Source: Candidatus Poribacteria bacterium (lineage in GTDB: Bacteria > Poribacteria > WGA-4E > WGA-3G). Taken from it: a stretch of 64,000 nucleotides of DNA. The position numbers were made by a program, and so were the translations under genes. Location: NCBI GenBank assembly GCA_965214095.1, contig OZ243938.1:3296001-3360000 (forward strand), in the 5' to 3' direction. The notes below the pieces were generated by a model that ran no database searches, was not told the origin of the DNA, and saw only the letters and a list, made by a program, of their open reading frames with translations. Position 1 is the stretch's first letter, and each line of letters starts with the position of its first letter. Positions 1-64,000 of the stretch are shown one piece after another.

Positions 1-818
1 CCGTATACTATTGTAGCAAATTGTTCAAGGTCGGTGTTGTGAAAAAGTAAGGTATTAATTCGTTTTAGGATGGTAGCGGGACAGTGTGCTTGATTACTCA
101 GCAACCGTGAAGCTGTCTGGATCATGACCATTAAGAGTGCAGCGGGAATTCCATGTCCTTTAACATCCCCTAAGACTACTCCAATGCTTGTATCTGTGAG
201 AGGGATAAAATCGTAGAAATCTCCAGAGACAGAAGTAGAACTTCGGAACAGTGTTGCAAAATCAAACCCTTGATATGTTGGTGGTTTTTCAGGTAGTAAT
301 TTCAGTTGTATTTCGGCAGCTGCTTGTAGATGTGTACCGAGTTCCGCAACACCCTCTTCACTGAAACTGTCACCCATAGCGTTGATTAGCGGATTGATGT
401 ACTTCACGGGTCGCGTTCGTCCCAGTACTGCGTTAATTCGAGCGGTTACCTCTCGTAAATCAAAGGGTTTTGTAATATAGTCGTCTCCCCCAATTTCCAA
501 ACCGCGTAATTTATCCTCAGTCTGTGTCTTTGCGGTCAACCAAAGTACAGGAATAGACCGTGTCTCAGTATCTTCTTTCAACCGTTTTATAACTTCTAAT
601 CCATCCATCTGTGGCATCATGACATCAAGCAGGATGAGGTCTGGTTGAATAGTTTTTGCGTTATGTATCCCGCTTAGACCATCACCTGCAGTAACGACAT
701 TGAACCCATCTGAAGCTAAGCTCATTTCAAGCAGAGCCAGAATATCAGAGTCGTCATCAATAACTAAAATAGTTTCTGCTTGCTCTATAGGGTTAGATGT
801 ATAAATTGTTTCGGACAT
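1..818 (-). CDS. Response regulator receiver fused to PP2C/SpoIIE (RsbU-like) phosphatase; runs off window start
   Basis: Not in ORF track. Manual translation from ATG 818: ILVIDDD...LILLDVMMPQMDG...GGDDYITKPF (REC), then VSGDFYDF...LGDVKGHGIPAALLM (SpoIIE). SD AGGTGA upstream. Confidence 0.9.
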   Translation of the reverse strand, partial: MSETIYTSNPIEQAETILVIDDDSDILALLEMSLASDGFNVVTAGDGLSGIHNAKTIQPDLILLDVMMPQMDGLEVIKRLKEDTETRSIPVLWLTAKTQTEDKLRGLEIGGDDYITKPFDLREVTARINAVLGRTRPVKYINPLINAMGDSFSEEGVAELGTHLQAAAEIQLKLLPEKPPTYQGFDFATLFRSSTSVSGDFYDFIPLTDTSIGVVLGDVKGHGIPAALLMVMIQTASRLLSNQAHCPATILKRINTLLFHNTDLEQFATIVY

Positions 819-954
819 CTCTAATCACCTTCATAATGAGTTTGATATTGGTTGTAGTTGATCTGATTATTGTCTGAACAGCATCTTCTTGGTATTCTCA
901 ATCAATGATTTGTGAGATACGTTCTATTTATTTTTTCAAAATTGCATAAGCCCT

Positions 955-3435
955 TTATGATAAAAACGGAATCCAGAATTGAAAGTTGCATCCTTTTTCA
1001 TCTTCCCCAGCATCCACCCAGATTTTTCCTTTGTGTGCTTCAACAAATCCGCGTGCGATTGAAAGTCCTAAACCTGTTCCTCCCTGTTCGCGAGTTTGAA
1101 CATTACCAAGTTGTTGGAATTTATCGAATATGTTTTCACGTTCTTGAGGAGGTATTCCAGGTCCTGTGTCAATTACTTCCACGTGGATACCTTCCAGGTC
1201 ATCGGTGTCAGAAGTCGTATTCTCAAGCGGACATTTCTTGTTCGATATTTTGATTGTAACGTTCCCGTTTGGTGGTGTAAATTTTATTGCATTTCCAACG
1301 AGATTTGTGATTATTTGCCCGATTCGTTCTTCGTCTCCTGTTAGTTGAGGTAAATCAGGTTGAACCCTCAAGTCTAAGTTAATTGTCTTTTCATCAGCCT
1401 GTGGTTTAAGTTCTTCAAGTCGTTGTTGTGTGATTTCTGCAAGATCAACAGGTTCAAGATTCATCACGATACGTCCTGCTTCGATGCGAGAAATATCCAG
1501 CAAATCGTTAATCATCATTGCGAGACGTTTTGATTGACGATGGACGCGTGTTAGACTAAGTTGCTGATCTTTGTTCAGCGGTCCTGCTTTTCCATCAAGT
1601 ATCAGTGAAATGAAACCGATGATTGAAGTCAAAGGTGTACGTAATTCATGGGAAACAAGTGCTACAAAATCGGATTTCATTTGATCTATTTCATGTTCAC
1701 GTGTAATATCGTCAAAGACATAAACCATTCCTGCCATTTCTGTATTTTCATCATTAGTTGTTGTCTGAATTGATGAGAAATAACTTGTTACTACCCGGAG
1801 CACCCGATTTTTACCTTCCTGATCTAAGTTAATTTCAACAGTTGCTCGTGTATCTTTACCGTGTGTATTTGCTAAAACAGTTAGATCTGTGGTACTGAGT
1901 AATTCGGTAAAGCGATCAGGAAACTGTGATGTATCACTATAGTTAAGCAATTGTTTGGCGGCAGGGTTAAAATAGAGTATATGGTCATGTGTGTCAACAA
2001 CGATGAGTCCTTCACTGAGACAATCCACAATTGCGGTCATCTGTTGTTCGGCGTTGATAAGTTTCTCAACAGCGATTTTCAGGTTGTGGTGCATTTCGTT
2101 AAATTCATGTGCCAGCATTCCGACTTCGTTTCTGCTTTCTGCAGCAATTAACTCGGTTTCCTCATCTTTGAACCATCGCATATTTGCTATATTTTTTCGA
2201 ACTTGATCAGATTCTTCTTGTACTACCTGTTTTGCTTCTTGTCCAATACGTTTTGCGGTTTCTGCAAGCTGCATTACAGGTAAGGAAATCCGTTGTGCTG
2301 CGACATAGGCGACAGGTACAACGATGAGACATGAGAGTATTGTCACCCAAAATACATATTGATTCAATTTATTAACACCTGCATACGCCTCTGAACTTGG
2401 ATATGAAACAAAAACGATCCAATTTGCGAAATTCTGTTCTTTTTTCCACGGTTGCCATCTTGAAGGTGTTGTTCGTGCCCATCCATATACACGCATTTCA
2501 TTATTTTTGTCGGATTCGCCTTGTACCACATAACCGTAAGTTTCACCTTCCCGTCCTTTTTTCGCTTCTGCAATTGCTTTTGCGACTGCTTGTTCAAAAC
2601 GCATTTCCTGATTTATTCTATAACCGCTTTCCTCTGATGCAGCGACGATGATTCCTGATTGTGATGTTAAAATTGTTTGTGTATTCATATCTTCCATCGA
2701 TTCAACTACATTAGAGAGTTCTGGTATTGAAAAGGTAACCTTTAGTACGCCAATAGTATTCTTTTCTTGTGTTGACGGTCTTCTTTGACTGCCATCTCGG
2801 ATAGGGAGTGCTATGGTGAGATAGTGTATTTCCCGTGTCTCATCATATTGGACATCTTCAGCATAATCAAAACCGTATTCTTTGCTCAATGCATGATCCC
2901 ACCACACTTCCTCCTTAACTTGGGTTGGTAATTCATTTCTTTTATAGTCAATATTAGGATTGTTTGAACGTAGAACATATCCATCAACATTTGTAATCGT
3001 TACTTCACTTGTAATTACTGTTGCTCCATTTCTGTCTCTATTTCTTTCACCTCTGTTTCTAAATCCTCTTCTGGGACGACCTGCATAGGTTTCTAACAAC
3101 CGGATACTATCCTCCAAGTTTCCTCTTACCTCCCAAAAGACATCCTTGTCTACATTAGCAGCATTAGCTTTTATTACTTCTGGTCGGAGATTTGATAGTT
3201 CGTTCCGAATGTTTCTAACTCTCTGAAAAATAGCGCGATCAGCAAGAAACAACTTTTCTCGTGCCAGTAAAGCCAAACTTTCTCCGACATTTCTTTTCAG
3301 AGCATTTCCACCCAATGCTTTGATAGTCAGTGAAACAACTAACAAAGGCGCAAGCGAAACGATTAGAAATAGAACTACTTGTTGACCACGCAGTCCCATT
3401 TTAAACCAAGAATGTGCAGGTTTTTTGTTTTCCAT
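955..3435 (-). CDS. Membrane sensor histidine kinase (Cache-like, HAMP, PAS, HisKA, HATPase_c)
   Basis: Two TM segments; VSHELRTPLTSI H-box, NLVGNAIKF N-box, DTGPGI and GGTGLGL G-boxes. Confidence 0.93.
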   Translation of the reverse strand: MENKKPAHSWFKMGLRGQQVVLFLIVSLAPLLVVSLTIKALGGNALKRNVGESLALLAREKLFLADRAIFQRVRNIRNELSNLRPEVIKANAANVDKDVFWEVRGNLEDSIRLLETYAGRPRRGFRNRGERNRDRNGATVITSEVTITNVDGYVLRSNNPNIDYKRNELPTQVKEEVWWDHALSKEYGFDYAEDVQYDETREIHYLTIALPIRDGSQRRPSTQEKNTIGVLKVTFSIPELSNVVESMEDMNTQTILTSQSGIIVAASEESGYRINQEMRFEQAVAKAIAEAKKGREGETYGYVVQGESDKNNEMRVYGWARTTPSRWQPWKKEQNFANWIVFVSYPSSEAYAGVNKLNQYVFWVTILSCLIVVPVAYVAAQRISLPVMQLAETAKRIGQEAKQVVQEESDQVRKNIANMRWFKDEETELIAAESRNEVGMLAHEFNEMHHNLKIAVEKLINAEQQMTAIVDCLSEGLIVVDTHDHILYFNPAAKQLLNYSDTSQFPDRFTELLSTTDLTVLANTHGKDTRATVEINLDQEGKNRVLRVVTSYFSSIQTTTNDENTEMAGMVYVFDDITREHEIDQMKSDFVALVSHELRTPLTSIIGFISLILDGKAGPLNKDQQLSLTRVHRQSKRLAMMINDLLDISRIEAGRIVMNLEPVDLAEITQQRLEELKPQADEKTINLDLRVQPDLPQLTGDEERIGQIITNLVGNAIKFTPPNGNVTIKISNKKCPLENTTSDTDDLEGIHVEVIDTGPGIPPQERENIFDKFQQLGNVQTREQGGTGLGLSIARGFVEAHKGKIWVDAGEDEKGCNFQFWIPFLS

Positions 3436-3482
3436 CCCTGCTCTCCTATAAGGTGTACGCTCCTGAAATGCCTGTTTTTGAC

Positions 3483-3818
3483 TTAAACAACAGCATCGTA
3501 TGCTGCTTCTTCAGTTTCATAAATTTCTAAAATTGATTTAAGACGTGTAACTTCCAATATACTGCTAACAGCTTTCTGTGGATTTAGCAGTACCAGTTTT
3601 CCACCGGATCTTTGCACAACTTGAAATGCAAGAATAATGACACCCAAGCCAGTGCTGTCAAGGAGTGGGACGTCCGTTAGATCAAGAATTAATTTGTTAT
3701 TACCATTTTGTAGCTGCTGTTCAATTTCGTCCTGCAGCTGATCCGCGATAGTACCGATGATTTTGCCTTGAGCGTGTAAAATTGCAGTATTTTGAACGTC
3801 CGATGTAATATGAAACAT
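3483..3818 (-). CDS. STAS-domain anti-sigma-factor antagonist (RsbV/SpoIIAA-like)
   Basis: LILDLTDVPLLDSTGLG with phosphorylatable Ser; start moved to ATG 3818 behind GGAAGGAG. Confidence 0.9.
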   Translation of the reverse strand: MFHITSDVQNTAILHAQGKIIGTIADQLQDEIEQQLQNGNNKLILDLTDVPLLDSTGLGVIILAFQVVQRSGGKLVLLNPQKAVSSILEVTRLKSILEIYETEEAAYDAVV

Positions 3819-3904
3819 TGCATAAAACTCCTTCCCTACTGAACTGCTATTTCTAAAACACACGTATGTCTAAAAGTATGTCTATGTATAGAACATGGTA
3901 GTCA

Positions 3905-4588
3905 TTATAGGCTATTAGTCCATGTATTGCTGCGACTCACTACAACATAAGTACGTTTTAGTTTTTCAATACGGCTTGTGTGTATGTTTTCAATTTCTGC
4001 TCCAAGTTCATGCAGGACTCTCTTACTATGAGATATTTCAGTATTATGTTCTGTTGATTTATACGCTATCCATTTCCCTGTTGCATTTAGTAATGGCAAG
4101 CAGTAGTGCGCCGATTTGTCCAGTGAGGCTACATAACGGGTCAAAACCCAATCGTAAGCGTTGATAAATTCATCTGTTTCAGCACAAATTTCTGCACGTT
4201 TTGCGATAACCTGGATTGAAGCGTCTATGTTTAGTTGCGAAATCAAATAGTTTAAAAATGCCACCTTTTTCTCAGAAGCCTCGACAAGCGTTAGACAGAT
4301 AGATGGAATATATATTTTAATAACAATACCCGGAAATCCTGCGCCAGTTCCAATGTCAATTACTTCTTGGTTCTCTGTGATTGAAAAATGTTCAAGGATG
4401 CTGATAGAATCGAGAAAATGTTTATATATCACCTCAGAGTCATCATGAAGCGCGGTAAGATTTATACGAGTATTCCACCTTTTCAGTTCTGTGCGATAAA
4501 TGGTCAATTGTTCAATTTGCTCAGATGTAAGTGGAAATCCATGTCTGTTGAACACTTCATCAAGTTGATTTTGGAACTGTGTTTTCAT
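3905..4588 (-). CDS. rsmG: 16S rRNA m7G527 methyltransferase
   Basis: WNTRINLTA, HFLDS, IDIGTGAGFPG; directly downstream of mnmG. Confidence 0.95.
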   Translation of the reverse strand: MKTQFQNQLDEVFNRHGFPLTSEQIEQLTIYRTELKRWNTRINLTALHDDSEVIYKHFLDSISILEHFSITENQEVIDIGTGAGFPGIVIKIYIPSICLTLVEASEKKVAFLNYLISQLNIDASIQVIAKRAEICAETDEFINAYDWVLTRYVASLDKSAHYCLPLLNATGKWIAYKSTEHNTEISHSKRVLHELGAEIENIHTSRIEKLKRTYVVVSRSNTWTNSL

Positions 4589-4618
4589 GCTTCCTGTTTG
4601 TCAGTGTTGCCTTTACCT

Positions 4619-6505
4619 CTATGATGCTGAGATCTGTCTATGCTGATGTAGCATAACCATTAAAATTGAGATGTCCGCAGGTGACACACCTGGAAGTCGT
4701 GATGCTTGTCCTATTGACGCTGGACGAATTTTCTCCAAGTTCTCACGTGCCTCAGTTTTCAGTCCACGCACATCTACATAGTTGAAATTATCTGGTATTC
4801 GTAGATTTTCCATTTTTTTGAATTGGTGAATTTGCCGTTGTTGTCGTTGTATGTAGCCATCATATTTAATCTGAATTTCTACCTGTTCTTTCACCGAAGG
4901 CGACAGTTCTTCGTCAGATGGAGCTAACCGTGCTACATGTTCGTAGCAAAGTTCTGGTCGTTTCAGCAGATCTGCAAGTGCTGTAGGTTTTTTCAACTCA
5001 CCAGTTTCAACAATGTCTGCTAACTGATCAATAGTTTCTGTGTTTGGTGTCAAACGCGTTTGGTCTAAACGAGTTAATTCAGAGTTGATAGATGCAGCCT
5101 TTTTTTGAAATCTGTCATAAGTTTCATCATCAATCAGTCCTATTTGCCTTCCAATTTCGGTGAGTCTGAGATCGGCGTTGTCTTCTCTCAATGTTAACCG
5201 ATATTCCGCCCGTGATGTGAACATGCGGTAAGGTTCGCGTATATCCAATGTAACCAAATCGTCAATGAGAACGGCTATGTATGCTTCGGATCTATCAAGG
5301 ATGAGAGGGGCTTTTCCTTTGGCTTTCAATGCAGCATTTATTCCCGACATGAGTCCTTGTGCTGCGGCTTCCTCATAACCGGTAGTGCCGTTGAGTTGTC
5401 CTGCGAAATAGAGTCCAGGAACAGTTTTAGTTTCAAGAGTGGGTTTGAGTTGTGTGGCTGGTGCAAAGTCATATTCAACAGCATAACCGAATCGCATGAT
5501 TTCAGCATTTTCTAAACCTTTGATACTATGTACCATATCCACTTGAACGTCTTCAGGTAAACTTGCGGAGATGCCGTTTAGGTATATTTCATCTGTATTT
5601 AATCCTTCTGGTTCGATGAAGACTTGGTGCTCTGTTTTTTCTGCGAAACGGGTAACTTTATCTTCTATAGAGGGACAATAGCGAGGACCAATGCCAACGA
5701 TACGACCACTGTACATTGCTGAACGGTGCAGATTATTTCGTATCACATCATGTGTTTTCTCATTGGTGTAGGTCAGATAGCACGGAACTTGCGGTTGTGT
5801 TATTCGTTCAGTGGAGAAAGAGAAAGGGAGTGGGTTTTCATCACCGGGTTGGGTTTCCATTTGGTCGGTGTCAATGGAGTGTGCATTGACGCGAGGCGGT
5901 GTGCCTGTTTTGAGTCTGCCAATTTCAAATCCGAGATTGAGAAAACTATCAGAGAGTTTTTCTGCGGAGGACTCACCTGCCCTGCCAGCACTATATGACA
6001 CATCTCCGATATGGATTAATCCTCTCAGGAAAGTGCCTGTAGTTAGGATTACAGTATTTCCATAATATGCAGTTTGGGTTTGACTTTTAATGCCGATGCA
6101 TGTCCCATTTTCTACCAATAATTCTTCTACTAATACTTGCTTGATGTCAAGATGGTCCTGTTTTTCGAGGACACGTTTCATTTCATCTTGGTATGCCTTT
6201 TTGTCTGCTTGTGCGCGGCTGGACCGGACAGCGGGACCTTTTTTTGTGTTCAAACGGCGGAATTGAATACCGGTTTTATCAATGTTCTTTGCCATTTCTC
6301 CACCGAGTGCGTCTATTTCCTTGACAAGATGTCCCTTTGCGAGTCCACCGATAGCAGGATTGCATGACATCTTCGCAATCGTATCCAGATTGATAGTAAC
6401 GATGAGCGTTTCGCAACCCATGCGTGCAGCGGCGAGTGCTGCTTCACATCCAGCATGACCTGCTCCAACAACAATGACATCGTAATGTTTGTTATATATA
6501 TTCAT
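4619..6505 (-). CDS. mnmG: tRNA U34 carboxymethylaminomethyl modification enzyme GidA
   Basis: [61 protein letters not shown]. Confidence 0.98.
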
Positions 6506-6541
6506 GATCTGTCTTCTTGTAATAGATTTGTCGTTTGATGG

Positions 6542-7501
6542 TTAGAATCCTTCATAAATAATGTTAACAACCAGTTTGCCGACAATTTCCAGGCTTTTTG
6601 GACTGCATTTGTCTACTGTATCTTCAAGTGTGTGCCAATGCGGGTAATCAAAGTCAATGATATTGACCATAGGCACACCTGCTCTTATTAAGGGGACATG
6701 GTCATCCATCACTGCGGGACCATCTCTGTCTTGAAAGGGGTCTAAACCGAGTTTCTTTGCGCGTTTCCAAATTATATCCATGAATTCTGGATTTGCTGCC
6801 CAAGAGAATTGTTCTTTCGGTATTTCCAAATCCTTGTCTCCTATCATATCCAACAGGATTCCATAGTCTGGTCGCCATTTTCCCATATTTTTTGCGAAAT
6901 AAGTGGAACCGAGGAACATTTGATCTGTAGTTTTTCCATAGTCTTCACCATCAAATAATATTATGATGATACGACGCGGCGGTGGAGTTTCTTTTAATAT
7001 TCTTGCAATTTCCAGTAATACTGCGACACCTGATGCTCCATCATTGGCTCCAAGTATAGGTTCTCTTTGATTTTCACTGTTTGGGTCTTGATCAGCACAA
7101 GGACGTGTGTCCCAATGTGCTGCGAGGAGAAGTGTTTCAGGATGTTTGCTGCCAAATTCTGCGATGATGTTATTCATGTGGAGCGTTTTTCGTTGGGGTG
7201 GATCATCAATTGTGTCTACTTCAGAGGAATAAGGTTGAAGGGATACTGTATCTGCATATTTTTTTAGTTCGTTGAAAAGATAGTCCTTGGTTTTGGTGTG
7301 TGCATCTGATCCTGGTGGCCGTGGACCGAATTCGCACTGCTTTTTCAGCATATCAAAAGCACGGTTACCATCAAAAGGCAAATGTGTCTGTTGCGTTGGT
7401 GCATTTGCGGGTTCTGCACATGCCCAAGTGATGATTCCACAACACAGACATAAAATAAGAGCAGACATTTGTATGATTTTCATCTGTTTTGTACTCAGCA
7501 T
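6542..7501 (-). CDS. Exported M28-family zinc peptidase / glutaminyl cyclase-like protein
   Basis: Signal peptide; AHWDTRP, GANDGASGVA, FDGEDYG, DDHVP, HWHT motifs. Confidence 0.85.
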   Translation of the reverse strand: MLSTKQMKIIQMSALILCLCCGIITWACAEPANAPTQQTHLPFDGNRAFDMLKKQCEFGPRPPGSDAHTKTKDYLFNELKKYADTVSLQPYSSEVDTIDDPPQRKTLHMNNIIAEFGSKHPETLLLAAHWDTRPCADQDPNSENQREPILGANDGASGVAVLLEIARILKETPPPRRIIIILFDGEDYGKTTDQMFLGSTYFAKNMGKWRPDYGILLDMIGDKDLEIPKEQFSWAANPEFMDIIWKRAKKLGLDPFQDRDGPAVMDDHVPLIRAGVPMVNIIDFDYPHWHTLEDTVDKCSPKSLEIVGKLVVNIIYEGF

Positions 7502-7599
7502 TTTAAAAGTAAATAAGGAAATCAGAAATGAAATAAAAATGAATCAAACAATTTACCCCATCTGACTTCCGTTTTTGATAGTGATCCCTGTAAGTATTC

Positions 7600-8199
7600 T
7601 TACACTGCTCGTCGACCTTCTAATGCTTTTGAGAGTGTTACTTCATCAATGTATTCTAAATCTCCTCCAACAGGAATACCGTAAGCGATTCGGGTGATGT
7701 TGACCTGAAAATGTTCAAGTTGCTGTATTAGATATAGTGCGGTTGCTTGCCCTTCTGTATCCCAATTTGTAGCGAGAATAACTTCTTTAACAGTACCGTT
7801 GTTAACACGGTTGAAGAGAGAATCCATCCGTAGTGAATCGGGACCCACGCCATCTAATGGCGACAAAACACCACCGAGAACATGATAAAGTCCTTTATGA
7901 CTTTCTGTGCGTTCAATTGCCCATAGATCATCAGGTTGTTCAACGACACAGATAATCTGCGAGTCTCGTCTTGGATTTGAACATATCTGACAAGGATTTA
8001 TGTCAGTGATAGTACCACATATTTTGCAATCAGACAAGTTTTTTTTAACTTCTAAGATCGCTTCAGCAATCTGTTTGGTCTCCATATCTGGCAACGTTAG
8101 CATAAAGAAAGCTAACCGTTGTGCTGTTTTTGGACCGACCGTTGGAAGTTTCTGGAGCTGCATGATAAGCCGCTCCAACGGAACTGGATATCCCTGCAT
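7600..8199 (-). CDS. recR: Recombination mediator RecR
   Basis: LPTVGPKTAQRLAF HhH, C4 zinc finger, YHVLGGVLSPLDG, TRIAYGIPVGGDLEY; start at ATG 8199 inferred. Confidence 0.96.
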   Translation of the reverse strand: MQGYPVPLERLIMQLQKLPTVGPKTAQRLAFFMLTLPDMETKQIAEAILEVKKNLSDCKICGTITDINPCQICSNPRRDSQIICVVEQPDDLWAIERTESHKGLYHVLGGVLSPLDGVGPDSLRMDSLFNRVNNGTVKEVILATNWDTEGQATALYLIQQLEHFQVNITRIAYGIPVGGDLEYIDEVTLSKALEGRRAV

Positions 8200-8215
8200 G
8201 TATTTGCCTATTGCT

Positions 8216-8524
8216 TTATGGAAGTCCCGGAATTTTGAAACCACCAGTTAGTTTGCTCATTTCATCAGACATCATTTCGTGTGATTTCTGCAGTGCTTCA
8301 TTTATGGCTGCGACGACCAAATCCTCAAGCATTTCAGTGTCATCTGGGTCAACGACTTCAGGTGTAATGCGAAGTGAAACAAGTTCTTGTTGTCCATTGA
8401 CGACGGCTGTGACCATCCCGCCTCCGACAGTTGCTTCTATTGTTTGGTTCGCGAGTTCTTCACGGATTTCAAGCATGCGTTTTTGCATCTGTTGTGCTTG
8501 TTTCATTAAATCATTCATTTTCAT
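8216..8524 (-). CDS. ybaB: YbaB/EbfC nucleoid-associated protein
   Basis: MKQAQQMQ...GGGMVTAVVNG...LEDLVVAAINEA; dnaX-ybaB-recR synteny. Confidence 0.95.
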   Translation of the reverse strand: MKMNDLMKQAQQMQKRMLEIREELANQTIEATVGGGMVTAVVNGQQELVSLRITPEVVDPDDTEMLEDLVVAAINEALQKSHEMMSDEMSKLTGGFKIPGLP

Positions 8525-8617
8525 AATAGTAAATGTGCCGGTTCTCAGAAGAGAACTGGAATGTCTCCTTGACTAATGTCTCCTTGACTGTGGATACAGA
8601 ATATAATCATGTGTACG

Positions 8618-10390
8618 TTAAATGTTAATATCTAAAATTCTTGCGTCAAATAGGTCAAGCACGGGTTGGAGTTTTTCGTCTTCTTCGGCTTGACGTTTTC
8701 GCATCGTAGGTGTTTTTATTTCTTCTTCAGGTGTTTCATTGGGTTCTTGTGACTGTGAGACAGCTTCTGCTTTTTCAAGTTCGATCTGAACAGGTTTTCC
8801 GATTACATCTGAAAAAGTATTCTTAATATGTTGTTTTGCTTCTTCATCAACTAAAGAAAAACTAACATCAGGTGAGCAGACAATCTTTATGCAATCCTCT
8901 CCATCTGCGGTTGGTTTCGCGTCCTTGAACGCTCCGTGGACTAAATAAGGTGAAATGGATATAAGTCGTGATTTTACTTCTTCCCAAATGTCTGACAGTT
9001 CCTCCATACTACGCGGTGTTGATTGAGTAGTTTTATCGGTAACGTCTTCTGGTTCGCTACTTTCTTGTTCTGATGTGAGGACTGATTCAGAAGGAGGATC
9101 TGATTTTGGGGGAGGACGATTAGGCGGATTTCTTTCAAGGAATGTGTCAGCAGAGGTGTCTCTATGAGTTTTGGTCTGTGTGGGAGTCGGTGTAATTCCT
9201 GATTCTGCATCGGAACTACCGATTCTCTGCTCTATAGCAATTAGTTTATTGATGATTTCTTCAAGTTGGATCCCCTCTTTAATAGCATTAATCTGAATCA
9301 GTGCGCTCTCAAACTGGAGTTGGGGATAACCGTATTCTTTAATCTCACGGTTGGTATGCATCAGTATCTTTATGATTCGAGATAACCGTTCCACTGAGAC
9401 CTGTTCTGCTTTTTCCGTTAGGTCAGATAATTCAGATTTTGGACTTTGTATGAGTTCACCGAGTTGGTTATCAATAGCGAGGAGTCGTAGGTCACGAAAA
9501 TAAGCGAGAATGTGGTGAAGACATTGCTCTAAATCCATTCCTTGTATGGATAGTTTGTGTAGTGAATCTAAACTTGCGGCGAGGTCTCGTGCGATAATTG
9601 CGTCTGTAAGTTCGTGGAGCAGAGAGCTTGACCCGAGTCCGAGTGTCTCTTCTACGTTATCAAGTGTAAGATTTTTTCCTGCAGATGCGACCAACCTTTC
9701 CAGTAGGTTTTCTGCGTCGCGGAGACATCCTTCGGATTGCCGTGCTATGAGTGAGAGTACTTCACTATCTGAAGTAATTTCTTCATCATCAGCAATTAGT
9801 TGTAATCTTGAAATAATCTGGTCGGGGATAAGGTGGCGAAAATCAAAGTCTTGACAACGGGAGACGATGGTCTTTGGGATTTGAGAGTGTTCTGTAGTCG
9901 CCATGATGAAGATAACATGCGATGGGGGTTCTTCCAGTGTTTTGAGGAGTGCGTTGAATCCTTCTGAAGTGAGCATGTGAACTTCATCAATAATGTAAAT
10001 TTTGTATTTGTAAGCTGCAGGGGATAGTTTCACATTCTCACGTAGGTCACGAATCGTGTCAATGCCGCGATTAGATGCTGCATCCATCTCAATGACATCA
10101 AATGATGAACCTTGTGTAATATCTCTACAAGCATCGCATTGATTACAAGGTTCTCCCGTATTTACGGGACCTAAGTCTGTTTCTTGTGTGGGATTCAGGC
10201 AGTTGACCGCTTTTGCAAACAGACGTGCTACCGTAGTTTTACCAGTTCCTCTTGGTCCCCAAAACAGGTATGCATGCCCGAGTCGTTCGGTGCGAATTTG
10301 GTTCTGTAGAGTGGCGGTCACGTGTGCCTGTCCAACAACATCACTGAAGAATTGGGGTCTCCATTTCTGTGCGAAAACTTCATAAGACAT
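8618..10390 (-). CDS. dnaX: DNA polymerase III gamma/tau subunit
   Basis: KWRPQ, GPRGTGKTT, Zn cysteines, EMDAASN, IIDEVHML, NALLKTLEEPP, SRC. Confidence 0.97.
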   Translation of the reverse strand: MSYEVFAQKWRPQFFSDVVGQAHVTATLQNQIRTERLGHAYLFWGPRGTGKTTVARLFAKAVNCLNPTQETDLGPVNTGEPCNQCDACRDITQGSSFDVIEMDAASNRGIDTIRDLRENVKLSPAAYKYKIYIIDEVHMLTSEGFNALLKTLEEPPSHVIFIMATTEHSQIPKTIVSRCQDFDFRHLIPDQIISRLQLIADDEEITSDSEVLSLIARQSEGCLRDAENLLERLVASAGKNLTLDNVEETLGLGSSSLLHELTDAIIARDLAASLDSLHKLSIQGMDLEQCLHHILAYFRDLRLLAIDNQLGELIQSPKSELSDLTEKAEQVSVERLSRIIKILMHTNREIKEYGYPQLQFESALIQINAIKEGIQLEEIINKLIAIEQRIGSSDAESGITPTPTQTKTHRDTSADTFLERNPPNRPPPKSDPPSESVLTSEQESSEPEDVTDKTTQSTPRSMEELSDIWEEVKSRLISISPYLVHGAFKDAKPTADGEDCIKIVCSPDVSFSLVDEEAKQHIKNTFSDVIGKPVQIELEKAEAVSQSQEPNETPEEEIKTPTMRKRQAEEDEKLQPVLDLFDARILDINI

Positions 10391-10496
10391 GTTTGTAACC
10401 TTTGACAGGCAAAAAATGGGAATTTGTTAATTGCGTATATTGAGAACCCACAATAACAGATTTGGATTCATGTTTAAGTATCCGCGTAAATATAAT

Positions 10497-10766
10497 GGCT
10501 ATGCACCCAGATTTGACAAGCCTTTCCGGACGTTGCCCATGTCGTTGGCTCAAGCCAGGCTACCTTGCGTCACACGAGAAAACTTATCTGCCGCTGCTTC
10601 CTTCCGGACCTGACGGGGTTCAACAAGTTCTCGTTGCTCAAGACCCAACTATCAACGCTACGTGCATGGGACAGACCCCACAAAGACAGGCCGCATGCTG
10701 GGGATTCAGTTCTGCTTTAGCGGATTGCAGATATAGGGCACCGCTACCTCCCCACCTAGCATAGCC
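10497..10766 (-). ncRNA. ffs: Signal recognition particle RNA, large (Alu-domain) bacterial type
   Basis: Minus strand has the domain IV core GAACCCCGTCAGGTCCGGAAGGAAGCAGC and a Bacillus-scRNA-like 5' end GCTAGGTGGGGAGGTAGCGGTGCCC; termini GGCTATGC/GCATAGCC pair; upstream of dnaX. Confidence 0.93.
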
Positions 10767-10834
10767 AAGGTGTTATAGATTGTTTGTCAGATATAAGACT
10801 AAAAGTCACTAAAACCTAACCTAATTCAAGAAAC

Positions 10835-10926
10835 TGGCGGAGAGAGTGGGATTCGAACCCACGGTACTGCAAAACAGCACACATGATTTCCAGTCATGCC
10901 AGTTCAACCAACTCCTGCATCTCTCC
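10835..10926 (-). tRNA. tRNA-Ser(GGA)
   Basis: Cloverleaf, anticodon loop CTGGAAA, long variable arm, G73, encoded CCA. Confidence 0.95.
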
Positions 10927-10942
10927 GATAAGTGTAAATAAA

Positions 10943-11015
10943 TGGAGCAGACGGGATTTGAACCCGTGACCTCATCCGTGCGAGGGATACGCTCTCCCAA
11001 CTGAGCTACTGCCCC
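10943..11015 (-). tRNA. tRNA-Ala(CGC)
   Basis: GGGGCAG/CTGCTCC acceptor with G3:U70, anticodon loop CTCGCAC; CCA not encoded. Confidence 0.95.
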
Positions 11016-11053
11016 GAATTAGACATAAGTTTTGTGACAATCATCCGTAAAAG

Positions 11054-11141
11054 TGGCGGAGAGAGTGGGATTCGAACCCACGGTGACTTGCGCCACAACA
11101 GTTTTCGAGACTGTCCAGTTCAACCGCTCCTGCATCTCTCC
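11054..11141 (-). tRNA. tRNA-Ser(CGA)
   Basis: Anticodon arm ACAGT-CTCGAAA-ACTGT, long variable arm, encoded CCA. Confidence 0.95.
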
Positions 11142-11214
11142 TTATATATTGCAGTGAAAATGAACTTAAATATTAAAAACCCAAAATAGACTATTTATTA
11201 TCCAAACAATAGGA

Positions 11215-11709
11215 TTAACGCCTATTTTTAAAAAATGATTTCAACAGTGTACTACTCTTTTCGGCACAGACTCCGCTAATTAACTCCACTTCGTGGTTTA
11301 ATCGTTCATCTTGGACAATGTTATAGAGTGTTCCAGCTGCGCCTGCCTTCGGGTCATGAGCAGCATAAACGACCTTCGGAATTCGCGCCAAAACAATCGC
11401 TCCTGCACACATCGGACACGGTTCCAAGGTTACATATAAGACGGTATCTGTTAAACGCCAATTACCTAACTTCTGAGACGCTTCCTGTATCACAAGCATT
11501 TCTGCATGTGCAATTGGGTTACCAGATTGTTCCCGCAAATTATGGGCAGCAGCTACACAATGCCCGTCTTTAATCAGTATTGCAGCGACAGGTACTTCAC
11601 CTATTTTTCCTGCTTGTTGTGCCAATTCCAGTGCCTTTTCCATCCAGAAAACATCACTATCTAAAATTTGCACAGCAGGTTCGGTGTATGACACTGTTTT
11701 ATATCGCAT
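11215..11709 (-). CDS. tadA: tRNA adenosine(34) deaminase
   Basis: GEVPVAA, AHAEM, LYVTLEPCPMCAGA, DPKAGAAG. Confidence 0.96.
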   Translation of the reverse strand: MRYKTVSYTEPAVQILDSDVFWMEKALELAQQAGKIGEVPVAAILIKDGHCVAAAHNLREQSGNPIAHAEMLVIQEASQKLGNWRLTDTVLYVTLEPCPMCAGAIVLARIPKVVYAAHDPKAGAAGTLYNIVQDERLNHEVELISGVCAEKSSTLLKSFFKNRR

Positions 11710-11737
11710 GAATCTTGAGCAATGTCAAGATTCAAAA

Positions 11738-11811
11738 AGCGCCTGAGAGGATTCGAACCCCCGGCCTTCTGATCCGTAGTCAGATGCTCTAATCCACTGA
11801 GCTACAGGCGC
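11738..11811 (-). tRNA. tRNA-Arg(ACG)
   Basis: GCGCCTG/CAGGCGC acceptor, anticodon arm TCTGA-CTACGGA-TCAGA. Confidence 0.95.
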
Positions 11812-11904
11812 ATATTCACCACAATCTTGGTGACTATTGTGTCAGATATTGCTTCTTGACTATACCTGACTCAAATTTCAATTGATGTGGTTATAAGTTA
11901 AAAA

Positions 11905-11989
11905 CGGAGAGGGTGGGATTCGAACCCACGATGGCTTACGCCATAACTGCTTAGCAGGCAGTCCAGTTCAACCACTCCTGCACCTCTCC
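11905..11989 (-). tRNA. tRNA-Ser(GCT)
   Basis: Anticodon arm ACTGC-CTGCTAA-GCAGT, long variable arm, G73. Confidence 0.95.
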
Positions 11990-11997
11990 AAAATATA

Positions 11998-12085
11998 TGG
12001 CGGTGGGAGTAGGATTCGAACCCACGGTGACTTGCGCCACAACGGTTTTCAAGACCGCCGCTTTCGTCCACTCAGCCATCCCACC
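11998..12085 (-). tRNA. tRNA-Ser(TGA)
   Basis: Anticodon arm GCGGT-CTTGAAA-ACCGT, long variable arm, encoded CCA. Confidence 0.95.
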
Positions 12086-12109
12086 ATTATTATTAAAGAA
12101 ACGATTTTA

Positions 12110-12138
12110 ATTTTAACACATATTTCACCCTTTGTCAA
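12110..12138 (-). promoter_or_regulatory. Sigma70 promoter of the tRNA/tadA cluster
   Basis: Minus strand TTGACA-17 nt-TAAAAT with TG extension, about 25 nt upstream of tRNA-Ser(TGA). Confidence 0.8.
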
Positions 12139-12232
12139 ACGAATTTGCATCAGTGTTGATGAGAATCTGTATTTCTGACGTAATTTATCACACAGCTTAT
12201 ATTTTGAAAGAATATTCTTATTTTAAAGAGTA

Positions 12233-13258
12233 TCAGTTGCCTTTAAGTTGGTCTTCCAAGAAAGCAATTCCGGGTGCCAGATCAATCTCATGTTCTCCTT
12301 GAAAGTGATCAAGTACTAACTTTTCGCGTTTGCCACATGCGCTATATATCTTTTCAAGGTGTTGAAACGCTGCCAATGCATCCGACTCAATAAAACACCG
12401 ATCATCGGAACCGATTTGCACCATACACGAACGCGGTGCGATAAGTCCAGCAACGTCTGCTATGTCACCAGCTGCGCGTAGTCCAAACATAAATTGCGAA
12501 CCACACGTATTCCCGCGTCCACGATCCCCTAATGCATCTATCAAAGTACTCAGGTAACAGACAATTACAGATGCCTTAACCCGCCAATCGAAAGCTGCAA
12601 TATAGGTCGTCATAGTACCGCCAAACGAACATCCCATACATCCTAAACGTTTTCCGTCTACTTCTGGACGTGATTGGAGATAGGTTAGACACCTTTGTCC
12701 ATCTGATATATTGAGCTGCAGCAACTGATAGCCAAAGTAGCCAAGTGCGAAATATTCAGCGTTACATCCATCTCTACCCGGACGACGCACCCACTCATCT
12801 CTATCTTTCCGCTCACCGAAGCATCGCCAATCCGGTGCCATTGTGACAAATCCCTGTTTTGCGAGTTCAACAGCATACTGTTTCTGATAATCATCCACGA
12901 TGCCGACTGCTCCATCTTTCCCAACTCCATGCCCATGGGCACATAGCACTGCAGGTGCAGGATTGTCTTCGCTTACACTATCAGGTATCAATACATAAGC
13001 TGGAATTGATGAGAATGCATCCGGATTGAATATTATCTTTTCTCGTGTATACCCATCCTGCTGTATCTGTTCTAATGTTTCTACCTCTAATGGTACTGGA
13101 TCAGGTCTTGGTCCTAAGTGCCGACGCATGTGTCGTCTGAATTGTTTACGCCATTCTTGCCAATCCGTTTTGGTGGTGCCGTTGAAGTAATGCGGCGGTG
13201 TTGTTTGGAGAAGTTGATCAACGCTCTGTTCCGCTGTCAAAAATCTATCTATTGCCAT
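12233..13258 (-). CDS. Alpha/beta hydrolase (dienelactone hydrolase / acetyl esterase-like)
   Basis: AVLCAHGHG, nucleophile elbow GCSFGG, C-terminal GEH. Confidence 0.8.
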   Translation of the reverse strand: MAIDRFLTAEQSVDQLLQTTPPHYFNGTTKTDWQEWRKQFRRHMRRHLGPRPDPVPLEVETLEQIQQDGYTREKIIFNPDAFSSIPAYVLIPDSVSEDNPAPAVLCAHGHGVGKDGAVGIVDDYQKQYAVELAKQGFVTMAPDWRCFGERKDRDEWVRRPGRDGCNAEYFALGYFGYQLLQLNISDGQRCLTYLQSRPEVDGKRLGCMGCSFGGTMTTYIAAFDWRVKASVIVCYLSTLIDALGDRGRGNTCGSQFMFGLRAAGDIADVAGLIAPRSCMVQIGSDDRCFIESDALAAFQHLEKIYSACGKREKLVLDHFQGEHEIDLAPGIAFLEDQLKGN

Positions 13259-13462
13259 AGTCTGTCCCTCCTATTGTGATGTGTTATTTTACCACATATA
13301 GTATTGATTGCAAAGGCAATTTTACAGGTAATAACCACTGGGTTTGGTTTTCACAATATAAACAGTGATTGCTCTTGGAATCTACTTTATGCTATAATTG
13401 TTAATGGTCAATATTACATAAGCATAATTTCTATTATAAAATTAACTGAAGGAAAAAGTAAA

Positions 13463-13663
13463 ATGTCACGCATATTAGAAATTCAGCAAGAGATCCTCGC
13501 TCTACCTGCAGATGAATACAAACAATTGCGGCAGTGGTTTAGTGAATTGGACTGGAAAAAATGGGATCAAGAGATTGAGGTTGATTCAAAAGCAGGGAAA
13601 TTAGATTTCTTGATTGCAGAAGCTCAGGACGAGAAAGAAAAAGGAACACTTAAGGACCTTTAA
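13463..13663 (+). CDS. Small acidic antitoxin of a type II TA pair
   Basis: ATG 13463 after GAAGGA; WDQEIEVDSKAGKLDFLIAEA motif; abuts toxin gene. Confidence 0.7.
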   Translation: MSRILEIQQEILALPADEYKQLRQWFSELDWKKWDQEIEVDSKAGKLDFLIAEAQDEKEKGTLKDL

Positions 13664-13918
13664 GTGCATAAAACGACTTCGCGTTTCTGGAGATTTCTTC
13701 AGCAGCTGCCCGAATCTGTACAGAATACTGCAAGACAGAATTTCGACCTACTCAAAAATAATCCACAACACCCATCTCTACATTTCAAGAAAGTTGGCAA
13801 GTACTGGTCTGCGCGCGTAGGACAAGATTATAGAGCACTTGCCATTAAAGATGGAAGTGATTTCACTTGGGTTTGGATTGGTAAACACGATGAATATGAG
13901 AGACTAATTAATCCTTAA
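13664..13918 (+). CDS. RelE/ParE-fold toxin
   Basis: NPQHPSLHFKKV, WSARVGQDYRALA, WIGKHDEYE; GTG start directly after antitoxin stop. Confidence 0.8.
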   Translation: MHKTTSRFWRFLQQLPESVQNTARQNFDLLKNNPQHPSLHFKKVGKYWSARVGQDYRALAIKDGSDFTWVWIGKHDEYERLINP

Positions 13919-13990
13919 TTATATTGTGCTATGAGAATAGAGAACGAATTACCAATAAGACAAGTCTCCTTTCAGCGGATATAAGTATTA

Positions 13991-15871
13991 CTACCGCGGT
14001 TGACTATACGAAGGGGCATTAACAAAACGTTCCATTCCCACCTCTACCTCAATTTGGGTATTTGGTGGTAGATGAACTTGAAGGTATGTTCCATTTACCT
14101 CAACATTATTATCATTAACACGGGCTGTCGTGAAATTGTGTTCACACATTGAACCCGCCTGAACAATAACATCACGGGCTTCATAAGTGCTAAGGTTTAC
14201 TAACTCCAGTTCAGTTGTGTCATCAGTCAATTTGGATACTAATGCAGCGACATCCGCTGGAAGTCCTGGACGTTTCTGTTGTGGATCATAGTGTCGCACT
14301 CGCGTAACAAGCAGACCACCATTATAGTGTGGTAAAGGACCGCCACATGTAAGTTCAACCAATCCTTCACAGGTAACAGGATTGCGTCTTTGGAAATAAG
14401 CGTCTCCATAACCTGCTGGATCCTCGTCGTCATTTTCCATGAAGTCAAGTCGTTGCTGAACTTGCAACAGGTTATGATTGAGGATTGATTCTGGATATTC
14501 AGGAAAATCACCTCGCATATACGCCAACCAACCGCCATCACGTCCACCTTGGTCCTTGGTGTGATGCCATGCATTGATGTCAAATTTTGATCCAGTTTTT
14601 TTCGCTATTTGTACCGCACGGTTTTGGTCTTTGTTCTCCATTGACATTGCCCATAAATGTGCAACATCAGACGGATGCATCGGCATGAATTCAAACCAAC
14701 CATCCACCTGCAGTGCCGTGCCATCTTCGTTTGTTATCGGATATTGAAGCCACGGACCAGGGACATAGTTAACTTTGACTGGATCGCCATACTTCTGCGG
14801 CACATAGAGTTGATCGTTATGCTCTATACCCTGCTGAATTAAGACATCAATCTGTGAACGTGGGAAATCCATATATGTCAGATTTCTATGAAGGAGTGCT
14901 GCATTCTGCGCGGCAACACTAACTGCTTGACCAACGCTATGCCAGCCATGAGGCCAACTCCAGCCGTAACGAGAACCATACCACTTGCCATCCATGTGTT
15001 CTCCGATTATACCCGATAGTCCAACGTTATCCGGCACAATCCCGTGATTTTGTTCTGTGCGTGCAATCCACGCGTCAACATATTCTTGTACCCATGCCTT
15101 ATATTTCTCCTCCCCAGTGAGCATGTAAGCATTTGTAGCGAGCGTTGTCGCAGCGAGATTACCGACAGCGTCTCCTTTTCCTTGCCGTTCACAGATTACC
15201 TGTTCCATGCGTTTGCGTAATTCCTCGCTTTCCCTGACTGCCTCATGGCTTGTGCAACCGAGAACATCATAAAACGGCATGTTGTAGCCATCCCAAGGCC
15301 AAAATGATTGTCCTTCAAACGTCCAGAATGCGGGTCCTTTACTGCCGTTCATCACACACTTGATGATTTTGTGTTCTGGGTCGTAATTTGGTGCATCAGG
15401 GTCTTCGTTCATAAAGAATCCAGCGTATCGCGTCGCGCGTTCAAGGTTCGTCTCGTGAGATGGATCCGCCATACACAGCATATAAAACAAATAATTCCCT
15501 TCGCTTTGGTGGAACCAGTCATATCCCGGTTGATACTCTTTGATGACCATAGGATAGTCGTATCCAGAGCCGTATCGCGTCATGTCTTTCGTGATAACTT
15601 CAAATTCGTGTTGTGCATCAACCAAGAACTGTGCATCTCCACCAAGCATATAAAATAGGGGCCAGTTATGGAAACTCTCATAAGCATCATCTAATCCATC
15701 AATGCTTTGAAAATCTGGGTGTGTGGGCCAATACAACGTTCCATCTGGACGTGTATATTTTTTCAAAACTTTCGGTGCTGCATCATTGATTTTATCTATC
15801 AGTTCGCGTTCAAGCACTGCCCATTCTGGTGGCGTTTGAATTCGTGTTTTTGCTTCAATTGTTGGGAACAT
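13991..15871 (-). CDS. Conserved hypothetical cytoplasmic protein, possibly an (alpha/alpha)6 glycosidase/lyase-like fold
   Basis: 626-aa ORF rich in aromatic and acidic motifs (DDAYESFHNW, YDWFHQSEG); fold assignment is a guess. Confidence 0.55.
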   Translation of the reverse strand: MFPTIEAKTRIQTPPEWAVLERELIDKINDAAPKVLKKYTRPDGTLYWPTHPDFQSIDGLDDAYESFHNWPLFYMLGGDAQFLVDAQHEFEVITKDMTRYGSGYDYPMVIKEYQPGYDWFHQSEGNYLFYMLCMADPSHETNLERATRYAGFFMNEDPDAPNYDPEHKIIKCVMNGSKGPAFWTFEGQSFWPWDGYNMPFYDVLGCTSHEAVRESEELRKRMEQVICERQGKGDAVGNLAATTLATNAYMLTGEEKYKAWVQEYVDAWIARTEQNHGIVPDNVGLSGIIGEHMDGKWYGSRYGWSWPHGWHSVGQAVSVAAQNAALLHRNLTYMDFPRSQIDVLIQQGIEHNDQLYVPQKYGDPVKVNYVPGPWLQYPITNEDGTALQVDGWFEFMPMHPSDVAHLWAMSMENKDQNRAVQIAKKTGSKFDINAWHHTKDQGGRDGGWLAYMRGDFPEYPESILNHNLLQVQQRLDFMENDDEDPAGYGDAYFQRRNPVTCEGLVELTCGGPLPHYNGGLLVTRVRHYDPQQKRPGLPADVAALVSKLTDDTTELELVNLSTYEARDVIVQAGSMCEHNFTTARVNDNNVEVNGTYLQVHLPPNTQIEVEVGMERFVNAPSYSQPR

Positions 15872-16499
15872 AATCTGTTATCCTTATGTTATCTAATCAA
15901 GAATATCATGCATGCTCAATTTCATTCCTGTTTTCAAGAAGGGCACTTTTCGTAGAGAATGTGTGCCACTCTATAAAATGACAACAAGGTAGTAAGTGGC
16001 ATAACACCTATGATATCTGTAGACTACCATCTTTAGATACTATTGTCAATTATCAGGACAATTTAGTTTTCAACCTATCTGACGAAGTTTATTACAAAAC
16101 AATTGTATTTCACCAAGAATTCAGGACCGCATTTTTTGCGTCTTGTATTACAATTATTGTATTTTATCCTGCAATTTCTGTAATTCCGGAATTATCCCGT
16201 TTTGCAATCGAAATTTGTACTAATGAACTTTAGAAAAAAATAGAGGATTATTAAGTACTATGTAAATCCAGCCTACGTATACATTTTTAGCAGAGCATAT
16301 TGAAATAAAATATGAAATTTACGTTAATATTCTTTCTACAATAAACCCATTTGTATGTATTGGCACGAAACTTGTATGTATTAGCAGAGATTTGTCTATG
16401 TTGAACAGAACAATACATTTTCTATGATAAATAAATCAATATAAAAAGTACCCTTTGGATAAACAATTCCAAGGAACTATAAAGAAAGGAAATGAAGAA

Positions 16500-18293
16500 G
16501 TGAAAAATTTGTTTGTTTTTGCAAGTATCCTTTCCGTGCTCTTCTTTCAAATGGGTTGTGGATCAGATGAAGATCAAATGGAAGTTGTGCCAGATACTGA
16601 AATGACTGAAGAAACTGATTCTATTGAGACATCAATAGACGTTGAGAAGACTGTACTTAAAGATATGAGTGAGGATGAAGTCCTGCAACTCACAAGCGAG
16701 AGTGCACTTGAATTAGTGACAGTGGTTGAAGGATCTAAGAAAACAAAATTAAAGGTTCGTTTTCGTGGTGTCCGAGATTTCGGTTTCGGATTCCCTCTAT
16801 ACGAGTGTGAGTTGATTGACCCATCTGCAGAAACATTGGGAGGTATTGCGCAAGGAATGTCCGGTTCACCTGTCGGTCCACCTGGACGGGTAATGGGTGC
16901 ACTTGCTTATGCTGATGCCTTCTCTCAGGCTCCTTATCGGTTTTGGGCTACATCAATAGATGCTATGAGGGAGGCAGTTGACCATCGGACATTTGGAGAA
17001 GTCTTGGATGAATCCTCTGCACCTGGTGCCCCTTCTGCTGTACTGAATTCCACATACACACCGGTAAAAACGCCGATAATGATTACAGGAGTCCAACCTT
17101 ACAGAATTAAGCAACTTACTGAACAACTTAAAGGTTCACGATTGAATTTTGTTGATTTATATTCTCATATAGGTTCTGCTCCCACAGGTTTAGCAACAGA
17201 CTTTTCGGATGAACTGGCTGCTGGGGATATGATCGGTGTTGCAATCGCTACTGGTGATGTAGTAAATGCTGTCGGTTTTGGAACGGTGACACAAGTTTAC
17301 GATGACAAGTTTGTTGCTTTCGGACATCCCATGTTCGGTGATGGAAAGGCATCACTACCGGTATATAGAGCAGTCGTAGATGGCATTGTTCCGAATCTAC
17401 GGATCTCATATAAATCGGTTGAATTATCTGGTGATCCTATTGGAACGATCACAAAAGATGTCACACCCGCAATTGTTGGTGAACTTGGTCCAGTTCCTGA
17501 TACGATCCCTGTTACTATCTCCTATCATCCTGCGAATCTTGACAAACCCGTTAAAAAGTATCATGAAGTAGCGTATGGTCAAGAGTCATATATTGGCTTA
17601 GTTGCTGCTTTGACTCAAGATGCAATTCGTATGGAGACAAGTCCTGGAACAACACACTGTGAAGTAACTCTAAAGTTTAAAGAGACCAACACCGATTTTA
17701 CCAGATCGTTTTGGAATATATCTACCGACCCGTTTATTGAGACATATATAAACGTTGACTCAATTGTATCTGCATTTACAAGCCGGATTCAAAACACTGC
17801 TGGCAAGGCAACTTTGAAAGATGTCTCAATAACTATAACGGATAGACCGCAGATCGGTCTTGCTGAGATTGAAAGTGTAAATGGACCGAGTACGATTAAA
17901 CGAGGTTCTTCTGCTACATTTTCAATTGTGTTAGTACCACACTGGAGTTCTGCAGGTGAGGAACGCACGATAGAGAAAGAAATTACATTGGATATTCCTG
18001 ATAATTTCCCTCTCGGAAGTGCCAATCTCAGTGTATCGGGTAGGTCTTACTCCAGTTTCTATGGAGATTATTTCTTTTTTGATGATTTTGACTTTGATGA
18101 TTTTGAAGATAAGATTCCAAAAACCTTGGACGATTTGATTGAAAAGTTGGAAGACGAAGAACAGAATCCGAGTGTAATTGAGGTAGAGTTGGAACCAAAT
18201 AACTTTGGAATCGACATAGAGAAAGAACTACACTTGGAAGGGTTTCTCGTGACCGGTTCAACAATCAAATTCATCACTATTGAGAGTCAGTAA
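16500..18293 (+). CDS. Lipoprotein with SpoIVB peptidase S55 domain
   Basis: GTG start, signal ending FQMGC; GGIAQGMSGSPV serine motif; VAFGHPM. Confidence 0.82.
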   Translation: MKNLFVFASILSVLFFQMGCGSDEDQMEVVPDTEMTEETDSIETSIDVEKTVLKDMSEDEVLQLTSESALELVTVVEGSKKTKLKVRFRGVRDFGFGFPLYECELIDPSAETLGGIAQGMSGSPVGPPGRVMGALAYADAFSQAPYRFWATSIDAMREAVDHRTFGEVLDESSAPGAPSAVLNSTYTPVKTPIMITGVQPYRIKQLTEQLKGSRLNFVDLYSHIGSAPTGLATDFSDELAAGDMIGVAIATGDVVNAVGFGTVTQVYDDKFVAFGHPMFGDGKASLPVYRAVVDGIVPNLRISYKSVELSGDPIGTITKDVTPAIVGELGPVPDTIPVTISYHPANLDKPVKKYHEVAYGQESYIGLVAALTQDAIRMETSPGTTHCEVTLKFKETNTDFTRSFWNISTDPFIETYINVDSIVSAFTSRIQNTAGKATLKDVSITITDRPQIGLAEIESVNGPSTIKRGSSATFSIVLVPHWSSAGEERTIEKEITLDIPDNFPLGSANLSVSGRSYSSFYGDYFFFDDFDFDDFEDKIPKTLDDLIEKLEDEEQNPSVIEVELEPNNFGIDIEKELHLEGFLVTGSTIKFITIESQ

Positions 18294-18322
18294 ATCTGAC
18301 TCGTGTATGTATAACACAACCT

Positions 18323-18362
18323 AAACGGCAGGTGATTTTATTCATCTGCCGTTTTGCTTTTT
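18323..18362 (+). terminator. Intrinsic terminator
   Basis: AAACGGCAGGTGA...TCATCTGCCGTTT hairpin followed by T-rich run. Confidence 0.75.
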
Positions 18363-18503
18363 AAGTATCAAATATTCGTTAAAATGTAAGGAAACAGATT
18401 GCTATGTTGGGTGTGGTGTGCTATACTAATGTATGAACAGGAAATAGAAAACAAAGGACAAAAAACCTTATAAATGCGATTTTGATGGAGTATAAACACA
18501 CAC

Positions 18504-18977
18504 TTGCAAAATTATCAACCTTTGAGAATTTATCTTGACACTTGCTGTCTGAGTCGTATTTTTGATAATCAGGCGCAATCTAAAGTTCGTCAAGAAACCG
18601 AGGCAATGATATTGATTCTTAGTCGTTTGCAGGATGGATCATGGATTTGGGTTTCTAGTGGAATTTTGGAATTAGAAGTTGAAAAAAATCCTAATGAAAT
18701 ATATCGTTCTGAAATTAAAAGTTGGTTGGCTGACGCACATCAAGATGTTGCCGTTGAGACAGGTGAAATTTCAAGAGGAAGATATCTACAATCAATTAGT
18801 TTTAAGAAGAAAGATGCTTTGCATCTGGCTTGTGCAGAGAGCGGAGCGGCAGATGTTTTATTAACTACAGATGACGGTTTTCTCAAGAAGGCAAAAAGTG
18901 TGCAAAATCAACTTATCATTCAAGTTGATAATCCTCTGGAATGGCTTAAAAAGGTGACAGAAAATGAAGATACTTGA
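18504..18977 (+). CDS. PIN-domain (VapC-like) toxin
   Basis: IYLDTCCLSR, DALHLACA, LLTTDD acidic PIN residues; overlaps next gene. Confidence 0.88.
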   Translation: MQNYQPLRIYLDTCCLSRIFDNQAQSKVRQETEAMILILSRLQDGSWIWVSSGILELEVEKNPNEIYRSEIKSWLADAHQDVAVETGEISRGRYLQSISFKKKDALHLACAESGAADVLLTTDDGFLKKAKSVQNQLIIQVDNPLEWLKKVTENEDT

Positions 18978-19701
18978 GATGACAGATAAAGAACTATATG
19001 AACACGGTCAAAAGGCACTTGCAGACAAACTTGGTGCCGATCAGGTCGGTCGGTTTATTCGCCAATGCAAACCGGGTGAGGGTGACTACTCTGTTGACCG
19101 CCATAAATTGTTAGCAAATCACGGAGATATTGACACAATTGTAGAACGTATCGAAGAGAGACGCAGAGCAAAAAAAGTAGAAGACCGTAAACGTGCTGAA
19201 AGATTCAATGCGTCTCAAGACGATATCCGAAAAATGACGGATATTGAAATATTTGAAATCGGACTTCAAGTTCTTGTTGATAAACTTGGGATCGCTGGGT
19301 ACTGGCGGTTTTTTCAGCAGTGCCAAGAGATTAACAGAGGTTATCCTATTAACCACATTCAAAGCAAAGAGGATGCCGAAGAAGAAATTGCACTTTATAC
19401 TGCAGGTATAACACTTAATCCGAAAACGGTTGAGAGTTATATCAAGCGGGGCAATGCCTATAGTTACATCGGAGAATATGACAAAGCCATCGTAGATTTT
19501 AGTGAAGCGATAAAACTCAAACCTGATTATGCTGAAGCATATAGCAATCGCGCAAAAGTTTATCTGAAAAAAGTTGATTTTGACAAAGCAATTGAAGACT
19601 ATACCAAAGTTATAGAACTCAATCCGCAAGATGTTGATGCGTATTACACACGCGGTAAACTTTACGATATGAAGAAAAGTAATGATGATCGTATACCTTA
19701 A
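18964..19701 (+). CDS. Duplicated PIN-partner antitoxin domain fused to about 3 TPRs
   Basis: MTDKELYEHGQKALADKLG..RFIRQC and MTDIEIFEIGLQVLVDKLG..RFFQQC repeats, then 34-aa TPRs (AYSYIGEYDKAIVDFSEAIKLKP). Confidence 0.78.
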   Translation: MKILEMTDKELYEHGQKALADKLGADQVGRFIRQCKPGEGDYSVDRHKLLANHGDIDTIVERIEERRRAKKVEDRKRAERFNASQDDIRKMTDIEIFEIGLQVLVDKLGIAGYWRFFQQCQEINRGYPINHIQSKEDAEEEIALYTAGITLNPKTVESYIKRGNAYSYIGEYDKAIVDFSEAIKLKPDYAEAYSNRAKVYLKKVDFDKAIEDYTKVIELNPQDVDAYYTRGKLYDMKKSNDDRIP

Positions 19702-19839
19702 CAACTATTCTGCCCATAGAAGAAAAATGTGTATTTACAACGAACAATTCACAATAATCAACAAAGATGTACTGATGACCAATGCTATTGAATCTGTGCA
19801 AAAAAAAAGAGGCACGGACACTAATTCAAGAAACAGTAA

Positions 19840-20127
19840 ATGAATATCCGCTTTAACACCGATAGAGCAACTGACTTGCCTCATATTTATAAGCATGGTG
19901 TTAATGAGGATAAGGTTGAAGATGTTTTACTGAATCCTGGCGGAGACAGGACAGGAAGTAATAATTCAAGAGTTGCTATTGGCCAAACACGAGTGGGACG
20001 CTATTTACGATTCATTTATCTTCGCGATCCCGAACCTAATAGTATTTTTGTGCTTACGGCTTAAGAATTGAATGGGAAACCTTTAACGGCTTACCGCCGA
20101 CGACAACGGAGGAGAGGCAGACGATGA
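19840..20127 (+). pseudogene. BrnT/DUF4258-like toxin interrupted by in-frame TAA at 20062-20064
   Basis: HIYKHGV..VEDVL..AIGQTRVGRYLRFIY..FVLTA*ELNGKPLTAYRRR; frame continues to TGA 20125-20127, overlapping the next ATG (ATGA). Confidence 0.78.
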
Positions 20128-21629
20128 AACAGAATAAATTTCCCCCTGGCTGGGATGAGGAACGTGTGCAAAAGGTCATTGCATATTATGAAAATCAGAT
20201 GGAAGATGAAGCCGTCGCTGAAACTGAGGAAGCATTTCGCAATGAATCTATTAACGATCAATCCGATTCCCAAAATGAACGAAATAGAGTTTTAGAAAAG
20301 ATTCAAGAGATAGTGGAAAAATCTTCTGATGGAAATTATATCTATCGCGGAGAACCTCAATGTTATCCAAAAGTCTCTTCAGGGTTATATCGCCAATATG
20401 GAGGAGATTTTGGAATAGAAGATTCTGACATTGAAATCATCCAAGAAACAATGATTGTAGGGATGGCTAAAGACTATATGGATCAAACAGACGAATCAAA
20501 AATCCTAACTGAACTCCAACACTATGGTGGCAAAACTAATCTGATAGATTTTACGACTGATTATCTTATTGCCCTCTTTTTTGCCTGTGATGGATCTCAT
20601 CACGAAGAAGGTAGGGTTATCTTATTAAAAAAAGAATCGGAAGAGTACAAAGTTAGAGTGCCTTCCAAAGCGTTTAAGCGTTCTACATTCCAGAAGGGTA
20701 TCTTTATTCAATCACCCAAGGGTTTCGTTGTTCCAGATAAGGTAGTCACTATTCCAAAAACTCTCAAACACCCTATTTTAAACCATCTACAAAAATATCA
20801 TGACGTGTCTACTAGACACATCTACAACGATATACATGGGTTTATAAAATGGCTAGGTATTCACATAGATGCCCATGTGGAAGCAGCTAAAGGAACAATC
20901 TTTCAACATAGAGGAGATTTAGGGAAGAGTAGAAAGGAAAAACTGAAATGTTATGAAAAAGCTATTGCCTATTACTCTGAAGCCTTAAAACTAAATTCGA
21001 ACTTGTTTGATGTCTATAATAAACGAGGAATTGTTTACAACGATAAAGGCAAGTACGACCTAGCTATTAAAGATTATAATACAGCAATAGAATTGAAACC
21101 AGGGATCGCTAGGTCCTATTCTAATCGCGGTGTTACTTACACCGAAAAAGGCAATTTTGAGTTTGCCTTCGCTGATTTTAACACAGCGATAGAATTGGAT
21201 CCAAATGATGCTATGGCATATTCCAATCGAGGTGGGATTCACTTCTTAAAAGGCAATTTTGAGTTTGCCTTCGCTGACTTTAACACAGCGATAGAATTAG
21301 ATCCTGGTAACGCCGAGACCTATTCTAATCGCGGCAACGCTTATCTCTTCAAAGGCGATTTGGAATTCGCCCTCACTGATTTTGATGAAGTGATAAAGTT
21401 GAGACCAGAATCTGTTGATGCTTATTTTACTCGTGGAATAATTAGGTTATGCCTACAAGAATGGGAAAAAGCGAAGAAAGATCTGACCTTTGCTAGAGAC
21501 TTTGGGATGAATATCATGAACCTATTTCATAGCCGATACGAAAGCATTGAAAACTTTGAACTACAAAATAATGTCAAGTTGCCAGAAAACTTGGCAGCAA
21601 TGTTAAAGCAAACAGTAGAAACCAACTAA
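20124..21629 (+). CDS. Antitoxin-like N-terminus + FRG domain + TPR array fusion
   Basis: FPPGWDEERVQKVIAYYENQ N-terminus; YIYRGE, SSGLYR, LQHYGGKTNLIDFT..ALFFAC (FRG); about 6 TPRs. Confidence 0.82.
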   Translation: MKQNKFPPGWDEERVQKVIAYYENQMEDEAVAETEEAFRNESINDQSDSQNERNRVLEKIQEIVEKSSDGNYIYRGEPQCYPKVSSGLYRQYGGDFGIEDSDIEIIQETMIVGMAKDYMDQTDESKILTELQHYGGKTNLIDFTTDYLIALFFACDGSHHEEGRVILLKKESEEYKVRVPSKAFKRSTFQKGIFIQSPKGFVVPDKVVTIPKTLKHPILNHLQKYHDVSTRHIYNDIHGFIKWLGIHIDAHVEAAKGTIFQHRGDLGKSRKEKLKCYEKAIAYYSEALKLNSNLFDVYNKRGIVYNDKGKYDLAIKDYNTAIELKPGIARSYSNRGVTYTEKGNFEFAFADFNTAIELDPNDAMAYSNRGGIHFLKGNFEFAFADFNTAIELDPGNAETYSNRGNAYLFKGDLEFALTDFDEVIKLRPESVDAYFTRGIIRLCLQEWEKAKKDLTFARDFGMNIMNLFHSRYESIENFELQNNVKLPENLAAMLKQTVETN

Positions 21630-21711
21630 TACACCTGGTGCATAGGAGAAAAATATGTATTATAGCAATCAATAATTCACAATCCGTATGCATGTTTAGG
21701 AGTAACAAAGA

Positions 21712-22272
21712 ATGAACGGTCATGAGACGATAGGTATTAATCTTTTAAAAAAACTCAAACTCAATCTTGCTAAAGTATACAACACTCGTGCAGAAATTCA
21801 CTACAAAAATTGTAATTTTGGCAATGCTATCGCAAACTATACCAAGGCAATACAACTAAATCTTCAAGATGCTGAGGCATATTATACGCGTGGAAAACTT
21901 TACGACGAAGATAAACAGTATGACAAAGCAATCTCGGATTTTAGCATAGCAATTAAACTTAACCCAAAGCATGCTGATGCGTGGGGTTTTCGCGCTACTC
22001 TTTACAGTGAACAAGGTGAGTATGATAAGGCAATTGAGGGGTATAGTAAGGAGATAGAACTTCGACCCTATGATGCCGAGATCTATGAAGAGCGCGGTAA
22101 AATTTATGTCAAAATAGGCAAATTTGACAAAGCTGTTGCGGATTTTACAGAGGCAATAAAACGAGTGCCAAGTTTTACAGATGCTTACTTTGAACGCGCT
22201 ATGGCTTACTTGCGATTGGATAGGTTGGAGTGTGCGATGCAGGATTTTGATAAGATTTCAGAATTGAGATAG
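21712..22272 (+). CDS. TPR-only protein
   Basis: About five 34-aa repeats (YDKAISDFSIAIKLNP, YDKAIEGYSKEIELRP). Confidence 0.85.
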   Translation: MNGHETIGINLLKKLKLNLAKVYNTRAEIHYKNCNFGNAIANYTKAIQLNLQDAEAYYTRGKLYDEDKQYDKAISDFSIAIKLNPKHADAWGFRATLYSEQGEYDKAIEGYSKEIELRPYDAEIYEERGKIYVKIGKFDKAVADFTEAIKRVPSFTDAYFERAMAYLRLDRLECAMQDFDKISELR

Positions 22273-22421
22273 GATTCTAAGTCAATCCATGTTGCATGAT
22301 GTGTCATTTGGTCACACCTGAAAGAATAAGAAAATTCTAAAATAGATTTGGGATGTGCCAAATATTAAAGTGAATCTTGTTAGTGTATTTCAACAATTTT
22401 ACTAAAGTATTGAGGATGTAG

Positions 22422-23606
22422 ATGTTGGCGCAAACAATTTCAGATATTGTACGGTGTAAGCAAACAATTGAGGAATATCAGTTTGACGAAACTGCTACAA
22501 AACAGTACATCGTTCTGCCAATCTTAAGAGCCTTGGATTGGCACGATAGTAATTTGTATACCCTGGAAGTTTTCCCTGAAAAGAAAATCGGGAGTGGAAA
22601 AGTTGACTACGCATTACAACATGATCAAACCTCTTTGATATTCATTGAATGCAAACGTTGGGGAGTAAATATTGAAAAATATCAAGAACAGATCTGTAAC
22701 TATGCTTTTCGTGCTGGAATTGAGATAGCTGTTATTACTAATGGAAAAATATGGGATTTCTATCTTCCTGACCAAACAAGTACGGTTGACAGAAGAGTTG
22801 TTCCGTGGGAGGATAGAATTTTCTGTTCTATTGATCTTGATTTGCAACAAGAAGCAGTATATGACTTTCAGAAGTACCTTTCTAAAACGAATGTGGAACA
22901 AGGAAATGCAAAATCAGATGCTCAAGAGGCATTTCAACCCCAAACTGTGGAAACACCTTTACCGAGACGGAGTTATGGCATACCTATATTGAGATCATTA
23001 GTAGAACTGGGAGGTACCGCAGCTACTCATCAAGTTTTAGATATGGTTTACCAACTCATGGAAACAGTTAACGAGCTGCGAGAAATAGATAAATCGCGTC
23101 GATCAGACGGGCAGTTTTATTGGGATAACCGAACGCAAGATATGCGAAGACAATTGATCAGTAAAGGCTTAATGAAGAGCGATTCTCCATGGGGTATTTG
23201 GGAAATTACCTCTGCGGGACGTGAATATGTCCGCGATACAGATGACTATGATCCTTCTCAATTTCTACAATCTGCTATCTCTTTTGAAGAAAACAACGCT
23301 GAACCTTCCAATGTCCCCCTAACCCGAAGGCGTTATGCTCTACCTATTTTAATCGCATTAAGCCAACTTGGAGGCACTGCAGCAACTAGCGATGTGCTCA
23401 GAACAGTTCGCCAATTGATGTCGGATGAACTGAAACCAATAGATCTTTCACAACGACCCGCAGGACATTTGTATTGGGAGAATCGAATACATGATATGCG
23501 GAGAGAATTGATAAATAAAGGTTTGTTGAAGGGGAATTCTCCGCGCGGTATATGGGAAATCTCTGAAGCGGGACGTAACCATCTTCTTAATAATGGAGGA
23601 ACCTAA
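22422..23606 (+). CDS. HsdR-N-type PD-(D/E)xK nuclease fused to two Mrr-N winged-helix domains
   Basis: ETATKQYIVLPIL, VDYAL..IFIECKR, VITNG; two copies of PIL..L..LGG...YW(D/E)NR..DMRR.LI.KGL....SP.GIWEI..AGR. Confidence 0.78.
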   Translation: MLAQTISDIVRCKQTIEEYQFDETATKQYIVLPILRALDWHDSNLYTLEVFPEKKIGSGKVDYALQHDQTSLIFIECKRWGVNIEKYQEQICNYAFRAGIEIAVITNGKIWDFYLPDQTSTVDRRVVPWEDRIFCSIDLDLQQEAVYDFQKYLSKTNVEQGNAKSDAQEAFQPQTVETPLPRRSYGIPILRSLVELGGTAATHQVLDMVYQLMETVNELREIDKSRRSDGQFYWDNRTQDMRRQLISKGLMKSDSPWGIWEITSAGREYVRDTDDYDPSQFLQSAISFEENNAEPSNVPLTRRRYALPILIALSQLGGTAATSDVLRTVRQLMSDELKPIDLSQRPAGHLYWENRIHDMRRELINKGLLKGNSPRGIWEISEAGRNHLLNNGGT

Positions 23607-23608
23607 AA

Positions 23609-24457
23609 ATGAAAAATGATACTAAACCTATTAAAGCAGCACAGACAGCAACTATAGAAGGATCACCAACACCAGTATCTCCTGGTGAACTTAGCGGAAG
23701 AAAAAATATCCTTACAGATACCCTCTATGAAATGGGTTATGATGACACGTTGGTAGACATTTTGATAGAAAGAAATGTAATAGATTTCAGCATTGTTGAC
23801 TACACAAGCCATATCAAGTACCAACTTAAAGAACATTATGGTGAATCTATTGCGTGGGATGAAAGTCTTGAAGAAGCTGTTGTAATTGAAGGTTTGAATG
23901 TTTCTCTAATAGGTGAATTAGGAAGGAATTGGCGTGGATCTGAAAGCGATACTTTTCAAGAACGGATCCTTGATATGATCGTGCCTTCACTTAAAAAGTT
24001 AGGTTTGAAAGCTGTTTTACGTTATGATTTAGTGAAAAGTATTACGTTATCCGAAGAATTGGAAGGAGTTAAACGACATTTGTCAATTGATTATGGTGAA
24101 TACAATTTTATTCTCCCATATATTAATATTGTTATATACAACTCTGAAAATTGGCGTGTTGTCGCTGTAATTTCGTGTAAAGTCAATTTGAGAAACCGAA
24201 TCATTGATATGGCTTATTGGAAACTCAAACTTAATGCAAACGAAAATACAGCTGCTATCAAATTTTATCTTATCACAACTGATTTGGATGGAACCTTGAA
24301 AATTACAGACGGACAACAGAATGGACGCGCCATTGTAGAAACAGATCTTGACGGTACTTATGTCCTAACGAAGGAAGAATTTGATGAAAGCGACAAGGTC
24401 AAACTCTTCGAACATTTCATTGAGGATTTCAAAAAAGTCATAGAAGAAAATCAATAA
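23609..24457 (+). CDS. BsaWI-family type II restriction endonuclease homologue, catalytic motif degenerate
   Basis: VKRHLSIDYGEY, AVISCKVNLRNRI..AYWKLKL, DGTL, GRAIVETDLDGTYVL match the family as I recall it; PDxD reads PYIN. Confidence 0.7.
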   Translation: MKNDTKPIKAAQTATIEGSPTPVSPGELSGRKNILTDTLYEMGYDDTLVDILIERNVIDFSIVDYTSHIKYQLKEHYGESIAWDESLEEAVVIEGLNVSLIGELGRNWRGSESDTFQERILDMIVPSLKKLGLKAVLRYDLVKSITLSEELEGVKRHLSIDYGEYNFILPYINIVIYNSENWRVVAVISCKVNLRNRIIDMAYWKLKLNANENTAAIKFYLITTDLDGTLKITDGQQNGRAIVETDLDGTYVLTKEEFDESDKVKLFEHFIEDFKKVIEENQ

Positions 24458-24461
24458 CCAC

Positions 24462-25361
24462 ATGAAAACAGCAAATGCACCATGCTCTTGGGGTGTGCTT
24501 GAATTTGACCTGCAAGGCAAATCCCCTGATTATACCCAAGTCTTAGACGAAATGCACGATATCGGTTACCTCGGCACAGAATTGGGAGATTGGGGATTCA
24601 TGCCAACTGATCCCGCACAACTCCGTGACGAACTTGCTGCACGCGAGTTAACGCTCTTAGGTGCTTTTGTGCCGGTTGCTTTAGCAGATACAGAGACACA
24701 CACAGCAGGTGAAGAATCAGCATTGCAACATGCGCGTCTGTTAGCAGAAGTGGCGGGTGACACACCGTTCATCGTGCTGGCAGATGATAACGGGACAGTG
24801 GAACATCGCACACACAACGCAGGACGTATCCATCCTGAACACGGATTAACGCAGGAGCAGTGGGACACTTTTGTGCGGGGTGTGCATCGTATTGCGCAAT
24901 CTGTGCAGGACGACACTGGACTCCGCACCGTTTTTCACCATCATTGCGCAGGATATGTAGAAACTCCCGCAGAGGTGGATACGTTGATGCAACATACTGA
25001 TCCGAATCTGGTTGGGTTGTGTTTTGATACGGGACATTTCCGTTTCGGTGGTGGTGATCCGATTGATATATTTGATCGTTATGCTGATCGGATATGGCAT
25101 GTGCATTTCAAGGATTGCCAACCTAATATCGCTACCCGTTCTCGTAAAGACGGATGGGATTACTTCAAATCTGTAGAGAATGGCGTTTTTTGCGAATTGG
25201 GTAAAGGTGAGGTAGATTTCCCATCGTTCATAGCCGAATTGCAAAATAGGAACTACGACGGATGGATCGTTGTTGAGCAGGATGTTTTGCCGGGAATGGG
25301 TAGTCCATATCAGAGTGCAAAACGGAATTACCAATATCTGAGTTCAATCATTACAACATGA
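24462..25361 (+). CDS. iolE: Myo-inosose-2 dehydratase-like TIM barrel
   Basis: NAPCSWGV, FHHH, LCFDTGH, HVHFKD, FCELGKG, VVEQD; overlaps iolG. Confidence 0.8.
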   Translation: MKTANAPCSWGVLEFDLQGKSPDYTQVLDEMHDIGYLGTELGDWGFMPTDPAQLRDELAARELTLLGAFVPVALADTETHTAGEESALQHARLLAEVAGDTPFIVLADDNGTVEHRTHNAGRIHPEHGLTQEQWDTFVRGVHRIAQSVQDDTGLRTVFHHHCAGYVETPAEVDTLMQHTDPNLVGLCFDTGHFRFGGGDPIDIFDRYADRIWHVHFKDCQPNIATRSRKDGWDYFKSVENGVFCELGKGEVDFPSFIAELQNRNYDGWIVVEQDVLPGMGSPYQSAKRNYQYLSSIITT

Positions 25362-26380
25362 ACACACCATCAAAAATTGGTGTCGGTGTAATCGGAACGG
25401 GACGCATCGGCAAACTCCACATTGAACATCTTTCCCAGAATATACCCGAAGCAGATCTCGTTGCGATATGCAGCTTAGACACTAAAACAGCAGAATCTCT
25501 TGCCGAACAGTTCAAAATCCCAACGATAACCACCGATTATCTCACACTCATATCAAATTCACAGATTGATGCTGTGATAGTGGCATCTTCAACGGATACA
25601 CACGTTGAGATATGTCAAGCAGCAGCTGCCGCAGGTAAGCACATATTCTGTGAGAAGCCAATAGCCTTAGACTTGGATCAGATTGACGAAACTTTAGCAT
25701 CTATTGAAGACGCAGCAGTGAAGTTTCAGGTGGGTTTCAATCGCAGGTTTGATAAGAACTTTATGCAAGTGCATGAGGCGATTGAATCTGGTGAGATAGG
25801 CGATCCGCACATTTTGCGCATCACAAGTCGTGATCCTGCACCACCACCGATTGAATATGTCAAAATATCAGGTGGGATGTTTCTTGACATGACGATACAC
25901 GACTTTGATATGGCACGTTATCTCATCCGTGAGGAAGTTGATGAGATATACGCTGTGGGAGGTGTCCGTGTTGATCCGATAATCGGGGAGGTAGGAGACA
26001 TTGATACTGCGATCATTACGCTCCGTTTCCAAAACGGAGTGCTTGCGACCATTGATAACAGCAGACAGGCAGTTTATGGATATGATCAGCGGGTAGAGGT
26101 ATTCGGTTCAAAAGGCATGATTTCGGTTGAAAATCCGTTGACTAATTCGGTAAATTTCAGTGGCAGAGAGGGGAGTCGTGCCGCGTTGCCACCATACTTC
26201 TTTATAGAACGTTACAAGGAAGCATATCTGTCGGAGATGGAGGCGTTTATTCGTTGTATAATGGAGGATACAGAACCTGCTGTAACAGGTGTAGATGGTC
26301 GTGTGCCTATTGTGATAGGGTATACTGCATTGAAATCGCTTCGTGAAAACCGTCCTGTTCTTTTATCTGAAATCTCGTAG
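25358..26380 (+). CDS. iolG: Inositol 2-dehydrogenase
   Basis: GTGRIG, FCEKP, GFNRRFD, SGGMFLDMTIHDFD, YGYDQRVEVFG. Confidence 0.9.
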   Translation: MNTPSKIGVGVIGTGRIGKLHIEHLSQNIPEADLVAICSLDTKTAESLAEQFKIPTITTDYLTLISNSQIDAVIVASSTDTHVEICQAAAAAGKHIFCEKPIALDLDQIDETLASIEDAAVKFQVGFNRRFDKNFMQVHEAIESGEIGDPHILRITSRDPAPPPIEYVKISGGMFLDMTIHDFDMARYLIREEVDEIYAVGGVRVDPIIGEVGDIDTAIITLRFQNGVLATIDNSRQAVYGYDQRVEVFGSKGMISVENPLTNSVNFSGREGSRAALPPYFFIERYKEAYLSEMEAFIRCIMEDTEPAVTGVDGRVPIVIGYTALKSLRENRPVLLSEIS

Positions 26381-26392
26381 AAACACGAAACA

Positions 26393-27124
26393 TTACTCGT
26401 GCCCGCCAACTTCGCCAACCTCAATTTCAATCTCATCACGATTACGGATGCGCTCAACAAGACCGTCCCGGATATCCACAATCCGATCAGATACATCCAG
26501 CATTTTTAGGTCGTGTGTTGCTGAAATCACGGTGACACCCTGTGCTGTATTCAATTTCTTGATAAGGTCAATAATCTCGCGTCCAGTGATTGTGTCAAGG
26601 TTTGCAGTGGGTTCATCAGCAAGGACAATGCTGGGATCATTTGCAAGTGCTCTGGCAATGGCAACACGTTGGCGTTGTCCCCCAGAGAGTTCATCGGGTA
26701 GGTGATACATTCTGTCTCCTAACCCGACCATATCTAATAACTTCTCAGCTTTTTCATTTCGTTCTTTTTCAGGGATACCTGCGAAAATCATTGGTAACGT
26801 AACATTGCCGTGTGCTGTGCGAACATTCAACAAGTTGTAACTCTGGAAGATATAACCAACTCGGTGACATCGAAACGCTGCAATCTGCCTTTGCGACAGA
26901 TGCGACATATTCTGTCCATCAATGTATACCTCTCCTTCAGTGGGTCGGTCAAGTGCACCTATCATATTGAATAGCGTAGATTTACCAGAACCTGAGGGTC
27001 CCATCAACGAAATATATTCTCCGCGTTCAATCTCAATGTTGATACCATCCAAAGCGCGAAGAACGTTTGAACCCATCCGATATTCTTTGACGACATCTTC
27101 AGTTTTTACAACTATGTCTGGCAT
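26393..27124 (-). CDS. ABC ATP-binding protein (LolD/MacB type)
   Basis: GPSGSGKST, LSGGQRQRVAIARAL, LADEPTANLD. Confidence 0.92.
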   Translation of the reverse strand: MPDIVVKTEDVVKEYRMGSNVLRALDGINIEIERGEYISLMGPSGSGKSTLFNMIGALDRPTEGEVYIDGQNMSHLSQRQIAAFRCHRVGYIFQSYNLLNVRTAHGNVTLPMIFAGIPEKERNEKAEKLLDMVGLGDRMYHLPDELSGGQRQRVAIARALANDPSIVLADEPTANLDTITGREIIDLIKKLNTAQGVTVISATHDLKMLDVSDRIVDIRDGLVERIRNRDEIEIEVGEVGGHE

Positions 27125-27161
27125 AGTAAGTCCTTATTTTCTTAGATATTGTGTATATTGT

Positions 27162-27839
27162 TTAGACTTCTGTTCGCATTGCTTCGGCTGGTGGAAGTTT
27201 TGCAGCACGCCATGCCGGAAAAGACGAACCAATGATTGCTAAGACCATTCCAAGAACACAACCGAATAGAATCAATAAGAGTACACCGAGTTGAAATGCT
27301 CCGTTTTCATGTTGTGCTGGAAGTAATGGAAAATAGAAGAAGAGATCAAGTCCATAGTTTTTCAACCCTAAAACAACTGCCCCCAACAAACCGATAAGTG
27401 CGCCAATCAACGCCCCAGCAAATCCTTGGAAACCCGATTCAAGTAGGAATAACCGCACGACAAATCCATCTAATGCTCCGAGACATTTCATCGTTCCGAT
27501 TTCGCGAAAACGTTCTGTCACTGCCATTAGCATAGAGTTTGCGATTCCCACAACACAAACTATCAGCGACATAATGATAAGCCAGATATCCTTGGTTGAA
27601 ATTCCTTGTTCCGCTGCTTCATCAAGATTTGTAATTGCGGAACTTCTGCCGCTCTCTTGTAGGGCAAGTTCAATCTCATTATTTGTCCATACGGAAACGA
27701 GAAAAGCGATTCCGAGTGTGATACCTGCCGTTGTGATAATAGAACGACCAAATCGGATTTTTAGGCTTTGAAAACTTATTCGCAATGATTCTACAAATGG
27801 TAGATCAATCTGTTCTTCTATAGGGGTTTGCTGTTGCAA
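27162..27839 (-). CDS. FtsX/MacB-type ABC permease with very short periplasmic part
   Basis: GIANSMLMAVTERFREIGTMKCLGA, PAWRAAKLPPAEAMR; TTG start 27839 after AGGAG inferred. Confidence 0.85.
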   Translation of the reverse strand: MQQQTPIEEQIDLPFVESLRISFQSLKIRFGRSIITTAGITLGIAFLVSVWTNNEIELALQESGRSSAITNLDEAAEQGISTKDIWLIIMSLIVCVVGIANSMLMAVTERFREIGTMKCLGALDGFVVRLFLLESGFQGFAGALIGALIGLLGAVVLGLKNYGLDLFFYFPLLPAQHENGAFQLGVLLLILFGCVLGMVLAIIGSSFPAWRAAKLPPAEAMRTEV

Positions 27840-28201
27840 ATTTCTGACTCCTTGAACTTTGTATAATATGTCATTGTAACATATATGCAAATTCAGGTCA
27901 AGTTCTGTTAATTGGAGAGTGATGTGCTGTCCATACCAAACATTCAGATCGTAAATGATATGCTACTCCTTGCGGAAAGCTCAGCCACAATTCACGGTAA
28001 GTCATTTCTGTATCCATTTCGCTGTTTCTCACTATGCGGGGTACTAAAATTTTGAAAAACGCAAACAGCCGATGAAACCGATGCCTACGCAATTCAGTCA
28101 AAAATACAGAGGACACTTTTTTAGTACCCTCCCCTAATTTGATACCTACAATATTTTGTCAAATTACAACTATTGTTCTGTTCATGCTTACAATGCTTAC
28201 A

Positions 28202-28287
28202 TTGTAGGTCGGGTAGAGGAACGAAACCCGACTTTATTGATGATAAAGGGATGCATGTCGGGTTTCGTGTCTCTACCCGACCTACAA
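28202..28287. repeat. Inverted doublet of GTAG-family REP palindromes (REPIN-like)
   Basis: TTGTAGGTCGGGTAGAG..GAAACCCGAC, spacer, then GTCGGGTTTC..CTCTACCCGACCTACAA. Confidence 0.85.
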
Positions 28288-28420
28288 GATTAGTATAGAC
28301 ACTCCACTAGCGCGCTTGCAAAGCACTAAAACGGTATGAATTCCTTTTGGTATTCCGCACCTACGGTGTTTTAAGCAAATGAGAATTACCGATATTATGT
28401 GCGTTGCAAATTTATAGTAC

Positions 28421-29044
28421 CTAACTGCGTATCTGTTCGTTTAGGTTGACAGGATATATTTCAAGGTCGGAACGGGTGATGAGTATACCAACGTAAAAGG
28501 TTAACCAGTTACCGCAGAGTTCAATAGACATCAATTCTTCGTTTTCGCTGATGTATTCATGGAGTTCTGCTTCAAATTCCTCTTTATTCTGCACATCTGT
28601 GACGGTGAGTTTTGTGGGAACAATCTCCTGTCGGTGGTATTCAACAGCGATTTCCTCGTCCTCATTGTCCGGGTCTGGATAGTAAAGGGTCATCTCATCT
28701 GGTAATGGATCACCGAGTTCTTGTTCTCCATCAACAACCCATCGTGAGATTTCGTATTCGTCTTTTGTTCCGGCGATTTGATCTACCCCGACAACGAGTT
28801 CACCCTCTACATCCTTGATGTGATACATATATCGTAGGAGTCCGTTACCCTCATACTTTTTTATCGTATAGAGTGTGAAGGCATGAGAGGTATCACCTGT
28901 TTCCTGATATGTTGTCAGGTCAGAGAGTTCAATGATACTGTTGATTGGAATATCAACTAACTCATGCCGTTCTGGTTTTTTCGTATCTTCTTCTTTCCGC
29001 TTGCTAAAGAGTGATTTTCCTTCTTTTTTGCCAAATAATGCCAT
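28421..29044 (-). CDS. Acidic hypothetical protein (DUF4178-like, tentative)
   Basis: 207-aa ORF, SD AGGTGG; family call weak. Confidence 0.55.
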   Translation of the reverse strand: MALFGKKEGKSLFSKRKEEDTKKPERHELVDIPINSIIELSDLTTYQETGDTSHAFTLYTIKKYEGNGLLRYMYHIKDVEGELVVGVDQIAGTKDEYEISRWVVDGEQELGDPLPDEMTLYYPDPDNEDEEIAVEYHRQEIVPTKLTVTDVQNKEEFEAELHEYISENEELMSIELCGNWLTFYVGILITRSDLEIYPVNLNEQIRS

Positions 29045-29102
29045 ATCACCACCTAAAAGTTAGTTTATAGTAGGTTATAGAATTAATTGTAACACTGTGA
29101 AC

Positions 29103-29165
29103 AGGCGAGGTCAGGAAACCTCGCCTACCAGTGAATGTCCAAGGCGCAATGAATTGCGCGACTAC
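29103..29165 (-). repeat. Two different GTAG-REP palindromes in tandem
   Basis: Minus strand GTAG-TCGCGCAATTCATTGCGC and GTAG-GCGAGGTTTCCTGACCTCGC. Confidence 0.75.
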
Positions 29166-29195
29166 GAACGGCCTCTGTTTTACGCTGAATTTAGG

Positions 29196-30332
29196 CTAAA
29201 AATAACCTTTGTTATATAATACCAACATTATGCCGCCAACGATGAGGAGACTACAAAATACGAGAATGAACCACGTTGCCCCTGAAGTTTTCTTCTCAAC
29301 GATAATCCTTTGCTGAACGGGTTCTGGTGGGGCGCGTTGTGTATTCGCATTCACAGACGGTGTTTCAGCGGTTGCAAGAAGTTCCTGTTTTATTGCCTCT
29401 TCATCAGGTAATTCATCGACCGTTACTGCCTCTACATTGTCCCCGTAGAATTTATCAGGATTTTCTTCAACGTAACTTGCAACAAAATCTTCATCCCGAT
29501 TTGTGCCAGGGTCTACGTAGTTCTCATTGGGTTCAACCCCTTGGTTTTCGTAATAATCTTTGTAGAATTCGTACTCTTTCTGTTTCTCGTCAGTCCAATG
29601 CTGTCTGTCGTAGTTTGGGTGGTGATAATGCCATAAATAACTACGACGAATCGCATGGTTATAGTAGTCATGGAAATAGAGTCCGAACATCAGATTATTA
29701 TACAACATAGCCCTCTCAAGACTATACATAGAGTAGCTTGAGTATGGATTATAGTACCCACGGTAGTTTGCGACAGTGATGGTTTGACGTTGTTGTCTGC
29801 GAGCACTTGCAGTTTGTCGGTTTGCTGTCGTGACCTTTCGTTTCAAACTACGGTTTTCTGCTTTTAGCTGCCGCACCTGTTTTCGATTTTGTGCTGTGGT
29901 TGCACGGTTGGTAGTGGTTTTACGTGTTGTCGGTGTGTTGGTTGCCTTTGCTCGATTCGTAGCAGTCTGTTTTTGGCGTGCAGATGTGCTTGACCGGGTC
30001 GTTGGAGTTTTTGATGTGCGGCTTCCGCTGTAACTGCTTCCTGTGCTACGTGTTGAAGAAGTGCGTGGCTTAGTATAAGAACTCTTTGAGGAAGAAGTGC
30101 TACTGCGAGAACTACTACTTGTGCGTTTCGGAGTGGAATAACTCCTTGAGCTGCGTGAGTAACTTCGACTTGAGCTGCGACTGAAACTGCGACTGAAACT
30201 GCGACCACCGCCAAAACTTCTGCGGCTTTCTACGATATCGGGGGCAATAGAAAATAAAAATAAAACTATTCCGAATATTGACAATATCCGTTTACATTTG
30301 GTTCCAAATGTTGGTTGATGGTATTTGTTCAT
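29196..30332 (-). CDS. Exported, C-terminally anchored low-complexity protein
   Basis: Signal/TM segment, Ser/Arg/Thr-rich tract, coiled coil, Tyr/His-rich block, acidic block, C-terminal TM; ATG 30332 after GGAGG. Confidence 0.75.
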   Translation of the reverse strand: MNKYHQPTFGTKCKRILSIFGIVLFLFSIAPDIVESRRSFGGGRSFSRSFSRSSSRSYSRSSRSYSTPKRTSSSSRSSTSSSKSSYTKPRTSSTRSTGSSYSGSRTSKTPTTRSSTSARQKQTATNRAKATNTPTTRKTTTNRATTAQNRKQVRQLKAENRSLKRKVTTANRQTASARRQQRQTITVANYRGYYNPYSSYSMYSLERAMLYNNLMFGLYFHDYYNHAIRRSYLWHYHHPNYDRQHWTDEKQKEYEFYKDYYENQGVEPNENYVDPGTNRDEDFVASYVEENPDKFYGDNVEAVTVDELPDEEAIKQELLATAETPSVNANTQRAPPEPVQQRIIVEKKTSGATWFILVFCSLLIVGGIMLVLYNKGYF

Positions 30333-30371
30333 GATACTGAAATCCTCCCACAAGTACTATAGACAAAAAAC

Positions 30372-30401
30372 TTGACAAACAATATCTATATTTGTTAAAC
30401 T
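30372..30401 (+). promoter_or_regulatory. Sigma70 promoter of tRNA-Arg(CCG)
   Basis: TTGACA-18 nt-TAAACT with TG extension. Confidence 0.7.
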
Positions 30402-30420
30402 AATATGACCCTTATAGTAT

Positions 30421-30494
<74 letters not shown>

Positions 30495-30604
30495 TTTTTT
30501 GTTCCTTCGCTGTTTGGTAAACCTCTTGAACCTTTACTGGCATCTCATTTTAATTATGTTAACATGAAAGGAAATGAGTGTCAAGGATATAGAAAGGAAA
30601 AAAT

Positions 30605-31477
30605 ATGGCACTTGATGTCCGTGATGAAAAACTATTGGAATTAGTTGATTCAGAAGCAGAAGTCAAACAGTTGGCTACTGGATTTCAATTTACCGAAGGA
30701 CCTCTCTGGAATTCTATTGGACGATATTTGCTCTTTAGTGATATTCCTGCGAATAAAATACGTAAATGGGATGAAGAATCTGGTATGTCCGTTTTCAGAG
30801 ACCCGTCTGGTAAGTCAAACGGTTTGACTTACGATAAAGGTGGCCACTTGATTACTTGTGAACACGCGAACCGTCGTGTTTCAAGAACTACAGCGGATGG
30901 AGACATTCAAACGATTGCATCACACTACAAAGGAAAACGTTTGAATAGTCCCAACGATATTGTTGTCAAATCGGATGGTAGCATCTATTTTACGGATCCA
31001 CCATACGGGATAACATCGGAATCAGAGAAAGAACTTGATTTTCACGGTGTGTACCGATTGTCTCCTGATAAACAAGACTTGACATTACTTGTAGATGATT
31101 TTGATAGACCGAACGGTATCTGTTTTTCACCTGATGAGTCTGTCTTATATATTAATGACACGAAACGGATGCACGTGCGTGCTTTTGATGTGCAAGATGA
31201 TGGTACGTTAGCCAATGGTCGTGTTTTCGCAGAGGAAGAGGGAAAAAATGGCGTTCCAGATGGTATGAAAGTGGATGTGAACGGTAATGTCTATTTGACA
31301 GGACCCAATGGTATATGGATATTTGCTCCAGATGGGACACACCTTGGTATTATTCTTGTTCCTGAACGCACAGCGAATCTTGCATGGGGTGGAGATTTTT
31401 GGAAGAGTCTTTTTATCACTGCGAGCACATCTATCTATCGCGTAGAATGCAAAGTAGAAGGGATAGCAGTTTCCTAA
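30605..31477 (+). CDS. SMP-30/gluconolactonase family protein
   Basis: FTEGPLW, LNSPND, FTDPPYG, PNGICFSPD, PDGMKVD. Confidence 0.92.
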   Translation: MALDVRDEKLLELVDSEAEVKQLATGFQFTEGPLWNSIGRYLLFSDIPANKIRKWDEESGMSVFRDPSGKSNGLTYDKGGHLITCEHANRRVSRTTADGDIQTIASHYKGKRLNSPNDIVVKSDGSIYFTDPPYGITSESEKELDFHGVYRLSPDKQDLTLLVDDFDRPNGICFSPDESVLYINDTKRMHVRAFDVQDDGTLANGRVFAEEEGKNGVPDGMKVDVNGNVYLTGPNGIWIFAPDGTHLGIILVPERTANLAWGGDFWKSLFITASTSIYRVECKVEGIAVS

Positions 31478-31908
31478 TGAAAGTGAAAATTAAAAGAGTA
31501 GACAAATCACTTCCTTTACCAAAATACGAAACTGACGGTTCGGTTGGATTTGACTTGTTGTGTCGTGAATCTGCTGAAATTGCACCGCATGAAATAGTTT
31601 TAATTCCAGCGAATGTAATTGTGGAAACGCCTCCCGGATACATGTTAATGTTGTGTATGCGGAGTAGTACCCCTCGTAAATTCGGATTGATGATGGCACA
31701 AAGTGTCGGTATTATTGACACTGACTATTGCGGTGAAGAAGATGAGATAAAAATCCAAGTTTACAATTTCACCGATGAGACTGTGACCATTGAACGTGGG
31801 AGTCGGATCGCACAAGCGATATTTGTCCGTGTTGCGACTGTGGAATGGGATGAGGTAGCGGGGATGACAGAGTCTTCGCGTGGAGGATTTGGGAGTACTG
31901 ACAAGTAA
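31477..31908 (+). CDS. dut: dUTPase
   Basis: GFDL, RSS, GIIDTDYCG, RIAQ, RGGFGST; TAATG overlap gives start 31477. Confidence 0.93.
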   Translation: MKVKIKRVDKSLPLPKYETDGSVGFDLLCRESAEIAPHEIVLIPANVIVETPPGYMLMLCMRSSTPRKFGLMMAQSVGIIDTDYCGEEDEIKIQVYNFTDETVTIERGSRIAQAIFVRVATVEWDEVAGMTESSRGGFGSTDK

Positions 31909-31971
31909 CTCTATTTTCTACCATTTCGTATTTATAGATAAACAAAATATAAGGGAGATATAAAAATAAAT

Positions 31972-32769
31972 ATGAAACAGTATCTTGAAGGACTACAACA
32001 GATATTAGACACAGGTGTTGATCGTGATGGCAGAAACGGGAAAACTCGCGCCTTGTTCGGTATGCAGATGCGGTATAATCTGGAAGATGGTTTTCCTGCA
32101 GTAACTACAAAGAAGCTTGCCTTTCGTTCTGTCAAGGCAGAACTACTTGGTTTTTTACGGGGTTATGATCACATCAAACAATTTCAGAAACTGGGAACGC
32201 AAATATGGAATGCTAATGCTGCTGCATGGGGGCGTGATGGTGCTCTCGGTTGTATCTATGGCGTTCAGTGGCGTAGGTGGCGAACAGAAGGTGGTAGGAT
32301 TGATCAGTTGGCAGAGGTGATTGAACAGATCAAGACAAATCCACATAGTCGTCGGCATGTCGTTACGGCATGGAATCCGGGCGAATTAGATCAGATGGCA
32401 TTAGCACCGTGCCACATGTTTTTCCAATTTTTTGTTGCAGATGACAAATTGTCGTTGCAGATGTATCAACGTAGTTGTGATATGTTTTTGGGTGTTCCTT
32501 TCAACATAGCGTCTTATTCGTTACTCCTTTCTATGGTTGCTCAGATAACGGGTCTTCAAGCGAGTGAATTTATCCATGTATTAGGAGACGCACATATTTA
32601 TCACACTCATTTTGATCAAGTCAAAGTACAACTCAAACGTCAGCCTTATCCATTACCTGAGCTTGTCCTTAACACGAAGGTGACCTCAATTGATAACTTC
32701 AAAATGCAGGATTTGCAGTTGGAAAACTACCAGTCTCATGATGCAATTCGTGCCAGAATGATTGTTTAA
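31972..32769 (+). CDS. thyA: Thymidylate synthase
   Basis: FPAVTTKK, SRRHVVTAWNP, LAPCH, YQRSCDMFLGVPFNIASY, GDAHIY. Confidence 0.97.
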   Translation: MKQYLEGLQQILDTGVDRDGRNGKTRALFGMQMRYNLEDGFPAVTTKKLAFRSVKAELLGFLRGYDHIKQFQKLGTQIWNANAAAWGRDGALGCIYGVQWRRWRTEGGRIDQLAEVIEQIKTNPHSRRHVVTAWNPGELDQMALAPCHMFFQFFVADDKLSLQMYQRSCDMFLGVPFNIASYSLLLSMVAQITGLQASEFIHVLGDAHIYHTHFDQVKVQLKRQPYPLPELVLNTKVTSIDNFKMQDLQLENYQSHDAIRARMIV

Positions 32770-32847
32770 AAAATCTAATCAGGTTTGGACATTTTTAGAG
32801 TTACGCGACAATAGGTTTAAGGAATATTAAAATGAATTCACCAACGT

Positions 32848-33176
32848 TTCAGGCAGGAAGCCCACTTCTTTAGGTGTGGGAGGAATGCCCGTTCCTATAT
32901 TTTGCTTGACAGAAAACGTCAAGTCTATTATTATATGCCCAAGCAAGTCGGAAGTGTCTTGCATATCGGGGCACGTTGATTATATCCGTGTCCAAGTAAC
33001 TCGAAGACGATAGTTCGCTCGAACAGCTTCCGAAGTCGGAAGTGTCTGAGGTTCTGTATCGTGGGTCGCTGGGACCCCTCGGTGGCATACAGGTAAAGTT
33101 ACGAGCCAAGACCGAAGAACATCAAGCCTGGCAGAAGATTAACACAATCCCATGCCTTTAGGCTTGGGTACCTGAA
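32848..33176 (+). mobile_element. ORF-less IS200/IS605-family derivative: left- and right-end hairpins around a structured interior
   Basis: GGCAGGAAGCCCACTTCTTTAGGTGTGGGAGGAATGCC (32852-32889) and CCCATGCCTTTAGGCTTGGGTACCTGAA (33149-33176) resemble TnpA(Y1)-bound subterminal hairpins with CTTTAG loops. Confidence 0.72.
32906..32934 (+). promoter_or_regulatory. Sigma70 promoter inside the IS200/IS605-derived element
   Basis: TTGACA-17 nt-TATTAT; the -35 lies within palindrome CTTGAC-N7-GTCAAG. Confidence 0.65.
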
Positions 33177-33285
33177 TAAGAACATGCTTATACACCTGTC
33201 GCCTCGCTGGGGCTTTTGTAAGTGGCACACTATATACTATTTCCTACGAATTGCAATCTACATAAAATCTCAAATGTAATATTTT

Positions 33286-33418
33286 TAGTAAAAACCATAA
33301 TTATTTACACACGACGGTAGGTTCGGTTTCCTAACCGAACCGGTGTTGTTCTGTCTCATAGATGCGGTTAGGAAACCGCATCTACCGCGGAGTGTGTACA
33401 TATTTTTACATTTCACTA
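33286..33418 (+). mobile_element. MITE-like element carrying an inverted GTAG-REP doublet (copy 1)
   Basis: Imperfect TIRs TAGTAAAAACC../..CATTTCACTA; near-identical inverted copy at 58035-58168. Confidence 0.8.
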
Positions 33419-33428
33419 TAATAGAAGA

Positions 33429-34211
33429 ATGACTATGACTAAAACAAAAAGCCTGATTGTCCTATGCATAAGTTTCATAATAGTACTCTGTGGATGCGGC
33501 AAACCCTCTCATGGTTTCAAAATCTACAGAAACAGTGATATGGTTTTAATCTTTTTAGCATTGCAGAATACATCTGAAATTGTTGACGCAACAATTGATA
33601 ATGGCAATAAAGAGCTGCAATTGGATATTGATACGGGTCAAGAGGTAGTGAATCATGTCATGTCTCTTAAACGGAAATTATTTGTCAGTCTCATCAAACC
33701 TGATGAGACGCTTGAAATTAAAGAAAGAGACAGGATAAATGGATACGGGATCGTTCATTTAACGGTATCTTCCCCTATACCCAACAGAGGGTCAATGTCT
33801 CTCAACTGGACAGGTATAAAGAAACCTGGTATTCCTCAGCAAGCAGGACTTTTCAACAATTCCGGAGCATTCCGTGTTGGTGATAGAATTTTGGCATACT
33901 GTCGTATTCCAGAACACGAAGAGTCGTCATGGAAAATTTCTAAATTTGGCGTTACAGTTGAAGTTACAGACACTACATCTTTTGAGAATCTTGAGGTCAA
34001 TACTGATGGGAATCCTGTTTTGGAGATTTTAACTGGTGATGAAGAAATAGGAAACCAGAAACTTAATTTTGTCCTTAAAGAACTGCAACCACATGAAACA
34101 GTTGAAGTAGAGAATAAACAGAAATTAGGTGATGATGTTTTTCTTGTTAACCTGAGGGTTATCCCAAAGAATAATCAGCATATAAATGATGATATTTTGT
34201 CAGATCGTTGA
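33429..34211 (+). CDS. Unknown lipoprotein (array member 1)
   Basis: Lipobox LCGC; EIVDA..L..DTG, DRING..IVHL shared with the next two genes. Confidence 0.72.
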   Translation: MTMTKTKSLIVLCISFIIVLCGCGKPSHGFKIYRNSDMVLIFLALQNTSEIVDATIDNGNKELQLDIDTGQEVVNHVMSLKRKLFVSLIKPDETLEIKERDRINGYGIVHLTVSSPIPNRGSMSLNWTGIKKPGIPQQAGLFNNSGAFRVGDRILAYCRIPEHEESSWKISKFGVTVEVTDTTSFENLEVNTDGNPVLEILTGDEEIGNQKLNFVLKELQPHETVEVENKQKLGDDVFLVNLRVIPKNNQHINDDILSDR

Positions 34212-34247
34212 GTAAATGTTCGCAGTGTAAAATGGGAGAATTTCCTT

Positions 34248-34982
34248 ATGAAAACCAACATTCTTTATATTATCAGTCTGTTACTGTTGTGTGTTAGTTG
34301 TAATGTTGAACAGAAACAACAACTGAGTTATGTGGAAGGTAGTGGTGGTCATGAATATCGAATGCATGAGATCCGTATACCAGAAAATTGGAAAATAGTG
34401 GATGCAGAACTTGATTTCAGACAGTTAAACTTAGAGTTTGATAGAGGTAATGGTATTGAAAAACAGAGTTTAAAATATCCATACAGAGCTTCTGACATCA
34501 TTGATGACTACTATGAGTTTTTTAAATTCAGAGGGGCAAATAGGTTAGCTGGACGAACTTTATTACATTTTTCCACAGATGAAGATCCGCAAAGCGAGTT
34601 TAACCCTCCTATTGGAACATCCAAGATTTCGTCAGGCATAAAAGAACGTGAAGAATTTGCCATCTATCGGACAAGTAGATTGCTTGTAATCCATTTCTCA
34701 ATTAAGAATACGGCTCTCGGTAATTTGACTTCTCACGACCTTACAAAACGTTACGCAAAAGGACCACATAATAGAGGAGAAACGGCTTATTTTGAAATCA
34801 TTGATGGTAAAATGCATTATAATATAGTGCTTAATAATAAAGAAACCCGAAGCTTTCTCATTGATGATTATTATAAGAATGAAACTTATAACGGTAGTGG
34901 AGAAAGCAATAGTATAAGCAATAATGAGGTAAGTTGGACTTGGAGTTATAGGATTACCTCTAAACATGAAATGGATAGGTAA
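34248..34982 (+). CDS. Unknown lipoprotein (array member 2)
   Basis: Lipobox CVSC; WKIVDA, FDRGNGIEK, GANRLAG..LHFS, NTALGNLTSHDL. Confidence 0.78.
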   Translation: MKTNILYIISLLLLCVSCNVEQKQQLSYVEGSGGHEYRMHEIRIPENWKIVDAELDFRQLNLEFDRGNGIEKQSLKYPYRASDIIDDYYEFFKFRGANRLAGRTLLHFSTDEDPQSEFNPPIGTSKISSGIKEREEFAIYRTSRLLVIHFSIKNTALGNLTSHDLTKRYAKGPHNRGETAYFEIIDGKMHYNIVLNNKETRSFLIDDYYKNETYNGSGESNSISNNEVSWTWSYRITSKHEMDR

Positions 34983-35043
34983 GTATAAAATCAATTCAGA
35001 TCGTTGAGTTAATGTTTGCGGTGTATATGCGGAGAACCGACAA

Positions 35044-35811
35044 ATGAAAACTTGGATAGTTTATATAATCAGTTTCTTATTACTGTGTAGTAGTTGCCAG
35101 ATGGAACAACGGAGCCTGATGGAACAAAAGTCACGTGACTTTTTTGAACAAGAACCGCGTATTATATCCATAGGTAGTGATGGATGGAGTACGTTTCAGA
35201 TAGTCATGCCGGTTCATTGGAAAATAGATGATGCTCAACTTAATTTAAACCCAATGAATCAAGAATTTGATTTACACTTAGCGTTTGATAGAGGTAGAGG
35301 TATAGAAAAACATAGTTTACCGGTTGATTTTCTGTCTAATGATTATGCCGAAGATATTCAATTCAGTGGTGCAAACAGAATTGATGGGTTGGCATTCTTG
35401 CACTTTAGTAAAAAAGATCCTCAGACTATGGCAAAACCTCCGTTGGGTATATCCAGAATTAATAAAGAAGCAAAATTCCATGAGATCATACTTGCTTATC
35501 GAAGCGGCAATCAACTTAAGGTGCTTTTTTTAGCCGAGAATACCTCGTTTGGTAATCTTCAATCTCACGATCTTCACCATTACTATTTTGGAGAAACTGA
35601 GATTAAAGACTATGCTAAGTATACATTAGAACTCAATAATGGTGAATTACAATTTAATTTTGGAAATAACTCCAAAGGCAACCGAAATTTTCCCATTCAT
35701 AAGTTGGTAAATCGGTATGAAGAATTTGGTCCTGGCGGCGAAGGGGCTGCTATGGGTTCAGTTAGGTTGCAGGTGACGGCGCGCTATGAATTAGTTTCTA
35801 AAGATAAATAA
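35044..35811 (+). CDS. Unknown lipoprotein (array member 3)
   Basis: Lipobox CSSC; WKIDDA, FDRGRGIEK, GANRIDG..LHFS, NTSFGNLQSHDL. Confidence 0.78.
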   Translation: MKTWIVYIISFLLLCSSCQMEQRSLMEQKSRDFFEQEPRIISIGSDGWSTFQIVMPVHWKIDDAQLNLNPMNQEFDLHLAFDRGRGIEKHSLPVDFLSNDYAEDIQFSGANRIDGLAFLHFSKKDPQTMAKPPLGISRINKEAKFHEIILAYRSGNQLKVLFLAENTSFGNLQSHDLHHYYFGETEIKDYAKYTLELNNGELQFNFGNNSKGNRNFPIHKLVNRYEEFGPGGEGAAMGSVRLQVTARYELVSKDK

Positions 35812-35865
35812 AATCAGAGAAATACAACTAACCGTTTTGCGAACCGATGGAGGACTGAAAGTACA

Positions 35866-36369
35866 TTGCAAATCTCAATGATTGCTGCGATAGATAAGAA
35901 TAGACTCATTGGCAATGGTCCAAACATCCCTTGGAAACTGCCTGCTGATCTCAAACACTTTCGTGAGATGACAATTGGCAAACCTGTCGTCATGGGACGC
36001 AAAACCTTTGAAACACTTCCACGTCCGTTGGCAAAGCGAAAGAATATCATCCTCACCCGCAATCAGAACTACACTGCCCCGAAAGGTTGTATAGTTACTC
36101 ACTCTGTAGAGGAAATCATTACAACTGTCAGCGAAATCTATGTCGACGTGACAACGGAACTTATGATTTGTGGTGGAGCGCCAATTTACGCAGCCTTTTT
36201 ATCACATTCTACCCGACTTTATCTCACACAGGTTCATGCTACGTTTGAAGGGGATGTCTATTTTCCTGAATTTGATTGGAATGCGTGGGATGAAGTGAAA
36301 CGGATTGACTGTGATGCGGATGAGAAGAATCCTTATCCTTACAGTTTTTTGGTTTTAGATAAGAAATAG
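35866..36369 (+). CDS. folA: Dihydrofolate reductase
   Basis: IG..PNIPWKLPADLKHF, VMGRKTFE, PLAKRKNIILT, ICGGAPIY, GDVYFP. Confidence 0.96.
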   Translation: MQISMIAAIDKNRLIGNGPNIPWKLPADLKHFREMTIGKPVVMGRKTFETLPRPLAKRKNIILTRNQNYTAPKGCIVTHSVEEIITTVSEIYVDVTTELMICGGAPIYAAFLSHSTRLYLTQVHATFEGDVYFPEFDWNAWDEVKRIDCDADEKNPYPYSFLVLDKK

Positions 36370-36386
36370 AATAGTGGAGTGAATTA

Positions 36387-37019
36387 GTGCTTAATTTATG
36401 TATGCTTTCTGGTTCTTTTGAATATGACTCAGAAACATCTTTGACTATTTTCAAAAAGTATGTTGAGAAAAACTACCCCATCCAAGCCAATATGATTGCC
36501 TATGAATCAGAAGATGATGACCCATCTTTAGCTGCGATAGATGATGCAGATGCTCTGTTAGTCTTTACGCGGCGGCTCAATACAGATGGAGATTCACTTG
36601 CGAAATTTCAGGCATATTGTGAGACAGGCAAGCCACTCGTTGGTGTGCGAACTGCAAGCCACGCATATCAGAATTGGTTGGATTTTGATAAAGAGGTATT
36701 GGGAGGGGACTATCAAGGTCATTATGGTCACGGTCCCACTGTTCAGTTAGAAACGTTAGCACCAGAACATCCAATCCTGAAAGATATACCCAAATTTGAA
36801 AGTTATGGGAGTCTATATAGGAATCCTTCAATTAGTAATGATGCATCTGTGCTTCAGATGGGACACACGGATGAACATACGGAACCTGTTGCTTGGACGC
36901 GTTTGCACAATGGTGGACGTATCTGCTATACTTCGTTAGGACATCAGAAGGATTTTGAATTAGATGCGTTTTTGCAGTTTCTGGTACAGAGTGTTCTTTG
37001 GGTGACAGAAGAGATATAG
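36387..37019 (+). CDS. ThuA-like (class I GATase-like) domain protein
   Basis: GVRTASHA, GSLY, EPVAWT, GRICYTSLGH. Confidence 0.8.
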   Translation: MLNLCMLSGSFEYDSETSLTIFKKYVEKNYPIQANMIAYESEDDDPSLAAIDDADALLVFTRRLNTDGDSLAKFQAYCETGKPLVGVRTASHAYQNWLDFDKEVLGGDYQGHYGHGPTVQLETLAPEHPILKDIPKFESYGSLYRNPSISNDASVLQMGHTDEHTEPVAWTRLHNGGRICYTSLGHQKDFELDAFLQFLVQSVLWVTEEI

Positions 37020-37077
37020 GAAGATTTAATTTAAGGATTTTTTATACCTCTGTGTTTTGCAGGGGTATTTTTTAGAT

Positions 37078-38304
37078 ATGGAAACACTTGCGATAACGAA
37101 TGGCGACATCTATACCCCGACACATTACGGTCACGGTAATCTCGTCATTCAAGGCGATAAAATATCAGCAATTACTAAAGAGCAATTACCTCCATCCGAT
37201 GAGGTGATTGATGCATCTGGTTGCCTTGTCATTCCTGGATTGATTGATGGATTGATTCACGGCGGTGGTGGTTGTGATAGCATGACCGGAAAAGTTGAAG
37301 ATATTGAGACAATTGCACGCGCACATGCATCAGATGGTGTGACTTCTTTGGTGGTAGGTATATCTTCTGGGAGTATGGAGCATATAAACGCATCTTTAGA
37401 GGCAATTGCACAAGTTGCTGATGAACCCGTGTCAGATGGATCTAGGATTATAGGGTCGTATGTTGAGGGGAAATTCGGTAGTCTTGCCAAGAATGGCGCA
37501 CAGAATGCGAAATACATTACACCTCCGAACTTTGAAGAATTTCACGCAATGTGGGCAGCCTCTGATGGTACATTAAAGGTAATTTCTGTCGCACCAGAAA
37601 ACGATGAAAATTTTCAGTTTATCAAACATCTTGCTGAATTTAGGACAGATGCTTATAATAACATTGTTATAGCGATGGGACATACAAACGCTTCTTATCA
37701 GCAAGCGATGGATGCAATTGACGCGGGTGTTACACGTGCAACACATACCTACAACGGCATGAGCGGTATGCACCACCGTGATCTCGGTGCACTTGAGGCA
37801 GTTTTAGATCATCCAAACATACACGCGGAATTGATTGTTGACGAACACCACGTAAATCCTTTCTGGGGTAAACATCTGATAGAAGCAAAAGGTGTTTCAG
37901 GTGTAGGATTGATTACGGATTGCACCGAACATGCGGGTCTTTCTACTGAAGAATGGCAGAAGGATGCCGTATATGAAGCAGCACATGACGCGTTTCAGCT
38001 TAAGGATATGGTTGATACGGATACCTATAAATATATAAAAGATGGTGCAATGTGGTTGGATGTTGGCAAACCGACTGAACGGCTCGCGGGAGCAATCATC
38101 ACATTGATGGATGGTGTCCGTAATGTTGTGAAGTGGGGATTTTCATTGGAAGATGCGTTGACGATGGCGACATTAACACCTGCACAGAATTTAGGTGTAG
38201 AGGATCGCGTGGGTTCAATTGCCCCTGATAAGGCTGCAGATATAGTTATTGTTGATGACAGTTTAAATGTGCAAAAGGTGGTTTTGCGTGGGAAAGTGAT
38301 ATAA
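37078..38304 (+). CDS. nagA: N-acetylglucosamine-6-phosphate deacetylase-like amidohydrolase
   Basis: PGLID..HG, APE, GHTNA, THTYNGM, ITD, LAG, TPAQNLG, ADIV; start ATG 37078. Confidence 0.8.
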   Translation: METLAITNGDIYTPTHYGHGNLVIQGDKISAITKEQLPPSDEVIDASGCLVIPGLIDGLIHGGGGCDSMTGKVEDIETIARAHASDGVTSLVVGISSGSMEHINASLEAIAQVADEPVSDGSRIIGSYVEGKFGSLAKNGAQNAKYITPPNFEEFHAMWAASDGTLKVISVAPENDENFQFIKHLAEFRTDAYNNIVIAMGHTNASYQQAMDAIDAGVTRATHTYNGMSGMHHRDLGALEAVLDHPNIHAELIVDEHHVNPFWGKHLIEAKGVSGVGLITDCTEHAGLSTEEWQKDAVYEAAHDAFQLKDMVDTDTYKYIKDGAMWLDVGKPTERLAGAIITLMDGVRNVVKWGFSLEDALTMATLTPAQNLGVEDRVGSIAPDKAADIVIVDDSLNVQKVVLRGKVI

Positions 38305-38495
38305 TGAATTACTAAACTAATGGGATATTGTCTATCAGAAATAGTATGGGAACAAATTGATTTTCAGTCAGTTTTTTCTGGTATATCCCAATTTAGAAAA
38401 AGTGATCCGTATTTCCTGATTTCGGTGTAAATTGCAAGAAATTTAGCAATTTTACAATAAATCTATAATAATTCGGACATTTTTCTGAATTAAAC

Positions 38496-38524
38496 TTGAC
38501 ATGACCTTAATTAATGATTATAAT
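38496..38524 (+). promoter_or_regulatory. Consensus sigma70 promoter of the str operon
   Basis: Perfect TTGACA-17 nt-TATAAT. Confidence 0.9.
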
Positions 38525-38568
38525 ATAAGTTTTGAGTGTAGTTATAAGTCTTGTCCGCAGCAATTCAA

Positions 38569-38661
38569 GGGGGCATTCAATTTGAAAACAGTCTAACGTC
38601 GTTTTACAGCAACGTTAATATGTTCAGTTGAATCAGAAGCCCCGCGAGGGCTTTTTCTTTT
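38569..38661 (+). promoter_or_regulatory. rpsL leader with terminator/antiterminator
   Basis: AAGCCC-CGCGA-GGGCTT + TTTTTCTTTT; upstream GGGGC can alternatively pair with GCCCC. Confidence 0.6.
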
Positions 38662-38698
38662 GTCTATCCAGTAGTTATTATGGCAGTGAGGAGTGGAG

Positions 38699-39073
38699 AT
38701 GCCGACAATAAATCAGTTAATCAAGAAACCACGTAAGAAATATCGCAAGAAAACGAAATCCCCGATTCTCCAGCAGTGCCCACAACGGAGAGGTATCTGT
38801 CTACAGGTGAAAACGGTAACACCGAACAAACCGAATTCTGCTTTACGGAAAGTTGCCCGTGTCCGATTTACCTCTTCTGCTGATGAAGCAACATGCTATA
38901 TTCCTGGGATTGACCACAATTTACAGGAGCACTCAGTTGTGTTGGTGCGTGGTGGTAGAGTCAAGGATTTGTCAAACGTGCGGTATCACATTGTACGTGG
39001 GAAATTAGATACAGCAGGTGTAGAAAATCGTCGTCAAGGTCGTTCAAAATATGGTGCACGCAAACCCAGTTAA
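38699..39073 (+). CDS. rpsL: 30S ribosomal protein S12
   Basis: [43 protein letters not shown]. Confidence 0.99.
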
Positions 39074-39104
39074 TAATGCTCAAGTTTGTTTGGAGGAGTT
39101 ATAG

Positions 39105-39575
39105 ATGCCGAGACGTGGAAACGTCCCAAAACGGGAAGTCAATCCTGATCCTATTCATAACAGCAAATTGGTTTCAAAATTTATTAACCACATGATGTGG
39201 GATGGGAAAAAAGGCACAGCACAAAATATCGTCTACACCAGTTTCAAGATTATTGAAGAACGAACGAGTGAAGACGGTTTTGAAGTGTTTCGTGAAGCGA
39301 TCAATAAAGTAAAACCAGTGCTTGAAATTCGACCCCGTCGTGTTGGTAGTCAAACGTATCAGGTTCCTGTTGATGTAAAAACAGAACGTAGAACGACATT
39401 AGCAATTAACTGGATTATTGAATCTGCGCGAAGCCGAGGCGAAAAGGGTATGGCTGCTCGGTTAGCAGGAGAACTTATGGATGCTGCAAAAGAAGAAGGT
39501 GCAGCAATAAATAGGAAAAGAGACCAACATCGGATGGCAGAAGCGAATAGAGCATTTGCACACTATAGATGGTAA
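39105..39575 (+). CDS. rpsG: 30S ribosomal protein S7
   Basis: [31 protein letters not shown]. Confidence 0.99.
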
Positions 39576-39641
39576 TTAAACTAACATTGTACATTTATTA
39601 CGTGGGTTGAATGAGACCTACGAACTGAGAGAATTGAAACT

Positions 39642-41747
39642 ATGGCGGACAGAAATCAGAGGGTGCCACGAAGGTCAACCCTATCGCACACGCGAAACAT
39701 AGGTGTTATGGCGCACATTGATGCGGGTAAAACAACCGTAACTGAACGTATTCTATTCTATACGGGTAGAGTGTATCGCATCGGTGAAGTTGACGAAGGC
39801 ACAACCACAATGGATTGGATGGTGCAGGAACAGGAGCGTGGCATTACGATTACTGCTGCGGCGACTACCTGTAACTGGAAAGAACATCATATCAATATCA
39901 TTGATACACCAGGACATATTGACTTTACTGTTGAAGTTGAACGTTCTTTGAGAGTTCTTGATGGAGCGGTTGCTGTGTTCTGTGCCGTAGGTGGTGTTGA
40001 ACCCCAATCCGAGACAGTATGGCGACAAGCGGATAAATACGAAATCCCTCGCATTGCTTACGTCAATAAGATGGATAGAACGGGTGCTGATTTTTTCCGT
40101 ACCGTTGAAATGATGGAAGAACGTTTAGGCACAACAGCTGTACCTATTCAATTGCCGATTGGTTCCGCTGAACAATTCAGAGGGATCGTAGACCTGATTT
40201 CAATGAAAGGGCAATTGTGGGACGAAAGTAGTCAAGGTGCTGTTATTCATGAAACCGACATTCCACCAGAAATGGAAGAGATGGTGCACGAATATCGGGA
40301 CCAATTGTTTGAAGCTGTTGCTGAATGGGATGAAGAATTATGTGAGAAATACCTTGATGGTGTTGAAATCACACCTGAAGAGATAAAAGCTGGTTTACGC
40401 CAAGCGGTGCTTAGCAGTAAGGTCGTTCCAGTGCTTTGTGGAAGTGCACTAAAGAACAAAGGTGTCCAACCGCTTTTAGATAGCATAATCTCGTATCTTC
40501 CCTCCCCGACAGATGTCAAACCAGTCGTTGGTTTTAACCCAAAAACAGAAGAAGAAGAAACACGTAATTCAGATAAAGATGACCCGTTCTGTGCGTTGGC
40601 ATTTAAAATCACCACTGATCCACACGTTGGAAAACTGACATATCTGCGCGTTTACTCTGGGGTATTGAACAAAGGTGATACTGTTTACAACAGCAAGAGC
40701 GATAAATATGAACGTATTGGTAGGTTGATGCAGATGCATGCGAATAAACGTGAAGAACATCAATCCGTTAGTGCGGGTGACATCGTTGCAGCGATTGGAC
40801 TCAAAGACCTAAGTACTGGCGACACTCTCTGTGATCCGAAAGCGCATATTGCACTGGAAACGATGGTGTTTCCGTTACCTGTTATGTCAATCGCAGTTGA
40901 ACCGCGTTCACAATCAGATATAGACAAATTGAACCTTGCTCTCTCAAAATTGGCTGAAGAAGATCCAACTTTCAAAGTGCATCAAGACCCGGATACAGGA
41001 CAAACACTGCTATCTGGTATGGGTGAGCTTCATTTGGAAATCATCGTGGACAGACTTGTCCGCGAGTTTAATGTTTCAGCAAACGTAGGTTCACCTGAAG
41101 TGGCATATCGTGAAACACTTAAGAAACCGGTCAAAGCTGAAGCCAGATTCGTACGACAATCAGGTGGTAGAGGTCAGTTTGGTCATGTCGTTATTGAAGT
41201 AGCACCACTTGAAAAAGGTTCAGGTTTTGAATTTACTGATGAGACGAGAGGCGGATCGGTCCCACAAGAGTTCGTTCCTGCGGTAAGAAAAGGTATTGAA
41301 AACGCCATGAATGTTGGTACTTTAGCAGGATATCCTGTTGTTGATGTGGGAGTTCGTCTCGTAGATGGATCTCATCATCAGGTTGATTCCTCTGAGATGT
41401 CATTTTCCATTGCTGGTTCGATGGCATTCAAAGAAGCGGCAAAAAAGGCAGGTTCTGTTTTGCTTGAACCGATCATGGGTGTTGAGGTGATCGTACCAGA
41501 TGAGTATCTTGGCAAAGTGATTGGTGATCTCAATTCCCGTCGTGCACATATTAGAGATACGGAAGTGCATACGAAATCTCGGATTCAGGTTGTTCGTGTA
41601 GATGTACCACTTTCTGAAATGTTCGGTTATGTTAAGTCGCTTCGTTCGCTGACACAGGGACGGGCTAACTATACTATGGAGTTTGCACATTATCGGGAAG
41701 TACCAACAAGCGTTGCGGAAGAATTGATTACTAATACAAAATCGTAA
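39642..41747 (+). CDS. fusA: Elongation factor G
   Basis: [33 protein letters not shown]. Confidence 0.99.
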
Positions 41748-42043
41748 AACAGATAACATAAAGATGTTTCAACCTGCTTGAAGCAATATAGATCGGCAAT
41801 ATTAGAAAATTGCTTTCAAGCAAACATTCGTCAATACAGAGAAGAAAAGATATTTTATCTCAGCAAATAATAGATGACATGCCGAAGCGAACTATCATTC
41901 GGCAGTATATGCAAGTTCGAAGAGATTCGGACAATTTGAAACACGTTGTGCGCCTACTTTGTGCGCTGGTGAGAACATAGCAACCAAGGTTAATTGATAC
42001 AAAAACCTTATATTTAAACCTATAATTTGGAGTTTGGACAGAA

Positions 42044-43243
42044 ATGGCAAAGCAAGCATTTGAGAGGACAAAGCCACACGTTAATATTGGAACTATCGGC
42101 CACGTTGACCATGGTAAAACGACGCTGACAGCAGCGATAACTATGGTTTTATCTAAACTCGCTGACAAAGACTATGTGATGACCTATGAGGACATTGACA
42201 AAGCACCCGAGGAAAAAGAACGTGGCATAACAATTAACACAGCACACGTTGAATACGAGACAGATAACCGACACTACGCTCACGTTGACTGTCCTGGGCA
42301 CGCTGACTATATCAAGAATATGATTACCGGTGCTGCACAGATGGATGGTGCCATTCTGGTTGTTTCCGCAGCAGATGGTCCAATGCCACAGACACGTGAA
42401 CACGTACTTCTTGCGCGACAGGTAAACGTACCTTCCTTGGTTGTCTTTCTTAATAAGGCAGACATGGTTGATGACGAAGAACTGCTTGAACTCGTTGAAT
42501 TGGAAGTTCGCGAATTATTAGATGAGTACGAATTTCCTGGAGACGACACACCCATAATTGCAGGTTCCGCTTTGGAAGCGATGGAGTCTGCTGGTGACCC
42601 AAACAGTGATGCCTGTAAACCGATTCTTGATTTGATGTCATCTGTTGATGACTTTATTCCGGAACCGGTTCGTGATACTGAAAAACCTTTCTTGATGCCG
42701 ATTGAAGATATCTTTACTATCAGTGGTCGTGGCACTGTTGTTACAGGCCGTGTTGAACGCGGTATCATTGAAGTCAATAATACGATAGAAATCGTAGGAC
42801 TTCGGGAAACACAGGAAACGGTTGTTACTGGTGTGGAAATGTTCAATAAGTTTCTTGATGAAGGTAGAGCAGGTGACAACATCGGAGCACTGCTTCGTGG
42901 TGTTGATCGAGATGATGTTGAACGTGGACAGGTATTGGCAATTCCCGGAACGGTTACACCCCATACTAAGTTTGAAGCGGAAGCCTATATCTTAACAAAA
43001 GAGGAAGGTGGACGTTGGAATCCGTTCTTTAGTGGGTATCGTCCGCAGTTCTATTTCAGGACAACAGATGTCACAGGTGAAATGCATCTCGCTGAAGGTA
43101 TTGAAATGATTATGCCGGGTGACAATGCCCAGATTAGCGTACAACTTTCTAAACCAATCGCAATGGAAGAGCAACTCCGATTTGCTATCCGTGAAGGTGG
43201 ACACACTATCGGAGCAGGTGTTGTCTCAAAAATTCTTGAGTAA
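42044..43243 (+). CDS. tuf: Elongation factor Tu
   Basis: [37 protein letters not shown]. Confidence 0.99.
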
Positions 43244-43438
43244 CGAGGAAGTCTTTATAGGTACAGTTCCTCAGTTCACTTAGCAAACATTGTGTTTCTG
43301 TATCTCGTCGGAGCGTTCATGACTGACGACTGAATTGTTGATAAGTCTGAATTGCTTCGGCAGATACGTGATAATAGTAGCAGAGCGAAACATGAGGAAA
43401 TACCCGTTACTTTAAGATAAAGGAACTAAGACTAAGAG

Positions 43439-43750
43439 ATGAACAATCAGAAAATACGGATTAGACTCAAAGCGTTTGATCATCGTTTACTTGACCAGTC
43501 TGCCCAGCAAATTGCGTCTATTGCTAAACGCACTCAAGCGAGAGTCTCGGGACCGATTCCATTGCCGACAAAGAAGCATATCTATACCGTGCAGCGTTCT
43601 ACATTTACTGACAAAAAGTCACGGGAGCAATTTGAAATGCGTATCCACAAACGGTTACTGGATATTCTTGAGACAGCACCTAAGACAGTTCATGCGCTCA
43701 TGCAGCTTGACCTACCCGCTGGGGTTGATGTCAAAATAACGCTACTGTAG
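43439..43750 (+). CDS. rpsJ: 30S ribosomal protein S10
   Basis: [27 protein letters not shown]. Confidence 0.99.
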
Positions 43751-43762
43751 CGGAGGTAGGAA

Positions 43763-44419
43763 ATGGTTACTGGTATTATTGGTAGAAAAGTCGGTATGAC
43801 ACAAATCTATGAAGAGTCTGGAAAAGCAATTCCCGTTACTGTAATAGAAGCTGGTCCTTGTCCAATCGTCCAGTTGAAAACCCAAGAACGTGATGGCTAT
43901 CAAGCAGTTCAATTAGGTTTTGGTAACCGTAAAGAAAACAAATTTAATAGTCCAGAGCGCGGACATTTTGCTAAAGCAGATGTGCAACCTACACGAGTCC
44001 TCCGTGAATTTCGTGTAGACAGTCTTGATGAAGTAACAGTCGGTGATACTGTTGATGCCAGCCTGTTTTCTGAAGGTGAACGTGTTGATGTAACAGGTAC
44101 ATCTAAAGGCCATGGGTTCACAGGTGTTGTAAAACGGTGGGGATTCAAAGGTGGTAGGAAGAGTCACGGCGGTGAACAGGACCTACGTCGTCCTGGTGCT
44201 ATCGGGGCAAGTGCAACACCCTCCCGCGTTTTCAAAGGTAAGAAAATGCCAGGACGTTACGGTGCGAAACGACATACCGTCCAAAATCTACAAGTCATCC
44301 AAGCGGACGCTGAGCGAAATTTGTTAGTTGTAAGAGGCTCAATCCCAGGCCCCCCTAATGGTCTCCTTCTCATTAAAAAGGCAGTAAAAGTATCTAAAGG
44401 AGACAAAACAGAAAGTTAA
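43763..44419 (+). CDS. rplC: 50S ribosomal protein L3
   Basis: GRKVGMTQ, DGYQAVQLG, SKGHGFTG. Confidence 0.99.
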   Translation: MVTGIIGRKVGMTQIYEESGKAIPVTVIEAGPCPIVQLKTQERDGYQAVQLGFGNRKENKFNSPERGHFAKADVQPTRVLREFRVDSLDEVTVGDTVDASLFSEGERVDVTGTSKGHGFTGVVKRWGFKGGRKSHGGEQDLRRPGAIGASATPSRVFKGKKMPGRYGAKRHTVQNLQVIQADAERNLLVVRGSIPGPPNGLLLIKKAVKVSKGDKTES

Positions 44420-44514
44420 CTTGGTAGAACATATTCCATTAAAAACCCCGGCACCTATGTAAGGATCGCAGGGGTAATTCATGCCGAGTACATCGGAAAG
44501 AAGATAAAAGAGTT

Positions 44515-45150
44515 ATGGCAACATTAAATGTACACAATCGTTCAGGAGAAGTCCTTCGAGAGAAAAGCATCGCTGATTCATTTACACATGCAGTGGTAAA
44601 CACAGATGTTGTTCACCAATGTGTTGTGGCGTATCTGGCAAATCAGAGAAGCGGAACTGCATCTACGAAGAGTCGTAGTGAAGTGAGAGGTAGTGGTAGG
44701 AAATTATACCGTCAAAAAGGAACTGGTAGAGCGCGTGTAGGTGATGCTAGATCTCCTATTCGTGTGCATGGCGGTGTCGCATTTGGACCAAAACCTCGTA
44801 GTTACCGTCAAAACACACCGAAGCAAGTCCGAAAACTCGGATTAAAAAGTGCTATTGCTGATCGTTTTCAAAATGACCAGTGTATTCTCATTGAAGATTT
44901 TACGTTAGAACGTCCGCGAACAAAGGATATGGTGTCTGTCTTGAATGCACTGAATTTGGAAGGAAAAGTGTTGTTTATTCTTGACGAGCACAATCCGAAT
45001 ATTCATCTGTCCTTACGGAATATACCGCAAACTAATTGCTGTACTTGGGATTTACTCAATATATACCAAGTGATGTGGCATGACAAACTTGTGATAACCG
45101 AACGTGCTGCAGAAAAATTGGAAGCGAAATTTGTAGAATCAGAAGGTTAG
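44515..45150 (+). CDS. rplD: 50S ribosomal protein L4
   Basis: RQKGTGRAR, GGVAFGPKPR. Confidence 0.99.
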   Translation: MATLNVHNRSGEVLREKSIADSFTHAVVNTDVVHQCVVAYLANQRSGTASTKSRSEVRGSGRKLYRQKGTGRARVGDARSPIRVHGGVAFGPKPRSYRQNTPKQVRKLGLKSAIADRFQNDQCILIEDFTLERPRTKDMVSVLNALNLEGKVLFILDEHNPNIHLSLRNIPQTNCCTWDLLNIYQVMWHDKLVITERAAEKLEAKFVESEG

Positions 45151-45154
45151 TTTT

Positions 45155-45454
45155 ATGAAAGACAATTACCAAATTATTTTGAGACCACATATCACAGAAA
45201 AAAGCACACTTCTCCGCGAAAATAATAAATACTGTTTTGTTGTGAACCGACAGGCGAACAAAACAGAAATTAAACAGGCTGCTGAGGAGTTATTCGACAT
45301 CAAGGGGAGCGTCATTGATGTTCATACTATGCGGGTGAAAGGAAAAGTCAAAGGTAGAATGAATCGATATCAACGTGGAAGACGTCCCCATTGGAAGAAG
45401 GCTATTATTACAGTGGTAGATGGAACTCGTATCCCAGTCTTTGAGAGTATCTAA
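45155..45454 (+). CDS. rplW: 50S ribosomal protein L23
   Basis: PHITEKS, ANKTEIK, WKKAII. Confidence 0.98.
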   Translation: MKDNYQIILRPHITEKSTLLRENNKYCFVVNRQANKTEIKQAAEELFDIKGSVIDVHTMRVKGKVKGRMNRYQRGRRPHWKKAIITVVDGTRIPVFESI

Positions 45455-45503
45455 ATTTGTAAACTGTTTCATTAACAAGCAAGTATAACGAGAGGATTTG
45501 AGA

Positions 45504-46319
45504 GTGGCAAAAACATATAAACCCGTCACACCGAGTCGTCGGTTCATGACCGGATATACCTTTGAAGAGATAACCCGTCAAAAACCGGAAAAATCACTTG
45601 TCAAAGGTGCAAAGAAAAATGCTGGAAGAAATAACAAAGGTCGTATGACAGTCCGTAGGCGAGGCGGTGGACATAAGCGTCGTTATCGGGTTATTGATTT
45701 CAAGCGAGATAAATTTGATATTCCCGCAAAGGTTGCTACAATTGAGTATGATCCAAACCGTTCTGCCCATATCGCTCTGCTGCACTATGCCGATGGAGAG
45801 AAACGCTATATTATTGCCCCTCTCGGTATAAAAGTCGGTGATACTGTTACATCTGGGCCAAATTCAGAGATCAAAGTCGGAAATGCATTACCTCTTGAGA
45901 ATATTCCGTTAGGTTCTTCAATTCATAACATAGAAATGCAACCTGGTAAAGGTGGACAACTTGTTCGCAGTGCTGGTGGGGCAGCGCAATTAGTTGATCG
46001 TGAAGGTAAATATGCACGAATCCGTCTACCCTCTAGTGAAATACGACTTGTTCCCGTAAAATCAATGGCTACCATCGGACAGGTTGGCAATGTAACCACT
46101 ATCACAATTGGGAAAGCAGGCCGATCCAGATGGTTAGGTAAACGTCCTAAAGTGCGTGGTGTTGCTATGAATCCGGTCGATCATCCACACGGCGGTGGTG
46201 AAGGAAAAAGTTCCGGTGGAAGACATCCTGTTACACCTTGGGGTGTGCCGACAAAAGGATATAAAACACGAAATCGTAAGAAGAAATCAAGTCAGTATAT
46301 TTTTGGAAAACGTAAATAA
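45504..46319 (+). CDS. rplB: 50S ribosomal protein L2
   Basis: [26 protein letters not shown]; GTG 45504 fits the SD spacing better than TTG 45498. Confidence 0.98.
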
Positions 46320-46351
46320 TTGAAACACAATTTGTCTAAAGGAGACTTCTG

Positions 46352-46621
46352 ATGGCGCGTTCTATTAAAAAAGGACCTTATGTAGACGCTAAACTTGCGA
46401 AGCATATAGCAGAAATGGAACAATCCGGTAGTAAACGTGTCATTCGCACTTGGGCACGAAGTTCTACCATCACACCAGAATTTGTTGGACATACCGTCGC
46501 GATTCATAATGGTAAAAAGTTCTTTCCAGTTTATATCACAGAAAATATGGTAGGTCATAAACTTGGGGAATTCGCACCGACTCGCACTTTCCGGTCACAC
46601 GCAGGCGGTCAAAGAAGGTAA
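46352..46621 (+). CDS. rpsS: 30S ribosomal protein S19
   Basis: [20 protein letters not shown]. Confidence 0.99.
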
Positions 46622-46754
46622 CTTGGTTCATAATTGTATATTCAGGTATAGTGCATCTCTGATGACTGCACTTAAAGAAATAATTTGTAGTTAAGAAAAA
46701 TATAAAGCAAGATAATGTGCACCAGTTGTGCATTCGTTTTGTTAGGAGAAACTG

Positions 46755-47108
46755 ATGGAAGGAAGGGCAAAGATTCGGAACGTTTCGGTTGCACCGCGCA
46801 AAGCGCGCCTTGTCGCCGACTTAGTTAGGAATCAGTATGTTGATGATGCGCTGAATCAACTGCTCTTTACACATAAAGCGGCAGCACCTATTATCTATAA
46901 GTTGATAAAATCCGCAGCAGCAAATGTCCAATTTCAAGAGCCAAATGTGGATGCCGCTAATTTGTACGTCAAAGAGATTCGTGTTGATGAAGGAATTACA
47001 CGAAAATGGATACGTCCCCGAGCACGGGGTATGGCAAATCGCATCTTAAAAAGGCAAAGTCATATTACTGTTGTTGTGGATGAGGAGAGCAACGATGATA
47101 TTGAGTAA
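46755..47108 (+). CDS. rplV: 50S ribosomal protein L22
   Basis: PRKARLVADL, SAAAN, PRARG, SHIT. Confidence 0.98.
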   Translation: MEGRAKIRNVSVAPRKARLVADLVRNQYVDDALNQLLFTHKAAAPIIYKLIKSAAANVQFQEPNVDAANLYVKEIRVDEGITRKWIRPRARGMANRILKRQSHITVVVDEESNDDIE

Positions 47109-47169
47109 ACGAAGTCGTCTCTGCCTCCAAAACCACCACAGACGGGATAGTGTCTAACAGGAGGTTTGT

Positions 47170-47982
47170 GTGGGACAAAAAACACATCCACGAGGGTTAC
47201 GGTTAGGAATAATCGAAACTTGGGATTCAAAGTGGTATAGTGATCGAGATTATGCGAAATGGCTGCATGAAGACCTTGCAATTCAGAAACATATTAAAGA
47301 GCAGTTATTGCGAGCGGGAATCTCACGTATTGAAGTTGAACGTGTGGCAGAAAAGTGCACTATCAATATTCATACTGCTAGACCTGGGATTGTCATTGGA
47401 CGACGTGGTGTAGAAAGAGAAAAGTTGCAGACAGAGCTTGGCAAACTCATTGATCGTCCGGTAAAAATAAACGTCACTGAGATTAAAGTACCAGAACTTG
47501 ATGCACAACTTCTCGCTGAAGCCGTTGCAATGCAAATTGAACGGCGAACAAGTTTTAAACAAGCGATGAGACGCAACATCGCTGATTCAATGCAAGCGGG
47601 CGCACAAGGTGTTAAAGTTATGGTCAGCGGTAGACTTGATGGAAAAGAGATCGCAAGGACCGAATCCAGTTTGGAAGGACGCGTGCCGTTGCATACACTC
47701 AGGGCAAATGTTGACTACGGTTTCACTGAAGCAAATACAACCTATGGAAAAATTGGTGTCAAAAGTTGGATTTTCAAAGGTGAAATCCTCGGTGTACCAG
47801 AAGCCTTAAGTGGGGATGCGAGTGTCCGACGCCAACAGAGCACGAGACGCACAGATACAAGAAGTTCACGTTCTGGCAGCCGACAATCAGGAAACCGTTC
47901 TTCAAGCAGCAGACAACGAAATCAGGGACGTAACAACAGACGTAGACAACAAAGGAATGACCCAAAGTCAAGAGATAACTAG
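47170..47982 (+). CDS. rpsC: 30S ribosomal protein S3 with Arg/Ser/Gln-rich tail
   Basis: GQKTHP.GLRLG, PGIVIGRRG, GRVPLHTLRA. Confidence 0.98.
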   Translation: MGQKTHPRGLRLGIIETWDSKWYSDRDYAKWLHEDLAIQKHIKEQLLRAGISRIEVERVAEKCTINIHTARPGIVIGRRGVEREKLQTELGKLIDRPVKINVTEIKVPELDAQLLAEAVAMQIERRTSFKQAMRRNIADSMQAGAQGVKVMVSGRLDGKEIARTESSLEGRVPLHTLRANVDYGFTEANTTYGKIGVKSWIFKGEILGVPEALSGDASVRRQQSTRRTDTRSSRSGSRQSGNRSSSSRQRNQGRNNRRRQQRNDPKSRDN

Positions 47983-48036
47983 TTGGTAGTGTGCTTTTGT
48001 CTGGACATTCCAGAAATGATTTGAGGAGTAGTTCAA

Positions 48037-48450
48037 ATGTTAATGCCGAAACGTGTGATGCACCGCAAGGTTCATCGTGGGAAACGTCGAGGAAAACCCC
48101 GCAGAGGTTCACAGATTAGCTTCGGTGAATACGGTTTACAAGCCATGGAAGCTGGGTGGATAACAAGCAACCAAATTGAATCCGGTAGGGTTGCTATCAC
48201 GCGTGCTGTGCGTCGTGGTGGGAAATTATGGATAAAGATATTTCCACACAAACCTATCACTAAAAAACCCGCTGAAACCCGAATGGGTGGTGGAAAAGGT
48301 GCGCCAGAATTTTGGGTTGCTGTCGTTAAGCCCGGTAGAATTATGTATGAATTAAGTGGTGTTTCCCGTGAAGTCGCGAAAGAAGCTATGGAACGTGCGG
48401 CACACAAATTTCCAATTAAGACGAAATTCGTTGCACGCAATGAGGTATAG
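48037..48450 (+). CDS. rplP: 50S ribosomal protein L16
   Basis: [21 protein letters not shown]. Confidence 0.99.
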
Positions 48451-48452
48451 TT

Positions 48453-48653
48453 ATGAAAGCTCACGAGTTACGAACCCGATCTACTGAAGATTTGGAAAAC
48501 GAATTAGAGAATCTTAAAGAAAACTTATTCAACCAAAGGTCCAGAAGTATTTTAGGACAGTTGGAAGACTCAACGCTTATCGGTAAGATTCGCAAAGACA
48601 TTGCACGTGTTAAAACTGAGCTGCGCGCACGCGAGTTAAACCCTCAGGAGTAG
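48453..48653 (+). CDS. rpmC: 50S ribosomal protein L29
   Basis: MKAHELR, RKDIARVKT; operon position. Confidence 0.97.
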   Translation: MKAHELRTRSTEDLENELENLKENLFNQRSRSILGQLEDSTLIGKIRKDIARVKTELRARELNPQE

Positions 48654-48736
48654 GCACTGTGCAAGGAATGACTATTCAGTAGGATGTGCCTTCTTGAACG
48701 GTTACAATTACTGATGGTCTTTGAAAAAGGATAAAA

Positions 48737-49009
48737 TTGAACGTGGAAAAAATAAGACACCGAAAAATTCGAACGGGTACCGTTGTCAGTAATCGCATGG
48801 ATAAAACTGTCAGCGTGGCGATAGTTCGGAGTTTTCAACATCCGCTTTACAAAAAAGTTATCCGTTCAACAAAAAAGATTTTAGCACATGATGAACAGAA
48901 TAATTGTAAAGTTGGCGATGTTATACAGGTGATTGAAACCCGTCCCATCAGCAAACGTAAACGATGGCGGGTACAATCTGTAATAACAGCAGTACAGACT
49001 GCTGATTAA
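48737..49009 (+). CDS. rpsQ: 30S ribosomal protein S17
   Basis: [24 protein letters not shown]. Confidence 0.98.
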
Positions 49010-49028
49010 TTGGAAGGAAGGTACGGCG

Positions 49029-49397
49029 ATGGTTCAGAATTATACGCGATTAACCTGCGCCGATAATACGGGTGCAAGAAATTTGATGTGCATCAGTGTA
49101 CTTGGTGGAACCCGACGACGTTATGCACGGGTCGGTGACATTATTGTAGCCAGTATTAAAGAAGCAACACCGAATACGCAAGTTAAAGCAGGTGAAGTTG
49201 TACGCGCTGTTGTTGTTCGAACTGCCAAAGAGTATCGTCGTCCAGACGGGTCTTACATTAAGTTCGATCAGAATGCTGCTGTTCTGGTTACAGAGGAAAA
49301 TGAACCACGGGGAACACGCATTTTTGGACCGGTTGCTCGTGAACTACGAGAAAAATCGTTCACCAGAATTGTATCATTAGCCCCTGAAGTGATTTAG
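49029..49397 (+). CDS. rplN: 50S ribosomal protein L14
   Basis: [25 protein letters not shown]. Confidence 0.99.
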
Positions 49398-49404
49398 GAG
49401 TTTT

Positions 49405-49641
49405 ATGATGGCACAGAAAAAGATACATATCAAAAAAGATGACTTGGTGTTGGTTTTGAGTGGTCAAGACCGCGGCAAACAAGGCGTTGTGTTAGAAGTA
49501 TTTCCAAAGAAAAATAGGGCTGTTGTTGAAGGCATCAATTTTATTACATGTCATTTGCGACCCAATCAAATGGGCCAAGGTGGCATCGTTGAAAGAGAAG
49601 GCACCATACACATCTCTAACTTGAAAAAGATCGATGGATAG
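49405..49641 (+). CDS. rplX: 50S ribosomal protein L24 (short form)
   Basis: IKKDD.V.VLSG.DRGKQG, IHISN; stops after 78 aa. Confidence 0.95.
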   Translation: MMAQKKIHIKKDDLVLVLSGQDRGKQGVVLEVFPKKNRAVVEGINFITCHLRPNQMGQGGIVEREGTIHISNLKKIDG

Positions 49642-49717
49642 AACAGTAACACATGCTCAATTCGGTTCAAGAATATTAAATTATAACTCAATTATCAGGC
49701 AATAGGATCATAGGCTA

Positions 49718-50305
49718 ATGAGCCAATTTAAAACATTTTATCAAACAGAAGTTGTGCCTGCTTTACAAAAGGAATTCAATTACAGTAATGTTATGCAGGT
49801 GCCAAAATTAGAAAAAGTGACATTAAATATCGGGGTTGGTGAAGCGGTTCAAAATCCGAAAGCACTTGAAGATGCCGTTGAGGAGATGACGCGTATTGCG
49901 GGGCAACGGGCTATCATCACACGTGCAAAAAAATCTATCTCTGCATTCAAAATTAGAGGACCTTCAAGGATGACGCGTTCTCCTGGAAATGCAATCGGGT
50001 GTAAAGTCACACTGCGAAAGACTCGCATGTATGAATTCCTAAACCGCTTGATTAACGTCGTGTTACCTCAAATCAGAGATTTCCGAGGTGTTTCACCTGA
50101 TTCATTTGATGGACGCGGAAACTATTCCTTAGGATTAACTGAACAACTCATCTTTCCAGAAATTGATTATGATGATGTCAATGAAATCCGTGGTATGAAT
50201 GTGACAGTTGGAACATCCGCTCCAACTGATGAAGAAGCGCGTGCATTGCTACGTGAACTCGGCATGCCTTTCCGACAGCAACAAAATTCATCTAATGGAG
50301 TTTAG
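49718..50305 (+). CDS. rplE: 50S ribosomal protein L5
   Basis: [26 protein letters not shown]. Confidence 0.99.
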
Positions 50306-50337
50306 ACGAATAAGTCCAATTTAAAGGAGTATATAAT

Positions 50338-50523
50338 TTGGCAAGTAAATCATGGATTGCCAGAAATAAGAAGACCCCTCGCTTTAGCACACGGAAATAT
50401 AACCGGTGCAAAACCTGTGGACGTGCACGAGGGTATCTGCGTAAGTTTGAATTATGTCGTATCTGCTTTCGTCTGTATGCACGAGCGGGGAAAATTCCCG
50501 GTGTCAAAAAGGCGAGTTGGTAA
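50338..50523 (+). CDS. rpsN: 30S ribosomal protein S14, short zinc-binding type
   Basis: [23 protein letters not shown]; TTG start. Confidence 0.97.
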
Positions 50524-50537
50524 AAGGAGATTATTTC

Positions 50538-50939
50538 ATGTCAATGACTGACCCAATCGCAGATATGTTAACGCGGATACGCAATGCCAATATGAATGGG
50601 CATGAGCGCGTTGAGGTTTCTGCGTCCAAACTGAAGTTAGAAATCGCTCGTGTTTTGTCTGATGAAGGTTTCATTCGGAACTACCGATCAATTGAAGATG
50701 GCAAACAAGGCATTATACGAATCTATCTTAAATATGGAGCAAACAATAAAGAGAAGGCTATTACCAACCTAAAGCGAATTAGTAAACCAGGAAGACGGGT
50801 TTACACAAAATCGGACAAGCTTCCGCGGGTCTTTGGTGACTTAGGTGTCGCTATCCTGTCAACATCGCATGGAGTCAAGACCTCCATGGAGTGTAGACGG
50901 GCAAAAATCGGTGGTGAAGTCCTCTGTTTTGTTTGGTAA
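50538..50939 (+). CDS. rpsH: 30S ribosomal protein S8
   Basis: [26 protein letters not shown]; ATG 50538. Confidence 0.99.
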
Positions 50940-50998
50940 ACAAGTCTTTTGCCCATCACTACATATTGACGGCAACAAATGTTAATTGGAGAAATAGA

Positions 50999-51565
50999 AT
51001 GTCACGTATAGGACAAATTCCAATCCCAATACCGAATTCAGTGAAAGTGGATTTCAATGACAGCGAAGTCCAAGTTGAAGGTCCCAAAGGTTCATTGAAT
51101 TGGGTTGTCCCACAAGGAATTGAAGCAACTGTAGAAGAAAATACTATTACCATTTCACGTTCAAACGAACACAGAAAACAGAAAGCACTACACGGTTTGA
51201 CACGTAGTCTCATCGCCAATATGGTGACAGGTGTATCAGAGGGATTTGAAAAAAAATTACGCGTCGTGGGGACAGGATATCGGGCAGATGTCACTAACCA
51301 GAATGTCTTAACGCTTGATGTCGGATATTCACACACTGTAACTTACACACCACCTGATGAAATCACATTGACTGTTGAGCCACCAGAGAGTATAGATGGT
51401 CAAACACACATTCTTATTGTAGTGAGTGGGATAGATAAGCAAGTAGTGGGACAGGTCGCTGCCTCTATTCGTCAAATAAAGAAACCTGAAACATACAAAC
51501 CGAGTAAAGGTATTCGATACGATGGTGAACGCGTACGAGACAAAGAAGGTAAAGTTGCAGGATAA
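50999..51565 (+). CDS. rplF: 50S ribosomal protein L6
   Basis: MSRIG, GPKG, NMVTGVSEGF, GIDKQVVGQ. Confidence 0.98.
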   Translation: MSRIGQIPIPIPNSVKVDFNDSEVQVEGPKGSLNWVVPQGIEATVEENTITISRSNEHRKQKALHGLTRSLIANMVTGVSEGFEKKLRVVGTGYRADVTNQNVLTLDVGYSHTVTYTPPDEITLTVEPPESIDGQTHILIVVSGIDKQVVGQVAASIRQIKKPETYKPSKGIRYDGERVRDKEGKVAG

Positions 51566-51683
51566 CAATAATATTTATCAATGTCCTTGCCTTGTCGGTG
51601 TCCTTTTTAGATACACTGATAATTGTCTCTAAGAAATTATAATTTTGTCAGAATGTACTGGTTTAGCTGCGGGAGGAAATCCG

Positions 51684-52052
51684 TTGGATAAGTTTAAGAG
51701 AAAACAGAATAGCCATCTCAGACGAAAACGTAGAGTTCGTCGAAAAATTAGCGGAACAACACAACGTCCCCGGCTTTCTGTTAATAGAAGTTTAAAACAT
51801 ATATATGCCCAAATCATTGATGATGAGAATGGTAAGACGCTTGCTCATGCCTCCAGTTTATCTCCTGAAATTAGAGATAATGCCGCTGAAGGTGGAAAAA
51901 TACAAGTCGCAAAAAATGTTGGACAACTCATCGCGCAAAAGGCAAAAGAACAACAGATTGCGGGGGTTGTTTTTGACAGGAGTGGTAATCTATATCATGG
52001 TCGGATCAAAGCCCTCGCTGAAGCTGCAAGAGAAGGTGGGTTAAAGTTTTAA
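51684..52052 (+). CDS. rplR: 50S ribosomal protein L18
   Basis: [25 protein letters not shown]; TTG 51684 after GGAGG. Confidence 0.98.
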
Positions 52053-52085
52053 ATTACCCGCATTATTTCTTGAGAGGAGACTTTT

Positions 52086-52616
52086 TTGCAAAAAGATAGA
52101 ATAAATCCTGAAGATTATGAATTTGAAGAACAACCTATTGCAATAAATCGCGTTATGCGTGTCGGCAAAGGAAGAAGAACACCCAGTTTTAATGCTCTTT
52201 CTGTTGTCGGCAATCGTGATGGAATCGTTGGGATAGGTTTTGGAAGTGCAAGCGAAATTACTGGGGCGTTACGAAAAAGTTTAGCCGATGCGCGCAAGAA
52301 CCTAATACGTGTTCCCTTGTCTGATGGTACACTTCCACATGAAATACTCTGCGAATTCAAAGCTGCTAAAGTATTACTAAAACCGGCAAGACCGGGTACA
52401 GGTATCATTGCTGGGCATGCGACTCGTTCTATTTTGGAATACGCAGGTGTCCGCGATGCACTCACAAAATGCCTTTCTTCCAGAAACGTCAAAAATATTG
52501 CTGAGGCAACGATGGTCGGTTTGAGAAGCCTCAAAGATGTCAATGAAGTCGCTCGAATTCGCGGCAAAACAGTGGAAGAACTCTTACATAAACGTCCTAC
52601 AAATTCTAACAGCTGA
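52086..52616 (+). CDS. rpsE: 30S ribosomal protein S5
   Basis: INRV, AL.VVG, LKPA.PGTGIIAG. Confidence 0.97.
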   Translation: MQKDRINPEDYEFEEQPIAINRVMRVGKGRRTPSFNALSVVGNRDGIVGIGFGSASEITGALRKSLADARKNLIRVPLSDGTLPHEILCEFKAAKVLLKPARPGTGIIAGHATRSILEYAGVRDALTKCLSSRNVKNIAEATMVGLRSLKDVNEVARIRGKTVEELLHKRPTNSNS

Positions 52617-52652
52617 GACAACTCAGTCATTTTTTAAGGAACGACAGATTAA

Positions 52653-53099
52653 ATGAAACTCAATGAACTTAAACCTGCCCGTGGTTCAAAGCGGAAACGT
52701 AAACGTATTGGACGCGGCAGCGGCTCAGGGAAAGGTGGCACTGCTGGCCGTGGACACAAAGGTCAAAAATCACGGTCTGGTGCTTCAATCCCCGCTTGGT
52801 TTGAAGGTGGACAGATGCCTTTGGTCAGGCGCGTACCGAAACGCGGTCCACGCAGAATTGCACATAAACGTTTTGAATATGATGTTGTAAATATTAAGAC
52901 ATTAAATCTATTTGAAGATGAACTTGAGATAACTCCTGAACGTTTACGAGAAGCAGGAATCGTCAAACGAAAGAACGCTCTTATAAAAATACTCGGTGAT
53001 GGCGAACTTAGCAAAAAGTTAAAAGTGCGCGCGCATCGTTTTTCTAAAACAGCAATTGAAAAAATTGAAGCGCAAGGCGGCACAGTTGAGGTGATATAA
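52653..53099 (+). CDS. rplO: 50S ribosomal protein L15
   Basis: GRG.GSGKG, GHKGQKSRSG, FEGGQMPL. Confidence 0.99.
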   Translation: MKLNELKPARGSKRKRKRIGRGSGSGKGGTAGRGHKGQKSRSGASIPAWFEGGQMPLVRRVPKRGPRRIAHKRFEYDVVNIKTLNLFEDELEITPERLREAGIVKRKNALIKILGDGELSKKLKVRAHRFSKTAIEKIEAQGGTVEVI

Positions 53100-54443
53100 G
53101 TGTTCAAGGCTATTCAAAACGCTTTTAAAATACCTGAATTACGTAAACGGATAATTTTTTCTTTACTGTTATTGGTTGTATATAGACTCGGTGCACATAT
53201 AACATTACCCGGAATTGACGATGGGGCACTTGAGATATTCTTTAATCAACTTATGGAACGGACAGGTAATGTCCTTGCGTTGATTAATGTCTTCTCAGGC
53301 GGTGCATTCGGTCAAATGACGATTTTCGCACTCGGAATACAACCCTATATCACCGCGGCGATTATCATGCAGCTGCTACCGATGATCGTCCCATCCTTGG
53401 AAAAACTCTCAAAAGAACCGGATGGACGCAAAAAGATCACACAATATACTCGGTATGGTACCGTTCTCCTCAGTATTGTCCAAGGTATAACAATCACAAT
53501 TCTGTTGAGAAACCCAGAACAACTTATCGGTGGTGGTGCAGGCGTAATCGTTAACAATCCTACTATTTGGTGGCACGCGCTTTCTGTTCTAACACTGACC
53601 GCAGGCACAGCATTCGTGATGTGGCTTGGGGAACAGATTACCGAACGCGGTATCGGACAAGGTATCTCTATTATTATTACCGTCGGTATTATGGCAGGAT
53701 TCCCAAGCGGTGTTGCTACTGTATTTTCCAGATTATTTAGTCCTGAGGCAGGTTTTGAAATTATACATCTTGCGGGATTAATATTACTTATTGTAGTCGC
53801 GGTATCAGGCACAATTTTTATCCATCTGTCTGTCCGAAAGATCCCTATCCAATACGGAAGACAAATACGCGGTGGCAAAGTGTTCGGTGGACGTTCTATG
53901 CATTTTCCACTTCGGGTTAATGCTGCAGGTATGATACCTATTATTTTCGCTGTCTACCTAATGACGTTCCCAGGATTCATTATCGGAATTATGCCACAAG
54001 ATTGGACTTGGGTTGGTACATTGGCAAGTATGATGGATCCAACAAACCCTTCCATCTTCTATCTGGGTATATATGCGTTATTAATCATAGGATTTACATA
54101 CTTCTACACCGCGGTACAAATCAATCCTGTTCAAATTGCTGAAGACTTACAGAAAAACGGGGGGTTTGTTCCAGGACTACGTCCAGGTAAGCAAACGGCA
54201 GATTACTTCAATACAACTTTGACACGAATCACACTTCCCGGGGCATTGTTCCTTGCTGGTATTGCTGTAATTCCTATTGCTATCACCAGTGGACTTGGTG
54301 TCGGTAATATGGTTGATGGTGCATCCATTCTCATTGTTGTTGGTGTTGTACTGGATACTGTTTCGCAAGTCGAATCTTATTTAACAATGCGTCATTATGA
54401 TGGATTCTTAAAAGACAGACGTTTGAAAGGACGTAGAAGATAA
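53100..54443 (+). CDS. secY: Preprotein translocase SecY
   Basis: FALGIQPYITA, WLGEQITERGIG, PIIFA, PGLRPG. Confidence 0.99.
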   Translation: MFKAIQNAFKIPELRKRIIFSLLLLVVYRLGAHITLPGIDDGALEIFFNQLMERTGNVLALINVFSGGAFGQMTIFALGIQPYITAAIIMQLLPMIVPSLEKLSKEPDGRKKITQYTRYGTVLLSIVQGITITILLRNPEQLIGGGAGVIVNNPTIWWHALSVLTLTAGTAFVMWLGEQITERGIGQGISIIITVGIMAGFPSGVATVFSRLFSPEAGFEIIHLAGLILLIVVAVSGTIFIHLSVRKIPIQYGRQIRGGKVFGGRSMHFPLRVNAAGMIPIIFAVYLMTFPGFIIGIMPQDWTWVGTLASMMDPTNPSIFYLGIYALLIIGFTYFYTAVQINPVQIAEDLQKNGGFVPGLRPGKQTADYFNTTLTRITLPGALFLAGIAVIPIAITSGLGVGNMVDGASILIVVGVVLDTVSQVESYLTMRHYDGFLKDRRLKGRRR

Positions 54444-54509
54444 ACGAAGAGTCTGTAAATATTCTTTATAGATGAATCAGTTACGTTGAATGAATGAAAA
54501 GGGAAAATT

Positions 54510-54626
54510 ATGAAAGTCCGAGCATCAGTTAAGAAAATGTGTAACCGCTGTAAAGTAATCAAGAGAAAAGGTATTGTTCGCGTCATTTGTCCTTCAAATC
54601 CGAAGCACAAACAACGTCAAGGATAA
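54510..54626 (+). CDS. rpmJ: 50S ribosomal protein L36 (zinc-binding form)
   Basis: Below ORF-track cutoff; [38 protein letters not shown]. Confidence 0.98.
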
Positions 54627-54653
54627 TGCCAATCGATATATAAGGAGACAACC

Positions 54654-55049
54654 ATGGCACGTATAGCAGGAGTGGATTTACCGCGTACGAAACGTATTGA
54701 CATTGCACTGACAGCCATCTATGGCATTGGTCGTTATACTGCATCTCAAATTGTCAACGACCTTAGTATTGACCCAGCCAAGAAGGTTGATGCTTTAGCA
54801 GAAAACGAAGTTAGTAGACTCAGAGATAAAATCACTGAAGAATATCAAGTTGAAGGTGACTTACGCCGTGAAGTTGATCAGAACATAAAACGTTTAATGG
54901 ATATTAACAGTTATCGTGGACTCCGTCACAGACGGCAATTGCCTGTGCGAGGACAACGTACAAATACCAATGCACGTACACGCAAAGGTAAAGCACGTAC
55001 AATTTCTGTTGGCAGGAAAGCCAAAGAGGCAGCCCGTAAAGGCGGTTGA
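54654..55049 (+). CDS. rpsM: 30S ribosomal protein S13
   Basis: [21 protein letters not shown]. Confidence 0.99.
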
Positions 55050-55149
55050 TATTCAAAGAGTTTTGCAGCAATGGTTTTCTCTTCCTTTACAAGAATACAT
55101 TGCTGCGAACACAACCCCACACTTTATGTCTATATAAAGGAGAAATAGA

Positions 55150-55521
55150 TTGCGTTCACGAAGACGGGAACGAAAAAATGTGCCTGAAGGCATTGCGCAC
55201 ATACAGGCTACGTTCAATAACACAATTGTGACTATCACTGACCTTAATGGTAATACGGTTGCTTGGGCAAGCGCGGGGATGACGTTTCCAGGTTCAAGGA
55301 AATCTACGCCATTTGCTGCACAACAGACAGCAGAATCATGTGCAAGAAAAGCAATGGAACACGGGATGAAACGCGTTGAAGTGAGAGTCAAAGGACCCGG
55401 GTCAGGACGAGAATCCTCTATACGAGCACTCGCCGCTGCCGGTTTAGAAATTACTTTGATGAAGGACATGACACCCATTCCACATAACGGATGTCGTCCA
55501 CCAAAAAAACGAAGGGTGTAA
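55150..55521 (+). CDS. rpsK: 30S ribosomal protein S11
   Basis: [30 protein letters not shown]. Confidence 0.99.
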
Positions 55522-55534
55522 ATCAAGGAGACAC

Positions 55535-56167
55535 ATGAGTAGGTATTTAGATTCTGTCTGTAAATTATGTCGACGGGAGGGTGAGAAACTTTTTCTGAAA
55601 GGTCGCAGATGCCTCGGATCAAAATGTTCTTTTGAACGTAGAAGTTATCCACCTGGAGATCATGGTCAAAAGCCGCCATCACGCACTCGCAGCGAATACC
55701 GACGACAGCTACGAACAAAGCAAAAAGCAAAGCGGATCTACGGGGTTTTTGAGAAACAATTCCGCAATTACTATTTTAAAGCTGCACGACAATCGGGTAT
55801 TACCGGCGAGAACCTAATCGCATTCCTAGAACGGCGATTAGACAACGTCGTTTACCGACTCGGTTTTGCCACATCACGAAAACAAGCCAGACAATTAGTG
55901 AAGCACAACCACTTCACTGTCAACGGAAAGCGCGTAAATATCCCCTCATATTTAGTTCAAGTTGGTGATATTATTACACCACGCGAAAAAAGTCGTGATA
56001 GCATCACTATTCAAGAGGCATTAGAATTTTCGAAGCAACGCGGCGCACCAGAATGGCTCGAAATTGATGCTGATAAACCTGAAGGACGCGTTCAGGGCGC
56101 ACCAATCGTTGAACAAATTGCAGCTGAGTTAGACACACAACTTATTATTGAATTGTACTCAAGATAA
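55535..56167 (+). CDS. rpsD: 30S ribosomal protein S4
   Basis: CKLCRREG zinc ribbon, [20 protein letters not shown]. Confidence 0.99.
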
Positions 56168-56565
56168 CAACATTTTCTCTCTTGATTCTGTTCAGATATG
56201 ACACATTCAGTTGTGTTTATACAATTGGCATATTGGACAGTATGATAGGTAGGCGCGCGTTTTGTCTTCAAGCATCCTGATTGAACAAAACATAGTATAA
56301 TTCGTGCTTACCCACACAAGGAGATATATCACGTTGTCATCTCATAACCTACCTTGTTGGTGTTTCGTTCTCATTGTTGCTTGAGAGACTGCGGTGTTAC
56401 AAAGAGTGGTATTAATAAGTACATAGGCTAAATATAACTTTACAGTTCTTACATCTTACACACTACTAACACTCACAAACATGTGATGGTGTAAATAGTT
56501 CTGTTTTGAGAACTGAACCTGTATGCCTTTCAAAATAAAAAACTTATGCCTATAGGAGGAAATTG

Positions 56566-57555
56566 ATGGATAGTTTGACATTAACAGTGCCAGAACGTTT
56601 GGTAGCCGATACCGAAACTTTACAAAACAATTATGCAAAGTACACCGCTGAACCGCTTGAAAGAGGCTTCGGAACTACATTGGGAAACTCACTACGACGA
56701 GTCCTTCTGTCATCCATTAAAGGGGCTGCCATCACTGCTATTCAAATTGATCAAGTCAAGCATGAATATTCAACTATTCCAGGTATTTTAGAAGATGTTG
56801 TACAAATAATACTTAACCTCAAGGCAATTCGGTTTCGGCTTTTATCAGACGACCCCCTGTTATTGGAACTCAAAGGGGATGGTTCAGGAGAACTTACTGC
56901 TGCTGACATCCGTTCAAATGCTCTGGTTGAGATCATCAACCCTGACCAACATATCGCCACACTTGATAAGTGCCAAGGTATAGATATGGAAATTCAGATT
57001 GAGCCAGGACGTGGATACTCACTCGCTGAGGACCATCGTGACGCAAGTCAACCCATTGGATGGATTCCGATTGACGCAAAATTCTCTCCTGTTGAAAAGG
57101 TAAACTTCTATGTCCAGGAAACACGGGTTGAAGATATGACCAATTTTGATCAACTCAATCTTGAAATCTGGACGGATGGGAGTATTACACCCAAACAGGC
57201 AATTACGCAGGCTGCAGAAACCTTACGCAATCAACTAGACATCTTCACTGATTTTGATGAAAGCTACGTAGAAGAAGTACCCGAGATTGACGAAGCGATG
57301 ATACTCAGAAATAGATATTTGTCTAAACCTGTTGCTGACTTGGAACTCTCAGTGCGAGCTGGCAACTGTCTTGAGACAGCAAATATCAAAACTATCCGTG
57401 AACTTGTTGTTAAGAGTGAAAAAGAAATGTTAGAATACAAGAATTTTGGGAAAACTTCTCTCAATGAAATCAAAGACCAACTTGCTAATATGGGGTTAAC
57501 TCTCGGAATGGATTTGGATGATGACTCTTACATTGACACTGAGGAGGAGAATTAA
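56566..57555 (+). CDS. rpoA: RNA polymerase alpha subunit
   Basis: EPLERGFGTTLGNSLRRVLLSS, LSVRA.NCL, NFGKTSL; ATG 56566 after AGGAGG. Confidence 0.99.
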   Translation: MDSLTLTVPERLVADTETLQNNYAKYTAEPLERGFGTTLGNSLRRVLLSSIKGAAITAIQIDQVKHEYSTIPGILEDVVQIILNLKAIRFRLLSDDPLLLELKGDGSGELTAADIRSNALVEIINPDQHIATLDKCQGIDMEIQIEPGRGYSLAEDHRDASQPIGWIPIDAKFSPVEKVNFYVQETRVEDMTNFDQLNLEIWTDGSITPKQAITQAAETLRNQLDIFTDFDESYVEEVPEIDEAMILRNRYLSKPVADLELSVRAGNCLETANIKTIRELVVKSEKEMLEYKNFGKTSLNEIKDQLANMGLTLGMDLDDDSYIDTEEEN

Positions 57556-57957
57556 ATGCGACACAGAAAACGTGGCAGGAAATTAGGGCGTACCACAAGC
57601 CACAGGAATGCACTTTTTCGCAACCAAGCCACCGCGCTTTTTGAACATGAGCAAATCCGAAGTACTTTGCACAAATGCAAAGAACTCCGGCGGGTTGCGG
57701 AAAAACTGATTACGCTCGCGAAACAAGATACCCTTCAGGCACGACGACGTGCTGCAGGCATGTTATATGGGAGCAAATTACATTATAAACCGCGCCGTGG
57801 TGAATCAGGTAACTTACAAAAACAAGCTATACTTCAGAAACTATTTGAGGATATAGCACCTCGATACCAAGATCGGAATGGTGGGTATACACGTATAATT
57901 CGTGGTGAATTGAGACGCGGTGATGGTGCCCAGATGGCATACATTCAACTTGTTTAA
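57556..57957 (+). CDS. rplQ: 50S ribosomal protein L17
   Basis: MRHRK, EKLITLAK, RNGGYTRI, RRGDGA. Confidence 0.99.
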   Translation: MRHRKRGRKLGRTTSHRNALFRNQATALFEHEQIRSTLHKCKELRRVAEKLITLAKQDTLQARRRAAGMLYGSKLHYKPRRGESGNLQKQAILQKLFEDIAPRYQDRNGGYTRIIRGELRRGDGAQMAYIQLV

Positions 57958-57991
57958 CTATTAATGCAGTTTCCAAACCATATTATATTAG

Positions 57992-58032
57992 AAACAATGA
58001 AGGGTGGAGTTTAACTCCACCCTTCATTGTTT
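57992..58032. terminator. Strong hairpin ending the alpha operon, probably bidirectional
   Basis: AAACAATGAAGGGTGGAGTT / AACTCCACCCTTCATTGTTT perfect inverted repeat between convergent genes. Confidence 0.85.
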
Positions 58033-58034
58033 AA

Positions 58035-58168
58035 TATTGAAATGTAAAAATACGTGCACATTCCCCGGTAGATGCGGTTTCCTAACCGCATCTATGAGAC
58101 TGAACAAACACCGGTTCGGTTATGAAACCGAACCTACCGTAGTGTGTAAATAATTATGGTTTTTACTA
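58035..58168 (-). mobile_element. MITE-like element with REP doublet (copy 2, inverted)
   Basis: Reverse complement aligns along its whole length with 33286-33418, with a few mismatches. Confidence 0.8.
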
Positions 58169-58169
58169 T

Positions 58170-59450
58170 TTAAAATCGGTATGCTCCTGATACGAAAAAT
58201 CGGTGAGAATTGCGTTCTGTCATCAACTCAGCTCTTTCTTGCTGCCAATTCCCCCACATATAGGCAAGATCAAATTTCACGGATTCCTCAAAAACCTTCC
58301 CTATACCGAATGTTAGGTAATCACGCTCATTTTCTATCTCAGCATCCGTAAATGGAATTGTATCGCGAAAATAACCTGCCCGAACATAAGAATCGATCAC
58401 AGGTATACGGAATTCAACGCCTATCCTGGCTTGAAGTGTCGTTGTGTAGTATTCTTCAAAAAAGTCGTCAGGAAAGTTCTCTGCTGGTGGTGGGTCATAA
58501 CGTGTTTGCCGCCAATCCGTAAGTTGAACATCTCCCGCCAAAATCAACTGTTCATCCAACAGTTTAATTGCAACACCAGTAGCAATCTCAAAAGGTCTTT
58601 CGATATCAAAACCAATGATACCTTCTCCAACTACAGGTTCACTTTCGCTATTATCATTGTTATATGACTTCTCATATTGATACCAATGTTCGTCAACTGT
58701 CAGTTCAGTTGGTGCGACAAATGTAATACCGAGACTGATAACATCAATAAAATTAGCCAAAATACCTACCCGTCCACCGATTCCTGAGTATTCTCGGTCA
58801 ATTTCATCAATGCCTTTAATTCTGGACAAATCTTCATTAATATTCAACGTATTTGTCGCGGTCACTTCCACATCTTTAAGACTACTCCCATTCCAGAAAT
58901 CTATTGAACCGCCTATCAGAAAGTTTTCAGAGATGTATACACTGCCACCAAAACTCCAAATCCCTATACCGCCTGAGTTCCTGTGGGTTTCATCTAAATA
59001 AAATCCGTTATATCTGCTTAATGAACTCGGGTCAATACCATCAACGTTTGTCTGGAAATCAAAGTTTTGGGCACGATTATAGCCGAATGCTATTGCCAGT
59101 CCTCCCTGTTCGGCATAAAATGGGTAAACGAACCCGATTGAATTTGGACGGAGTTGCGAACGGCTTGTTCCAGTGGGATCATCGTTACCAAAGAATGTGT
59201 CAGTACTTGCAATATTATGAGAAAAACTTGTGAACAATTCAAACTTCTTGATCTGTGCCAGTCCTGCTGGATTCCAATATAATGCGGTGAAATCATCGGC
59301 AATGCCAAGTGTTGCACCACCCATACCCATTGTCCTTGCACCTATACCAAATGTGTTACCGATTGCTATCTCTTCATCTTGTGCTGGACATACGATAGCG
59401 AATAGACTGCTAAGTAGACAGACAAATACCCCCAGAACTACTCGTTTCAT
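58170..59450 (-). CDS. Outer-membrane beta-barrel, FadL/OmpP1-like
   Basis: Signal peptide, GARTMGMGGA, ALYWNPAGL, alternating beta pattern, terminal YRF. Confidence 0.85.
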   Translation of the reverse strand: MKRVVLGVFVCLLSSLFAIVCPAQDEEIAIGNTFGIGARTMGMGGATLGIADDFTALYWNPAGLAQIKKFELFTSFSHNIASTDTFFGNDDPTGTSRSQLRPNSIGFVYPFYAEQGGLAIAFGYNRAQNFDFQTNVDGIDPSSLSRYNGFYLDETHRNSGGIGIWSFGGSVYISENFLIGGSIDFWNGSSLKDVEVTATNTLNINEDLSRIKGIDEIDREYSGIGGRVGILANFIDVISLGITFVAPTELTVDEHWYQYEKSYNNDNSESEPVVGEGIIGFDIERPFEIATGVAIKLLDEQLILAGDVQLTDWRQTRYDPPPAENFPDDFFEEYYTTTLQARIGVEFRIPVIDSYVRAGYFRDTIPFTDAEIENERDYLTFGIGKVFEESVKFDLAYMWGNWQQERAELMTERNSHRFFVSGAYRF

Positions 59451-59531
59451 TTCTTTTCTCCTTATTTACTTGTATTTTCTGTATTTATAGTAGATTTTAA
59501 GGTAGACAAATCACTATGCAGGAGTTATTGT

Positions 59532-60062
59532 TTATCTTCGTTTTTCTTGAGAACGTCCTGATAGAGAGTTTCTTGATGTTACGCTACGTGTATACTGTGC
59601 CCGACGTTGACCCTTCAGCACAGTCCTATTTTTGTAAGAGCCACGTTTGTAAGTGCCACGGGAAGTGTGATAAACTCTGCTGCCTTGATATCTTCCGTAA
59701 TATCCACGATATGGATAATAACTTCTGTAAGGATAATATCCATAATAAGGCGTATAATACCCATAGTACCAAGGACGGTAATAAGAGTAAGCGTAAGGTG
59801 GATAATACGAATAATAGTGTGGCGTATATGGCACCCAATAGGAGTCACTTAAGTATGAACGAGAATCGCGGTATGTAGGTTTACGACGACCATAATAACC
59901 TTCTGATGTGTCTGATTCTGTCTTATTTTCAGTTTTTTCTATATGACTGTCTTCTTTTTGCTTTAGGTTTCCCGTTTCGTAATAACTGAGTTTTGTATAA
60001 CAACCTGCAAATATAATCGTTGTTAAAAGAAGTAGCAGTGTAAGGACATATTTGATGTTCAT
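59532..60062 (-). CDS. Lipoprotein with Tyr/Pro/Gly-rich then Arg-rich low-complexity tail
   Basis: Lipobox FAGC-YT; YYPPYAYSYYRPWYYGYY; SD GGAGG; upstream of the barrel gene. Confidence 0.75.
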   Translation of the reverse strand: MNIKYVLTLLLLLTTIIFAGCYTKLSYYETGNLKQKEDSHIEKTENKTESDTSEGYYGRRKPTYRDSRSYLSDSYWVPYTPHYYSYYPPYAYSYYRPWYYGYYTPYYGYYPYRSYYPYRGYYGRYQGSRVYHTSRGTYKRGSYKNRTVLKGQRRAQYTRSVTSRNSLSGRSQEKRR

Positions 60063-60175
60063 TTATTTCTACCTCCATAGATCCAAGCATGGATGATGGT
60101 TATTATAACATGCCCCATCTAACCTGTCCATACTTTTCACTTGTCCATTCCAGATATAGATGGTAAACTGAAAAC

Positions 60176-61084
60176 ATGAAGAAAGTCTTTATCCAAATTG
60201 GACATGGTATTGTCGGTGCTGCTGTTATATCCTTTCTCTGTATCTGGCAGGCAGGCAGTTTCGGAGAAGCAAGACATACCATCAGCATTATCGGTGCTAT
60301 TGCTATTATCATCGCGAGTCTTTATCTCCTTCGAAGCCGATGGATACGTTGGGGTAGTCGACAGATATGGTTAAAATACCATCAACGTATAGCAGCTCTC
60401 GGTCTGTGTCTTGTGCTGTTCCATTCTGCATTTTATCCACTTGCATGGCATTCGTGGTTAACCTTTCTACTCGCTTTGTCAAATTTAGGCACAGGAATTG
60501 CTGTGAGTCTTACTTCACGAAAAGTGCGTCAAATACTGCTGAAGTGTCATCTCATCCTCGCGCCAATCCTAATAGTTTCTATCGTTTTTCACGGACAAGC
60601 GAAACTTGACCACGATGACTTCTTCCCGCTTACAGATGTACACGACGTGCCTTGTGCCAGATGCCATACTTCTGAACCATTACTTTTTCATTCAGATGCC
60701 ACAGGACAAATTGACTTGGACACATCCGAAACGATTCCAGAGGATCTACATTGGTGGTTTTTGCAGCATGATATAAAAATATCTCAAACTGCTAAAATTT
60801 TCACCAAGCAAATTGGCAATACTTGGCAAATAAAAGATTCTGAAAATCGGCGCAGCTACGATGTGGTGAAAAAGGATGAACAGCTTGCCCTCTACGCAGA
60901 CAATCCATACCGCAGCTATACTTGTATCACCTGTCACGAGCATAACACACCAGAAATCATTTCCGCACATGAACTACATGGCGTAAGCGATTTTCATAAA
61001 TGTCTTGTCTGCCATCAAACTGAAATAAACGGTGTCCTTTACGGTAGACAACGTATCAATTGGGAATATGATCCGAATTGGTAA
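60176..61084 (+). CDS. Membrane ferric-reductase/cytochrome b-like domain fused to triheme cytochrome c
   Basis: About 5 TM helices with two H-x13-H pairs; CARCH, CITCH, CLVCH heme c motifs. Confidence 0.8.
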   Translation: MKKVFIQIGHGIVGAAVISFLCIWQAGSFGEARHTISIIGAIAIIIASLYLLRSRWIRWGSRQIWLKYHQRIAALGLCLVLFHSAFYPLAWHSWLTFLLALSNLGTGIAVSLTSRKVRQILLKCHLILAPILIVSIVFHGQAKLDHDDFFPLTDVHDVPCARCHTSEPLLFHSDATGQIDLDTSETIPEDLHWWFLQHDIKISQTAKIFTKQIGNTWQIKDSENRRSYDVVKKDEQLALYADNPYRSYTCITCHEHNTPEIISAHELHGVSDFHKCLVCHQTEINGVLYGRQRINWEYDPNW

Positions 61085-61159
61085 ATTCTTTATAAAAATA
61101 AAATGGCTTGAATTCAGCACTATACTGAACCCAAGCCATAATCAGAATAGACTCTTACG

Positions 61160-61942
61160 CTATAGACGAGACTTGATGTTTCCCCAAGTTGTCGTGAGTT
61201 TACCAGAAGGTTTCACATCCAGAAATCCACCGTCTTTCACCTGATTTATCTCATCTTCCGATAGAGCGCGATTAAACAGATAATACTCGTCCAACAGTCC
61301 TTCATACCAACGATCATTTTTATGCTGTCCGATTCCTGCTGTGACACCCCATTCAGCCGACATTTTTCCGTTTCCTTTGCCTGAATGCGTCTCTTTCCCA
61401 TCAATATAGGTTTTTATATCACCACTATCGCTATCATAAGTTCCGGCAAAGTGAACCCACTTTTTCGCTTCAATCACTGGACCAGGATTAATTTGGAAAA
61501 CAGTTGTATTTGTTTCATCTCGGTGGAAAAACCTAACTCCTCCAGGCCTAATCTCTAAGTGATAGAGTCCACTTTCGTGTCCGTTTCCAATCGCATCAAG
61601 TAGTGTCTGCACGTCTTGTGTGCCAGTATGGTTGACCCAAACAGCAAGTGTGAATCCATCTTCCGGTCCGTTTTGGAATTCCGGACCATTCATATTAATC
61701 CACACCTGGGGTGCTAATGCGATAGCACTACCGCTGATACCTTTCTCCCATTTAGCAGCACCTTCCACCGTTCCATCATTACCGTTCAGTGAACCATCCT
61801 TAACAGTAGCATCTTCTTCATCAAAACTATAGTAAACAGATAAGGTCGGATCTTTTAGATCAGCTTGGGTTGAGAGCACACACGTTCCCAATATTACCGT
61901 AATAGTAAAAGCGAATTGAATAAATCTTATCATTATTGACAT
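61160..61942 (-). CDS. Secreted LamG-like jellyroll protein with Poribacteria-type C-terminal tag
   Basis: YYSFDE, D.S.NGNDG, FTLAVWV, WVHFAGTYD, LDEY.LFNRALS, VKPSGKLTTTWGNIK. Confidence 0.88.
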   Translation of the reverse strand: MSIMIRFIQFAFTITVILGTCVLSTQADLKDPTLSVYYSFDEEDATVKDGSLNGNDGTVEGAAKWEKGISGSAIALAPQVWINMNGPEFQNGPEDGFTLAVWVNHTGTQDVQTLLDAIGNGHESGLYHLEIRPGGVRFFHRDETNTTVFQINPGPVIEAKKWVHFAGTYDSDSGDIKTYIDGKETHSGKGNGKMSAEWGVTAGIGQHKNDRWYEGLLDEYYLFNRALSEDEINQVKDGGFLDVKPSGKLTTTWGNIKSRL

Positions 61943-62202
61943 ACAATCCTCCTATAAGTTAATTTTAGAATTTAAAATAATTGAATACCCAACGTAATTT
62001 GTAGGTAATCAATGTTCTTATTCACTATTTCATAACCTTTACATGAGTTTCTATGAGATAGGTTATGACTTGAATAACATATCAGATATTTCCTTTTTTC
62101 TCAAGAATATTTCAATAGTGGCAGGGTTATTTAGTTTTAGGATTTTTGTTCAATATGATTCACTAACGTTAAATTTTGTTATGGGTTTGTCCTCCTATTT
62201 GG

Positions 62203-62357
62203 CTGAACCAGGATTTTCAGGATGGACAGATTTCCAGGATTATGGGTTTGGCACTCCAAAGTTCCTATTTCCAGTTTGACGTTTATTCTCTGGATGGCAC
62301 TTTGATGTTTCAGAATCTTATCCGGGAAATCTGTCCATCCTGAAAATCCTGGTTCAG
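62203..62357. repeat. 38-bp inverted repeat pair with internal ~9-nt periodicity
   Basis: CTGAACCAGGATTTTCAGGATGGACAGATTTCCAGGAT (62203-62240) and its complement with one mismatch (62320-62357). Confidence 0.88.
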
Positions 62358-62830
62358 ACAAGAATCAATATATCCAATAAATTCAGTGATGAAACGATTC
62401 AGTGACTTAACAAAAAGTTAACCTAAACAATTACGAACCGCTTTTTGTGAACATAATTAACTTGCCCCTTCATCAAAAATTGTTTGTAATTTATAAAATA
62501 ACATATAAATTGTTTATTGTAAAATTTATTTTTACAAATTATGTGATATATATTAAAGTTTTTATAACGAGTTATGTCTGCTGACACTATGTTATATTGA
62601 TTGCACAACTATTTACGTTCTGCTATGAACATAGTATCCTGCTAAATCATTGCTAAACACTCTTTTGGTATTTAGCAAGACTACAGATCTGAAAACCACA
62701 TCTACGACCCTAGCAATTAGCGCGTGATTCTTTGTTTTAATAAAAACTTAAAGTTAATATAATAATTTTCTTTTGTAATAAATTATTATTTTGTGTTATT
62801 ATATATTTCAAAATGATTGAGGTTAATATT

Positions 62831-64000
62831 TTGGAATTTGTTCATCTACACAATCACAGTGAATATAGCATGCTTGATAGTGCGTGTCGTATACCCGATA
62901 TGATTCAGTGGACAGTTGAGAATAGTGCGCCGGCTGTTGCCCTCACCGACCATGGTAATATGTTCGGTGCATGGGATTTTTACACAACTGCAAAACAGGC
63001 TGGGATCAACCCTATTGTCGGGTGTGAGGTGTATGTTGCTCCAAGACACCGAAAAAAACAGCCGAAGAATCCAAAGAATTTATACCATCTAACATTGCTT
63101 GCCGAAGATGTGTCAGGCTATCACAATCTGATAAAGTTGGTATCTCTTGGTTACATTGAGGGTTTCTGTGAGAAGCCGTGTATTGATTTGGAAATGTTGC
63201 GTGAGCACCGGGACGGCATTATTGCTCTGACGGGTTGTATTCAGGGACAAATACCACAACTCCTCTGTTCAAATAGACAGATGGCAGCTGCTCAGCATTT
63301 TAAGACGTTTGTTGATATTATGTCTCCGCGGAATATTTACGTTGAGATCCAGAATCATTATACGGATAAGGAACTGAAAACATATCCGATGCTGGTTGAT
63401 TTAGCGCGCGAATTTGAAATACCGCTCGTTGCGACGAACAATTGCCATTACTTATCTAAATCCGACTACCGTATATGGCAAATACTTCTTTGTATCCAAA
63501 AAAAGAAAAGCATCAATGCTCCCGATAGGATACGGCGTGGGAATCACTATTATTTTAAAAGTAGAGATGAAATGCAAGTTGCATTCAGGAATTACCCGCC
63601 TGAAGCGATCAGCAACACTCTTCAAATTGCCCAAAGGTGTCAGCTGAATCTGGATTACGGCAAGAGTGTGATGCCGAATTACGAGGTGCCTGATGGATAC
63701 ACTGATGACAGCTACCTCAAGGAGTTGTGCTACAAAGGGTTGCAAGAGAAGATGGGTGGAGAACTCACATCAGCTGTGCGAACGCGTTTGGATTATGAGC
63801 TTGAAACAATTCGCAAAACAGGATATGCCGGTTATTTTTTGATTGTGTGGGACTACATTGACTACGCAAACAAACAAGGATACCCACTTTCCACAAGGGG
63901 ATCCGCTGCAAGCAGCCTTGCCCTTTACGCACTCGGTGTAAATTCTTTCAATCCAATGGACCACGGTTGCATGTTTGAAAGGTTTTTGAACACTGAGCGA
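62831..64000 (+). CDS. dnaE: DNA polymerase III alpha subunit (PHP domain and start of palm); runs off window end
   Basis: Not in ORF track. TTG start, FVHLHNHSEYSMLD, ALTDHGNMFG, PIVGCEVY, GYFLIVWD, RGSA, FERFLN. Confidence 0.93.
   Translation, partial: MEFVHLHNHSEYSMLDSACRIPDMIQWTVENSAPAVALTDHGNMFGAWDFYTTAKQAGINPIVGCEVYVAPRHRKKQPKNPKNLYHLTLLAEDVSGYHNLIKLVSLGYIEGFCEKPCIDLEMLREHRDGIIALTGCIQGQIPQLLCSNRQMAAAQHFKTFVDIMSPRNIYVEIQNHYTDKELKTYPMLVDLAREFEIPLVATNNCHYLSKSDYRIWQILLCIQKKKSINAPDRIRRGNHYYFKSRDEMQVAFRNYPPEAISNTLQIAQRCQLNLDYGKSVMPNYEVPDGYTDDSYLKELCYKGLQEKMGGELTSAVRTRLDYELETIRKTGYAGYFLIVWDYIDYANKQGYPLSTRGSAASSLALYALGVNSFNPMDHGCMFERFLNTER

Follow-up and report, generated by a model that had tools for sequence, protein, structure and literature searches.

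Downstream of the thymidylate synthase gene (31972-32769, PF00303) in the window, by which we mean the whole 64,000-nucleotide stretch of Candidatus Poribacteria DNA that was analysed, there is a short interval with the ends of an IS200/IS605 transposon, an internal promoter and a folded interior, followed by an open reading frame of 260 aa (33429-34211). The question raised by this locus is what a transposon of this type carries when neither tnpA nor tnpB lies within it. The first-pass annotation offered two answers, a mobile RNA-only unit that supplies guides in trans or a new class of non-coding RNA, and both can be weighed against the borders of the element, the structure of its interior and the transposons that reside in the same genome.

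The element is present in five copies in the source genome, which are 97-100% identical to one another and share a sequence that begins and ends at identical bases, with a 3' terminus of ..GGGTACCTGAA. All five (5/5) are preceded by TTCAC or CTCAC (YTCAC), and they are found in unrelated flanks and in both orientations. The features of the window copy that concern its borders, ends and promoter are as follows.

32837-32841, plus strand: target site and predicted TAM, TTCAC; outside the element, and also found upstream of the copies and of the resident IS605.
32842-33176, plus strand: whole non-autonomous IS200/IS605-type element (PATE/MITE), 335 bp; defined by copies with common borders and an empty site in a relative.
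32842-32900, plus strand: left end, including a subterminal hairpin (CCCAC..GTGGG, 32861-32880, CTTTAG in the loop); recognised from its sequence.
32906-32934, plus strand: sigma-70-type promoter TTGACA-17-TATTAT, directed toward the right end; 11 of 12 consensus positions.
33149-33176, plus strand: right-end hairpin CCCATGCC-TTTA-GGCTTGGG with the 8-nt tail TACCTGAA; 31 of 34 bases as in the right end of the resident IS605.

In the closest relative found (G029), the site occupied by copy c4 is empty and consists of ...CTCTCACTCAC joined directly to GATCCTCATGG..., with CTCAC abutting the right flank. Compared with copy c4, precisely 335 bases are absent from G029, and there is no target-site duplication. 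Insertion 3' of the target without duplication is the signature of the peel-and-paste transposition of IS200/IS605 elements. Because the empty site in G029 fixes the borders at 32842-33176 and the target at 32837-32841, the span of 32848-33200 originally assigned to the element has to be corrected, while its description as a mobile IS200/IS605 unit is borne out by the five copies and the precise empty site. The window copy itself was the place where an empty site had been anticipated, but the spacer downstream of thyA is too diverged in the relatives to provide a usable one, and the clean example comes from copy c4; the sites of copies c2 and c3 gave repeat matches only. The element is a mobile, ORF-less IS200/IS605 derivative.

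Inverted terminal repeats are absent from the element, and both ends instead have imperfect subterminal hairpins, whose CTTTAG-type loops had been recognised from the outset (32861-32880 and 33149-33168). At the right end, the stem is formed by 33149-33156 and 33161-33168 around a TTTA loop (33157-33160), the tail ends at 33176, and cleavage is predicted to occur after this base. The left end, promoter included, is ~84% identical to the left end of a tnpB-only IS at C1:325900, and two further non-autonomous families of the genome resemble it at the left end to the same degree (~84%). The longest ORF in the element is 79 aa (32870-33109, minus strand) and has no Pfam match, in agreement with the reported lack of tnpA and tnpB. 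The alignment of homologues contains indels of varied length, judged by eye, so that no frame looks conserved.

The promoter, which was correctly placed and oriented in the first-pass annotation, is made up of TTGACA (32906-32911), a 17-nt spacer and TATTAT (32929-32934), and transcription is predicted to start near 32941. The surrounding 900-bp region contains 4 promoter-like sites, compared with 2.3 +/- 1.5 in shuffles. At the equivalent place, upstream of tnpB, the tnpB-only IS at C1:325900 has TTGACA-17-TATACT. Since both the left end and the promoter match this IS, the promoter is inherited from the parent IS and is no novelty; to call it the element's own is right as to its direction, toward the right end, but not as to its origin. 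The promoter motif is conserved among relatives. In family f1, an exact TTGACA-N16-18-TAnnnT is present in 15 of 25 sequences and, if one mismatch is allowed, in 19 of 25, leaving 6 of 25 in which it is absent, and in family f3 an extended -10 element (TGnTAnAAT) is located directly 5' of the core in 9 of 12. Terminator-like sites within the element (32876, 32904 and 32954) belong to the left end, promoter or 5' hairpin, and no U-tract follows the right-end hairpin in the aligned rows. Contigs from four RNA runs, inspected over 32700-33400, cover 33276-33395 only, mainly a palindromic repeat at 33315-33343; this cover lies outside the element and is uninformative on its transcription.

What lies between the promoter and the right end is a structured RNA, the parts of which are listed here.

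32943-32991, plus strand: two 5' hairpins, GCAAG/CTTGC (32943-32962) and GCACG/CGTGT (32971-32991); missing from the f3 versions.
32989-33120, plus strand: conserved RNA core; from model R1, pair counts and duplex energies.
32996-33001 with 33097-33102, plus strand: helix A, the closing helix (GTAACT/AGTTAC); from covariation.
Within the core, plus strand: short helix AGAC/GTCT; from the alignment of 28 distinct core sequences.
Within the core, plus strand: hairpins TAGTTCG..CGAACA and CTTCCG..CGGAAG; from the alignment of 28 distinct core sequences.
33053-33059 with 33087-33093, plus strand: helix B (TCTGTAT/ATACAGG), around a variable hairpin; from the alignment of 28 core sequences.
33079-33086 with 33105-33115, plus strand: pseudoknot of TCGG-GGC with GCC-AAGA-CCGA; from duplex folding of 26 distinct sequences.
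33103-33148, plus strand: 3' linker module, joining the core to the right-end hairpin; colinear with the resident tnpA-tnpB IS605 at its 3' end.

Five helices and the pseudoknot covary in the interior RNA. Across the whole structure, 97.1% of cells are paired, compared with 88.2% in shuffles, none of which (0/500) is as high, and the covariation score is 0.301 against 0.134, again without an equal among 500 shuffles (0/500). Controls in which the pairing was slid have 30-48% of cells paired. Of the 37 pairs, 12 have changed on both sides, three pseudoknot pairs among them, and the hairpin GCACG/CGTGT has compensatory changes at two pairs. The helices GCACG/CGTGT, GTAACT/AGTTAC, CTTCCG/CGGAAG and CTGTAT/ATACAG, which had been proposed from a single sequence, are all supported by covariation, and the 15-nt direct repeat AAGTCGGAAGTGTCT seen at the same time is present at 32945-32959 and 33033-33047. 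The RNA is placed on the plus strand because G.U cells exceed A.C cells (77 versus 14 of 1036). The fold of the single sequence is mildly better than that of shuffles (z = -2.2), and the GAGGTT of the core is invariant and unpaired. The interior is a real conserved RNA family that is under selection at the RNA level.

This family reaches well beyond the source genome. A DNA search within the family gave matches to the interior in further genomes, from two genera, with 73-91% identity, and the model R1, which recovers all 5 copies of the source genome, has matches in 44 of the 151 genomes of the phylum sample and in 3 of its 22 genera (5/37 genomes in g1, 26/57 in g6 and 12/20 in g10). Two g10 genomes, G133 and G141, have ~20 copies each. 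The versions in g10, which belongs to family f3, are alike in their ends and core, have large insertions and a longer 3' part, and are without the 5' hairpins. The RNA core is conserved across two Poribacteria families. Of 115 loci retrieved from genome contigs with a 16-mer scan, 27 have the element and the remainder are chance matches in other phyla. The first pattern used to scan metagenomes found nothing; the second found 16 contigs, one with the element, and that contig has no tnpB match.

A relationship to a described RNA family, also raised in the first-pass annotation, was not borne out by Rfam. In the region 30000-36000 of the window, the only Rfam 15 match reaching the gathering score is a tRNA (30421-30494), and in 6 related loci there are only a weak HEARO match, to the IsrB-like element, and a weak sot0042 match. 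No family matches the window copy or five relatives, and no self-cleaving ribozyme is matched among them. HEARO (RF02033) gave no match to the element RNA, whether in the window (E up to 10) or in the relatives (E up to 1). Searches of the literature on Rfam motif names returned nothing relevant among the matches listed.

The source genome provides several transposons with which the element can be compared. It contains 5 matches to Y1 TnpA, 4 of them 141-aa open frames, and 22 matches to the TnpB Zn-ribbon. A tnpA-tnpB IS605 of ~1.8 kb is present in 4 copies, each after TTCAC and ending CCCAATGCCTTTAGGCTTGGGTAGTTGAA (..CCTTTAGGCTTGGGTAGTTGAA), and its 421-aa TnpB has HTH, OrfB_IS605 and TNB Pfam domains. 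The right ends of the IS605 and the element are 85-91% identical over ~35 nt (31/34 bases). A sister non-autonomous family of 413 bp, with 4 copies, has its left end and promoter in common with the element, and its last 110 nt are ~78% identical to the 3' end of the tnpB element at C1:325900. A further family of 1272 bp, with 5 copies, has the same type of left end and an IsrB/IscB-like ORF with an RRXRR domain; with the left end as reference, its weak HEARO match falls on the other strand.

The 3' end of a tnpB element is the region that encodes the TnpB guide RNA, and the last ~90 nt of the Poribacteria element are homologous to such tnpB-linked 3' ends. The match is longest in G151, where an element copy and a tnpB element agree at 71 of 87 bases in an ungapped alignment, with 3 mismatches in the last 60, and where it extends into GTTACGAG of the core closing helix and into the 3' strand of the pseudoknot. 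It is shorter in G127 (57/72), G020 (33/39) and the source genome (31/34). The 51 nt upstream of the right-end hairpin are colinear with the IS605 3' end in a gapped alignment (score 35, z ~4), a score attained in 5 of 3000 random windows of the genome, some of which may overlap element copies. The same 51 nt score 24 or less against the other eight TnpB families. When the whole interior is aligned with the local IS605, the match is marginal (score 39; 19 of 500 shuffles as high). Of the copies and nuclease-bearing relatives anticipated in the genome, five copies and matching TnpA and TnpB genes are present, and near the guide the element is homologous to tnpB elements of the same genome at their 3' ends (G151, G127); in the loci inspected, no tnpB directly adjoins the RNA.

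Searches for the core beside tnpB were made in several ways. With R1 and filters off, it has no match in 5 tnpB loci of the source genome; at the locus of a 408-aa TnpB, the best R1 score is 5.4 bits (E 0.22); and neither 29 loci of the 408-aa family nor 28 with TnpBs like the 421-aa protein contain a match at E up to 10. Profiles searched with nhmmer against tnpB-linked sequence found only right-end hairpins, with weak E-values. Conversely, tnpB never directly adjoins the RNA (0/28 interior-matching loci, and 0/8 and 0/1 in further sets, with some short contigs among the loci checked). The nearest cases are one of 27 loci in which tnpB is 1.6 kb away and one of 12 in which it is on the opposite strand. 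Descent of the interior from the coding 3' end of the 408-aa TnpB was also considered. One local alignment has a score of 50, which no shuffle (0/500) attains and which occurs in 3 of 1499 random windows; other variants of the element did no better than reverse-complement controls, and the idea was dropped as unproven.

Co-occurrence of the RNA with the 421-aa TnpB family is weak evidence of a partnership. In g1 the family is found in 4 of 6 RNA-positive genomes and 3 of 33 RNA-negative ones, and among RNA-positive genomes it is found in 25 of 26 in g6 and 10 of 12 in g10. The association is suggestive in g1 only; base rates are high, and the genomes are not independent of one another by descent. 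Five RNA-positive genomes (G018, G013, G099, G145 and G160) are without the 421-aa family.

If the transcript reads through the right end, the sequence that follows would be the guide, as the first-pass annotation anticipated when it put the start of the guide near TAAGAACATGCTTATAC, and the flank is indeed where a guide would begin.

33177-33196, plus strand: right flank TAAGAACATGCTTATACACC, the predicted guide on read-through; from anatomy.

The flank would be in position to act as a 3' guide because the internal promoter faces the right end and no U-tract follows the hairpin. The right-end loop is at -20 to -17 from the element end. A guide-adjacent pseudoknot is typical of TnpB and Cas12 guides, and one had been proposed here between CAGGTA and TACCTG. 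This pairing is not supported: although it forms in 87% of cases, none of its changes is compensatory, 10 of 23 sequences break one of its pairs, and it overlaps and clashes with the covarying helix B. Among the matches listed (up to 4 per copy), second genomic targets for five putative guides (at most 2 mismatches) are chance matches only, and none is TAM-adjacent.

Taken together, the element is probably a PATE-type mini-transposon that TnpA mobilises and that provides TnpB, in trans, with a stand-alone guide (omega) RNA. This reading is favoured by the anatomy of the locus, by the 3' homology to tnpB elements of the same genome and by the 413-bp sister family with its clearly tnpB-derived 3' end. 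The element has kept both ends, the promoter that drives tnpB in full-length relatives, and a structured RNA. Both hairpin ends would be recognised by the TnpA of the resident IS605, excising the top strand and re-inserting it 3' of TTCAC without duplication. From the internal promoter, an RNA of ~236 nt would be transcribed through the right end into the flank, with the element as the source of the scaffold and the adjoining 16-20 nt of flank as the guide. A TnpB encoded elsewhere, most likely the 421-aa TnpB of the resident IS605, would bind this RNA in trans and cut the vacated site (TTCAC plus flank), and repair from the sister copy would then restore the element.

It is also conceivable that the RNA is a cargo that acts otherwise than as a nuclease guide, for instance as a ribozyme, as a small RNA that sequesters proteins or regulates, or as a regulator of transposition, and that it is carried on IS200/IS605 ends and resembles tnpB elements at its 3' end only because TnpA needs a right end. 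The pseudoknotted core conserved across two families, with neither a tnpB-linked nor an Rfam match, would suit such a cargo, as would the invariant unpaired bases (e.g., GAGGTT) and the fact that a tnpB gene never directly adjoins. However, the homology to tnpB 3' ends runs well past the ~35 nt that TnpA requires (87 nt ungapped in G151), an RNA with no U-tract after its right-end hairpin would include flank sequence, and no self-cleaving ribozyme family is matched, all of which make a cargo RNA unlikely.

The conserved pairings might instead work in single-stranded DNA during peel-and-paste transposition and not in RNA. IS200/IS605 elements transpose as single-stranded top-strand DNA (bioRxiv 10.1101/2023.03.14.532601, in the passages available), which is the strand on which the helices are found. 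This is nevertheless very unlikely, as the promoter motif is kept in two forms, the -35/-10 pair of f1 and the extended -10 of f3. Wobble pairs are weaker in DNA, and G.U cells far outnumber A.C cells in the alignment. Full-length relatives, moreover, have a coding gene in place of the interior, which suggests that such structure is not needed for them to move.

There is similarly little to recommend the view that the element is what a deletion has left of a tnpB element, without function and conserved in appearance only, through recent spread. PATEs can arise through internal deletion, and the near-identity of the copies within the genome (97-100%) is what a recent spread would give, but homologues at 73-86% identity in other genera retain the pairings via two-sided changes, and the f3 versions retain the same core despite their large insertions. 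Finally, it is scarcely credible that the element is a mobile outward promoter for neighbouring genes with an incidentally folded interior, for although the promoter faces a downstream gene on the same strand (here the 260-aa ORF) and its motif is conserved in most relatives, the strong covariation reflects selection on the RNA fold itself, the five copies lie in unrelated flanks in both orientations, and a terminator-like hairpin (33201-33213) and the palindromic repeat precede the next gene.

With the element as a stand-alone guide RNA, we read it as a long-lived RNA-only lineage, the guide-proximal part of which would be kept compatible with the local TnpB and TnpA. Module exchange with local tnpB elements is suggested because the core is conserved across families and the 3' module resembles the local tnpB element. 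A bolder version, which we put forward tentatively and consider possible though doubtful, is that the core is more than the remains of a scaffold and forms the main part of a selfish lineage, independent and RNA-only, that predates the split of the two Poribacteria families, parasitising TnpA to move and TnpB to home, and swapping its guide-proximal 3' module with the resident tnpB element. If this were true, the core would represent a novel RNA fold, not constrained by any coding sequence, and it might replace a part of the scaffold that is normally within the tnpB frame or recruit another factor.

If the guide reading is true, the element is a natural example of a guide-RNA gene that no longer overlaps a tnpB reading frame. 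In that case, its covariation would mark the parts of a TnpB-type scaffold that are kept by RNA-level selection alone, which would aid trimming and design. Protein-less, putatively guide-carrying mini-transposons are abundant in this uncultivated phylum of sponge symbionts (44 of 151 genomes, with ~20 copies in some), and the combination of a conserved core with lineage-specific 3' modules hints at evolution by module exchange.

Among the known systems, the omega RNA of IscB/IsrB (HEARO, RF02033) is alike in being a guide RNA of the same transposon superfamily. It carries a 5' guide and is transcribed inward from outside the right end, whereas the element RNA, which has no HEARO match, is on the top strand and has an internal promoter. 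There is also a likeness to the omega RNA of ISDra2, which, in the portions of the report available, ends at the right end of the transposon with the guide beyond it and has a UUUA loop at -20 to -17 (PMC10097598). The element has its right-end loop in the same position and likewise has a multi-stemmed scaffold with a pseudoknot. The ISDra2 pseudoknot joins positions -5 to -3 to about -104 (PMC10097598), while the supported pseudoknot of the element is ~60-100 nt from its end and the guide-adjacent candidate is without covariation support. The two RNAs have no sequence similarity, and the ISDra2 RNA overlaps the tnpB reading frame.

The closest precedents are elements that, like this one, carry no genes. 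According to the available text of Meers et al. (bioRxiv 10.1101/2023.03.14.532601), PATEs 'often encode' omega RNAs on which the TnpB proteins of distinct IS elements have to act in trans. Those of Geobacillus stearothermophilus consist, in that text, of gene-less left and right ends mobilised by TnpA in trans, as is predicted for the Poribacteria element, and differ from it in phylum and in RNA sequence family. Unlike in the passages on the Geobacillus PATEs, the present family has been followed through three genera, shows covariation, and has a 3' module that varies along with the local tnpB element. Stand-alone mobilised omega RNAs without effector or transposase have also been described, which co-occur with effector-bearing loci and worked in trans (PMC10691335, in a passage crediting its reference 1). 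So far as that passage describes them, these OMEGA loci resemble the element in being mobilised, in having neither nuclease nor transposase, and in sharing a genome with effector-bearing loci; the element differs in that the 5' two-thirds of its RNA have no detectable counterpart beside any tnpB, and its use in trans is a prediction. With stand-alone omega RNAs and omega-encoding PATEs already in print in these sources, the new class of non-coding RNA suggested at the outset is not needed. The kind of element is a published one, and the value of this locus is as a well-resolved example and as an RNA family that is not in Rfam. What is particular to it is the setting in Poribacteria, the RNA family outside Rfam, the pseudoknotted 5' core without a tnpB-adjacent counterpart, and the lineage-tracking 3' module.

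Within the element, a 335-bp protein-less IS200/IS605 derivative, a 15-nt direct repeat is located at the following positions:

window 32945-32959: first copy of the 15-nt direct repeat
window 33033-33047: second copy of the 15-nt direct repeat

Through this repeat, the segment AAGTCGGAAGTGTCT of the conserved pseudoknotted RNA core recurs in the first 5' hairpin, where the copy occupies the loop and the 3' arm. The repeat is shared with many relatives of the element in the Poribacteria genus g6, and is absent both from relatives that carry another 5' hairpin and from the versions in a second family, f3, which start at the core. The duplicated segment could allow an alternative pairing with CTTCCGA, the 5' side of one of the core hairpins.

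Upstream of the element, the thymidylate synthase and dUTPase-like genes are themselves preceded by a tRNA gene:

window 30421-30494: tRNA gene (Rfam RF00005, 67.5 bits)

Immediately to the right of the element is a short repeat of 26-43 nt (window 33189-33224), which has about 10 more copies in the genome at 84-96% identity and which contains the terminator-like hairpin at 33201-33213. Further right, at window 33283-33421, is a repeat roughly 140 nt long with a palindrome at its centre (GGTTCGGTTTCCTAACCGAACC, 33320-33341); it is abundant, and matches to it number well over 100 genus-wide. In four contig sets from RNA runs, high-depth coverage of the 701-nt stretch 32700-33400 is confined to 33315-33343, the 29-nt centre of this longer repeat.

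One of the five genome copies of the element, c5 (G000:C1:2067904-2068378, locus L005; G000 being this genome and C1 its contig), is a neighbour of a 382-aa tnpB element: it lies about 44 nt past that element's right end, and the two are in opposite orientations with right end facing right end. The genome also carries a TnpB-like open frame of 528-568 aa in four copies that are 92-95% identical:

G000:C1:3413998-3415704: TnpB-like frame
G000:C1:2451771-2453366: TnpB-like frame
G000:C1:2759589-2761175: TnpB-like frame
G000:C1:3207780-3209375: TnpB-like frame

These frames are extended at the N-terminus by about 190 aa, and a right-end hairpin of the usual type is missing on the downstream side of all four copies. 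Many relatives of the 408-aa TnpB (loci L200-L226) contain one in-frame TAA close to the C-terminal end of the match. In the 3' regions of these loci, a series of hairpins is conserved with compensatory changes, and this series is probably the omega RNA of that clade.

The left end of the element is also found on other elements. Another protein-less IS200/IS605 family, about 413 bp long, whose four copies are 97-99% identical to one another, has the same left end and a TTGACA-17-TAAAAT promoter:

G000:C1:781035: copy of the ~413-bp family, outside the window
G000:C1:5082168: copy, outside the window
G000:C1:959499: copy, outside the window
G000:C1:3279459: copy, outside the window

Over its last 110 nt, this family shares about 78% identity with the 3' end of the resident tnpB-only IS at C1:325900. 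The same left-end type is present on a 1272-bp element (L012:1490-2760, in the G000:C1:1931302 region, with 4 further copies), which encodes on its opposite strand an IsrB/IscB-like ORF of 399 aa containing an RRXRR domain. At its right end, directly upstream of this ORF, is a weak match to HEARO (29.5 bits, E 0.013, below the gathering score).

Follow-up and report, generated by a model that had tools for sequence, protein, structure and literature searches.

Genes and features at the rpsL locus

The window, meaning here the whole stretch of 64,000 nucleotides that was analyzed, contains the genes rpsL, rpsG and fusA in the order of the str operon (Table 1). The rpsL gene is present in a single copy in the genome (5.25 Mb, 4 contigs, 94.5% complete). 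Its product, ribosomal protein S12, matched the TIGR00981 profile (rpsL_bact) over residues 1-123 with 203 bits (cut-off 112.95) and is 61% identical in alignment to the protein of the annotated E. coli rpsL (WP_000246815, locus L042). Residues are numbered as in the mature E. coli protein, in which K42, P90 and G91 are the K43, P91 and G92 of the numbering that includes Met.

Residues K42, K87, P90 and G91 of S12 are the textbook positions for translational accuracy and streptomycin response, and are nearly frozen in most bacteria. The window protein has Asn at 42, Ser at 90 and Asn at 91, and keeps K87, D88, L89, R93 and the KPNSA loop of E. coli (KPNSALRK, RVKDL). The N42 codon lies within CCG AAC AAA CCG (38822-38833), and AAG GAT TTG TCA AAC GTG (38963-38980) encodes K87, D88, L89, S90 and N91. 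The peptides TPNKPNSA and KDLSNVRY, reported in a preliminary description of this stretch, are therefore correct to the base, judged by the codons and the E. coli alignment. An alignment gap relative to E. coli places a one-residue insertion after F61; the loop forms SSADE and SSSDE are confined to the S12 type of the window's own genus.

Table 1. Coordinates of the features described in the text (positions in the window unless another contig is named)
Feature	Position	Strand	Basis or remark
rsmG (gidB), 16S m7G527 methyltransferase	3938..4504	-	TIGR00138, 162.4 bits (cut-off 99.5); G000:C1:3299938-3300504
nagA-like gene	37057..38304	+	TIGR00221, 243.7 bits
Promoter-like site and structured leader of rpsL	38496..38665	+	sequence scan, conservation, consensus fold
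Perfect promoter-like site, TTGACA-17-TATAAT	38496..38524	+	5' of rpsL
Inner stem of the long leader hairpin	38593..38618
Terminator-like hairpin, with T run	38635..38655		just 5' of the rpsL ribosome-binding site
Alternative start of rpsL, in-frame GTG	38693
rpsL (30S ribosomal protein uS12, 124 aa)	38699..39073	+	ORF from the ATG at 38699; TIGR00981 match
Codon AAC, Asn at E. coli K42	38825..38827	+	E. coli S12 alignment
Loop S59-S60-A61-D62-E63, with a one-residue insertion relative to E. coli and other Poribacteria families	38873..38887	+
K87-D88-L89, unchanged	38963..38971	+	E. coli S12 alignment
Codons TCA AAC, Ser-Asn at E. coli P90/G91	38972..38977	+	E. coli S12 alignment; S90 TCA 38972-38974, N91 AAC 38975-38977
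rpsG (S7)	39105..39575	+	TIGR01029, 210.9 bits (cut-off 135.85)
fusA (EF-G)	39642..41747	+	TIGR00484, 1080 bits (cut-off 659.4)
Single 16S gene	G000:C1:1578390-1579940, outside the window		numbered against annotated E. coli 16S
S12 type R42-K85-R87-A90-N91			loci L362-L369 (G064, G066, G116, G132, G140, G144, G148, G149); G159, G162, G167, G172

The gene upstream of rpsL is nagA-like and not rpoB or rpoC. The interval between the two genes holds a promoter-like site and then a leader, about 170 nt in length, with a long, conserved hairpin and a terminator-like one. This leader is kept in all 24 loci of the genus, and in the consensus fold the terminator stems vary yet stay paired. It is recognizable in one genome of family f2 (G025) and absent from genus g5. 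No family was matched in a search of Rfam. By its sequence and fold, the leader is a candidate attenuator or ribosomal-protein leader.

Validation of the three residues

In principle, the observed residues could be imitated by errors of sequencing or assembly, by decay of the gene, or by a canonical rpsL elsewhere in the genome with this one as a divergent second copy. No evidence supporting any of these was found, and we regard them as excluded, their probability being practically nil. There is one rpsL copy in the genome, its ORF is intact and it stands in the rpsL-rpsG-fusA order. N42, S90 and N91 are present in all 23 matched relatives of the genus, which are independently assembled species and whose S12 is 98-100% identical to that of the window. 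N42 was read in 39 of 39 genomes of the genus with an rpsL match, the window's own included, and thus in 38 of the 39 other genomes of the genus; the exception is an 84%-complete assembly with no rpsL match whatever. Furthermore, by reading of the rows, the N42 codon is AAC in 71 and AAT in 6 of 77 Poribacteria species, so the residue was kept through synonymous change.

The rpsL gene is also covered by contigs of a different DNA study and of RNA libraries; at the three codons they differ only by 38827 C>T, which turns AAC into AAT (also Asn). Two of the RNA rows seem to be one data set filed twice, and RNA-library contigs alone are no proof of transcription. A contig of about 144-fold depth, which may derive from the source sample, is identical to the rpsL of the window. 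Runs labelled as sponge metagenomes make up 20 of 24 among the matches listed for the stretch, and come from 11 studies. The relatives, the single intact copy and the contigs of other studies together bear out the earlier statement that a sequencing error is unlikely.

One defective rpsL was met in another assembly. In G145 (L415, contig C722; 81% complete, 1030 contigs) the reading meets X residues after KDLSNVR and continues in a shifted frame, which is probably an assembly defect.

Distribution among Poribacteria

The phylum sample comprised 176 Poribacteria species genomes of eleven families, the window belonging to family f1. N91 is found in every Poribacteria S12 that was read except those of G044 and G049 (both P-G), and occurs in other classes too. 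S90 is present in 7 of the 11 families, f1, f2, f6, f9, f10 and f11 among them, while P90 is found in f3, f4, f5 and f8. N42 was detected in 77 of the 176 species, all within f1: in the 39 matched genomes of the window's genus, in 5 of 5 from g9, g10 and g12, and in 33 of 64 from g13. Within the phylum, position 42 varies only in the window's order, where 156 genomes have K (61), N (77), R (12), T (4) or S (2); outside this order all 15 matched genomes have K.

The three substitutions consequently differ in age: N91 is nearly phylum-wide, S90 belongs to several families and N42 is of family level. The residues are real and are not a feature of one genome, since they are inherited lineage-wide. 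N42 is the wild type of 39 of 39 matched genus genomes, and not a derived mutation in an otherwise K42 species; a resistance-associated residue is here the wild type of a clade.

Occurrence in other bacteria

A scan for the pattern P-N-K-P-N-S-A-[LI]-R-K in one genome per species (185,579 species) returned 87 stretches. Of these, 80 were fetched: 60 were from genomes titled Candidatus Poribacteria or Poribacteria-like, all with KDLSNVR, 12 were genuine S12 genes of other taxa, and the remaining 8 matched by chance outside S12. The 12 non-Poribacteria genes carry a canonical loop of the KDLPGVR type and belong to Anaerolineae, Saccharibacteria, single Streptomyces, Nocardia and Bacteroides records, and others. 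A scan for the G91N pattern gave at least 109 stretches, and the 80 among the matches listed are all from Poribacteria or unnamed MAGs. With T, R, S, I or M at position 42 at least 118 stretches were found, and the 80 that were fetched contained R42 in 75 and T in 2. Among the matches listed, R42 occurs in many lineages, such as Patescibacteria, Wolbachia and its relatives, Dehalococcoidia and Acholeplasmataceae.

These scans agree with a recent survey by Ngo, Letten and Engelstadter (2026, preprint 10.64898/2026.06.09.731231) in that R42 is common in nature, so TPKKPNSA, described earlier as near-universal, is not so with respect to K42; the rarity of N42 elsewhere stands. The same preprint states that 7.57% of 15,721 screened species have a native resistance-associated residue in S12. 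About 70% of these species carry 88R, 359 carry 43R, and only seven have other alleles, 43N or 43T included. The clades with native 43R or 88R named there are Wolbachia/Rickettsiales, Sphingomonadales, Planctomycetia and Coriobacteriia; Poribacteria do not appear in its main text. The literature searched, the main text of this preprint included, yielded no clade fixed for 43N, and a search on Poribacteria and rpsL, judged by titles, returned nothing on S12 residues. Native Arg at 42 or 87 was thus known already, while a clade fixed for Asn is absent from the literature searched.

Changes along the tree, linked residues and allele exchange

A maximum-likelihood tree was built from the adjacent rpsG-fusA DNA of 101 genomes of f1 and f2 and rooted on f2; it is a tree of linked genes and not a species tree. 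On it, the change from K to N falls at the base of f1, g11 went on from N to S, and a derived part of g13 returned to K. A recent K/N difference separates the near-identical G126 and G130 (0.94 third-position identity). Fitch parsimony on this tree gave 10 changes at site 42, 11 at 85, 6 at 87 and 6 at 90, while 78 of the 124 S12 positions have none. Four-fold synonymous sites changed 18.3 times on average (26 sites, range 7-35); the neutral benchmarks of 18.3 and 8.2 steps were computed without 25 artefact columns of the frameshifted G145. The classic accuracy residues are therefore among the fastest-changing parts of S12 in these bacteria, at about half the silent rate.

R42 is always accompanied by K85, R87, A90 ('GGKVRDLANVRY') and N91 (12 of 12 genomes). 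The carriers of R42-K85-R87-A90 are two f3 genera and ten g13 species. Third-codon-position identity of the R type is 0.33-0.35 between f3 and g13, against 0.62-0.76 between R-type and K-type genes within g13. Identity between f3 and g13 is low, and the four-residue set therefore arose independently, at least twice; horizontal transfer of the set between the families was rejected on the same synonymous-site values. Within g13 the R type shows six gains or losses on the linked-gene tree, even with weak nodes collapsed. The coupling of 42, 85, 87 and 90 fits the genetics of model organisms, in which changes of K42 act as suppressors of P90 mutant defects, and residue P90 packs on h44 next to the 1410-1490 pair (PMC3884664).

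The identities of rpsL and of its neighbours do not match in some pairs. G172 and G146 are 95.2% identical in rpsG-fusA and 91.5% in rpsL, while G172 and G144 are 83.6% identical in rpsG-fusA and 92.1% in rpsL. Such mismatches suggest that rpsL alleles may also have been exchanged by recombination.

The 16S rRNA side of the pocket

Numbered against E. coli, the 16S rRNA has the changes U13A, C18A, A19C, U20C, G505A, C526U, U534G, A915G, U916G, G917U, A1410G and U1490C. Pairing is kept at U17-A918, A18-U917 and C19-G916, which we take to be the central pseudoknot, and at A505-U526 and G1410-C1490. In addition, C20-G915 replaces the U20-A915 of the U13.U20.A915 triple, and position 13 is A. The bases C912, A913, A914, G527, G530, A1408, G1491 and A1492-1493 are canonical. 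An inspection of helices 18, 27 and 44 had been recommended in the preliminary description, and it did reveal changes with pairing kept, in h1/2, 18, 27 and 44. The base triple was described for Thermus (PMC3278836). The streptomycin pocket is formed by h1, h18, h27 and h44 together with S12, where the drug contacts C526 and G527 (PMC10525438) as well as the Lys equivalent to K42 (introduction of preprint 10.64898/2026.06.09.731231, citing Carter 2000).

A 16S gene was found in 17 of 25 Poribacteria genomes tried, the 8 without one all being fragmented assemblies. A13, A18, C19, G916 and U917 are present in 16 of 16 Poribacteria 16S genes examined, G915 occurs in the window's class and not in family f11, and U526 is found in most, two genomes having C526. 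A526 together with G505 occurs in the S42 genus (g11) and in one R-type genome (G172). As the changed bases are shared across Poribacteria, the rRNA changes predate N42. Among the matches listed, G915 was also found in Bipolaricaulota, Thermotogae, some Planctomycetota and others, taxa that are absent from the N91 matches listed; the rRNA state alone therefore does not dictate the S12 state. No short-range covariation between RNA and protein was seen, and the K, N and R types of g13 share the same h18 bases. What is observed is a deep co-occurrence of the 16S and S12 changes, without short-range covariation.

The same nucleotides (526, 915 and 13) are hit in the known streptomycin-site mutants of 16S rRNA, in the 530-loop pseudoknot and at 912-915. 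Those mutants disturb pairing or are single, whereas in Poribacteria the partners have changed too (A505-U526, C20-G915) and the structure is kept. Powers and Noller reportedly found in 1991 that pairing-disrupting changes at 505-507/524-526 give resistance. Since pairing is kept here, the 16S changes may leave drug binding unchanged. U526 with A505 and G915 with C20 are absent from the curated rrs resistance panel (523C, 885A, 912G, 913G).

Position 526 lies within the site of 515F-type primers, with U in nearly all f1 and A in g11 and G172; U526 would explain a mismatch of Poribacteria with these standard 16S primers. U534G is polymorphic within the window's genus. In family f8, the 16S genes L576 and L580 (G054 and G053) have U1400 and A1409-U1491 in place of C1400 and C1409-G1491, positions that lie in the aminoglycoside (2-deoxystreptamine) site of h44, and the S12 of the same two genomes reads RDLPNVGY, that is, R87 and G93. 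Extra 16S fragments with canonical C526/G505 were found on small contigs of G124 (C282, C339) and G135 (C47), and are probably contaminating contigs.

Modification enzymes

Loss of rsmG leads to low-level streptomycin resistance in other bacteria; in this genome the gene is present, within the window. The methylthiotransferase RimO was not found in the genome by profile search, the best hits being MiaB and MtaB, which score 497 and 448 bits on their own models (L571:1375-2799 and L572:1387-2727). In E. coli, RimO methylthiolates D88 of S12, and its target lies in a pocket of 16S 522-528 and S12 44-51 (PMC3347575). Across the window's order, none of 159 genomes had a RimO match over the cut-off, versus 14 of 17 other Poribacteria. 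The order that lacks RimO coincides exactly with the group whose position 42 is variable. However, 8 of 14 control genomes likewise had no RimO match reaching the cut-off, and the loss in the order is a single event. Loss of RimO alone thus cannot explain the variability of K42, and we treat it as a lead and not as an explanation.

Comparison with known streptomycin and accuracy alleles

The residue at 42 is the one that replaces the drug-contacting Lys in laboratory and clinical K42N (43N) mutants of E. coli, Salmonella and others. Such mutants are resistant and restrictive: 43N belongs to the high-confidence group of streptomycin-resistance substitutions and carries a fitness cost (preprint 10.64898/2026.06.09.731231), and in Salmonella K42N lowers readthrough and missense errors (PMC6547416). 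These mutants are recent, costly, single and found in sensitive species, whereas N42 of Poribacteria is the wild type of whole genera and occurs with S90, N91 and an altered 16S. The native 43R and 88R clades resemble Poribacteria in having inherited, as clades, an S12 residue associated with resistance. They carry low-cost R alleles, though, while Poribacteria have 43N in 77 species and also 43T, 43S and 43R+88R. The window has neither of the low-cost alleles (43N with K87); 43R+88R is found in 12 related genomes.

P90 and G91 are listed as streptomycin-dependence sites (PMC3884664, PMC3347575), and the same loop that is altered in the dependent mutants of Thermus thermophilus and E. coli (PMC3884664) is altered in Poribacteria. 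The changes differ in kind. The bulky P90L and P90W cripple decoding in the drug's absence (PMC3884664), while S90 and N91 are natural, widespread and evidently functional. None of the characterized residues (91L and 92D in the panel of preprint 10.64898/2026.06.09.731231, P90W and similar) is present, the window having S and N, and the Poribacteria changes at 90/91 fall outside that panel. Compensation of P90 defects by changes of K42 and of the 1410-1490 pair (PMC3884664) is matched here by the association of S90 with N42 and by the 42/85/87/90 set. The preliminary description had assigned all three substitutions to sites of resistance or dependence; this holds for 43N and for P90 and G91 as sites, but S90 and N91 themselves are not among the alleles characterized in these sources. 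Streptomycin-dependent growth is implausible for residues that are nearly phylum-wide.

Possible origins of the S12 types

It seems to us reasonably probable that N42, S90 and N91 are wild-type layers of a co-evolved, remodelled pocket of S12 and 16S rRNA (h1, h18, h27, h44) with re-tuned decoding. Changes in the 16S rRNA and in the 87-91 loop of S12 would have accumulated over time and made K42 less necessary than it usually is, so that residues with a cost in E. coli and other enterobacteria could be tolerated, and even fixed. The restrictive, hyperaccurate effect of N42 known from enterobacteria would probably be offset by S90, N91 and the rRNA changes, and a re-tuned net accuracy is more likely than an extreme one. 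The ribosome of this uncultured organism is predicted to be insensitive to streptomycin, by analogy, because the drug-contacting Lys is gone and nucleotides of the pocket differ. Both this insensitivity and hyperaccuracy are predictions drawn from distant model organisms. A naturally insensitive or re-tuned decoding center had been suggested before. The suggestion gains from the real residues at drug sites and from the changed 16S; it has to be modified insofar as the three substitutions are of different ages and S90 and N91 are not characterized alleles. K42 was regained inside the family, which indicates that the canonical residue still works there.

Antibiotic selection, by which S12 resistance alleles would be kept through recurrent streptomycin-like compounds in the sponge holobiont and swapped by recombination, is possible but in our opinion unlikely. 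The residues at 42 (N, R, T) and 87 (R) are all classic resistance substitutions in the panel of preprint 10.64898/2026.06.09.731231, the R42/K85/R87/A90 set is convergent, site 42 changed 10 times in one family, and runs with this DNA are labelled sponge metagenomes; the K/N difference between the close relatives G126 and G130 and the hints of mosaic genes (G172 vs G146 and G172 vs G144) point the same way. On the other hand, 61 of the order's 156 genomes still have K42, which has also been regained, R42 plus R87 would be redundant for resistance, N91 and S90 are older than the variability and have no shown resistance effect, and site 42 changed at about half the synonymous rate and not above it. 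Some form of selection is thus favored by the convergence of the R42+R87 type and by the signs of allele exchange, while the persistence and return of K42 and the sub-silent rate speak against a simple resistance sweep. We consider it improbable that accuracy itself was selected, with a slower and more accurate N42 ribosome suiting a slow-growing symbiont and drug insensitivity as a by-product. This would agree with the lower readthrough and missense errors of K42N in Salmonella (PMC6547416) and with the stability of N42 in 39 of 39 matched genus genomes through AAC/AAT turnover. However, sister lineages of similar habit carry K, S or R at 42, R being non-restrictive (PMC2916820), and the S90/N91 background may cancel the effect, given that K42 changes suppress P90 defects (PMC3884664).

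Beyond the remodelled pocket, a bolder version is conceivable, which we judge rather unlikely. Sponge-associated Poribacteria would possess an alternative decoding-center architecture in which K42 is dispensable, enabled by the earlier 16S changes and by loss of D88 methylthiolation. Discrete, co-adapted S12 types (K-S-N, N-S-N and R42-K85-R87-A90-N91) would persist across species, arise repeatedly and be swapped through recombination while natural streptomycin-class compounds of the holobiont exert fluctuating selection. If true, a core ribosomal protein would here carry a natural resistance polymorphism of long standing.

The interest of the lineage lies in its costly alleles, its repeated linked changes and the involvement of the rRNA. 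The natural exceptions described so far are almost all low-cost R alleles, whereas in this lineage it is the costly N and T alleles that have become fixed. The finding also cautions that 'resistance' at a drug's target site can be old and have nothing to do with clinical use. Finally, the lineage is a natural experiment, in which the same four-residue set has at least two origins and changes also affected the rRNA and a protein modification close by. From it one can learn what changes in the background render K42 dispensable and how S12 and rRNA jointly set the accuracy of translation.
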